Below are positions 1 to 64,000 of a DNA stretch of 64,000 bases, piece by piece. The notes under the pieces were generated by a model, which ran no database searches, had not been told where the DNA came from, and saw nothing but the letters and a program-made list of their open reading frames with translations. Where the stretch lies: assembly GCF_009914755.1 (NCBI RefSeq), contig NC_060937.1. The stretch is one strand, 5' to 3'. Every line of letters starts with the position of its first letter. Within the stretch, counting starts at the first letter, position 1. Origin of the DNA: the human T2T-CHM13v2.0 reference genome, Homo sapiens. A program made the position numbers and the translations under genes.

Positions 1-120
1 TTTATTAGGAGCCTACTGCATGCCCAAAATGATGGTGGTATAAGTATAAATGGCAAGATTACTGATTTCAAGGCTCTATTAAGCTCACTGGGAGAAACAG
101 ACATATAAAAGTCAATGGTA
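1..120 (-). mobile_element. L2 LINE 3' fragment
   Basis: tttattaggagcctactgcatgcc...gctcactgggagaaacagac resembles the reverse complement of the L2 3' end. Confidence 0.45.
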
Positions 121-899
121 TATGTCCTTTTTAAAATGATAACAATGAAATGGTATTGTATTATGCTCCCACTCCACATCAAAATTTCCATGAACACTAG
201 AAAAAAACCTTTGAAATGATATAATTAGAGCACTGGAGAACTTAATAGGTGCCATGATTATGAGTAATCTAGAAATTTTGAGGAATTTCAGAAAGAAGGA
301 TAGCAGCTGGAAATGGATAGAAAAAGTAGAAACAGGGAAGATATACCCCCAAATGTAGCCAGAAGCAATCTTTTTTTTTTTTAAGATCAGTTCCAGAGGT
401 AATTTAAGCCCGTAGTGAGTAAATCATGAACTCTGAAGGATTTTTATGGGGCGATTGTCAGACAATGGATTAATTTTCTGTGTCTGTAGCAGATGTGCCA
501 GACGAGCTCTACTTGGCTTTCCTTCCGGTGCTGAGCATCTGGCAGCAGCAGTGTTCACACCCAGGGTAAAACCTAAAAATTAAATAACCCCACAAATGGA
601 AAAGAGAACGAGATCCCAGTTTGTGGGAACTTTGGGCTCACCAGTACCTACATGAAAAAATGCAAACAAGGAAGAAGAAAATGTAATCGCTGACTCAAAT
701 ATTTGTCCACAGCTAAAATTGAGAATGTTCTCCAAAATGGAAATTGAGATATGAGAAGTTACTGCAGTGGACCAGGCCCAGAGAAGCAGATAAGATGCAG
801 GAGGAACAGGTCAGCTGTTTAGGTCTGTTCTCTCCATCACCCAGGGCATCTGTCAATATGTGGATGGAGATTCTCATTTGGGCTAGAGTCAGCTGAAAC

Positions 900-2300
900 C
901 CTCAGCTACAAGTAAAAGCAGACACCCAAACCACCAGTATTTGATTGGTGGTAAAATAAAAAATAACAAAACACCGCCACACGTATACACATAAAAGAGA
1001 ATCACCATGGGGACAGAATTGGTAGTGCCAGTAGACGAAAACTTGAAATATAACCTTAGGGAGATTTGAGGAGCTTTGATGAAAAGGCTGTATCAAAAAT
1101 ATGTCTCGGAAATTCAAAATATGTCCATCAAAATGAAAAAAATTAGATATGTTGAACGCAGAATAAATACAGCTAAAGATTGAATTATCCAACTGGGCAG
1201 TTGAGTCTGAGTTATGCAATACAAAAAGTAAGAAACAGGCCAAGTATGGGGGAAAAAAAGCTAACGGATATGGAAGATGGATCTAGAGATTAAATATCCA
1301 GCTGTGGATCCCAGAAGGAGAGAACAAACAGAATGAAGAGTCAGGAATTCCCAAAAGCTGAAGAAGCTCATGACTCCTGAGACTAAGGGAGACTTAGAAC
1401 TGATAAGGTTTGCCAAGCAAGATACACGACTGCACATGGGCTAGCGAGGTTATAAGCACCAAACAAAAAAAGAATCATAAAACTTTACACAAAGAAAAAT
1501 CAGTTAACTACAAATTAAAGAGGATCAGCTCAACATCAGACTTCTCATCATTGATAGAAAACAATGTAGATAACAATGGAGAGTGTCTTTAAAGTCATTT
1601 GATAAAAAACAACTTGGAATGTAGAATTGTTTCATACTGAGTTATTTTTTCATTCAAGTGTGAAGGTGAAATAAAAATGCTTGTAAGTAATGAAAGCCTT
1701 ATAAAAATTACCCACAATAGGCATTTTATAAAATAATCACTCAAGGAGGTATCCAAACATGATTAAGGAAAAATATAAAAAAGATGATGGTATGAGCTAT
1801 AAGAAAGGGTGGCACACAAGGAAATCAGTGTAGTGCCTAGCTGAATTTCCGTAATTGTTGATGTATGATTTGAAAGAACACAAGCCCCTCCTCCCTTGGT
1901 AAAAATTCAGAAATGTAAACTCCATATAATTTCAACATGGGAAACAGTGAAAAATAAGAAAAGAAAGCTTGTGAAACATTGCCAAGGTCCTTAGTCTGTT
2001 TGCGGCGAGGCGGTATATAGAGTAATTCTAGACAGCAACAAAAAAATCCACATATAAATACATGCTAACATTTTAATGACAACCCTTCCAAATATGATTA
2101 AAATGCATATCCTAACTGAATAAGAAAATTTGGGTGGGAAATTGATCAGTTTAACAAAAAAGACTCTCAAAAATAATGATCAGAAACCGGATGATGGAAA
2201 ACAGAAAAAAATAGCCACCTCTTTCACTCCTCCTAAATATGGCAGGAAAATATGGATAGCCTGTTAGTAATTATCTAAATGTGAACATGTTTGTCAAAAA
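900..2300 (+). mobile_element. Old L1M/HAL1-like ORF1-region remnant
   Basis: A-rich sequence with L1 ORF1-type segments (atcagacttctcatca, acaatggagagtgtctttaaagt, tcattcaagtgtgaaggtgaaataaaaa); no open frame; boundaries approximate. Confidence 0.6.
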
Positions 2301-2401
2301 GAACAGGGTATCCTGTACCATGTATCCTTTTCAACTTGTTTCTTCCATTTAATATCATGTTTTTTGTGTATATCTTTGTTTTTTGATACAATACAATTTA
2401 G

Positions 2402-2758
<357 letters not shown>

Positions 2759-3439
2759 AGGTTAGCAATATTAATTGCTCTAAGGTATACCTTGTATGAA
2801 TAAATTGCGTTTCATTCACTTATTATCCTCATTCAAAGCCAGTTATGTTTTTTCTATTTTTTTCACTATTAGAATAATTCAGTATACACTTTGCGTATTT
2901 TCATATGCACAGGAGAGCTAATTCTGGGTGAGTGTTGGGTGATAGAATTGTAGGGTTTCAGGTGATCGGCATCTCCGATTTTAGGAGATATGGCCTAATT
3001 GCACTCCAAAGTGATAAATAATTGTTTAATTCATTTAAATGGGCTCATGCAAATGAAAAAGTACTGAGGATGCATGAAGTCAGGCTGACACACACTTCAG
3101 AACAGTTGTTATCTATGAGGAAGGCAGGAGGGAGAAGGTGGGAAACTTTGGACTGGATCCATAATATTTTATTTCTTTAAAGGGATTGAAAACTAAACTA
3201 ACATGATAAGCTGTTCTCTGTTAAATCTGGATAGGGAATACAAGAGCATGTGTTATGCTATTTCCTCATCTTTATTTGAAACATTTCATAATGACATGTA
3301 TTAGAGATGAAAATTCCATATGTATTGGTGTAAAGAAGGGAGGGTACAAAAGGAAACTTTCACAGTTTAACTGTTGGGGAACAAATAATTCATTATCTGG
3401 TGACAGATGATCAATAGCAAGGAGTTAGAAAAGAGCAGG

Positions 3440-3885
3440 ACACTTTTGGTGGAAGGCTGCACTGGTGAGAGATGGACAGGAATTTAGACTCAAGGACCAG
3501 GATTGGGCCAGATTATTAGAGGTCCTGAGATTCTGGGCAGAGTTTCTGAATTTCCCAGAAGCCATCTGAAGGGTGAGTTGAGGTGGAGAAATATTCGAAG
3601 CAGGAAGGCACATTAGAACATGCAATAATGTGGTTATGAAGGATGAAGAAGTTAAATAAACCGTGGCAGGATGGACAGGCATGACAGCAAACTGAATATG
3701 AAGAATGATCACCACGGGAAAGTCGCAAAGCAATCCTCCTAAATTTGGGGATGGAGAATGGTGCCATTAAGACAATAAATACAGAAGATAGATGAAGCTG
3801 GGAAGAAAGATACTTAGTTGGATTTGGGACACTATGGATGTGAAATGCACATGCAATTTGCAGATGTTCAGTAAGTAATAGGAAA
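3440..3885 (-). mobile_element. L2 fragment
   Basis: ggatggagaatggtgccatt...tttgggacactatggatgtgaaatgc matches decayed L2 in reverse. Confidence 0.55.
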
Positions 3886-3889
3886 GACT

Positions 3890-4210
3890 TTTTGTTCTCA
3901 AATGCTCATGACGCATGCTTTATATGCATTATTTATTTATCCTTACAATAACCCACATCATGTCTGACGTAACTGACGCTGAGCTACACATGTTAGCTGA
4001 ACTCAAAACCAGGATTGTCTCACTTCACAAGGAAAGAGAACACAGCTAGCAGTACTGAGTGCCTTCTAGGACATAACCATTCCCCAAATAACTTAGAGTC
4101 TGCTATCAACTCTATTTTACAGATGAAACAGTTCAGGCCTGGGATGCGTGAAGGCACCTACGTGCCTGAGGCTGCCTTCCTGGTTAGAGCCGGGCTCAGG
4201 TTGGCTGCAG
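3890..4210 (-). mobile_element. MIR fragments
   Basis: MIR core remnants: ttatccttacaataaccc and tattttacagatgaaacagttcagg. Confidence 0.55.
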
Positions 4211-4849
4211 ACCTCATGGTGTGTGTGGCCTCACTTCACTCCTCTAGCCTCAGTTCATTACTGCACCCGCTGTCGCCATTCCGAGTAGTAATGGGGTAAG
4301 CTGCACACAGCATGCAGAAGAATGCCTAACATGCAGGACAGTGCTCAAGGCCAGCCAGTTATTTTTCATTATGGAACAAGGTTGTGCATCGGATATTACT
4401 TTTATTCTCTAAATAATGGCAATGATTCACCCACATCCACCCACCAGGGAGTGGTGGAGCATATGTGGAATCCAGGTTCCCCTTCCTTCAATCCTACAAG
4501 TTTCTCATGGTGCCTCCACCTTTCTTTTTTTAATACTCACTTCCAGGAAGCCTGAAATGCCTTCCCTCAAAAATACATTTACCTCAACATGCATGTAGTG
4601 AAAGCGTGTTGGTGTCTGAAAGAAGAGACCTCTTCATTTATCTGGAAAGTCTACCTGCAAGCTCTTTTCTCACTGACACTGTGTATAATTACTTTTTCCG
4701 GATGTACTTAAGCCCCATCACCGTGCTCTCTGCTACTCTGCGCAGGATCTGCGGTGCAGCTGCTGAGGGGTGCCTTTCGGGACTGGCCTCTGTGGAGGCT
4801 GCTCTGGGCACCCAATATTGAATCCACCTCTTGAAAGCCGTGAAGCTAT

Positions 4850-5286
4850 GCAGTCCTAAGAGAACACTTTATTTTTACTGGCGAGAAGAAGATCACTTTC
4901 GACACATTGCTGTGCAATTCGTAAAAGAAAAATTATGAGAAAGGCTTATAATTTTTTCATGACATGGAATGACAGCAGGAAGTTACGCTGGAAAAGGAGT
5001 AATGCACGCTGACATAGCTTTGAGGACAATCTCCCCAAGACATACCGGGACCACACATGGGAGGTGATTACACTCCAGTTAAATTCCTTTCACTCACTTC
5101 TGTACAAAAGCTCTGCTGTTTCTCTTTGATCCTCCAGAGGATATCTTCTCTCTGTTGTGTGGACTGTGGCCACTGGCTACTCCTGTCTCTCATGATAACC
5201 TTGTCGATTTTGGACTGCGCCTTCTCTGCTGCTATTATGAGAGCTGGCTTTATTCTCAGTTCAGAGGCAGCAGTGCTCAGCTTTTG
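4850..5286 (-). other. Candidate last two exons of a spliced minus-strand transcript
   Basis: Exon 5286-5098 (cattttctcag|...GAA|gtgagt, 189 nt, fully open), a 110-nt intron, then a terminal exon from 4987 (ctccttttccag|) with TAA at 4948-4946 and AATAAA at 4873-4868. Confidence 0.35.
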
Positions 5287-5789
5287 CTGAGAAAATGCTA
5301 AACGTTAAATGTTATCACACATTTTGCTTTTCAATGATAAAAGGACCAAGAGGAACCACCTCTTCCCGACTAAATAACTCTGGGATACTGCAAAGAAAGC
5401 ATTTCTCTCTCTCTGGTGTTTACAACTCAAGGCTTAGATCAGTAGTAAAGATAAACTCAGGTGAAATTCCTTTGTCCTGGATTGAGTGGTGAAGAAATTA
5501 CTTACCTAAAATCTAAACAAATATGACTGTTTAGTTTCAGAATGTTCTAAGGTGTGTTTTTGTTTTTTTAGTTCAGTTTCAAATTACACAAAGTATAATT
5601 CAGAGAACATAATTCAGTGCTCACACACCCTAGAAATGATTTAAGAATTAAATTCACTGCTTTTCTGAGCCCTGACATTACTCTGATTTTAGTTCTGGGC
5701 ACCTCAGCTTCCTTCTCCTATCTCTGTCAACATTTCTACCTTCTTTTGACTTCCAGCTATTCTCATCCACTGTCCTCTGGTTTCCCTGG

Positions 5790-6035
5790 GGCCTCTCAAG
5801 CTGTCTTGTATGGCTGATTTGAATTGATGGCCACAATGATAATTCATAATGATTGGGCTTTACAGCACACATAAAAATCCAAGGATTCTGTGAGATCCAT
5901 ATTTGCAGCTAGCAATTTTCAAGGACTTGAATTTTAAGACCAATGGCAAATATGATAATAAATATCTTCAAAACAATGCAAATTGCCAGGGGCAACAATT
6001 TGGATATTTCCTGTTAGCCATGTCAGACAATTTTA
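5790..6035 (-). pseudogene. FN3-like exon remnant (B-C-C'-E-F)
   Basis: CLTW...EDIYYHICHWS*NSSP*KLLAAN /fs/ ISQNPWIFMCAVKPNHY /fs/ IIIVAINSNQ. Confidence 0.55.
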
Positions 6036-6039
6036 GGTT

Positions 6040-6520
6040 CTGTATTCAACAAATTCTGCAACGATTGTTTCATTATGAACTTGGCCCCAGGAGTGTGCTG
6101 GGGGCACAGTGGACATTGTTATTTTTTCCTGCATGGAGCTTATAGTCTGAGGAGGAGGCAGATGACAACCAAATAGCTGCTCACACAGCAGTCACAGCAA
6201 GGTGCCCTTGGAGCATGTGGGCCCCTTTAGAGGCCTGGCAGAGTCTAAGTGGGCCTCCAGAGGGTTTCCCATGAAAAAGTGACCACGGAGCTGAGATCTG
6301 AAGGGCGTCTGAGATTCATAGATGAGGGGAGCATGTTTTAGCTCAGGGAAGAGTGGAGGCAAGGACTGGGGGCAGAAGGGAACATGGCCTATTCCAGGAC
6401 CCGAAGGACGGGCTGTGTGGATTGAGCTTGCAGAGGGAAGGGAGAAGCTGGGAGGCTCAGAACCCTGGGGCCACAGTGAGGATTTTGAACCTCATCCTAA
6501 GAGTAAAAAGAGGTATGTCG
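6040..6520 (-). mobile_element. L2 fragment
   Basis: attcaacaaa...catggagcttatagtctga...gagctgagatctgaagg...ggccacagtgaggattttgaacctcatcct. Confidence 0.7.
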
Positions 6521-6920
6521 CAGACTCTTCCTAGCCCTCAGCTTTGGGGCCTTGGCTTACTAGATAAAGGAATGCCTGGCTGTGTGTTATTTCTGGAAAA
6601 CACCCTGCTGCTGGCAGAACCCTAATGAGGGAAGGGGGTACAGCACCCCTTTCAGGACCTTTCACAGACAGAGGAGGGGTGTGGGCCGGGAAGTTCATTG
6701 TCGTAAGGCCTTAAATCATACCACATATTCAGCACTCAAATCCCCTACCCACAAGTGCAGTTCTGGCTCCTGAAATTTGGGTGAATAAGTAAACAGCTGA
6801 TGCTGCTGGGTCTTTCCTGGGTCCAAGACTCCCCTGCTCTGGGTCTTCCTCTTGGTGACAGCGGACTTGGGCTCCTGGGCTGGAAGATTCCCAAGATGTC
6901 AGTTTAGTTCTGGAGTGAGT

Positions 6921-7120
6921 TTTTTTTAAAAAAATAATTTATTTTGTATCTAGAGTGTGCAACATGATGTTTTAATACACATACTGAAATGGTTACTATA
7001 GTAAAGCAAATTAACATATCTATTAGATCACATGGTTACCCTTTTTTTGTGGTAAGAGCATCTAACATCTGCTCTCTTAGCACATTTCCCGTATACAATA
7101 CAAGATTATCACTCTAGTCT
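6921..7120 (-). mobile_element. L1MA9/10-like 3' end
   Basis: caacatgatgttt...gaaatggttactatagtaaagcaaattaacatatc...ctctcttagc. Confidence 0.7.
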
Positions 7121-7279
7121 TGAAAATAGCAAACATTTGTCTTATCCTCCCTCCTTAAGCTCCCCTAACTACTTCATTCTACCTTTCATTTCTCTTTATG
7201 TCCTGAACCCAAATAACCCTTATAAGCCTTTTAAATGAATACAGTTTTGTTGAATATTAAACATATGTTTAGCTTTGTA

Positions 7280-8330
7280 AAGATGTGGGGGTTCAATAAA
7301 TATAATCGACCTAGATGTAGGAACTGAAACTATAAAATTTCTCAAAATACAGAAGAAAATGGTTGTGACTATCAGTGAGGCAGAGGTTCCTTGAACTGGG
7401 CAGCAACAGCACAAAATAAAACACCTATAAATGGCACTTCGTAAACAACAACAAAACTTTTGCTTTTCAAAGGCACTGTTAAGCAAATAAAAAGTCAAGC
7501 CAGACACTGGGAGAAAATATTACAAATCACATGTCTGACAAAGGGCTTGTTTTGAAACACGAAAGGAACTGTTACAAGTCAGTAAGAATGTGAACAACCT
7601 AGGAAAAATTGGGCAAGAGATGTGAACAAACACTTTACCAAGAAGTGATAGTTTGCATCCCTAGTCATTAAAAAACTGCAAATGAAATGCACAATGAGAC
7701 ACAATTACACACCCACTAGAATGGCTAAAATTTAAAAGACTAATCATAGCAATTGTTGGCAAGAATGTGGAGCAACCAGATGCTCATAAACTGCTGTTAG
7801 GAATATAAAATTTCTTTGGAAAACAATTTGACAGTTTCTCAAACAGTTAAACATATACCTACCATATGACCCAGCCATCCCACTCTGGGTAATTCTCCAA
7901 GAGAAATGTAAGGAAATACTCACACAAAGACTTGCACATGAGTGAATGTTCATAGCCCTGTTTGTAGCAGTCAAATCTGCAAACAACCCACGTAGCCTAT
8001 CACTCAGCAATAAAGGCTATTGGTCTTTGCTACAACACGAGTAGGGCTTTAAAAGCCATGTAAACAAAAAGTACATAACAGTCCATTCATCTAAAATTCT
8101 AGAAAATGTGGACCAATCTGGATATAGGAGGATAGACTGGAGATGAGTAATTTCCTGAGGACAGAAGTGGGGACAGGGTGGGTTACAGAGGGGCATGAGG
8201 GAACTAGTGAAGCTGAAGGGAAGATTAGCTTGATTGTGGTGATGGTTTTTTGTATGTAAAATTCATCAGATTGTACACTTTATGTACAATTTATTGTATA
8301 TTAGTTCTACCTAAGTAAAGCTGGAAAATG
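7280..8330 (+). mobile_element. L1ME/L1MC-type ORF2 C-terminus plus 3' UTR
   Basis: gacctagatgtaggaactgaaactataaaa, cccactagaatggctaaaattt, taccatatgacccagccatcccactc. Confidence 0.8.
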
Positions 8331-8349
8331 CTAGGAGCTGTCCTTGTCT

Positions 8350-8510
8350 TCTAGAGCCGTACATTCAGATGGATCTAATCAGACCTAGTCTTGCTGACCT
8401 GATTTAGAGGAGTTCAGGTCTTTAGAATTGTTTTAACCTCTTGGGGGTCGGGGATCTCCAATCTAGCATGCCCTGAGGTGTCTCTGCTGCTCCTGGGACC
8501 ATTCTGAGCT
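8350..8510. mobile_element. MER5-like hAT-Charlie DNA transposon remnant
   Basis: gcatgccctgaggtgtctctgctgctcctgggaccattctgag resembles a MER5A terminus. Confidence 0.4.
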
Positions 8511-8629
8511 ACAAAATAATAAGTAGAGACGCATAAGCTCATGCTCTGGCATTTTGGGAGGAGAAAAGCCTCAGAGAACTGTAGGGGGAATGAGTTCAGA
8601 GCTATCTCAGCAAAACAACTGAGACCTAC

Positions 8630-8820
8630 TGAATCGATCTACTTGCTAAATACTGTACTGGGTTAAATACCGCAGGCATTTAATCTTCACGATAACCTTG
8701 TGATTCATATCCTCCTTTTATAAAAAGGAAACTGAGTCAGAGAAGATAAGTCACTTGCTCTTGAAATCTCATTCAGGTGTTCAGGGTTTACGGGATTGCT
8801 TCTTTGAGGCTCGTGATGGT
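8630..8820 (-). mobile_element. MIR
   Basis: catttaatcttcacgataaccttgtga...ggaaactgagtcagagaagataagtcacttgc. Confidence 0.7.
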
Positions 8821-9019
8821 TTCCGATAGCACTTGAGCTATTTATTTTTATGTTACAATGAGGTTCATATGTTACAGATTTTTCAAGCAGTGTTGGCCGT
8901 GGTATAGGCAATGGCTAGCTTATCATGGGTGTCTTGGACAAAAGAAATTGTCATATCATTTCATCTCCCAGTAACAGAAACCACTCCATGACTATGAGCT
9001 CACTGCTGTTTACTCATAA

Positions 9020-10640
9020 TTTCTTTTAAAGTTGATATATAGCAAAATCCACTCTTTTTAGTGTACAGTTCTATTAATTTTGACAAATGCATTGAGTTGT
9101 ATAAATAACCACCAGTCAAGATATAAAATAGTTTCCTCACCCCCTTCCCTAAATTTCCATTGTTCCCCTTTCAGTCAGACATTCCTCCCATCCCAAACCC
9201 CTATCAATCACAGATCTATTCTCCATTCCTCTAATTTTATATTTTCTAGGATGTCAGATGAATGGAGTTATACAGGATGCAGTCTTTGAGTCTGGCTTCT
9301 TTGCCTTAGATGAATGCATTTGAAATTGATCAGTGCGGGTGCCTTTGGTGGCCATTTGTTCTTTTTTGTTGCTGGGTGTACTCTTTTGTGTGGATGTAAC
9401 ACAACCTGCCTAGCCACTCCCTCATTAGGGCACAGAAGGATTGTTCCTGGGTTTTGATGATTATGAATATGGCTCCTATAAACATTAGCATACAGGATTT
9501 TGTGCAAATGTAGATTTTCATTTCACTTGGAGAAAATATTTAGGAGGTGTTCTTCTGGATCCCTCATGCTCTGTTCATTATTTGTTTTCCAGCTTTTTTC
9601 TCTGTGTTTGATTTCTGTTAGTCTATCTTCAAGTTTTTCCCCTTATCTCCGTTCTGCAATTGAGCTCATCCAATGATTTTTTTAAATTTAAAGTATTTCA
9701 TTTTTTAGTTTAGAATTGTCCATTGTTTGCATCGTTTCTATTTCCCTCTGAGATCTTCTTTTTTTTTTTTTTTTTTTTTTGTTCATTTGAAGATTGCTCA
9801 CTTTTACCTCATGGAGATGATTTAAAAAAAAAAAAACTGCTCTAACATCTTGGATGATTCCAACATCTGGGCATCTGTGGCTTGTCTTTTTCCCTGAGAA
9901 TTTTTCAGATCTTCCTGGTTCTTTGGATGTTGAATAATTTTGAATTGTTTCCTGAGCATTTGAATGTTGTGTTGGGAGACTTTAAAATCCTCTGAAGAGT
10001 ATTGATTTCTTTGTCTTAGTAGACCTTCGGCCTGTTTCAGTGCAGACCACAGTTCTATCTCACCTGCTGTGGGTGTTGGTGCAAACGTCAGTACAGTCTG
10101 CAAAGACTTCTGTGATATTAGGGTTGCCACAGGCTCCCCTCAGTGTGGGTTTGGGATCTGGGTGGTAGTTAGTGCCGTATTTGGTTTTTCAAACTCCTGC
10201 TATGCATCTGGGTGTCTGGTCCATGCACCTGAAGCTTGGTGGAGCCTGGGACATCTTTTGGATACACAGAGTTTGGAGATACTCCTCTGCAGCTCTCTGC
10301 TATCTGGGGATTTTCTATATGCTTGAGCTCCCAGAGGACCATTTTCCCAGATCTTACTGCCAAAAAGTTAGGTTCCTTTCAGAGATTTTCCCCTTGGCCC
10401 AGTTTTGGTTGTCTCAGGCTGTCCTCAGGGCAATGTGGAGAGACAAAAGAGAAAGGAAAAAAAAGAGAGAGAGAAAATTTCCCCTAAGCTCCTTTGAACT
10501 ACGGAGGCTATTTTTCCTTTTTCCTCTGTCCAGAGACATGGCTTTTCTCAGATTCAGATGACTGCTCCTGCACAGCTCCTGGAGTGGTACAACTCCGAGC
10601 ACAACCCTCTCAGGGTGGGACCTGAAAAGGAGAGGAAGCA
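9020..10640 (-). mobile_element. Old L1ME 3' segment joined to an L1 ORF1/5' segment
   Basis: The L1ME 3' UTR (agtgtacagttctattaattttgacaaatg) runs to ~9560; T-rich ORF1/5' region motifs follow. Confidence 0.65.
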
Positions 10641-11304
10641 AGACAAAAACCTCAACTGCCACCACCTCAAGCCCACACCTTGATGCAGGAATGCCAAGAA
10701 GGTTTGCATAGGTGCTAATTTTTTGCAATGAATCTTAGAATTTGAGTACAAAGGATCTTGTCAAGGATCTTGTACTCCTGCTGGATTTTAAAAGCAGGGA
10801 GATAGAGTATTTTCTAAGTGTGAACACAAATTAAAATGGCACAATGAAGATATACGAACAGCACCTGCGAAGTGCACTGGTTGGGACTTTAACTTTTGTA
10901 AAGAAAGAGTTTTATAAAATGTTTTTGAGGAAGAATTTGTGAGATATTATTTTCCTGCAATTCAAATCCCCCGTGTCCCATCTCCATTGTCAGAAACAAA
11001 AGATTTTTTTGTTGTTGTCCACATTGACGGACTCAGATGAGAATGAAAGTCATGCGGATGGAAATCTTGAACCTGCTGCTGTTCAACAGGGCTGTTGGGA
11101 GAAGCCCCTGGAGCCCCAGACTCTTTCTTCATCTCTGAAGTGTGTGTAGCATCGAGCGGGCTTCACTGCAGAAAGGAGAAGAAGGAAGAGCTGGAAATGG
11201 AGTCCTGAGGGACAAGGGGACGCTGAGAGCCACTCTTTCAACCAGGAAGAAAAGCCACAGTGCCAGAAGAAAAGGTCAAAAATAAAATATTTAAATTTTC
11301 TTAC

Positions 11305-11528
11305 TGGTACTTTTCAGATCCAAGACTCTCTGTGAATAGTCAAATGGAGAGTTGACTCACAAATGATGTGTTGAAATGTATTTGGATGCTTCACAGTGCA
11401 GAATTATAAGCCTCAATTAACCAGATAGTTTCCTCAGTTCTCCTCTGCCCCCACCCCTTTTTTTTTTTTTTTTTTTTGGAGAAAGATTGTTTACAAAGCT
11501 CAATCTGTGTTCATATGGCAGTCATCAT
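11305..11528 (-). pseudogene. Possible FN3-like exon remnant split by a poly(A) run
   Basis: LPYEHRLSFVNNLSPK, then an A20 run, then WLIEAYNSAL*SIQIHFNT; donor CCA|gtaaga. Confidence 0.3.
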
Positions 11529-12149
11529 CTTAAACAATATTGAGCAATATTTATTAAGTCAGTAAAAATAAATTTGACACTTGCCTTCTCTGTAGAGGTT
11601 TGGAACCAAAACTTGTTGCACAAGATGTGGTTAAGTGAGAGAAACACACACAGTTGTGTAGTAAACACCAAATTAATAGTGTGCATAGATTATATATTTA
11701 AATTGTTCTCAGGTCAAGGGTAAGTTCAGAAGATTTTTAGAGTATGTTAAATTGCAGGAGTTTTATGTTTAGGTAAGGTAAGGTTAAAATAATTGGTGTC
11801 TTCTAAAAAGCCTGGGGGGTGGACAGCCAGAGGAAATAGGCTTTAATGAACTGGTGCACTGGGGAAATTTGGATTTGCAGTGGGTGAGCCTTCAAATGCA
11901 GGGGCCCTCACTATGTTTGCTTTGAGAGCAGCACAGAGGCTGTGTGGCATGGGCTCTCTGGGAGTTCCTCACTATTTCTGGGGTGGTGGCTCTTTTATAG
12001 AAATTGATGTGAACTACCTTTTCTAAACACACACACACAATCGTATTTCTGGTTTGGAGGGTTCATCAGTAGGCTGTGAGTTGAGAAGGCAGGTGCTCTA
12101 TTGATTTCACACATTGTATCTTCTTAAACAATATTCAGTGCATGAAGTG

Positions 12150-12480
12150 ATGAATTCAGTAAGCAAATAGGCATCAAATGCCTCCTATGTGTCGGGGACA
12201 GCTCTTGGTGCTGGGGACATAACACTGAGCCAAACATAGAAGCATTCTTGTTGTCATGAAGCCTGGGGGAAGACAGACAATCAACACAATGAATGAGTCA
12301 AAGCTATGATATATGAGGTGGTGGTGAACACCGGGAGGAATGTCAAGCAGGGAAGGTGGGTAGAAAGTTTGCACGGAAACTGTAATTTTAGGTGGCATAG
12401 CCAGAGAAAGTCCCACTGAGAAGTTGGCATTCAAGGAAAGACCTGAAGGAAGTGAGGACATAGATTGCACCTCTCCATGG
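12150..12480 (-). mobile_element. L2a 3' fragment
   Basis: aatgcctcctatgtgtcgggg...ggtgctggggacataaca...cccactgagaagttggcattc...gacctgaaggaagtgagg. Confidence 0.75.
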
Positions 12481-12809
12481 GTCATCCATCCACCACAACA
12501 GCTGGGTCAGTTTTATGTCACTTATTCATTTATTTTCTGTTAATTAATATTTGGAGGTTTGGTGAGATCAATATTTGTCAGAGAGATGGGCTGAATGTCA
12601 ATTTAGAGGGGAAGGAAGCTTTATAACCCTACTGGTCTACTCAGAAGGAAGAAAAAAATTATATATAAGAATGACTATCACAATAAATAATCCGAAATTA
12701 AAATTTTGGGTTGTATGTAATTTCTAATCCAGGTTGTTCATGTCCCCTCTTCAAAGTCTCTTCTATACGCAGGGCTTGTTTCCTAATATAAGACAGTGTC
12801 CTAACATGT

Positions 12810-13205
12810 AAACCAGGAATACTTTCCTACTTCAAGTAGGAAAAAAACCTAAATAGAGTGACTTAAATAAATAGGAGCTTTTCCCACAAAACAAGCAACC
12901 CAGAGGTAACTTGCTGCTGGCATTTGTTCAGCAGTTTAGCAGTGTCAGAGACAATAATGATTTAATTTTTCTGGCCTTTTCCTCATGGTTACAAGATGGC
13001 TGTTGCATACTCAGCCATCATGTCCACATTCCATCAGATGGGCTAAAATTGAGTGAGGGGAAGAGCAAAGGACTGAATCAACAAAGCAAAACCTTCCTCA
13101 GGGATACAGAGAAGACATGGCTTATGTCTCATCAGCCAGAACTTTTTAACAGGGCCAATCCCAGCTGGAATGTGGCTTTGGAGGAAGGAGGTTATAAATG
13201 GAGGC
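12810..13205 (-). mobile_element. MLT1J/K-like MaLR LTR
   Basis: gtgacttaaataaatagg...cctcatggttacaagatggctg...catgtccacattcc. Confidence 0.55.
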
Positions 13206-13209
13206 TGGG

Positions 13210-13745
13210 CATGACAGGCAGCCTCTCTGAGATGGCCCCCATTATCCTACATCCTGGTATTTATGCCTACATCTTTCCTTTTCATGTGCACTTGACCTAG
13301 TGACTCACTTCTGTGCATGCACTATGGCAAGTGATGACATGTCACTTTAGACATTAGGTTTCAAAGAGACTGTGTCATATCTTCTGTCTTGGGCATGCCC
13401 TCTCCTGCTCCCCCTTGATTGCTTGGCTTGGGGTGACCAGCTGCCACACTGTGTGGCAGTCCTAAGAAGAGGCCCATGTAAGTGAGCTTAGGAATAGATC
13501 TTCTGAAGTCTGTTCACAACCGTGTGTGTGAGCCTGGGAGAGGATCCTTCAGCCACAGTTGAGATTTCAGACGAGTGTATCCCTGGCCAACAGCTTGAGT
13601 GCAACCTCATGACAGAACTTGAGCTGGACACACCCAAGTAAACTGCATCCAATTCCTGGTCCACAGGAACTGTGAGATAATAAGTTTTTGTTTTAAGTTG
13701 CTAATTTTGGGCTAATCTGTTACACAGCAATAGATAAGTGATACA
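13210..13745 (+). mobile_element. MLT1F-like MaLR solo LTR
   Basis: Starts aggcagcctctctgagatggccccc; ends ttacacagcaatagataagtgataca. Confidence 0.8.
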
Positions 13746-13955
13746 TTGGGTCAATGAATTAACCATGTCTTTTACATCTATATGTGATAATATTCAACAA
13801 CAAAAAACTGCTTGATGAGAAACTTATTAAAGGTTTCTCGCAAGTTTAAGTAAATTAAGTGTTCTAATTCTCCATGCTCTCAAAGTTATTTATCTCTTCA
13901 AGGAATACTAGATTAATGAGCATCATATAAATTTTTATGGAAATTTTGTTGTTAC

Positions 13956-14129
13956 CTAATAGGGACACTCGTGTAAATGTTTCATGGGTGTATTCTCTAT
14001 GTCTAATACCAACCAACTCTCCATGTCCAGATTATGATTTATTTATTTGCAAGTCTCTGAGTTATCAGGAATATTTCTCATGGGCAGAAATTACCCTGGC
14101 CATATCTCAGTCTTGTGATCTTTGTAATA
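13956..14129 (-). pseudogene. FN3-like exon remnant (C'-E-F-G), symmetric phase 1
   Basis: gttttatttag|...|gtaaca, 174 nt = 58 codons, single frame LQRSQD*DMARVISAHEKYS**LRDLQINKS*SGHGELVG...ETFTRV. Confidence 0.55.
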
Positions 14130-14639
14130 CTAAATAAAACATTTCTTTTCAGTACAAGCTAATCATCTAACATCCTACTAACATTTGTTTTGGCCTCAGA
14201 ATTTTGTGTATCTCAACGTTTTTCAAAGTTCTCTGTGATGTGGGCCAATCTTAAATATCCAAAAATTGGTTTATTTTTCTCCAATATACTTAGAGCAGGC
14301 TAATTTTCTCCTTTTTTCTAAATATGCTCTCTCATTGTTGCCTAATTAGGCCTTTGACTATTTTATATCACCATGTAAATTTTCCTTGCATACCACTCCT
14401 TCTCCCCAACAAATCTCATCCACATCTTTCAAACTCACCTCCAAGGCTCCAGTGATCGTATCAGTCCATGCTGGTCTGTTCTCTAACACCCATTTGGCCC
14501 TCCGCCACCTGATTGCCTAGAGTAGGCATACTAGGAAAATATTTCTGGAATTAAGTTTGAAAAATTTTAAGGTGTTTTGAAACATTCTCTTTTTTTAATA
14601 ATATCAGCCTTTCTACTTCATAATAGGGAGTGAGGGTGA

Positions 14640-15170
<531 letters not shown>

Positions 15171-15619
15171 ACATTCGTTTTTAGATTTGAGAATTATGTT
15201 AATATATTCCTCAAAGTAAACCAAAATCGGAAATTAATTATCTCTTTTTCCTTTAATTCTTAAGCAAATCCTTTGCACTTAGGATCAAAAGTAGTTGCAT
15301 TGATTCTCCTGTTGAACATCTACCTTTGTTATCTTAAAAACCTGAATTATTGGCTTCAGAGTCCCTTGTAAGGTATTCCTTGAAACTTTCTCTGACATAC
15401 CTAATTTCTAGTTTGAATTTGGCATTTTGGACCTTGTGGGTTTTATTGTTTATACTTGGGTGGTTTATTTTTCATTTAAAAACCCATCTGACTTTTTCTT
15501 AATTGAAATCTTTTTGCTTAATTGAAATTAACATTTCTTTGGTATGTTTTGGAAAACCTAGTGATATTAAATATACATTTTAAACAATTTTATTAATGCT
15601 CAGAAAAGTATATGCAAAA

Positions 15620-16016
15620 ACTGTACAAGGATCAGGTCCGAGCTGTGTCAATCTGAAGTTGGTTGACAACTTTTGCTGAGCTTTCTTACTGCACAGCAAG
15701 TCACTGAATTGTACATGAGATGACCAGTTTTGTTCAGATATGTGTCCTTGTGTTGACGCATATTTCTAATCCAGTCATATAAATGCTCCTAAATGTGCCC
15801 CATTCAGTGAGATGGGAGAAAGTTCAAAGAATACCATATTTTCAGGAAGGTCAGTTAGTATTATAGGAGTTGATAGAAGAGAAGGAATATAGGGAAAATT
15901 TCAACTCTCCATAATTGGAGTAAGTGAATATTAAGAAAATTGATTATTGATTAACCAAAACACCCAATAGCATTAGTGTCCTGAATTTTCACCCTAGGAT
16001 GCTTTGCAAACGGAGG
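15620..16016 (-). pseudogene. FN3-like exon remnant (complete domain plus start of the next)
   Basis: Strong acceptor ttctctcccttttacttttctaag|; PPFAKHPRVKIQDTNAI /fs/ VFW...YSLTPIMES*NFPY...IILTDLPENMVFFELSPISLNG...TGLEI...KLVISC. Confidence 0.6.
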
Positions 16017-16309
16017 CTTAGAAAAGTAAAAGGGAGAGAAGGATCTGGCAAAGTTCTAATCTCCCCAAGTGGACACTGTGAAGCATAAAGCACTGTGCAT
16101 TAGGAAAGTTTTATTGCTATTTTTATTTATACAAGAATGTAGTTTTCTGAAATTAATTAAAAATTATCCCACAGAAGGAATGGAGTTTGAGGTTGTGAAA
16201 ATTGGTGATTCCTGAAGTCTTACTGTAATGTACTTTATCAAGATGAAGTCCAGGGCCCTGGTGAAGTGGGAGAGGCTGGGCAGCCTGGGTCCAATTCAGC
16301 TGCAACCTG

Positions 16310-16675
16310 AGTAGGCCATGACTGTGTGTGTGTGTCTCAGCCTCACTGCATCAGAATTTTCTCATCTGTACAAGGGGATAATCATAGTACTTATTAATCA
16401 GACTTCCAGGATCAAATCAGTCAATAAATGTAAGGCTTTAAAAGGAGTTCGTGGCACATAGTGAATATCTATCTGATAAATGTTAACTATTATTTATGAC
16501 CATAATATCATTTAATCCTTCCTCAAACATTGTTATGTAGGTATTTTACACAGAATTTATAGAAGAAGAACTCAAAATGCAGAAACACAAAATAACTTCT
16601 CCAGGGCCATACACAAGCTATTAATTGATAGTTTGGAGATTTGAGCAGAGATTTATCTGATGCCAAAGCTCATAT
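16310..16675. mobile_element. Two MIR fragments in opposite orientation
   Basis: ttctcatctgtacaaggggataatcatagtac on plus; catttaatcctt...ggagatttgagcagagatttatctgatgccaaagc on minus. Confidence 0.65.
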
Positions 16676-16789
16676 GTTTATTTAAATAAAGTTTGTAAAA
16701 ACAGTGATTTGACACTTACAAATACAATCTCAATTTTCTAAATAAAAAATTATTTTTATTTGACTAAGTGATGGATTAAGGAGTGAGTT

Positions 16790-16941
16790 TTCCTAAATAT
16801 CTCAAAAGAAATGATTAAGTCAAGGATTCACCCAAAGACTGCTGAAATGGAAACTGAAATTATTATGAATTAGCACAGTGCTTGGTCTCATAAAATTCAG
16901 GTGTGCGAGTCAGTGGCAGAGAAGTTCTCTGAGTGTGTGTG
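16790..16941 (-). pseudogene. FN3-like exon remnant (E-F-G)
   Basis: Acceptor ctcacctcatttctcag|; LAHLNFMRPSTVL /fs/ ISVSISAVFG. Confidence 0.5.
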
Positions 16942-17154
16942 CTGAGAAATGAGGTGAGAATGACAAAACTATATCTATAAAGTGACAGCGATACATTACA
17001 GGTGCTAATTAAAACAAAATGGTCTCTGTCTTGTTTCCAGGAACCCCCATCTCCTCATTCTTATTTTTAGTAGGCTTTGTTTTTAGGATGACATGAGTCA
17101 GTTTGGTGGATAATACACTTAAGGCAGAGTCACAATCTCATAGTTCTTGATTAC

Positions 17155-17415
17155 CTGAAGTTGTTGGTTGGATATATTAAATTAAAAAGTTGCTTCAGTT
17201 TGGAGTGGACAGTATGGTTTAAGAGCATAATTGGAAGTAGGAGTTCTCAGCAAACACCAGGTCAGCATGGAGTTATTGTAAATCTGAGTAGGAAACAAAT
17301 GGGGCGATATAATTTGGGCTGCTTGCTTTCTGTCTCTAAATTTCGTTTTCATAAAGTGATCCAGAAGAGATTTTGTATAGTGTGAATCTAAGCTTGATGG
17401 AAAATCAATCAGGTA
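17155..17415 (-). pseudogene. FN3-like exon remnant (E-F then A-B-C)
   Basis: atatttcag|...CAG|gtaatc, 261 nt = 87 codons; RFTLYKISSGSLYENEI /fs/ SPHLFPTQIYNNSMLTWCLLRTPTSNYAL. Confidence 0.6.
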
Positions 17416-17459
17416 CTGAAATATTCAGTCATTTAGGATAAACTGTAGTGACAAAGAAA

Positions 17460-18330
17460 TGATAGACACTTGGGATTAGAAGAGATCTCAAATGTTCTAT
17501 GGTCCAACTCCACCTATGGTTATACCTAGTTTTTTTGTTTTTTTTTCCAATCTCATCTTGACCATCTGTAGTGATATAAAACTTATTATTGCACATGTAA
17601 AAGTTACAGTCTCAGATGGCCTAATGGCTAGAAAAATGTGTTCTTAGATAGAGCAAAATCCTTTTTCAGTAACTTCCATCCATTTCTCTGATTTCAACCC
17701 TCTGAAGCCACATTTAATTTCTAATATCATTTTCATATAATATGTTCTTGGAAACTTTTCTTCAGGTTGACGATCCTTATCCGCTTAAAGCCTTCTCCTT
17801 TTGAGACCCTTAAAAGAAATGGTCAGTAGACACTTGCCAGCTTGTTGACATTTCTTTTAAAGACTATTTTTCAGAACTGAGGACAGTTCTCCAGTGTGGT
17901 CTCCACTGATGAGGCCAGAGTGCTGCATGTTCTGATCCCTCCAGAACAGGCTGCTTACGGTTGTATAAGCCTTCCTGGCCACTTACTGAACTGTTGACTC
18001 TTGTTGAGGCCAATGGTAATCATAATCTCTTGAGTCTTTTTTTTTTTACAATTAGTTATGTCTCCACAGTACTGCATTTCTATCCCTCCCCTCCTCTCAC
18101 CTCCCCTCCCGTTTTCTCTCCCATCCCCTCCCCTTCCCCTCTCCTCCCCTCTCCTCTCCTTTTCTCTCCTTTCTCTTTTTCTTTTTTGTTGAAGCTTGAA
18201 ATGGACAGTGTTTATGCCTATTATAGTTTATTGAGCTAGATTTGACCCATCTTACCACACTGCTAAGATTATTCAGGACTTTGTCTCTGATATCCCCTTT
18301 GACATTCCTATCTGTAATTTGCTAGTTGGA
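17460..18330 (-). mobile_element. L3/CR1 (with MIR3-like end) remnant
   Basis: gtaacttccatccattt...ccctctgaagcca, ttttcttcaggttga, cagttctccagtgtggtct. Confidence 0.55.
18082..18190. repeat. CT-rich polypyrimidine low-complexity tract
   Basis: (ccctc/ctcct)n followed by a T-rich run. Confidence 0.85.
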
Positions 18331-18899
18331 TCCGTGTGTGTCTTACATGAGAGCCAGTAATCACAGGCTGTTGACTCACATCTGGAACCCAACCCTGGAT
18401 CCAGTGTGGTGAGGGGAGGCGTGATGGCTCTGGCAGGTAATGTTGGGAACTTGACAACTGAGCCCTGGTGTATGGGGGATAAAAAGCAGCCCAAAGCAGA
18501 AGAAGGACAGGGCCCATGGATGCAAGATAGGTTAGGAGGCACATTTTAAATATGTCTAGGTAGGCATTGCCCACCTGTCAACATTGCAAAGTAGAAAACC
18601 AGGAGCTGGAGGCACAATGGTAAGGGAGGGATGATGCCCTGGTGGGGAAGGGGCACCATCCTGCCCAGGTGGGTGCTGACTTCACACATGCACTCCTCCC
18701 AGCACCCAATACGAATCAGTGTTGGGATTTAGGCTGAAGCCTCAGAGGCTTTCCTTTCTGAGGAATTCCTTCTGCCTCAAAGTCATCAGAAGTGCACAAA
18801 CAGCAGCCCAGATCGCCTTCCTCTAGGTACACGTGACCTTCAGAGGCACAGAAGGCCCTCAGGAAATACATGCTCACAGGGGATGATAGGGAAATATCT

Positions 18900-21080
<2,181 letters not shown>

Positions 21081-21084
21081 GAGC

Positions 21085-21232
21085 TTGCAGGCATGTTTTC
21101 ATTGAAGTCGTTGGTAATGCTGTTGAAGCGGACTGTGCATACGGCTGAGAGTCCTGTGACTTCAAAGACTTTCCTCTGTTAAATTGATCCATCACAATGG
21201 TGAAGAGGATATTCAGTCAGTCATGATTCTGT
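21085..21232 (-). pseudogene. FN3-like exon remnant (C'-E-F-G), abutting an L1
   Basis: Acceptor ttttaatgtatttag|; FEVTGL /fs/ QPYAQ /fs/ RFNSITNDFNENMP, compared with the FN3 pattern VTGLQPYTxYxFRVxAxN. Confidence 0.6.
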
Positions 21233-22125
21233 CTAAATACATTAAAACTCAAGCAATAATTTGTTATACCACCAGAAAGGTATCACGAATATTTTTGTCT
21301 ATTGACCACTAAATACAGATGTGTATTTAATGGTGCATTTTTAAAAAATCTTCCAGGCAAGAAGAACGTTCATGATACGATTATTGTGAATCTTTCCTGA
21401 CTCCTAATGATTGTCTCTTTACTTCAGAATTAAATTCTTCACACATTATTTGCTTACCAATTTGTTCAAAACATTTTCTTGGCTGAACACCAAACCTGCC
21501 AGCCTGTACAGTTTGTATTATGAACGTTCTTGTCCTTTCTGAACATTACAACATTTATTCATCTTCAGTCCTCCTTTTACTTATTAGTTCCATAATTATT
21601 TAAAAGTTCACTGAAAATCAATTGCATTAGACCCTAGGATGATGCCTTTGAATGATTAGTTATAATCAAGACAGAAATCTAGGAACCAAATTTTTTTTTT
21701 TTTTTTTTTTGCTGCTGTACTCTCAATGGTCAGGAAAGCCCATAGGCAAGATTGGGGAAGATGTTGAAAATGAAAATATTTAACATGTTTAAGCAGAAAA
21801 AAAGTCCATTTTTGTATAAGAAAATGTTCTTATTATGCACACATGATTATCTACCTCTACATCATCACTGTTCTTCCTGTCCCAATCAAGAGAGGTATTT
21901 TTCATTCAATTTTTGCAAGAAACATGGCATTGCCAAAATTTAGATATTTTAACTTGCAAAATGGCAATTTCAAATGGCTCAACTTTGTACCATGTGCAAG
22001 GCATTGGGTATATGGTAGGGAACAAAAGTGATAGAGGCTCCGTCTCTTAGGACCCCTCCCTCTCCTAGAGGGACAATGTCCTAAGCCTAGAGAAAAGTCA
22101 CAGATATTAATGGAGATGGTACAAC

Positions 22126-22362
22126 CTGTGACCTTATCTTGAAAACAACTATGATTTTTTTGCCATGTAGCTTGGACCACTGGTCACCAGTCCTGAGCAG
22201 TATTTTTCTGTTGGTATGTATTTGATAAGTAACTGGTTTTTTAAAGATGCCAACAGACCCACAGGATTGAAATCATTCCATTACACTAGTTTCCCATTGT
22301 TCCTCCATCAGCCTCACATCATTTATCCAGGGCACTTGCTGTGTACTGCAAACTCTGTGGCG
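22126..22362 (-). pseudogene. FN3-like exon remnant (A-B-C-C')
   Basis: Acceptor ttctttctacatcattag|; 237 nt, one frame VPWINDVRLMEEQWETSVME*FQSCGSVGIFKKPVTYQIH...GDQWSKL with TGA at the expected Trp. Confidence 0.55.
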
Positions 22363-23649
22363 CTAATGATGTAGAAAGAATTTAAACTTTCAGCAGTAAA
22401 TGTCTGCTAGATAACAGCAGCTGGATGGTTGGAGACCATCTCTGGTGCCATGAGTATCCTCCCTTCTGCCAAACATTTTTATCTGTGGAGCACAACACAG
22501 AACTCACTTCACATCCCTGCAACTTTCCCTGGCCAAGTAGATTTGGTCTCAGTGCTCTTATCGCTCATGTGACAAATGTGTTTCTCACAAGAATGTGTGT
22601 TTATATATATATATATGTATAAAAATGAAAGGTTGGCAAGAAATTGATATGAACTTGTATAGATTGGATACCTCTGCTAGCGATAATATTTATTCATCCA
22701 TCTTGACTCACTCCAGATTGCTGAGACTCTATGTGTGTAAAGACAGTTTCTATCTCAAATTATAAACAATCTCTTAGCACTTATTGTGGTGTGATGGAGC
22801 TAATAGTACCTCAATAAATGCTCATAGAAGATTATAACTTTCCAATGTCTGTTTTGTGGCAATCAACATATAACCAACTGAAGTAATTTTATCACATTGA
22901 AAATTAAGTGCTAAGAAAAAGGAAAGAATTGGGGTGTGTATTTTATGATATAATTTCATGTGGCAATGTAGATGTCAATGTAACTTTTTCCTTTTCTAAA
23001 TGCCCAAGTCATTTCACAAGACCACAAAACTCTTCTTTCTTTTCAAGTGAAAATGATTTCTTTTCAAATAGACGAAAAAGAAATTCATTGCCTTCAGGTT
23101 ATATGAGGTGAGAAAATCAGGGGAGACTATCCTGTTTTAAAGGATAAGAATTTGAGCAATGAAAATAGCTAGAGAGCCCAGATTCTCATTAGCACCATTT
23201 TTATCTGGTGTGTGATAGCAGGAGATAGAGTTGATTAAAATCGCTTTTCAGAGGATTGAAAAAGTACATTCTTGTCACTCTCCTCAGATCATTGGGGCAT
23301 TCTGTTTATTTTCTGCCTCTTTCCACTGATACTTATTTCTAGTTTCCATGGATCCTTTTTCTCTTTTTCCCACAGTGTGGTAGTCACTATGTAAGGAATT
23401 CCTTAAGTCTGGCAAGTGCAGTAATTTTTCAAATTAGAATTATCATAAAAATTTTAATACCAATTTAAGGATATTCCTGTTCATACACTTTGAACATTAC
23501 AATAGATACTCCCTTAATTATTAAACTTGTGACTTTGGATCCCTTTCCCTAATAAATGTTAGGTCAGTTGAATCAAAGGAGGAGAAGTCTACCTGGAGAT
23601 TTTAGTGACTATTGGGGAAATTAAAACAAAACAAAACAAAAAAAGACCC

Positions 23650-23856
23650 ATAACGATAGAAAAACATCCAGTGTCTTGCATTGGTATTTCAATGTAGTGT
23701 AAGATAAATTCCAGTTGCTAAAATCTAGTTTCACCACCAGGGCTGGTCAATACCTCCTGTGTCTATGAGGTTGGAGGAGGAGTTTGCCTCAGCGGGAAGG
23801 TTCGTAATGTTAGGTAACTACTCTAACATGGCAATACTTGAGTGATTATTTATTTT
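23650..23856 (-). pseudogene. FN3-like exon remnant (A-B-C)
   Basis: LPNITNLPAEANSSSNLIDT...ATGIYLTLH*NTNARHW. Confidence 0.45.
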
Positions 23857-24407
23857 CTAAACACACATTTCTCTGGTCCTTGTTTATTTATGGCATGGGA
23901 ATAAACATTTGAGACTTTGTATAGTTTTATCTATTAATAATAATTAATCCAGTATCTGAAAACATTTCTAACTAGTGTTTTCCATGAGGCCCTTTAAAAG
24001 AGAGAAATTCAATTGCCTTTTGAGATGTGAATGTTGAATTCATTTAGATCTCCTGCAGAAATAAATCCGTCATAGGCAAAGTTAACATCTCACTAGTGTT
24101 AGAAAAACCTGCTGAAGTTCGAAATGTTTCTCAAGGTAGTATGTTCATTTGGTATTATATTTAAGTAAGAAAGCTAATTTTATAGGGGTTGGGGCTTTTG
24201 AACTTTCCTATCTCAGACATTCCTTGGAACTGGAGAAACTCATATCTGAGATCAACATTTGGCAGCATTCAAAATACTTTCTTCATTACAATAATATAAT
24301 TTCCCATGTAATTTGGCTTCTTGGAGTGGAGGCGGCACTAACTTCACCACTTTAAATGGAAGAATAAGATTTGGCACCCTGTCATATGACTTGTCATTTG
24401 AAGTCAC

Positions 24408-24680
24408 CTGCTTTTAAGCAATCCCAGAGAGGCTGGGGTTTAGAGTCCCAAAGGATGGCATATGACTCTTCTCCATGCTCCTCAGGCTAAACTCATTGAA
24501 ACAGAAGCTGCACTTGTTATTTTTGTGATGAGCACGACTTAGTATTGCAACCCCAGAGCTGGGCGAAACACTGGTGTTGTGCAGAATCAATCAAATCAAG
24601 GTATGGCCTTGCCAGACAGCAAATATATGAAAAGAATACAACTTTCTTCCAGCAGTGAAAGATTGGTTGAAGGAAATTCC
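24408..24680 (-). pseudogene. FN3-like exon remnant (E-F-G)
   Basis: ccccttcttggttacag|...CAG|gtgact, 273 nt = 91 codons; SFNQSFTAGRKLYSFHIFAVWQG. Confidence 0.5.
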
Positions 24681-25048
24681 CTGTAACCAAGAAGGGGCTA
24701 GAAACTAAAATCAAATGATTTGTTTATAAGTATATAGGAATAATCTACTTTTCTTCTTGTGAAGGAAGCTCGGTCTGTGCATCTGGGGTCCTGGTAAAAT
24801 CATTTTGGGTGGCTCTCTGGCTTCTGGTCCCGAGTTTTGGAACTCACCTGTAGAAGGTACCCATGTTGCTTGCAAAGGTAAATCTCTTCCCCTGAAAGGT
24901 GAGTAGATGTCCTATTCTTGGAGGTTTTAATTAAAAAGAAAAAAGTAAATAAATCAACCTATGGAAATTCACACTTTTAAGCATAGGGACAATTTTTTAT
25001 CATTGAGATAATCTGCATACTTTTGGTACTTAAAGTATATGTAATATT

Positions 25049-25357
<309 letters not shown>

Positions 25358-26089
25358 TATGTAATATTTATGTAAGATAATTCAATCAATTATCTTATGT
25401 TTAAAATTTTAAAAAGATGATTCAGCAATTGATTTTAGACTTCAGATATAGAAATGTGTAGAAGAATTTCACGATGTTTTAAAGTCATGGTTGTAATTAG
25501 CATATAACATTTATAATTAGAACTTCAAATTTATGGAAAATTGGGTTTTTGCATATGCAATTTAATAATTTGAATTAGTTAAAAACATCTGGTGACTTCG
25601 GTTTATGGTCTCTGTGCACAAAAAGCCCCCCTTTAACATCAAAATACTCATAGTAACACTTTTTGCAGATGCAGAAACTGAAATCCTGTCTATCTAGAAA
25701 ATGCTGCATGCTCCCTTCCTTCTCCTGGTCCTGGCCTGTCACCTCCTGGCCCTGGCCTATCACCTTCTCTGGAAGCCATCCCTGACACACCTGTACCAGG
25801 TAGAGCCACCTCTTCCCCTAGGTCATCATCCATCTTTAGCTTGCTTCTATGGATTTGCTTTCTGTCCTATGTAACAATCCTTCACATTACCCAGAATTTT
25901 CTTAAGGATTTACTCCTATTTCAATCCCTATTACCTACCAAAATTTATATTTTGTTCTTGGCATTGTTCTAGGCTTGCTAAGGTGTTAAGGAGACTCCCT
26001 AAAATGTTATACTACATTGTTGTAGGCCTCAAGGAACTTTACATTTTAATGACAACTAGTACATATAGTGTGATAAATGACGCAGTACT

Positions 26090-26200
26090 ACATGGCTCCC
26101 GTGTGTTCTGATTTAGTAGTTGAGGTTGGGCCTCAGGAATCAGGATGTTCAGGAAATCTCCAGAGAAATCCAGTGTGCAGCCAGGTTTGGGGACTGCTGG
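26090..26200. mobile_element. MER5-like DNA transposon fragment
   Basis: ttctgatttagtag...gggcctcaggaatc...gtgcagccaggtttggggactgctg. Confidence 0.55.
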
Positions 26201-26943
26201 ATTACAGGAAGGAGATTAGAATCTGCAAAGCCAGTTTGAAGGCACGAGGGTTTTTAAATGAATATTCAAAAGTCTGGCTCAGGATACACTCATGGGTAGA
26301 GCAAGAAACTGATGGCGGCCTTGCATGCAGATCCTTCCACTCTATACCCAGACATCATGTAGGTGCCTCTCCTGGTGGTTGCAGGCCCTTATGGGGATCA
26401 GGGCACAGGTAAAGTCTTAATTCCTGGGAATCTTGGTAGAGAATGATTGCAGGGTTTTTCCCAGTGGGGTGGTCAAATGTATGGAAAAGAGCAACAGGGA
26501 GCCTGGGGTGAGGCCAGAAAACAGCAGAACCTGAGCAGAGTTAGGCTCATAGAAATAGGAGGATCTTTGTGCCAACCCCAGCTCCATGAGCTTGTGGCAC
26601 GTCCCCTTGGCCTCCAAGAGACCAACGAAGAGCTAAACAGGTAGTGGTCTTTCACCATCCTGAGGCTGACAAGGACCTCAACAGGGACTGGCAGGCTTTC
26701 TGCTTCCACACACAATTCTAAAAGGGGAGACACCACTTTCCCTTCCATCACATGCAAGGGTGCTGTGCTATCCCCTGGACTCTATAGAACCACATTCCTG
26801 TCCAAATACAAGTCCCTTTTAATATCCAGAGAAGGAAGAGTGGTCAGAAGAAACACAACATAAACCTAAACAGAAAGAACAAAAGGCAGAAACAAAATAC
26901 TACATTTTAAAAAGTACTTAACTTTCTAAAGTTGAAAATATGA

Positions 26944-27362
26944 TGTATTAGTACATTTTACGTTGCTATAAAGAAATACATGAGACTGGGTCATTTATAC
27001 AGAAAAGAGATTTATTTGGTTCATGGTTCTGTAGGCTGTACAGGAAGCATGCCACCAGTATCTGCTTCTGGGAGGCCTCAGGAAGCTTCTAATCATGGTG
27101 GAAAGCAGAAGGGCAGCAGGCATGTCACATGGAAAGAGCCAGGAGCAAGAGGGAGGGGAGAAGGTGCTAGGCCCCTTGAAACAACCAGCTCTCCTGTGAG
27201 CTAGTAGAGTGAGAACTCATTCATTACTGAAAGGACAGCACCAAGCCATTCATGTGGGATCTGATCCTATGACCCTAATACCGCCCACCAGACCCACTTC
27301 CAACAGTGGGGTTCAAATTTTAACATGAGATTCACAAGGGACAAAACTGCCAAGCTATGTCA
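26944..27362 (-). mobile_element. MSTB MaLR solo LTR
   Basis: tgtattagt...ctatgtca termini; ggctgtacaggaagcatgccaccagtatctgcttctgg; TSD tatga/catga. Confidence 0.88.
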
Positions 27363-27379
27363 CATGATTTTCCAAACAA

Positions 27380-28890
27380 ATAATTGACTGATGAATTAAA
27401 GATGAGATAGTTATAGTTGAGACTAAAGTTTGAGAACTAGAAGTTCAAGTGGACAAAATATTTCAAACAGAACATAATTATAAAGAGATGGATATAATGA
27501 GGAAAAAATCATTTTGGTGGGGAAAACCCATCTTTAATAGTGAAACAATACATCTAGGTGGGGAAATACTTGGTCAGTTGCTTTTAAAAGATAGTAGGAA
27601 ATGTATATCTAATTATGAGAGGTAACTATTAATGAAATGGAAAAGTATGGTAGAATTTGTAAATTAATAAGAGGAAAAAATAGAATTATTAGAGAATGGA
27701 TCAAAGTAACAAAACTAAGAAGCAATTTGAAATATTTAGCAATCATAAGGTAAGATAAAAAATATATAATCAAGGCATCTTAGCCATTATGGTATATGCA
27801 AGTGGGCTGAATGCTTTCATTAAAGATGATTGTTATTTTTGCATTATAACACAAAACCCAGTTATATGCTATATGATAACACTTAAAACAAATAAATACA
27901 GAAAGCTAGAACATAAGGTTGTGAAGATAATTAAACACAAGGCAATATTAAACAAAATAAAACTAACAAAACACTTATTTAAAAACCCTAAAAAGTAGAA
28001 AGTGGGAAAGGCAATATACTAATATCACAATATCATTAATATGATAATATATTAAAATACTCTTGCATTTAAGGTTAAGCAGGGGTATTATGTGATGATA
28101 AAAAGAAATTATAACATTCCTAAATTTCTACGCATAAAAATATATCAGAAAAATATACAAGGCAATAACTATGCAAAATGCAGTATGTAATAGGAACATG
28201 TTTGTAGCAGGAAACTTTAATATACTGTTTTGGAAAATGGACAGATCTAGCAGGCAAAATAAATTAGTCTTGCAGTAATGAATACACAATCAACAAACAA
28301 TAACCATAAACGTAAGCTTGCGTTTTTCAAAGGAGGCCATACATACTTGGTATGACTTTCACACAAAAAAAGTGCTCATTAAATTACCTATGAAGAAAAA
28401 ATAAATAGAGATTTTTTAGGCCACAAAGACTACTGAGTGGTCACAAAAATCATTTTCCTACTTGAATACTAAGAAACACACTTGGATAAAATTTTTGGAT
28501 CAAAGACAAAATAAGAGGGAAATCACAACCTATCTAGAAAGCAATAAGGAGAAAACTTCACACTAAGTGTGATGGGGTAGAGCTGAACTCAGAGGGACAT
28601 TTTTTATTTTAAATTACTTTGTCACTAAAGAATAAATACTAAAAATAAAGGAACTAAGGAAAAATGAAGACAGAAATCTATCATAAGGAATTAGAAACGG
28701 AAAAACAAAAACTGAAGAAACTGGGAAGAGAGAATTAATAAAGGCCACAGCCAATCTTAATGAAATAAAAAAATGCAACAAGTAAAAATTTCAGAAAGGA
28801 TACTTTAATCCAACATTTAGTTTTTTAATAGATCAGAAAAATAAAACTTTAAATGTTCCTGGTTCATGAAAAAGGAGAAATAAAAAGCAA
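27380..28890 (+). mobile_element. Old L1M ORF1/ORF2 5' remnant
   Basis: A-rich decayed endonuclease-region motifs (aagtgggctgaatgctttcattaaaga, gaaactttaatatac, aaaatggacagatctag). Confidence 0.6.
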
Positions 28891-29169
28891 AAATGGACAC
28901 ACTTACACACTTTGAGATACTATTTATTATAGTCGGTTTTTAAAAAGAAATTATTAAGAGTGAAGGAAAATGGAGTATACCTCCTGACCTGACAGTGTCA
29001 GTAGACACTGACAAAGGGAGATTATTTAAAATAAGGGGGTCAGGAATTTTGCTACTGATGAACATATCTCTCAAAGCCTTTTCTAGCTTTTAATATCTTG
29101 GGATGATTAATTGACTAATGCTAAACTTTAAAGTATGTTTAAATTTGAAAAATGGAGGAGTCAATCAAT

Positions 29170-29601
29170 GTGTTTATAATAGTGACACTCAGTATAATAG
29201 TTATTGGTGCGCTACACACTTAAGTCTCTTGAATGTAGCCTTGGAAATCTGTAATGCAAGATTATTAATGTTACCCACAATCCACATTTAGTTTCTTTTA
29301 GTGTGTGTTTATATTTGAAAATATTACACATTTGGGAGAGAAGACTGATATCCGTCAAGATAGCTATATAAAGCAGAAACCTGCAAAATATTTAGCAATA
29401 TGGAATTTCTCTAATTTTGAACAGTAGTAATAACAACATTAACTTGGAACTGGATGAACATATGCATTATGTCACAGATTAAAGCAGCAGTGGTTGCTGT
29501 TAATATTTATAATCTTTATTCTATATGTGATACTTCTTCATCTAAAATAAAACTTGACCTTTGAAGAGGTTCATATGAAAAATAAGAATGACTTTTTGTA
29601 A
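29170..29601 (-). pseudogene. Two adjacent FN3-like exon remnants
   Basis: Acceptors before 29601 (aattccatcttacag|) and 29380 (atattttgcag|); ILTATTAALICD; FI*LS*R...YFQI...ISKATFKRLK /fs/ ILSVTIIN. Confidence 0.4.
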
Positions 29602-30279
29602 CTGTAAGATGGAATTTAAGAAAGGAGCTTAAAAGTTGTGATTCAGTTTTGTTCCAGGCCTTTATACTTTTTACTTTATACTTTTGTACTTTATATCTCT
29701 TTTGTGACACTTCATAAAGTTGCCCTTTAAAAGGAAACAAAACAAACACCAATGTGAAAACACTATATTGTACATGATAAATACGTTCAATTTTATCTTG
29801 TGACCAAAAATACAGAAATAAACTTGAAAAACAATGCAAAAAATGAAAAGAAACAGAGATGTAAACAGTAGTAGTTCACCCACATAGCATTTTAGTGTCT
29901 CTCATTTCATTTGATTTTCCAAAATACTTTAAAAGCATAGAGGGTATAAATTTCCTTATTGTATACGTGAAGGATCTAAGATTCAAGGACAATGACTTGA
30001 TGAGATAGCATGTCCAGTGAATGGGCATTGAAGACTCCTAGACCAGCAGTTTCATTCTACTACGCTATTGTGCCTATTCAAGGGAATAAAGTGAAGGCTG
30101 ATTTCGTTTCATTTCATTCATTAGTCTATTAATTTATTAGCATTTTATGCTCTTTTTTAGCATTTTATGTACAAGTAAATCTTAGCCGTCTTAGGAGCAG
30201 GTAGAACCACGTTAAGAGTGATGATTAGAGATGGGGGCAGAGAGAGAGATGGAGAAAAGAGAGAGGAGAGAGAGAGAGG

Positions 30280-30282
<3 letters not shown>

Positions 30283-30324
<42 letters not shown>
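30283..30324. repeat. (GT)21 microsatellite preceded by an (AG)n tract
   Basis: Read directly from the sequence. Confidence 0.95.
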
Positions 30325-30326
<2 letters not shown>

Positions 30327-30884
30327 AGGGGTCTTTTTAAATAGCATACCTCAGAGAAATCCAACCCAAGCAAAGTGAAATTTGAAAGTAAGGACATGGG
30401 ATATGTTTCCATAGTTTTCTGGGCTGTAGCCTCATTTTCCACAGAATGACGTGGAGCCCTTCTCATCTGAGTCATTCGAAACTGTCCTAGACAAAACACT
30501 TGCAGTCCCAGCTTAGGGAATAATCTTGCATTGGCAAGAGCCTGGACTAACAAACTTATTTTCTCTGATTTTTACTTTGACATTACAGTGAATACAATAT
30601 CTTTAGTTTAAACACACATACACACACACCTCTTGGGCGTTACATTATTTTTCTACATGGGTAGGAAGTTGGTATGTCGCACTGTGGACTAGATTTAATT
30701 GACGAGATCAATTAAATAGTTGTTGCTGACTTCTCTGTTCCCCAGAGCCCTCTCTAACTTGTGCTTTCTGCTCATGTGTTTTGAGGATGAGAGATACAGC
30801 TTTTTCCCGGCGTTTTTGAGGAAGGGCAATGTCATTTTAGGAAGAAGAAACCTCTATTGTAGATATTACCTGTTCTTTTTGTTT

Positions 30885-30886
<2 letters not shown>

Positions 30887-30943
<57 letters not shown>

Positions 30944-30992
30944 CTCCTGTTGGTTCTTGGTTTTGTTTCTATGAAGAACCCTAACTAATACA
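30887..30992 (+). mobile_element. (AC)26 plus the 3' terminus of an MLT2 (ERVL) LTR
   Basis: ...cctgttggttct...gtttctatgaagaaccctaactaataca is the MLT2 3' end. Confidence 0.75.
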
Positions 30993-31879
30993 TCATATAA
31001 TGCAAATAATAGAATATGTGACCTTTTGTGCCTGACTTCTTTAACTTAACATCATTTTTCTTAGATTCATCCAAGTATAACAGTACTTTGTTTCTTTTTA
31101 TGGTTGAATAATATTCCATGACATGTACATGCCACAATTTCTTTATCCATTCATCCAGTGACGAACATTTGAGTTGTTTTAAACTTTCAAATATTATGAA
31201 TAATACTACTGTAAGTATTTTGTGTATAATTTTTTGTATGGACGTACATTTTCACTTTCTCTTGAATACCTAGGAGTAGAATTGCCGGATCATAGATCGT
31301 ATGTTGATTCTATGTGTAATTGTTTGAGGAATCATCAAACTTTTTTCCACAGTAGTTGCACAATTTTATATTCCCAGTAGCAATGTGTGAGAGTTCCTGT
31401 TTCTCCATATCCTTGCCAAACTTATTTTTCATTTTCTTGGTTTAAGATATCCTAGTCGGCGTGAAAAGGTATCTCTCATTGTGGTTTCGATTTGCATTTC
31501 TTTAGTGACCAAGGATATTCAGCACCTTTGCTCTGGTTTAGAACCTGCAGTATAATTATGCATAGCAGAAGTGAAAGCAGCAATCCTTTTCTTGTTCTGA
31601 TTTTGAGGGCAAAATTTTAGGCTTTCATAATTGAGTATGATGTTAGTTGTGGTTTTCTCATAAAAGACCTTTATTTTGTTGCAAAAGTTCTCTGCTAGTC
31701 CCAGTTTTCAGAGTGTTTTTGGTATGAAAGGATGTTGAATGCTGTTAGTGGATTTTCTGCATGTATTGAATTCTATTAATGAGGTAAATTACATTAATTT
31801 TCTTATGTTGAACTGCCCTTGCTGTCCTGTGATAAATACCATTTGATCTTGGTGTGTAATCCTGTTAATATGCTGTTAA

Positions 31880-32174
<295 letters not shown>

Positions 32175-35100
32175 GTGCTGTTAATATTAATTTGCTAGTA
32201 TTTTGTTGAGCTGTGGTATGTGTGTGTATGTGTGTATGTGTATGTGTGTGTATGTCTGCATTCCTAAGAGATGTTTGTCTGTAGTTTGCTTGTAGTATCT
32301 TTGTCTGACTTTGGTACTAGAATAATCCTGGCTTTATAGATGTGTTAGGAAGTGTTCCCTCCTCTTCTAATTTTTGGAAAAATATTTGAGTATAATTGGT
32401 GTTAATTCTTCTTTACATGTTTAGTAGAATTCACCAGTAAAGGCATCTTGTCCTGGAATTGTCTTGTTGAGAGGTTTTGATTATGGATTTATCCTCTTGT
32501 AGGTCCTTTGAGATTTTCTACTTCTTCTTGAGTCAGCATTTTCAGTTTGTGTGTTCTAGGAATCTGTCCATGTCATCTAGATTGCATAATTGTTAGGGCA
32601 TCTAATCTCTATAGTTTCTGTAAGGTTGACAGTAATGTCCTTACTTTCATTTTTGATTTTAGTTACTTGTGTTTTATCTGTTTTTTCTCACAGTCTAACT
32701 AATGATTTATCCATTATATTCTATCCTTTCAAAGAACAAACTTACGGTTTTGTTAATTTTACTGTTTTTATATCCTCTGCTTTTCTTATCTCTGCCCTAA
32801 TCCTTATTATTTCCTTTTTCCTACCGGCTTTGGGTTTAGTTTGCTCTTCTTTATGTAGTTCCTTAAAGTTTAAAGTAAGGTTGTTGATTTGAGATCTTTC
32901 TTCTTTTCTAATGTAGACGTTTACAGCTATAAATTTCCCTCTGAGTACTGCTTTCATTGTTTCTTATAAGTTTTGGTATATTGAGTTTTTGTTTTCTTTT
33001 GTCTCAAAGTATTTTCTAATTTCCCTATTGATTTCCTTTATTGGGCTGTTTAAATGGGTGTTGTTTAATTTTTATGTATTTGCAAAATTTTCAGTTTTTC
33101 TTCTGTTACTGATTTCTAGCTTCACTCTATTGTGGTCGAAAAAGATATTTTGCATGATTTCAATCTTTTAAAATTTACTGAGAGCTGTTTTATGGCCTTA
33201 CATATGTTCTATCTATGAAATGTTTCATGTGAAATTGAGAAAGTGTATATTCTTCTGTTTGGTGAAGCATTCTGTATATACGTTTAGTCTAATTGGTTGG
33301 TAGTATTGTCCAAGTCTTTTGTTTCTTTATTAATCTTCTGCCTAGACATTCTATTATTATGGAAAGTGATTTGGTAAGTCTCCAACTATTATTGTAGAAG
33401 TGCTTATTTCTCCCTTCAATTCTGTCAATATTTGCTTCATGTATCTTAGGTCTCTGTTTGTTACATCTGTGTTTATAATTGTTATAACTTCATAATGCAC
33501 TAACCGTTTTATCAATATAAAATGTCCATCTGTCTCCTGTCACAATTTTTGACTTAAAATTTATTTTTTCTGATATTAGCATAGCCACCCAGTTCTTTGT
33601 TGGTTACTATTTGCATGGAATTTTTTTATCTTTTCACTTTCAACTTATTTTTGTCTTTGGTTCTAAAATAAGTCTCTTGTAAGCAGAACATTGTCAGATC
33701 ATGTTTATGTTATCCATTCTTCCATTTTCTGTCTTTGAATTGGTGAGTTTAACCATTTACTGATTATTAACCATTTAAACGGATTACTGATAATGAGGAA
33801 TTTACTTCTGCCATTGTGCTATATGTTTTCTATATGTCTTATATCTTTTTGTTGTTATTGTTCTTGAATTCCTCCAGTACAGGCTTTCTTTGTGTTTGAT
33901 TGACTTTTGTCTAATATACCATTTTGATTCCTTTTTTATTTTATTTTCTGTATATTTTAAAGTTTTTTTTTAGTGGTCGCCAGGGGTATATTAAATGTAT
34001 AACTAGTTTGAAGTGATATCAACTTAGCTTCAATAATATACTTTAACTCTACTCTTATGCAACTCCATCTTTCTTTATCTTGCTGTTGTTACCTATTACA
34101 TCTTTATATGTTGTATGCCCATTAACATAGATTTATAATTACTGTTTTATGTAATTGTCTTTTAAATCATATAGAAAACAAAAAGAGTGTTTATAAACCA
34201 AAAGTACAATAATGTTGAGTTTTATATTTACATATGTAGTTAACTTTATGAGTGATCTTTATTTCTTCATAGGGCTTTGAGTTACCATCTAGTGTCCTTT
34301 AGTTTCAGTTTAAAAAACTCCCTTTAGCATTTATTGTAGTGCAGGTTTACTAGTGACAGATCCCTTTAGCTTTTGTCTATTGGGGAAGGTCTTAATTTAG
34401 CCTTCATTTTTGAAGCCATGGAAATCTTGGCTTAACAGCTTTTAAAAATTCAGTACTTTAAATATATCTCACTGCCTTTTGGCCTCCATAGTTTCTGATG
34501 AAAAATCAGTTATTAACCTTATTGAGGATCCTTTGTGTGTGACAAATTGCTTCTCTTTTACTGTTTTCAAATTTTTCTGTTAACTAGGACTTTCTACAGC
34601 TTGATTATAATATGTCCCTGTGGATCTCTGAGTTTACTCTGCTTAAAGTTGAGTATTTTGTGTGTAGCTTCACATCTGTCATCAAACTTAGAAAGTTTTG
34701 GGCCATTATTTCTTTACAAATGTTTCTGCTCTTTTCTCTCTTTTCTCTTTATGACTTTTATAATATGTGTGTTAGTATAGTTCATAGTGTGCCATAGGAC
34801 CCTTAGGCTCTTAATTTTTCTTCATATTTTTCTTTCTGCTTGTCAGACTAATTTTAATTACATTCTCTTTAAGTTCACTGATTCTTCTGTCTGCTTGAAT
34901 GTGCAATTTAACTCCTTTAGTAAATATTTTATTTCAGTTGTTTTACTTTAAGCTCCAGAATTTCTATTTGGTTCTTTTTAAAAATAATTTCTGTTTCTTT
35001 ATTGATATTCTCTATTTTTTCATATATTGTTTTCTTGATTTCTTTTAGTTCTTTATCCATGGTTTCTTTCAATTTTTGAATAAGACCGTTAATTTAAAGT

Positions 35101-35820
35101 CTTTGTCTAGTAAGTCAGATATCTCAGTTGGTCTTACTTAATTTCTCTTTTTTCCTATAAATCTATAATTTCCTGTTTATTTGTATGTATTGTAATTTTT
35201 GTTGAAAAGTGAACATTTTGAATATTGTAATGTGGTAATTCTGAAAATAAGATTCTACCTTTTCTCCAGAAATTGCTTTTGTTGTTTGATGAAGGCTGCA
35301 GTTGTCTCTTTTATGGAAGGCATGTATTTCTTGTCATGTGTGTTCTCTAAAGTGCCCATTATGTTATCTCTACAGTCAGCCAATGACTTGACAGGTATTT
35401 TCTTAAATGCCTGGATCCAATAAGAAAAGAAAGGTACCTGTCTTTGAAAACTTCTAATGATTTATGTGGTGGGAGTAGTGACTCCAGCGAGTGGGGGTTG
35501 ATATAATATCTAACCTCTGTGCTGACCTCTCAATGATGAAAAGCAGTGATCAAACTGAATCATTTCTATTTTGAGGGAACACAGTCTCTATTTCCCAATC
35601 TGGTTCTAGCTAGCCACAGCAGCATCATGGGTGCCATCTCCATATCTGCCAGTCACAGGGTTTGGGGATGGGTTGATAGTGGCTAAGCAAAACACCAAAA
35701 TTCAATGAAATTTACCAGTCTGTTTCTTCATCAAGCGCCTCCCAGGATGTTGAGAGTGTTCCCCTAGATTACAGAGCTCCAAAATTGTTGCCTTACAGTT
35801 CTTGCCAGCCAGCTTAATAG

Positions 35821-35823
<3 letters not shown>

Positions 35824-35862
<39 letters not shown>
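35824..35862. repeat. (TG)n microsatellite
   Basis: Read directly from the sequence. Confidence 0.95.
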
Positions 35863-35864
<2 letters not shown>

Positions 35865-36297
35865 GGACAGATTCCTGGAGCTTCCAATTCCACTATCTTT
35901 TGTGATGTAACTTCTCCTATATTATGTTTGTTCTTCTATTTATTAAGAAGAACCCAAAACAATGTTTAGACTCTTAGCTCTGGTAGAAATGGTACATTCA
36001 CTAATTTTCCAATTTTGCTGCTATGGCCTATAGACTAACAAGTGGGAATCTAGAAAATGTATCAGAATTTTAGATCATCCAAGGTGGATAAACTACTCCT
36101 TTGCACTCCAGAACCTCCTGGGGACAGTAGAGAAATAAGGTGATTTTGAAGACTATTGTGAGAATGTGGAGGGTGTGTTTTAGTTAGTTAATTAAATTAT
36201 AGATGGAAACTCCATTATTTAAGAGCATTAACTAATGTCAATAAAAGAGAACAAAGTTAAAACAATTTCATATCTAGAATGTTTAAGAAAAATTTAC

Positions 36298-36531
36298 AAT
36301 ATGAACAATATGATATAAAACGTCTCTTAGAACAGCTCAAACAAGGCATCATGAAAACTTGGGAAAGTGTAGGTGATGACTTATCATGGGGCTTTTCCAT
36401 TCCAAAGAAATACTGTTCTCTCCTGCACACATCTTCAAGTCAGCAAGTTTCTTGACAGAAGGCGGTAATATCACACAAATGAAATTATAAGGGTCTGTAT
36501 TAAAATACATGCACTTTTTGCTACTTACACT
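36298..36531 (-). pseudogene. FN3-like exon remnant (G-A-B-C)
   Basis: tttgttattttcag|...|gtaaat, 234 nt, one frame: SVSSKKCMYFNTDP...LPPSVKKLADLKMCAGENSISLEWKSP...LRDVLYHIVH. Confidence 0.6.
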
Positions 36532-37116
36532 CTGAAAATAACAAAATGCATTCATTTGTGATATTTATAATTTTTTCTTCAGTTTTTAGTAAAAAAAAAA
36601 TGTTAACATATATAGTTTTACTATATAATACTCTTAAATCTCCATGAGGTGAACTACTGTTTTTATTTTCTGGTTACTAACAGGGTTTAGGGAGTCAATT
36701 CCTGATCTAAATTTATCTCTAAATTCTAATAGAAAATGAATTTAAAAATCATATACAAGAGGGAAATTTTAGAGATAATAAAACTCTGTATTTTGTAGGG
36801 AGACCGCAGAATGCTTATTGAACAAGAATCCAGTTTGATGTTTTGTTAAGTAAGGACAATTAGTGTCTTAGGTCCTTTTGAATTTAATGATAAAGTATAT
36901 TGTATATTTTAATGTATAAAAATTGTAAGTATTTTGCATACAATTTCTATGAATCTGAAATGACACCCCAATTGAGTTGTTTCTTCCCAGTGAATTTTAT
37001 GATTAGATCTTAAAAACATGGGCACATTCACAATAAATGCAGTAGATTATAATTTGAAAGGAGTGATAGTAATAAGCATAAAAGAAAACAAAAATAATGG
37101 CAGATTTAGGTTTTAC

Positions 37117-37285
37117 TGGCACATGAGAGGTCAGTTTTTGAGATATTTGAAATAACATAGAGTCTCACTATATATAAACAACCTGATAATTTTTTTAAAG
37201 TTTCATAACCAAGTCAGCATTTCAGAGGGAAGAAATTTTGATGAAAGCCATGCTGTGTAAAAATTAGCTCCTGTATTCATTAACT
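37117..37285 (-). pseudogene. FN3-like exon remnant (C'-E-F)
   Basis: tttgcttcccaacag|; TAWLSSKFLPSE /fs/ TLKKLSGCLYIVRLYVISN; 169 nt, consistent with one +1 frameshift. Confidence 0.55.
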
Positions 37286-37574
37286 CTGTTGGGAAGCAAA
37301 TGTTTCACCTAAGGAGGAATGTTTCTCAGGAAGCTAGTGTACGATATGTGTGTATTGATTAATTTTATGTCTTAAAATATTTAATGCAACTTGATAAAAA
37401 TCAAATTGACTACAGAGAATTAAAAATATCATAATATAAAATTTCATTTTAGGTATGTGTAAGTCGTTTTCCACTGAATTCTGTGTCATGTGAAATCCTT
37501 ACAAAATTTTATAAAGATAATTTATAGATATATGTCTGTATATGTATGTATACACATGTACATGCATGATTTAC

Positions 37575-37799
37575 ATTTGTTTTTCACAGAATGGAGGCAA
37601 TATTAGCTTTCCTTAAAGAAAACCATGACTCTTGACAGCTCTTTAAATATTTTGCAGGTTACTGTGACTGATTCAGTTCAAACATTATGTGGCATGAACA
37701 TTTGCTCATGTGTCATATTGATGTTGATGATGTTAGCTGAGAGGGAGGAAGTACTTAACTGGAATACTATGCTTCTCAGTTTAGACACTAATTTTCTAG
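37575..37799 (-). pseudogene. FN3-like exon remnant (G-A-B-C), symmetric phase 1
   Basis: gtgttttgcaatag|...|gtaaat, 225 nt = 75 codons; RSIVFQLST...PHNV*TESVTVTCK...ES*YCLH. Confidence 0.55.
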
Positions 37800-38347
37800 C
37801 TATTGCAAAACACATTTCATTCTCACTTTAGACACACAGGGTAAAAGGCAGACTCTGCGTTCACAGACTTGGAGAGCTCATGGAAATTCATTGCAGTTCT
37901 TAGCAATTCCACCTTTGATTTTTCTCTTCAGAGATGAATATGATTCTAAGAACTACTCCAGGAGCTTTCAAACTTTTGTTTGGGATGCCACCATCTTTGA
38001 AACCTTTTTTTCTTGTTGGCTGGAAATTTTGTAAAATGTCTCTGTGAATTTCCCCTATGGCATGTCGACATCCAAGATGGTAGCCATGGGAGGCCCCGGC
38101 CCCCGCTTAGTGGCGACTCCACTCAGGAATGTGCACAGCTGCAGGAACCTGGGCTGCTGCGCAGAGGGGATTGTGCAGTTGCTCAGCTGTGTGATCCAGT
38201 GAACACAAAATATTTCACTCGGAAACTAATACTGCTTTAAGGAAAACTTATGGGGGGAGGAAAAACAGGTGAGACCAGATGATCTAATCCAATTAAAACC
38301 ATGGGATCTTTCCTTCTTATCTTTAAATAGTTTGCTTCCAAACATAC

Positions 38348-38625
38348 CGTGGTGTGATTGTTTGCCATGTTCTAATGTGACATAAGGGTGTATTTTCAAT
38401 TTAAATGCACTGTGAGGTGCCAAAAGATCACTAAGGGAGTTTGTGGAATATGTTTTCCTTAGAGCTCCAGGGCTCAATATAGAGCAATTTTGCTTGAGGA
38501 GAAACGGAGATCTTAAATGAGCTCTAGAGGTCTCTTTATATCACATTTATAAAATGACAAATGGATTGAAGTAGGTTCAAACCACAATGCAAACTCCGGG
38601 AAAGTTCCAGGGTATGAGGTCAAAT
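38348..38625 (-). pseudogene. FN3-like exon remnant (A to F)
   Basis: FEPTSIHLSF /fs/ SSFKISV...EPW /fs/ STNSLSDLLAPHSAFKLKIHPY; phase-1 donor G|gtatgt; acceptor is weak. Confidence 0.55.
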
Positions 38626-40189
38626 CTGCCTCTCTCTCTGCTGTTCGTTTTTCTCTTCGTGCCTTGGCTCTGTCTTTCCTTTGTTTCACTCTCTTTCTCT
38701 TGGTTCATCTTTTTCCCTTTTGTCTCTCTTTCCTCCTCTTATTTTGGAGAGCGTAGCCTGTTTGTTCTTCATCTTTTCCTTATCTATGGGCCTCATGACC
38801 CTTTTCTTTAAAGCAGTTGTTCATGTCCTTATTGCTTTTAGAAACCAACAGAAGTTTCTGACATCGTATATTGAATATGACTGAGGAAGAAGCCAAAGTT
38901 GTATTTAAAGAAAAGAGATGCTTTCTAAGAGAATCTGGTAGTGTTTACAAACTATGTTAGTGTAACACAAAATATTTACGAAGTAATTTCACAAAGGTAA
39001 GTCAAGCCCAGAGCCAGGATCTAAACTAAGGAACAGAGTAGGTGTTTGAGGAATGAATGCTGTCTTCTTCCCTCTGTCCTCCAGTAAGGAAGCACACCAC
39101 TGTGACAACTGAGGGGTTCAGAAGAGGGTGATTTCACAGCAGGTCATGAAAGGTAGAGGGCTGGTTAGAATTGGGCAGAGATGATGACATAACAGCTTTG
39201 GAATGATGCTACTGTGAGGTGAAGGGCTTGAAGCAAATCTTCATGAGCAAGCTGTTAGTCTTGATAAATAAGCTATTTTACTTGGTTCCTGTCTTATCTT
39301 CGAAGTAGCTTAGTTATTTTTGCTGCTTCTCAGTGTCATTTATCACAGGGACAGGAAAGTATTTTGGATTCATTTTTCAGCCTGCATCAACTTGTCGTGT
39401 GTACATCTCATTATGGTGCATCACAGTTAATTACTTACATGTGCTTTTCCCTCAAGACTGTGAACAATTGATAGCATTTAATTTTGTATCATGATAAACA
39501 TGTTGCCTGGTGGCAATTTCAGCCACATTTTAAAGTGGAATGGATAATGTAATGTCAAAACAAAAACTAACTCAACCTCCCCTACTGCATTCACCCCCTT
39601 CCCCACCCCACAATGAAGCACTGTGATCATAGTAATAGAGATGACCAGAGAACCTTGGCACTTGGGCTGACTCCTGGCAGCTGGACTGGCAGGATTTAAT
39701 AGTAAGAATACAATTTTGTGATAGAGGTGAGTGGACCACATTGCTCATTCCTGAAAGGATGCATTTTGCCTGAGGTTGCTGTTTCTCGTTGTTGCAGGCA
39801 AGCTGTGGAAGACTTAGCTGGCTTCTGCTGGTCTCAGAGGTCAACAGGTATATTCACACGAGTTTTCTTGAAATCTGCATGCCATTGCACAAACTCTTTT
39901 AGATTTTGTAAACTCGGTAAAACCATTTCATTTATTAGGAGTAAATATAGAAAGATCTATAAGTTAACTAATGATATTTATCAAATGCTTATTTTTTGGG
40001 ACACCATACCAAGCCTTTCAAGGTTCATTATAACTATGGACAATTTGTGATGCATGGATGCCAGGTGTGCCAGATTTTGTATTCTAAGGCAAAGAAAATA
40101 TATATAAGCAAGATAGGTTAGTAGCTCAGCTTCTTTGTTGAGATTTATTTTCAAAAGCAAATGTGACTTATTTTTTCTTGGCAAACTAG

Positions 40190-40570
40190 GGCCTGTCCTG
40201 AGAAGCATAACCAGGTTGGTGAGAGGATCTAGAATCTTGTAATATGAAGAGCAGGTGAGGGAATTAGGGATTTTAGCCTGGGGAAGAGAAAACATAATGG
40301 GAACAAGATAGCTGTCTTTAAATGTTTGAAAAGCTGTCAGGTGGGAAAAGGATTAGACAGATTCTGTGAAACTCCAGAGGGCATAAATATGGGTGGAAGT
40401 TTCAAGGAAGCGGGTTTGGGTTGAAAGAAATTTCTAACAATTTGAGCTATAGATAAAACAAATGATGTGTTCTAAAACACCGTAGGGTGTGTTCAAGAAA
40501 GGAATTTCTGCACCAATTAATCCATGGACGTTTGGATTAGATATCCTCTAAGAGAACTTTCAGCTCTAAG
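40190..40570 (+). mobile_element. L3/CR1 LINE 3' region
   Basis: tttagcctggggaagagaa...gatagctgtctttaaatgtttgaaaagctgtca...atgggtggaagtt...tttctaacaatt. Confidence 0.8.
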
Positions 40571-40919
40571 GCTCTGTGTTTCTTGGGGATGAAAATCACA
40601 CTTTACACAAAGAGGTAGTTCGGTTTGCCATAACCAGTCACAACAGCCAACTTACAGATGTCCTGAGAAGCAAACTCAAACACTGCTTATGCGGACCTCT
40701 GAGCCCAACCCCTGCACGCGTCTCCATTTTCATCCAAGAATCCTCTCTTCCCCAGTGTCCAACTTTCAGCCTTCTTGGTGGTTCTAGATTTTTCTTTTTT
40801 GGTGAGAGCCATCATATAGGCCAATTCCTCTGCCTAGAATTTCTTCTTTTCACTTTTTCCTTAGCTGACTCTATGCCTCTCAACGTAAATGTCTCTCTTT
40901 CCAAAGAAGACATTCTTTT

Positions 40920-41833
40920 TCTTTTTCCTTTTTAATGTTTACAGGATCTGTGCGATGCTTTGTTGCATGTATACACTACATAATGATCAAATCAAGGTGA
41001 TTAGCATATTCATCACCTCAAATATTTATCAATTAGTTGTGGTGAGAATATTCAAATTCCTCTCTTTTAGCTTCTTTGAAATGTACAGTACATTACTGTT
41101 AACTATGATGACCCTCTTGTGCATTAGAACACCACAACTTATTCCTCGTGTCTAACTGTAATCTTGGACCCATTGTCCAAACTCACCCCATTTCCCCTCC
41201 CCTTTACCCTTCCCAGCCTCTGATAACTTCCATTCTACTCTGTACTTCTATGAGCTTGCCTTTTAAAAATTCCACGTATGAGTGAGATCATAGTGTCTGT
41301 CTTTCTCTGCCTGGCTTATTTCATTTAACATCATGTCCTCCAGCTTCATTTGTGTTGTTGCAAATGGCAGGATTTCATTCTTTCTGACGGCTGAATAATA
41401 TTCCATTGTGTATTTGTACCACGTTTTCTTTATCCACTTATCAGTTGATAGGTACTTTGGTTGATTTCATATCTTGGCTATTGTGAATAGTGCTGCAGTG
41501 AGCAAGGAGGTGCAGAGATCTCTCTGACATGCTGGTTTTATTTCTTTTAGATATATACCTAGCAATGGGGTTGCTGGATCATATGGTAGTTGTGTTTTTT
41601 TATTTTTTGAGAAATTGCTATACTGTGTTCCATAATGGCTGTCCTAATTTACATTCCCACCAATATTTGTTATTGTTTGACCTTTTAATAATAGACATTC
41701 TAACTGGAATATGGTGATATCTCATTATGATTTGGATTTGCATCTCCCTGATGATTAGTCATATTGAGCCTTTTTTTTATATATGCCTATTGGCAAGTTG
41801 GATGTCTTCTTTTGAGAGCTGTCTATTCAGGTC
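40920..41833 (-). mobile_element. L1MA7/8-like 3' fragment within an L2 remnant
   Basis: aatgatcaaatcaaggtgattagcatattcatcacctcaaa...agaacaccacaacttattcctc. Confidence 0.85.
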
Positions 41834-42492
41834 ATGGGAAGCCATGCTTGATTCAGTGGTTAACTTCCTCTGTGAAGACCCTGCATGGCGTGGCACATTG
41901 CCTTTTTATAATACTCTTTACTCTGTTTGAGAATTATTTGTTCCCTGTCTGTTTTTCCTGTAGGACTGGAGCCTGTTTGAGGGCAGGAACATGTCCCTTG
42001 TTCTTGGCTGCATCGCCAGTTTTAGACATGTACTGTATACTCATGTATTGACATTGAATTTACTTTTCAATTTTCACGAACTCATATATTGTGTGTGGTA
42101 GCAGTGTGTTGCTATGAGGGATGATGAGCTGTGAAGATTTAGAAACTGGGAAGCTTTAAAAAATTTAAAGTTTTTAGTATCTTTACAAGGTTAAAGGATT
42201 TCTTTCTCATGATAACGCCTTTGGAGTTCTTAGAATAGCTGTCCACACGTAGCACCGTAATTCTTCACCTAACAGGAACAAAAATGCGTGGTCAGAATGA
42301 CCTTATTTTTGCACAGAGTGAGCCTAGCAGGGAATAAAATGCTAATAGTGAGACCAGATGAAAAGGTGACAAATAAGTCAATAAATGACTTTGCACATAA
42401 TTATCCTTGGTTTACTTCTTCTCAGCTGCAGTTGATCTCAGTTACCACCTTGAGAGTAATACCCATTCTTCTCCACTTTAAACTCTAATGAC

Positions 42493-42629
42493 CTAGTCAG
42501 CTGACCAAACAGGAAAATGTTTGACTGTACCCTCTAGGAGAGAAATTTATAATACTTTATTGCAACCCAGTAATATTTACTTGTTTTATTGTCTGAAAAA
42601 CTATTCTTTATTATTCCTGCTGTTTTTGC
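42493..42629 (-). pseudogene. FN3-like exon remnant (C'-E-F)
   Basis: ctaacttttcctag|; NKE*FF /fs/ QTIKQVNITGLQ*S. Confidence 0.45.
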
Positions 42630-43543
42630 CTAGGAAAAGTTAGTTTTCTTTCTCCAAGAGACTTGCCATCTGTTGACAGGCATTCACACCAGTTGGCATG
42701 AAAGATCACGGAACAGCTTTCCTGGTGGAGTTTGGATCCATGTATATCATTTACAGTTAATTAGAGGTGATTTCCCTGAACTTCTTGGGTAGTTTTGAGA
42801 CCAGATTGAGAGGAAGAGATTTTCGTTTCTTTGTGTTTGTGTAACCACATGAAACAGTTTGTCTCCTCCTGCCCATCCATCCCCTTTTTGCTGTAAGAAA
42901 ATAACTCCAGTCTTGTGCTACTAACTCTCCTGATAAAAATTATTGGCCTTTTGTTAGGCGAAACAAACTAAACCCATGGCCCAGATTCATGGATAATATT
43001 TTTGGGGTTAACTGCTTACAGAGATCTTTAAAAGTTATTATTATCCAGAGAAGAGATAGCAATAATAGTTAGGGACCATTTTGTAGCAGTTACCACTGTC
43101 CTAGAAATATCAGCACAGAATTATTGATTTTCTAATGAAAAGAAGAGTAAGGCATACAAGTAGTTGTAATGTGTGTAGTGCAGAGAATAAGGCTGATCCA
43201 TTTTCAGTAGGGAATGGGACTTCAGTTATTTTTCCAGGACTGATGATGAGTCTTTGATGAGTCATCCTTACTCTCAGCTGGTTACAGTCAAGTCAACAAA
43301 TATTTCCTGAGAAATACAGAGGAGCACTGAGACAAGTATGGATTTTACACCAAGGATTTCTTTGGGAATGAAGGTACGAGCTTTCTGGGCCCGTGGATCT
43401 CATTGCATTGTTTGGGAACATATGGATTGGATTTGTGATGTTAGTCATATTAGCAAGATACTCAGGTCAACAGAGTCAAGAAGTGTGTGTGTGTCTAAGT
43501 CACATAATAGAACAATAAATTCTTTTGGTTGTCTTTTATTTTA

Positions 43544-43744
43544 AACATAGTGAGACCTTTTATCTAACAAAAGCCAGGTGTGCCCATGTATGCTGGTGGT
43601 CCTAGCTACTCTGAAGGCTGAGGTGGGAGGATTGCTTGAGCTCAGGAGATTGAGGCTGTAGTGAGCTGTGATCACTCCACTGTACTTCAGCCTGGGCAAC
43701 AGAACAAGACTCTCTCTCAAAAAAGTAAAATAAAATAAAATAAA
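43544..43744 (+). mobile_element. 5'-truncated AluJ/FRAM
   Basis: ggtgggaggattgcttgagctcaggag...gaggctgtagtgagctgtgatc; (taaaa)n tail. Confidence 0.85.
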
Positions 43745-43864
43745 GCAGCAATTAGAGCATCCAAAGAGTGCCTCCAGATAGTCATGGTGAGAACAGGTCA
43801 GTCAGTTGGGAATTGATAACAACTGTGATGAAGGTGGCAACTGAGGTCAACTGCAGCAGTTTAA

Positions 43865-44244
43865 GCACTTTGGTAAACAATGCTTTAGATCCTATAGTTT
43901 GAGAACATTGCAGTAAAGTCAGTTAAGGGAAATAAATGAAATTGACCAGCGAGAAGATTGTTAAAATAATTGCCCTTGAGAGACAAAGAAGTCTATCTTC
44001 TGGAGGAGAAAGCTCTCTCCACAGAGTCAAATGTCTCCACTGAGACACTTCCCTGGTATGACTTCAGTTACCTGGAGGTGCTGCCTGTGGATGCTCTAAT
44101 CTTGGGGTGGCTCTTTCCAAACTCCTGCCTGTGCACTCATGCATTCTTGCAGAAACCCACAGTGGCAGGGATTCCTGTCCTGTGCCGCACGTGCCTGTGG
44201 AATTCTTGTCTCTGGGATTGTCAGGCTGTCACATTTGATAAATC
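43865..44244 (-). pseudogene. FN3-like exon remnant (B-C-E-F)
   Basis: Strong acceptor tttgtttctttttttccttttcaaatctag|; MSAQAGVWKEPPQ /fs/ LKSYQGSV...NYFNNLLAGQFHLFPLT. Confidence 0.55.
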
Positions 44245-44882
44245 CTAGATTTGAAAAGGAAAAAAAGAAACAAAACATTTACATCAAACCAATATGCAAC
44301 GGCCAGAGCTGAGAAGAAAAATGGTCCACCCCACTGGCCTTCTCTCTCTCTGCCCTCCTTTTCCTCCTCCTTCTCTTCTCTCTTTCAGCAAAACCTGGCA
44401 AATTCTTTCGAATTCAAAGCTGGAACAAGACTGCTTTCTCCCCAGCGCCTGCTCCTTAAGCCTTGGATGTTCGTGGCCCTACTGCACTGCTGAGCCTGGC
44501 AAAGGGAGAGGAGGTCACGCAGGACAAATTGAAGCAGTGAAGGGATATTTGGCACCAAATTTAGCAAGAAATCCTGCAATCCTGTGGGCCAGCTGAGTCC
44601 ATTACTGTGTAGGATACATCCACGTGGAGCCTTTCTATGGCCCTCAAGGACAACTGATGGAGCAGTGGCAGAATGCCATGTGGTCTTAGAAAAGGCTTTT
44701 AAATCTCTTGTTCTTATTTTCTAAAGCTCATGCACTTTTTATTTTATTTTTTTAATGCTGGAAAATTTTGCTATTGGCCTTCCATTACCTAATTAAAATG
44801 AGAACAGTGTGTGAGGAAACTAGTGTGTAAGAAAAAAGCTCCTCCGCTCTTGAGCAAGTTGCACTTCCAAGCCCTGTAAGAT

Positions 44883-44896
44883 GCTCCCCCTGGAGG
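44883..44896 (-). promoter_or_regulatory. CTCF-like motif
   Basis: CCTCCAGGGGGAGC compared with the CCASYAGRKGGCRS core. Confidence 0.4.
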
Positions 44897-45477
44897 GCGA
44901 CTCACACCCGAAGAGTACCCCTCCCGACTTTGGTGATTTCAAGCACTTCAGAAGGAGCAACATTTGGTATGTCAAAGAAAGGACGTGCGAGAAGGGGAGA
45001 ATTTTCCACAAAAGCACAGCTCGCTGCCAGAGAGCACACATGAGGCCTGAGCATTTGAGCAGAAACCACTCTCATATTTGAAAGAGCTGCAGCGAGGCAG
45101 AGAGAACTGGAGGAGAAGGCTGAAGAAGCCAATGTATTTTTCAGAATGTGGCAAAAGTTCTCTGTGGTAATCCTACCTGAGGCAAAAATATCAAAGCAGA
45201 TTTAGACCTCCTTATTATGTTAAGCCAAATATGACCTTCACCTTCCAAGAAAGAAATAGAAAAAAAGTGAAAAAAAATTGGGCAGGAAACTGAAATCCCA
45301 ATTTTTCATATGATCCAGTGTAGAGAACCTAAATCCTTTGTACTTTATATTCTCACTGTTTAAATGTAAATCGCATCATATATGGTCTGTGGGCTCTGTG
45401 ACGGTTAAGAACGTCAAGTCACAGTTCTGCCCTCCTTCCTCCACTCTGGAGGGTGAATGCGTTTTCTCTGGGGGCAG

Positions 45478-45491
45478 CCTCCAGGGGGTGC
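45478..45491 (+). promoter_or_regulatory. CTCF-like motif
   Basis: CCTCCAGGGGGTGC compared with the CCASYAGRKGGCRS core. Confidence 0.4.
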
Positions 45492-45984
45492 TCCACACCG
45501 GGAGGAGGGCTGAAGTATCTTGTTGTCTACTGAGGGCTTTCAGACTTAGGGACCTAGGCCACGTGGTTAGGGGACAGGACCAGAATGGGAATGAGCCCTT
45601 TCCTTTTTGTCTTTCTGTTGATAGTTCCATACTATTAAGAGAGATACTATTAGGGTTGTCTCTTTTCAGCTCCCCATCCGCATATTTGCCTACCTTTTTT
45701 GAGTTCCTGCAGTGCTGCCTTTCTCCAAGTCCATATCTTGGATCTTGTTGCATTTCCCTCAACCCTCCACCCAGTGGTGATGCTTCCCAGGCTGAGGTGT
45801 TGCTCGCCTTCACCTGTAGCTTGCATTGACTCCAGAGCCAGCCTGCCAGCCTGAAGGTCTTGAAGGTACCTCAAAGTCAGTATTTCCAAAATCAGGATTA
45901 TTCATGCATTTGCTTATCAACAACATGCTGTGTACCAGATCCAACCACTTAACACACTCAGTGATAAAGCAGCTTTAGCATCAT

Positions 45985-46190
45985 TTTAGGAGCATGGACT
46001 TTGGAGAAGGGAAGGCTGGGGCACATTTAAGCTGTATGAACTTAGGCGAGTTACAGAACTTCTCAAAACCTCATTTTTCCAACACAAAGGTTGGATAATA
46101 ACACTGTTGTCTTGAAGTGTCATTGCAAGAATAAAATGGGATGATGTTGTAAAGTATATAAACAATGCATGCTATATAATTGAGATCAAT
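45985..46190 (+). mobile_element. MIR
   Basis: ggagcatggactttggag...gctgtatgaacttaggcgagttac...cctcattttt. Confidence 0.65.
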
Positions 46191-46329
46191 AATATTAGTT
46201 GTTGTGAAAGAGATGTGTAAAATAAATATGGGAACACCTAACTATGTGTTAGTGCATCAGGGACAGCGTCATAGAGACAGAGCTGTTGAGGTCCTCCCTC
46301 AGAGACAAGAGGCAGCCAGCCAGGTAAGA

Positions 46330-47500
46330 AAGAAGGAAGGGTTTTCTATTCTTCTATTTGTGAAGGTATGAGGAGGCAGCATGAAATAGCACAGGCATTT
46401 GGTAAACATTAAGTAGTGTAATACTGAGAGTGAGACTTTGTGCGGATAAGTGAGGAGATAGGGAGGTAGAATGTACACAGGCATCACATCATCATGTACC
46501 TTTGTGTTAAGCTAAATAGTTTCAATTTTATCCTGGAAGCTATGGAGAGCAATTACAGGGCTTTAAGCATGGGAATGGCATGATCAGATTTATATTTTAG
46601 AAATAACACATTGGCAACTGTGTGGAGTAGGCACTGGAGTCATGCCAGGCTGGAGGCGGTGAAACTAGTTAGGAGGCAGTTGCAGTAATCCAGGCAAGAC
46701 TTGTTGAGGGCCTGGATTAAGGCAGTGACTTCGCAGATAGAGAGAATGGTGTGGATATGAGTGGATATTAAAGAGGTAGAATCTGTAGGACTTGGTAACT
46801 TTAGATGAGGGCTAAATGAGGAAAGAGAATCTGGGATGCCTGCCAAATTTCTGCTCTGGGCAAGTGGATGGATGAGTCCACGGTAGCATCACTCAGTGAG
46901 ATATGGAATACTGAAAGATGAAAACATCTTGACAACGGGCCCAGTTTGGGACCCAAGGAATTTTCTCTTAGATTAATTGAGGAGAGATGGCTAATAAGGT
47001 CTGGCCATTTCTTTTCTTTCAGAGGTAGGGAACCAACATCCAGGAGATGGTAAATGGAGTAGTGTGTTCAGATGAAGAGTTGTGTGTTGAGTGAGAAGAG
47101 CCAAGGCCAAGATCTGGGAAACATGGGCACTCAAAAGAAGGAGGATGTTGAACTAGTCGGTGACATAGCCTACACCAGCAAGCCATGGAACCCCAGAGAG
47201 AATCAGGAAAGATCGTTCAGTGTCACAGAAGGCAAAGGAGAGGCTGAGTCATGTAGTCAAAAGACACAGACCACATCAAGTTAGAGAAGAGAAAACTGAC
47301 CACTGGGTTGGAAACATGGAGGCCATTAGTGACCTTGGCAAGGGCAATTTTATGGGCACTGTGGGAGGAATGCCTGAACGTAGTGCGTTGAAAGAATGTG
47401 GGAAGTGAGAAAGGGTAGGTATCCAATATATTCTACTGCTTCAAGAAGCTTTGCAGTGAAAAAGGGAGAGGCGTAGAGAATGGAATTTAGAAAGGAATTT
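46330..47500 (-). mobile_element. L2 long fragment
   Basis: ttttatcctggaagctatggagagc...ggcatgatcagattt...ttaggaggcagttgcagtaatccaggcaaga...ggccattagtgaccttggca. Confidence 0.85.
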
Positions 47501-47577
47501 GAATTTGAAGAAATTCAAATTTGCTTTCTTTTTACTTTCAATTTATTTATTTTTGGAGTAGAAATGTGGGAGAACAC

Positions 47578-47586
47578 TGTGTGTGT

Positions 47587-47620
<34 letters not shown>
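47578..47620. repeat. (TG)n microsatellite with CG interruptions
   Basis: Read directly from the sequence. Confidence 0.9.
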
Positions 47621-47929
47621 TGTAGGGAAAATCCAGTAGAAGTAGAAATATTGAAATAAGCGATGGGATGCAGCCCTTGAGGATGTGTGAAGGGGAGGGT
47701 CACAGAGCATGAGTGATGGCAGGGCCCAGCTAGAAAGGTCACCTCCGTGAGACAAAAGAGAGTGAGGAAAGACCAGTGCAGGCATAAATATGTTTTGTTT
47801 TAATGATGGGAGAAAAGAGTTCTTTCTTGATACATTATATTTGTTTCTGTTAGGCAGGAGCAAGTTGATTTGTTGAGAATATGTAGCAAGGAGGCTTGAG
47901 GATGGAAATAACATTTAAAGTAGAGGAAA

Positions 47930-48130
47930 GAGCTAACATGCATTGTGTGCTTACTGTGTTCCGATCGGAATTTACTTGAAAGGTATTGACTTTTTTAATC
48001 CTCAAAATCACCCTATAAGTCAGGTAAAATTAGCACCCTCATTTTACAGATGAGGAAACTGAGGCACAGATATTAACTGTCTTGACAGAGGGGAGCTGGA
48101 ACCCAAAGTTTTGCCTCCATGACCCATTCT
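47930..48130 (-). mobile_element. MIR
   Basis: tttaatcctcaaaatcaccct...cattttacagatgaggaaactgaggcacaga. Confidence 0.85.
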
Positions 48131-48454
48131 TTTATGCATTTATACATCCGTGGAGCACCAAATTTGGAAGTACTACCACTGATTGAAATAATAGACCATG
48201 AAGTCCAATCTTTAAAGGAAAGAAAATTAAAACTCAAAAAGGTAACAGTGGCTTCAGATATTCTTTCACGATGTGAAGGAGTCTGGGATGGGCATCTTCA
48301 GAGAGTATCTGTGACCTGGAATGTGGCTGTGGCAAGACTTAAGAGTAATGAACCAGATCAGAAACAAACAAACCCTGGAGGGGTTGCTGAAGGGAAGTGG
48401 AGTCAGACAAGTGAAACTACTCTAAGGTTAAGGTGTTGGCTGGATTGACCACTT

Positions 48455-50550
48455 ATATTTTAGCTTTACTGAGATATAATTGGTGTACAATAAACAGCAT
48501 GTATTAAAGTGTAAAATTTGATAGCTTTCAACATAGTATATTTCATGACGCAATCACTACAATCAGGATAATGAACCTAACCATCACCCTCAAAAGTTTC
48601 CTCACACCTCTTTGCAATCCCCCCTCACTCTTTCCCATTTCACTCTGCCCACCCCGTGCCCAAGGAAACACTGTTTTAGTTCATTCTGGTTGCTATAACA
48701 AACTACCATAAAGAAGTTTGTTTATAAACAACAGAAATTTATTTCTCACAGTTCTGGGGGCTGGGAAGTCCAAGACCAAGGGGCAGGCAGATTAGGTGTT
48801 TGGTGAGGATCTGCTTCCTGGCTCATAGATGGCAGTCTTCTCTTTGTAGCCTCACAGGGTGGAGAGAGGAGGCAAGCTCTCTCAGGAATCTTATTAAGGA
48901 CACTAATCCCATTCCTGAGGGCTCAATCCTCATGACCTTTGCTAACTCTAATTACTTCTTAAAGACTTTACCTCCCCACACCGTCACCTTGGGAGTACAG
49001 ATTTCAACACATGAGCTTTTTGAAGGGAAACACACTTTCAGACCATAGCACTGATCTGCTTTCTGTCACTATAGGTTAATTTGCATTTTCTAGAATTTTA
49101 CAAAAGTTAAATCATACCACATGTTTTTTTTTTTTTTTTTGGTTGTCATTGATTTTTTCACTTGCCATAATTATTTTGAGTTATTCACATTGTTGCAAGT
49201 ATCAATAGTTAATTCGTTTTTACTACTGAGTAATATCCATTGTTTGGTTATGCCACAATTTTGTAATCTATTCATCTGTTAATAAACCTGAGGGTTGTTT
49301 CCAGTTTTGGGTTATTACAAATAGAGCTTCTGTGAATATCTACATATGAGTCCTTGTGTAGAGAAATGCCTTCATTTCTCTTGGATAAATACCTAGGAGT
49401 TGATTGGCTAAGTCACATGGTAGCTATACACTTCACTTAGTAAGAAATGACCAGATTGACTTCCAAGGTCATAGTGTATTGTATCATTTTACCTTCCCAA
49501 GAGAATTGTATAAGAGTTCTAGTTGCTCTATATCCTCTCTGAAACATGATACAGCCAATCTTTTTAATTTTATTAATTATAGTTAGTGTGTAATAACATC
49601 TCATTGTAATTTAGTTAGCATTTCCCTAGTGACTAGTGCCATTCAGCATGCTTTAATATGGTTTTTGATATCTGTATTTTTTTGGTAAAGTATCTAAACA
49701 TTTTTTTGTTATTGTTGACTTATCTCCTTTTTTATTAAGTATCAGTTCTTCATAAATCTTTTGTACAAAGTCCTTTGCCAGATATATGATTTGCAAATAT
49801 TTTCACCCATTCTGTGGCATTTTTTTTCATATTCTTATGCAGTTAATGTTTTTGGAAGAATAAGAGTATTTAATTTGGATGAAGTTCAATTTATGGATTT
49901 TTATCTTATACCTTTTGATTTTTGGTCCTCTTTAGAACATATTTGCCAAACCCAAGGACATTAACATTTTTCTCTTAAGATTCATTTGTATATTTTGTAA
50001 GGTTACATTTTTTTCTTTGCATATGGCTATTCACCTTACAGCACAATTTTGTTGAAAAGATTATCCTTCCCTCATTGAAATGCTTTAAGGACTTTGTTGT
50101 AAGTTAGTTGATCATATGTATAGGAGTCTATTTCTGGACCCTCTATACATTGCCATTGATGTATTTGTCCACCTTTATGCCAGAACCACATTGTCATGAT
50201 TATTGTAGTTTTATAATAAGCCTTCAAACCACGTAAGTGCTGTAACTTTGTTCTTTTTCAAAGTAGTTTTGACTATTCTAGGTCACTCACATTTTTATAT
50301 AAATTTTAGAATCAGCTTACCAATTTCTGTAAAATCCTGCTGGAATTTCAATTGGAAAAGCCTTGAATCTATGGCTCCATTTGGGGGTGATTGGGTCTTA
50401 AGAATTGGGTCTTAACCTTGAAATGTGTATTTCTCTATTTATTTAGGTCTTGAATTTCTCTCATCAATGTTTTGCAGTTTTTAATGAGCATATCTCGCTC
50501 ATCTTTTGTCAAATTTATTACTGAACACTGTATTTTTGGCCCTATAATCA
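48455..50550 (-). mobile_element. L1ME1/L1MB-type fragment, interrupted by a MaLR LTR
   Basis: agctttactgagatataattgg...ctgatctgctttctgtcactatagg...aaattttagaatcagctt. Confidence 0.8.
48672..49050 (-). mobile_element. MLT1A/MSTD-type MaLR solo LTR
   Basis: tgttttagt...acagaaatttatttctcacagttctgg...cagaccatagca. Confidence 0.85.
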
Positions 50551-51197
50551 ATTATTTTTAATAACATTTTATTTTAGAACACTTTTAGTTTTGCAGAAAT
50601 TTGAGCAGATAGTTCAGATATCAAATAATCACCTTTCATACACACTTTATCCTGTTACTAACATCTTACATTAATGTGGTGCATTGAAGAACCAGTATTG
50701 CTCCGTAATTATTAACTGAAGTCTATAGTTTATTTAGAGTTCTTCAGGTTTTTCCTGATGTCCTTTTTTCTGTTTTAGGTCCCTTCCAGAATACCACAAT
50801 ACATTTAGTTATCATGTTTCCTTAAACTCTGCTTGGCTATAACATTGCTCAGACTTTTCTTACTTTGAGGATCTTGACGGTTTTGAGTCGTAATGATCAG
50901 GTATATTGTGGGATGCCCTCTATTGTAATTTGTATTATGTTTTTCTCATGTTTAGACTAGGGCTATGTGTTTGAGGAAGAAGGTCACAGGAACAAAGAGC
51001 CATTTTCATTATATTAAGAGTACATGCTATCAACATGATTTATGAATGATGATGTTGATCTTGATACCTGGTTGAAGTAGTGTTTGTCAGGTTTCTCCAC
51101 TGTAAAGTTAGTGTTTTATTCCCCCTTTTCATATTGTACTCTTTGGTAAAAAGTCACTATGCACAACATACCATTACAGAGTGGGAAAGTTATGTTC

Positions 51198-51742
51198 CGT
51201 GTTAGAGGGACAGAACTAATAGGATATGTGTGTGTGTGTGTGTGTATACATGCATATACACCCTGTATATAGACACACACACACATATACACCCTATATA
51301 TACACCCTATATATACATCTCATACATACATCATATATATTTATGTATGTATGTAAATGGGAGTTTATTAAGGAGCCTTACACGATCACAGGATCCCACA
51401 ATAGGCTGTCTGCAGCCTGAGGAACAAGGAAGCCAGTCCGCGTCCCAAAGCTACAGAACTTGGAGTCTGATGTTCGAGGGCAGGAAGCATCCAGCTCGGG
51501 AGAAAGATGTAGACTGGGAGGCTAGGCCAGTCTAATCTCTCCACGTTCTTCTGCCTGCTTTTATTCTGGCTATGTTGGCAGCTAATTAGGTTGTGCCCGC
51601 CCAGATTGAGGGTGGGTCTGCCTTTCCCAGTCCACTGATTCAAATATGAATCTCTTTTGGCAACACCCTCACAGACACACCCAGGAACAATACTTTGCAT
51701 CCTTCAATCCAATCACGTTGACCCTCAGTATTAACCATCACA
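51198..51742 (-). mobile_element. MLT2A (HERV-L) solo LTR with internal TG/TA/CA repeat
   Basis: Ends ...ccttcaatccaatcacgttgaccctcagtattaaccatcaca; TSD tgttc/tattc. Confidence 0.92.
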
Positions 51743-52720
51743 TATTCCTTCTCTTTTAGGGTGAAGAATACATATGATTTATTTAAAATTCTTCTGCAGG
51801 GGAGATTTGTCTCTTCTCCATTTATGGATGTGTTCATTTATTTATTTATACCAGTAAAGGCTCAAGGGTATTAATTTTAGTCTTTGGATTACAATCCAAT
51901 ACTAATTAATTTATTTCATTGGTCAAATTATTCCAACTTTCATCATCAGGAACCCTTACAGTTGGCTTCTATGCCTCCTTTGACATACCCCTATCAATCA
52001 ACGTGTGGTGTGTGCATTTTTTTTTTAGTACTTTCTTACTTTCTGATATTATAAGATGCCTCCGGCTCACCTAGTGTATTCTCTGCTGCAGTCCTAGATT
52101 CATCCATTTTCTCCAAGGGGTCCTGGTCCCTTGGAATTAGAAACCAAGATTTTGGCACAAGATACATTTGTTGCTACTGGATTTCATTTCTTTTAGGCCA
52201 TCTCAACTGACAGAGCAAAGAAATGTGTGTATATATGCTAATCCATGTATAGACATGTCTGCAAATATTCCTACATATAACTATCAACATCAAGCTAGAC
52301 ATGAGTTCATACTGATATCCCCAAATCTAATCCATTACCACACCCTTCTCCCCATGCTCATCTGTAAATTCTCACTACAACAGAGAGATACCTGACTCCT
52401 ACTATCCACCATCTATTTACTTAATTTATCAATTACAGTATACATGAGTAGCATTATCAGAATCATTAACCCCTCGCCCCATGGGGAGCAACTCTGTCAA
52501 CTACAATACAATTGCTTATATGCAGCACCTTTTGCCTTCAGTACTACAGATTCCATTCATTTCCAGAGGTATTGGTTCAGCCCCTTGCCCCCACTCCCTT
52601 CATTTAGATTGTCTCACACATTTGTAATACAGTTAGACTCTCTAGTCAGTCTGCGTTCTTTCCTTGGATGCCCTAACTCCCTAAATTATTTTTTTAATTC
52701 GCTTACCTTAAGATGCACTC

Positions 52721-53243
52721 TTTTAAAACTTTTATTATTTTATTTTATTTTTCCATAAGTTATTGGGGTACAGGTGGTATTTGGTTACATAAGTAAGTTC
52801 TTTAGTCGTGATTTGTGAGATTGTGGTGTACCCATCACCCAAGCGGTACACACTGCACCATATTTGTAGTCTTTTATCCCTTGCCCCCTTCCAACTCTTC
52901 CCCCCAAGTCTCCAAAGTTCATTGTATCATTCTTAGGCCTTTGCATCCTCATATCAATGAGAACATATGATGTTTGGTTTTCCATTCCTGAGTTACTTCA
53001 CTTAGAATAATAGTCTCCAATCTCATCCAACACTGCAAATATTGTTAACTCATTCCTTTTTATGGCTGAGTATATCATGTATATATCACAGTTTCTTTAT
53101 CCGCTCATTGATTGATGAGCATTGGGTTGGTACCACGATTTTGCAATTGTGAATTGTACTGCTATAAACATGCATGTGCAAGCATCTTTTTCAAATAATG
53201 ACTTCTTTTCCTATGGGTGGATATCTAGTAGTGGGATTGTTGG
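52721..53243 (-). mobile_element. L1PB1-like 3' end
   Basis: tttccataagttattggggtacaggtggtatttggttacat...; ctctt duplicated at the junctions. Confidence 0.85.
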
Positions 53244-54108
53244 CTCTTGTGTTGTAAAGTTCTATGGATTTTAACAAATACCTAATGTCATATATGCACA
53301 ACTGTAGTATCATAGAGAATAGTTTCACTGCCCTAAAAATACCTTGTATTTCACCTATGCTTTCTCTCCACGCTCCCTGACGACCACTGATGGTTTTACT
53401 CTTTCTATGGTCTTGTCTTCCAGAATTGGATAATTGGAATCATGCAGAATGTAGCCTTTTTGGAGTGGCTTCTTTCACCTACCAATATGCAGTTAAGTTT
53501 CTTCCGTGTCTTTTTATGGCTTCACAGCTCATTTCTTCTTATCATTGAATAATATTCTATTGTATAAATACACTAGTTTGTTTACCTACTCACTCACTGA
53601 AGGACATCTTGGTTGTTTCCAGTTTTGGGTAATTATGAATAAACCTGCCATAAATATTTCTGTATAGGATTTGTGTGTGAGGGGAGTACCTAAGTTTTCC
53701 ACTCAGTTGGGTAAATACCTAAGTACATGATTGCTTTGTTGTGTGGTAAGACTATTTTAGCATTGTAAGAAATTCGAACTGCACTATTTTGCATTCCTAC
53801 CAGCCGTGAATGAGAGTTCCTATTGCCTTGCATCCTCCTCAGCATTTGGAATCATCATTTTTTTCTTTTTTTTTTTTTTTTGGATTTTAACCATTCTAAT
53901 AGGTGTGTGGTGATATCTTATTAATAATTTAATTTGCAATTTCACAATGACGAATGATGTTGATCATCTTTTAATATGCTTTGACATTTGTGTGTCTTTT
54001 CTAGTGAGGTCATTGTTTAAATCTTTTGCCCGTTTTTAACTGGATTGTTTATTTTCTTATTGTCAAGTTTTAGGAGATCTCTGTGTATTTTGGATACAGG
54101 TACATTAT

Positions 54109-56000
<1,892 letters not shown>

Positions 56001-56929
56001 TCACCACTGTAAGCATTCGAGAGCAGAATCATTTGTTTTTTTTTGAATTATTTCTCTCTCTTTATAATTGTAGTCCCCAAGGTGTTGCTATTTAATGATA
56101 GTTAGTTATTCTCATTATTCTTTCCATAGCTAATGCTTAGTTCTCTGCTTGACACATGTATGTATTCATAATTGTTTGATGAAAGCAACAAAAATTAATT
56201 CCAGGCACAGCATGTTTTGAAGCCAACCAGCAGAATGCTGAAATATTTTAGTGATATAAAGCTAGTGCTGATGGTGACACATAGAAAGGAATCCCCATTT
56301 ATTTGTGGTGTTATTTTAAATTAATAAGCTGGTAGGCTTTATTAGTAATGCAGCTACAGATTTCTGACCTCTGGACCCCTCAGGACGAGGAAGGGCAGAG
56401 AAGGTAGATTTGGAACTTTATCACTTGTCTGGGCCACCAGAAATATGGATTAGATGTGTGTATTGCTCCATAAACATGCTGACATAGTGCAAGACTTTTG
56501 GGTTGCTTCAACAACCCTGTCTTGGCTCTGAGGTCAGATTCTCCTATCCCATTTCCAGCCTGTCCTTTCCTATCTCAGGGAGGAGGAGTAAAACAGGAAA
56601 ATGTGTTTTGTGTAATTGTTGGAGGTTTAAGAGGTCTAAAATGAGTAGCACCATCTTGAGTCTGTAAAATCAATCAGAGCAGGAATAATGAGCAAAAAAA
56701 TCTTTTCAACAAAGTTTCAATGAAATCATAACAAGAAAGAAGTGACCATTTAGGCCTCCTTCAGTCTTCTTTATATTATGAGTCAGAAATTCAGGAGGAC
56801 TTCCAAATGTTCCTACTCTTAAAAAATGAAGACGCCTGTTGTAAAACACTTAACCTAATCAAGGATCACAACCATGTTTCTAGGGCATTCCTGATTGTCT
56901 TTGTGATCCTTTGAAATGTTGTTATTGAG

Positions 56930-57156
56930 AATGTTTTACAGCCATGAATGAATCATGGAAAAAGCCTCTCAAAGTCAAGCTTGAGCACTCCTGGGCTATC
57001 ATGAACATTTATCAGCTTTTTTGGTGGGAACTTTCTCTCCAGTGTAGTAGAACAGTCCTGAGAACCCGGTCTGCTAATTGCATTGAATTGCTTGAACAGG
57101 CTATTTCTTTCTTAAGAAATCACTACCCTTGCTGGAATGAACCAGGCTGTTTCTTC
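56930..57156 (-). pseudogene. FN3-like exon remnant (A-B-C)
   Basis: taaacttttcag|; SNSMQLADRVLRTVLLHWRESSHQKS**MFMI. Confidence 0.4.
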
Positions 57157-57329
57157 CTGAAAAGTTTACTGTTGTCTTCTTACCCTGGTTCTCTCCTGCC
57201 CTCTTTGGGTAAACCTACATTCTAACCTTATTTATTGGTATTCTCTCTTTAAAACTTCAGATGTGCATAATTACTTTCAAAGACAATAGTATCGAATTTT
57301 TTTGCAAGTACTTTTACTTTTGATTACTT

Positions 57330-57650
57330 CAACATTCCCATGAGATAAAGGTCAAAAAATTTAAGCATCACAAGATGATAGCTAAGGTCACACATTTGTA
57401 GAGGTGGAACCCAGGCTTCTGTCTCCTAAACCAGGATCACTCCACTGGACTACACGGTATTGAGCACTTGCTACGGACTTTGCATATATTAACTCATAAT
57501 TTTGAAACGTTATTTAATGCCAGTTTTACATATGAGGGGACTGAGGCTTAGAGAGATAAAGCCATGCTCTCCAAATGATACAGTAATAAATCCCAAAGCT
57601 GGTTAATATTTGGATGTGATTGAGTCCAACCTTTGAGCCATGCTCTAACA
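57330..57650 (-). mobile_element. MIR fragments
   Basis: ctaaggtcacac...gaacccagg; cagttttacatatgagggactgaggcttagagag. Confidence 0.65.
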
Positions 57651-60299
57651 CCTCTGTGGCTTGGCCATAGCTATTTTTCCAAGACCAAGGTCACTTCATT
57701 TGGTTGCTTAGGAAATGCCCTGCATAAAGGTGCCTAGCTTTGGATATTGGCTAGGCTGAAATCAGCCCAAGGTTTACTGGCTGGATTCATCAGGCCTTGG
57801 GCGTGTCAGAGTCATCAGGGAGGAATAACTTAAACTGGAATGTCCAGTGGGGACACTGTCCCAGGCTTTTTGGAGGGGTGCCTTTTCAGCACATGCAAAG
57901 ATGCCATATGTGCTGGCTGTGAGCCTGGCTGGGTTTTTCACATGTATTCCTACCTTGGGATCATAGTCCTTGCTGTCTTATCCAGCTCTCCTATAAAATC
58001 AGCCTGGGGTATGATCAGGGCTTAAGAGGGAGGAGTTTAGAAATCCCAAAGTTAGTTTATAACTTTTCAGCTAAGTCATGAGGGAAAAATGCGATTTTCA
58101 TTGGAAATTGCCTCTGTCCCATTCAGGTAGAACTCAATATCTAGGCTTGAGATTATGTACTTTTATAAAGAAACTTCAGAGTTCATTGAAAATGTTATCA
58201 GCTACCTACTTGCTACTGATAAAAAAAAAAAGACTATAATATTTACTAAGCAGGTAAAGTATCAGGCTACAAACTGTAAGCTTTCCTATTGCTGATATTT
58301 GATGTTTCTGGTGAAACTCAATTCAGTGCCTGAGATGATACCTGGGAAGTCTGTAAAACTTCAAAGATCTATAAACGAGTCAACTTAACTACCCCAAATA
58401 TCCCAGTGTGCCATTTGTACTTCAGCTTTCCCACATGTTTACTGAGAACGAAAACTCAAACCACACACAGGGGTTTGAAGCAAAGTGGGTCTATTAGTTG
58501 GGGAATTCTGAGCTTCTAAAAGAGATGTAGAGTGATTGAGTTCCGGATTACATAGGAGAGGTTGTTAGCCTTGTGAGAGTGTCCTTTGTTCAGGTCCAGG
58601 TAATAGGAACTAGAGTGCTCCTTAGGATAGGAAGGGATTTAACAAGTGTTATTTACACAGTGAATACAATGATGGGCCCAACTGGTTTGCAGGTCAAGGA
58701 AAGTCAGGGAACTGGGCAGCTCACTGGGCTACGCTGTATCTGCATCACACTGCTAAACCTATCACCTATTGCAGGAGTGGAAAATGCTATGGACACATGA
58801 GTTACGATTGCTGTGAAAACCATAGCTTTGCATTTATTGACTTCGTTGTGTTTAAAGTTTTAGTGTTGTGTCAGCATGTTTGAGGAAGGTGTGCAGGGTA
58901 GAATATATGTCTCACTTTCAGATGAAGGTCAGTCTAACTTAACACATTCTTTCCCCCTTAATAGAAAGTTACAGAAAACTGTCAGACTTCAACTCTGGTT
59001 CAATAGCTCCAGTTCCATTGGCCCGACTTAGAAAATATCAGTCTGGGTCCAACTCACAAAATTTAGACCCAGAAGGAAAAATAAATTCCTTGTGAGGTCA
59101 TCCCTCCAGTCTGAACACTATCTGGTAGACTCCTTGAGCCACTAAAATGGCAAAGATCTTGGCCGTCTGCCCAGATATTGGAGAGGATGGAAGAGTTAAG
59201 CAAAGGAGCCAGGAGTTGTGGCGCAGGAGAGCACTGAGCCTGAGCAGGGAAACAGAGCGACTCAAGGCTGTGCGGACTGAGTGGCTGCTTGTGGTGGAGC
59301 AGAGAAGAGCAGACTCCATGTGTGTGCTTGGGGTGGGGAATTGGGGATACCTGAAAACCAGAGAAAAAGAAGATGCTTACTCATTACTTTACAAGTGTGG
59401 AGTCACAAAGAGTTTCAGAAAATGCAAGAACATCACTGTCTGCCTTTTCTTGTTTTCAAAAGTCCAACAGAAATTTAAAGGTATAGAAAAAGTAGGGGCA
59501 GAGCTTTGATGTTTGTGAGCTCTATTTGGTAAGTAGATTGGGTGTGAGTGTGCATCTGTGCTTCTGGCCGTGCTCCTCAGTACTCAACACCTCCTCGGTC
59601 TGCATTCACAGCCAGCAGCCTGTTACTGACCTTTATAAAAATCAGCCTGAGATGGTGCATTTCAGCAGTGCAGCTCATAAGCAGCAAGCTGAGGAGATAC
59701 TTCTTTCTGTAGGGTTGTGTTTTCAAGCCAACTGGTTATCTGAATGAAGTTGAGAGGACCAGCAACCCCTGAGTCCTAACACTGTGTGTCTCAAATTTGT
59801 TTTCCAACAGTTTTTTTTTTTTCAGGCATTTGGGAATATTGAGAAAATATCATAATGTTTATTTTATTTTATTTTAAAAATGTTTCTAAAAAGCAATGTG
59901 GTACCTTTGTATTTCTCTCTGGATAAAATCATGTGAAATTATTTTTTATTGCTGGACAGACTGCATTGTTAACCCTTATCGTGTGCAGTGTGTGTCAGTA
60001 ATGCATTACAGACAGCACACACTTATTGGACTCTGTAGCCTCTTAAAATACGGGTAAAAGCTGCTCTAAGCATCAAAATATCTCTGTTCTCCCAAGAGCA
60101 GTAGATATTGAGTTACTGATTGTTAGTTTGATGGATATGGTTTAAACACTTACTTTAAATAAAAGTACACATAAAACAGACCCCATTTTTGAAACACCTT
60201 TGATCTATAAGAGGTATGAAACAAGAATAGATTTTACTGAGGACTAACATATTCTCCATCAACCTGGTTGGCTTTTTACATATTTTTATAAAAGATAAA

Positions 60300-60635
60300 T
60301 ATTTTGCACATCCCTTGAGATGGAGAGAAAGTTCTAGAAAGGTGTTACAGTGCAGGTTTTCTTTTTTTAAAAGCTGTTTTTGGTTTGCCAGAATCTTCTA
60401 CTTCTGCAGAATTTCCCTCCAGCCTATTTCAGCTGAAGACCTGATGGCAGCTGACGTCCATGGGAGAACATTCACAAGCCCATGCGTTCAGGTCCTCTGG
60501 GCACTTTCCTTATGAGGATAACATCTTTGTTGGTTTAAGTTACTTTTGCATGTTACAGGAGCCTGATATATAGAAGGTTGCCTGACTTTATATTTCAAAT
60601 TTTTCTTTGCTGAGAACACACATAAAAATCCATAT
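60300..60635 (-). pseudogene. FN3-like exon remnant (E-F then A-B)
   Basis: ttttccatcttcaaag|; I*NIKSGNLLYIRLL ... VPRGPERMGL*...PSGLQLK*. Confidence 0.35.
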
Positions 60636-62296
60636 CTTTGAAGATGGAAAAAAGAATAATCTGCACATCTGCATAATGTCCTGGATGTATTCCTGACAGT
60701 AAAAACATTTCTCTGCCCATAGTTGGTGGGGAGAATTAGGCTGATAGTTGTTTTATTTATTCAGCATTCAGAATTTACAAGCATACTTAAAAATTATATG
60801 AACCTAAAAGTTTTACATATACCAAGCTAAAGTCATATGTATAATGCTAAAACCATTTAGATATTCATATTCATATCTGTATGAATCCAAAAAAGATGGT
60901 CTTTTGTTACTACAAATGCCTTGATTGGTCATTTGGGAGACAAGTCAGGCTCCAGGGCTGTCCCCAAAGACAGAGAGAGGACGTGGCAGCCTCCTAGAGA
61001 GCTGAAGCAAGAGTTTGAAGAAGTAAGCACATTTCTAGGAATAATGGATCTAATATGCAAATATGTGAGTAGTTTACATTGTCCATTGTCCTGATGTAAA
61101 TTTTTTTTATATCTTCAAACCTTTAATAACTTTGGCTTTTTAAATGATAGGAATCATATAAAAGGGGCCCAGCTCATGCAGACTTATAACCCAAGGTGTG
61201 AGGAAAATATATTTTTTAATCAAACCAGTAGACAAGCATCATCTTGTGGATCGTGATTTTGTTTAGTCACTTTAATGTATATAGACAGGTTGCCATGTGC
61301 AGGAGAAAAAGGACTGCCTTCCATGAAAATTCATTTTTCTACAAGAGTTCTTAAATTCATGAATGTAGTCACATTGACCTTTCTCTGGGGGTCCATATAA
61401 CATGGTTAGGCATCTGTGTTAAATTAGATTTGAAAATTTTCTGCTACTATAACAGGTTTTAAAATATAGGACACTAGCATTTTTTTATTTCAAGCTGATT
61501 TCATATATCAGTTCAGGCTTTTTATTACTATGATATTTCACTCAGTTGGTTTTTTTAAATCCCTTCTGTGCAGTTAGATTTAATTGTTTTCATTAAATGT
61601 GCTAAAATAATATTTTAAATAGCTTTATAAAATTGGCCATAAAATGAGTTCTTGTTGGGGGAAAATATGCCATATACACATATAAATAGAGGAAAAAATT
61701 AGACTTGCAACATACTGGGTCTATGAAGTCTGCGTAAATGTAATGGAGTAACATTTGCTTATTTTCAATAAATTATGTTAGATTTACTGATTTCTGCAGT
61801 ATTATGGGAAGGTCGCATTGCAGATATTAAATCATGGTTCTATACAGAAGTCCTAATGAATGAGTTTTTAGATGGATGCTAGATTAATGAGATTTCTAAT
61901 CTGTGTTACTGGGCAAGTTTTTCAAAAACAGATACAAAATCAATTACATAAATTGAACTACTGAATTAAATTGATCGCTTGGATGGTTGTTCAAGCAAAT
62001 ACAAACAAAAGAAAATGTTTGAATCATTAAATAATGGAATTTACATAGGGCTCATGGTGAATAATTCAGACATTGTGCCCAGATTTGCAACTGTATTTTG
62101 AGTGGTGCTCATTAGGTACGGAATCGTATTTTGTTGATCTAATTGCCTACCTCTTGAGTTGATCACGGTCCTTTGCAGCTTCTTTATGCGGCTGCACATT
62201 GTAATGGCTGGGGGAGTACGCACGACTGGACACCCTGACTTCCCTGCTCCGAGGGAGTACTTGGTCAGTGGATTTTCCTTAAAGCTCCCCAGGAGA

Positions 62297-62660
<364 letters not shown>

Positions 62661-63574
62661 TTACATTTTTATTAAAACAAGAAAAAAAGCAAAGCTTGTT
62701 TCTCCAATTCAGCACTCAACTGGGGACAGTACCTAGTATAGAGTGTGGCCCACCACAAGCCTCAGGAAGTGTTGCCTAAACGAGCTACTGTGTTGTCTTC
62801 TAAGATGACTACACTGCCCTCTAAGCAACACCGCTTCTAACAAGACAGTCCAGAAATTAAGCTGAGCTGCTGACAAGTAGAATCAGCCTTAACTCAACAA
62901 AATATGAGGACAGGAAATTTTCTCAATGGTCCTAACTAGTGTGACCTCAGGAGGAGGTGAAGAAAGGGGCTCTAAGCTCAGCACTTGAAGGCATGAGGTA
63001 CAGAAGATTCTAGAATGGCATCATCATCCTGACACCCAGGCATCAGGAAGGACACAGAGAGGACCAGGGAGGTGTATGTTTTCTAATGGTGTGTTGTTCA
63101 GAGGAGGAAATGGCCACCCAAGCCCCATGGAACTGTATCCAGGCTTAAAGGAACCGAGGCCGCACCACCCAAAGACATAATGACTGCCCAAGAACACCTC
63201 AGACAGATAAGAAACTTATCTGTCTGTGTTTGTTTCGCTTCTAACCCAAACAAGTTTAGGTGAGAACATTACCAAAGTTTAGGTGTCCCATAAACCAAGT
63301 TAGGTGAGTCAAAATTTATCCAAGATTACAAACTTTGTAATAGGTAGTAGTTTTGTCTTTGATACTCCCATGCTTTTGAGTCTGACAGAATATTTGATTT
63401 GAGATAGTCCAATATTGTCACTACTAAACCAGGGCATTGGTAGAAGATTTGTTTCCTCTAGGCTTTGATCAGCATTAGGAGTGATGATAAGATGGCAAGC
63501 ATTTAGTGTGAATTTGCTTAGGCACAGGTACTATACTAAGTGTTATCCAGGCTTATGTTATGTAATTTTCCCAA

Positions 63575-64000
63575 TAGACTTGAACCAGGATTCTGTGTTG
63601 CAAGTGACAGAAAACCAATCCATACTGGCTTAAACAAAAACAGAAAATGTGCTGGCTCCTATAACAGAATCTAGGTCCAGTGGCAGTTCCAGCTTCAGCT
63701 GCAGCGCAGATGAAATTGCTGTGACCTGGCTTCTCTCCTGCTCTCGGCCTTGCTTCTCCTGCAGTGGCTCTGTTCCCTTGAGGCAGCTTTTCCAGGGCAA
63801 AACCTGACTCACCCCAAGCTTCGTGTCCAATGAGGAAGAGAAAACATCTTTGTTGTCAGCAGCAACAGAATGCATGAGATTCAACTTGGTCATTTGCTCA
63901 CTCCTGAGCCTATTGCTTTGAGCAAGGGACCACAGTGAATGGATTGACTTCGACTTGGGGAACTGCAGCTACAGGTAGAAATAAGCATGAACAAGAGGAA
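63575..64000 (-). mobile_element. MLT1J/K-like MaLR LTR (runs off the window)
   Basis: caggattctgtgttgcaagtgacagaaaacc...ctggcttaaacaaaaa...tgctggctcctataacaga. Confidence 0.65.

What the first reader, a model, noticed from the sequence alone, without database searches (positions are those of the whole stretch)
36298..38625. Four consecutive exon remnants rebuild successive FN3 domains in the right order
Reading 5' to 3' on minus: 38625-38348 (A-F, phase-1 donor), 37799-37575 (G, linker, A-B-C; phase 1-1), 37285-37117 (C'-E-F), 36531-36298 (G, linker, A-B-C). Each segment resumes at the strand where the previous one stopped, and the phases match at the first two junctions; the third junction is off by one. 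This is the cleanest test case for the pseudogene hypothesis.
Basis: partly seen in the sequence, partly recalled or inferred. Interest (0 to 1): 0.75.

Follow-up and report, generated by a model that had tools for sequence, protein, structure and literature searches.

The report
Possible fossil gene, FN3 reading unproven
Four short stretches of single-copy human DNA on chromosome 13 are possibly worn-down exons of a lost surface-protein gene, but their proposed fibronectin-type domains score no better than random DNA, so the gene remains unproven.

Summary
The four segments exist with AG/GT ends and the stated phases, in single-copy DNA. The FN3 reading did not pass its own test: no FN3 hit in Pfam or PDB, z of -0.3 to 1.6 against shuffles, and a spliced, frameshift-tolerant FN3 model scores the region 11-16 bits, matched by 7-24 of 44 window tiles. 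A real PTPRQ block still scores 31-88 after 15% simulated decay but falls to background by 35%. No intact homologue was found. One independent hint of former coding: against four other-species ORFs that align here, differences in segments 1 and 3 fall 32 to 18 on predicted third codon positions (p 0.03; 0.07 against controls). The spacers align as well as the segments. The AG of segment 1 is a poor acceptor; a strong one at 38880 would add a K/R-rich stretch. Verdict: a decayed unitary pseudogene with atypical FN3 domains (0.45) against ordinary non-coding DNA (0.40). Vertebrate genome alignments would decide.

The parts
38626..38880 (-). Candidate 5' extension of segment 1: strong pyrimidine-tract acceptor before 38880, then a purine-rich stretch that reads K/R/E-rich (with an R-x-K-R run) in the frame of the proposed A-B strands
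   Evidence: Acceptor in the top 1.8% of 4245 AG sites; 121 codons with 2 stops in that frame, which 13% of 352 random windows also reach; aligns to other-species ORF P0005. Inferred, not shown
38348..38625 (-). Segment 1, proposed FN3 strands A-F; at least one frameshift; good donor, poor acceptor
   Evidence: E-F part is the best tblastn match in the window for PTPRQ-region FN3 frames (E 0.055) and ranks 7 of 512 for a CD45 exon; generic FN3 score at background
37918..38208 (-). Spacer element between segments 1 and 2, single copy, aligned to two other-species ORFs
   Evidence: 75% and 81% identity at codon positions 1-2 of P0004 and P0007; no second human copy
37575..37799 (-). Segment 2, proposed G strand, linker, A-B-C; phase 1-1
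   Evidence: FN3 score at background (z -0.02); in-frame query found no non-human relative
37117..37285 (-). Segment 3, proposed C'-E-F; frameshift inside; junction codon with segment 2 is TAG
   Evidence: z 1.59, 19 of 200 shuffles as high; against P0006, 7 differences at predicted third positions and 2 at second positions over 30 codons; the donor GT reads GA in the source of P0006
36298..36531 (-). Segment 4, proposed G strand, linker, A-B-C; strongest acceptor and the only clear B-strand motif (SISLEWKSP)
   Evidence: Acceptor top 1.5%; only match of the strict B-strand pattern in the window; 15.0 bits, 1 of 400 random windows as high

Best explanation
The four segments are likely the decayed exons of a lost, single-copy gene whose product would have carried tandem, atypical fibronectin type III domains, and nothing here can now make a protein. 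Shown: single copy in the human genome, stops and frameshifts in every segment, alignable DNA in other species that is also disrupted in the proposed frames. Inferred: the exons were spliced in phase 1 so that each G strand travelled with the next domain's A-C strands (an exon type seen in a usherin-region exon); the first exon began at 38880 and carried a basic stretch that could have been a furin-type cut site; the gene was lost early in mammals and has decayed neutrally since. Family and function of the old protein (extracellular stalk of a receptor or matrix protein) are inference only.
For: Differences between human and the other-species ORFs P0005/P0006 fall 32 to 18 on predicted third codon positions, in the predicted direction in 5 of 5 blocks, including the block where the frame flips (binomial p 0.032; 1 of 32 frame assignments; controls 41 to 42). 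Segment 4 B-strand motif. The E-F part of segment 1 is the top window hit of PTPRQ-region FN3 frames (E 0.055; pairwise E 9e-5, pair chosen by eye). Good splice signals at 38880, 38348, 37575, 36531. Segments 2-4 are 31-36% GC against 26-27% in the two spacers between them. Power tests show real FN3 exons can decay below detection.
Against: No Pfam FN3 hit in 12 segment frames or 18 longer read-throughs; no PDB match to an FN3 protein from window sequence alone. Shuffles reach the segment scores 113, 96, 19 and 25 times of 200. Spliced model: 7-24 of 44 tiles score as high, whereas a held-out PTPRQ block scores 31-88 at 15% decay. Segments 2 and 4 resemble each other no more than rank 28 of 506 and 45 of 505. 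Spacers align to other species as well as segments do (75-83% against 71-83%), with neutral-looking indels inside segment 1. The third-position excess is only p 0.07 against controls, and one spacer block shows 4 to 9 by itself. No further remnant in 104 kb, no phosphatase or PTP_tm remnant listed nearby, no intact homologue.
Confidence: 0.45

Rival explanations
1. Ordinary single-copy, AT-rich non-coding DNA that aligns among mammals at about the neutral rate; the FN3 strands, splice sites and phases were picked out of noise by choosing frames and borders freely.
For: All profile tests at background; spacers as conserved as segments; 55% of 568 random 74-codon windows have a frame with at most 2 stops; acceptor of segment 1 poor and junction 2|3 a stop codon; donor of segment 3 not kept in the source of P0006.
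Against: Third-position excess in frames fixed beforehand (p 0.03-0.07); the window's only strict B-strand motif lies 115 nt behind one of its strongest acceptors; tests lack power at 25-35% decay.
Confidence: 0.4
2. Old coding exons, but not of FN3 type or with other borders; the beta-strand-like patterns belong to another fold.
For: The codon-position signal speaks for coding, not for a fold; every FN3-specific test failed.
Against: No other Pfam family matches either strand; the frames that give the signal were chosen by FN3-like motifs.
Confidence: 0.1
3. Remnant of an ancient transposable element or a weakly constrained regulatory block, unmasked in NCBI's file.
For: Uniform alignability across segments and spacers; repeat families are not listed in the annotation and the genome DNA search skips very common words.
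Against: No second human copy for the region, segments 1 and 4 or the spacer; no Rfam match; the annotated enhancer lies 4.7 kb away.
Confidence: 0.05

Closest known systems
[quoted passage not shown]
   Same: Multi-segment layout with splice-like ends, single copy, disabling stops and frameshifts, no parent gene in the human genome.
   Different: Those are defined by an intact orthologue elsewhere; none was found here. No entry at this place in the parts of that paper's supplements I could search.
PTPRQ / R3 receptor phosphatase FN3 arrays (gene name recalled from place and sequence, C12:80.4-80.65 Mb)
   Same: E-F strands of segment 1 align weakly (9 of 35 identical).
   Different: The PTPRQ-region exons seen break inside strand E or after G, not between F and G; no phosphatase or PTP_tm remnant listed near the window.
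Usherin (USH2A; name recalled from place, C1:214.9-215.1 Mb)
   Same: One fetched exon (L069) has the G-linker-A-B-C layout proposed for segments 2 and 4.
   Different: None of the top 25 tblastn rows of 21 FN3-bearing frames falls in the four segments; the usherin/R3 profile scores the region at background (22-24 of 44 tiles as high).
CD45 / PTPRC ectodomain (atypical FN3; name recalled)
   Same: Shows how far an atypical FN3 can sit from the consensus (11-30 bits at 15% decay); F strand of segment 1 ranks 7 of 512 for one exon.
   Different: Exons break after C and after G; no significant match to any segment.

Membership tests
Fibronectin type III domain (Pfam PF00041 and relatives) | Profile match above background | tested here: not met
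   Pfam; local profiles; spliced model
Fibronectin type III domain (Pfam PF00041 and relatives) | Core Trp in strand B, Tyr in C, Leu-x-Pro-x-x-x-Tyr in E-F (motifs recalled) | tested here: inconclusive
   Trp motif only in segment 4; Cys at that place in segment 2, Phe in segment 1; E-F motif one residue out of register in segment 1
Fibronectin type III domain (Pfam PF00041 and relatives) | Seven-stranded beta-sandwich fold | not testable with these tools
   The fold tool takes no spliced or frame-mended peptide; half domains with stops would give meaningless models, so no job was sent
Unitary pseudogene | No intact parent or paralogue copy in the same genome | tested here: met
   only self-matches are significant (segments 2 and 3 tested as DNA only)
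Unitary pseudogene | Disabling stops and frameshifts | tested here: met
   Every frame of every segment holds 2-8 stops
Unitary pseudogene | Intact orthologous gene at the syntenic place in another species | not testable with these tools
   No vertebrate genomes held; protein searches found only short unspliced ORFs
Unitary pseudogene | Residual coding-type conservation of exons over introns | tested here: inconclusive
   Third-position excess p 0.03-0.07 but segments no more conserved than spacers
R3 receptor phosphatases (PTPRQ-like) | Membrane-proximal PTP_tm and catalytic PTP domain downstream | tested here: inconclusive
   None near the window among 150 of 161 PTP matches listed or 7 PTP_tm matches; decayed exons would be missed

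The most novel reading that the evidence does not exclude
An unannotated vertebrate gene for a furin-processed receptor or matrix protein with usherin-style split, fast-evolving FN3 repeats stood distal to FGF9, was lost separately in several mammalian lineages, and its exons at 38880-36298 survive in human DNA as a fossil that no catalogue lists.
Probability: 0.25. Interest if true: 0.55.

Novelty: new member of a known kind. Interest (0 to 1): 0.3.

Why it matters
If real, it adds an uncatalogued gene loss to the mammalian record and points to an FN3 gene family member that humans lack, in a gene desert next to a developmental gene. It would not be a new kind of system, and the sequence is non-functional as a gene. 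If not real, it is a useful warning that FN3-like strand patterns with AG/GT borders can be read into AT-rich DNA.

Tried and rejected
Pfam on segments and on both strands of parts of 35.9-44 kb: nothing. PDB sequence search: nothing relevant; the FN3 hits are circular, because the alignment held a real FN3 exon, and were not used. Word-based homologue searches: 0 of 10, 0 of 19 and 1 of 15 candidates, the one being human DNA. Full phmmer in one frame only: 6 hits, 2 identical to the window, 4 short off-frame ORFs. DNA around P0005/P0006 not found in viral or prokaryote contigs. Similarity of segments 2 and 4: 0 of 40 shuffles but rank 28-45 of about 505 against real window DNA, so rejected. 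CD45-paralogue idea (recalled motifs): not significant. PTPRQ-paralogue idea: one weak hit, exon breaks differ. Spacer as repeat: second hit on C17 not confirmed (73.8 against a null of 68 +/- 14). Atlas and earlier findings gave no answer. Rows dropped before the codon count: block A of P0005 (in frame, third positions not visible) and one misplaced upstream block; two control blocks lie in the candidate 5' extension.

Full report
What is there. If all junctions are phase 1 the junction codons are GCT, TAG and AAG, and segment 4 needs a phase-0 start for the proposed reading. Every frame of every segment holds 2-8 stops. The 2.3 kb has one significant match in the human genome besides a 38-nt piece of the last spacer; translated queries of segments 4 and 1 found only themselves below E 0.02. 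RefSeq has no gene here; no Rfam family reaches threshold in 33-45 kb.

Splice sites. With approximate weights from recall, ranked among 4245 AG and 2972 GT sites, the acceptor of segment 4 and the donors of segments 1 and 2 are in the top 1.5-4.2%, the acceptors of 2 and 3 and donors of 3 and 4 are middling, and the acceptor of segment 1 is poor (94% score higher) because it follows purine-rich DNA. A strong acceptor precedes 38880; from there the frame of the proposed A-B strands runs 121 codons with 2 stops through a K/R-rich stretch. 13% of 352 random windows do as well, so this is a lead. All these sites were chosen for looking good, so their ranks are not independent evidence.

FN3 tests. 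Pfam gave no FN3 hit for 12 segment frames or 18 longer read-throughs; PDB gave none from window sequence alone. I built profiles from 39-64 human FN3 domains fetched from the genome. In local mode only segment 4 stands out (15.0 bits; 1 of 400 random windows), segments 1-3 lie below 85-92% of them. A spliced, frameshift-tolerant tandem model scores the region 11-16 bits in 6 settings, with 7-24 of 44 tiles as high, and finds nothing better on this strand over 104 kb apart from one tile at 20.8 (102 tiles, mean 13.7, sd 2.5). Power: a held-out four-exon PTPRQ block scores 31-88 at 15% simulated decay, 15-28 at 25% and 11-19 at 35%; a CD45 block scores 11-30 at 15%. So the region is not FN3, or atypical FN3, or at least 25% decayed.

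Named families. By eye the E-F part of segment 1 resembled a PTPRQ exon (pairwise E 9e-5; top hit in the window at E 0.055 among 7 query frames), but PTPRQ-region exons break elsewhere. CD45 exons gave at best rank 7 of 512. Of 21 FN3-bearing frames from usherin, PTPRQ, ROS1, SDK and other regions none hit the segments in the top 25 rows; one usherin-region exon does show the G-linker-A-B-C layout. Gene names are recalled from place and sequence. Segments 2 and 4 beat 40 of 40 shuffles but rank only 28 of 506 and 45 of 505 against real window DNA.

Relatives. phmmer of one read-through frame (the frame of segments 2 and 4) against 1.84 billion proteins gave 6 hits: two are the human DNA itself, four are short ORFs 41-47% identical that cover segment 1 with its upstream flank (P0005), segment 3 with the spacer behind it (P0006) and the spacer between segments 1 and 2 (P0004, P0007). 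I take them for chance ORFs in orthologous DNA of other mammals (inference). Aligned back to the window they are 71, 83, 75 and 81% identical at their codon positions 1-2: spacers are as alignable as segments. Relative to the proposed reading the source of P0005 has its own frameshifts and the source of P0006 has GA for the donor of segment 3, so those copies look dead too. Word-based searches found no intact protein (0 of 10, 0 of 19, 1 of 15 candidates, the last human); whether these libraries hold spliced vertebrate proteins I could not establish.

The one independent test. Because P0005 and P0006 are out of frame, two of the three positions of each proposed codon can be read. With frames fixed by the motif reading, differences fall 32 on third and 18 on first or second positions, in the predicted direction in 5 of 5 blocks (binomial p 0.032; 1 of 32 assignments); 12 control blocks give 41 and 42; against controls p is 0.07, and one spacer block alone gives 4 to 9. 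Two blocks were left out (one in frame, one misplaced). In segment 3 second positions differ at 2 of 30 against 17 of 98 in the spacer (p 0.12). This is a hint, not proof; it also implies some selection after the mammalian split, which fits only with an atypical FN3.

Literature. PMC6886504: passages and term searches of supplements; the unitary-pseudogene table has one chr13 row at 24.6 Mb; I saw only 2 of 56 chr13 places in Data S1; the region list is held only in half and has no chr13 entry at hg38 22.14-22.19 Mb (conversion recalled). PMC5577775: supplement searches, no FGF9, SGCG or LINC00540; 2 of 56 chr13 places seen. PMC10195156: passages and supplement, one chr13 row elsewhere. PMC3296468: term search of the main text only, supplements not held, and they could bear on this. 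PMC10951430 (supplement search) and PMC3409229 (passages) gave nothing on the locus. Nine searches (listings only) showed no paper on a gene here. GENCODE, Ensembl and TOGA were not available.

Verdict. The anatomy is real, the FN3 assignment is unproven. I put a decayed unitary pseudogene with atypical FN3 exons at 0.45, plain non-coding DNA at 0.40, other coding at 0.10 and an old repeat or regulatory block at 0.05. Even if true it is a new member of a known kind. Interest 0.3.

Noticed in passing
window 37918-38208 (-): Single-copy spacer element, richer in GC than its surroundings, aligned to two other-species ORFs at 75-81%; holds a CCATCTT core (YY1-like, motif recalled). Could be a weak regulatory element or a further exon remnant.
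   Followed up: partly
window 42940-43131 (-): Another stretch behind a strong acceptor that reads FN3 F-G-like by eye; scores at background (9.6 bits, 38% of 400 random windows as high).
   Followed up: partly
window about 31000-35400 and 48700-51000 (-): Long decayed L1-like fragments recognisable by eye in the translations, mostly outside NCBI's masked stretches; they flank the 36-44 kb unique island.
   Followed up: no
P0002, P0003, P0008: The protein libraries hold chance ORFs from this human DNA (two identical, one chimeric on a 308-nt contig), i.e. host DNA read as genes.
   Followed up: yes
L088, about 9700 bases before the window start (+): Highest tile of the spliced FN3 scan (26.1 bits of 102 tiles); no convincing FN3 reading by eye.
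   Followed up: partly
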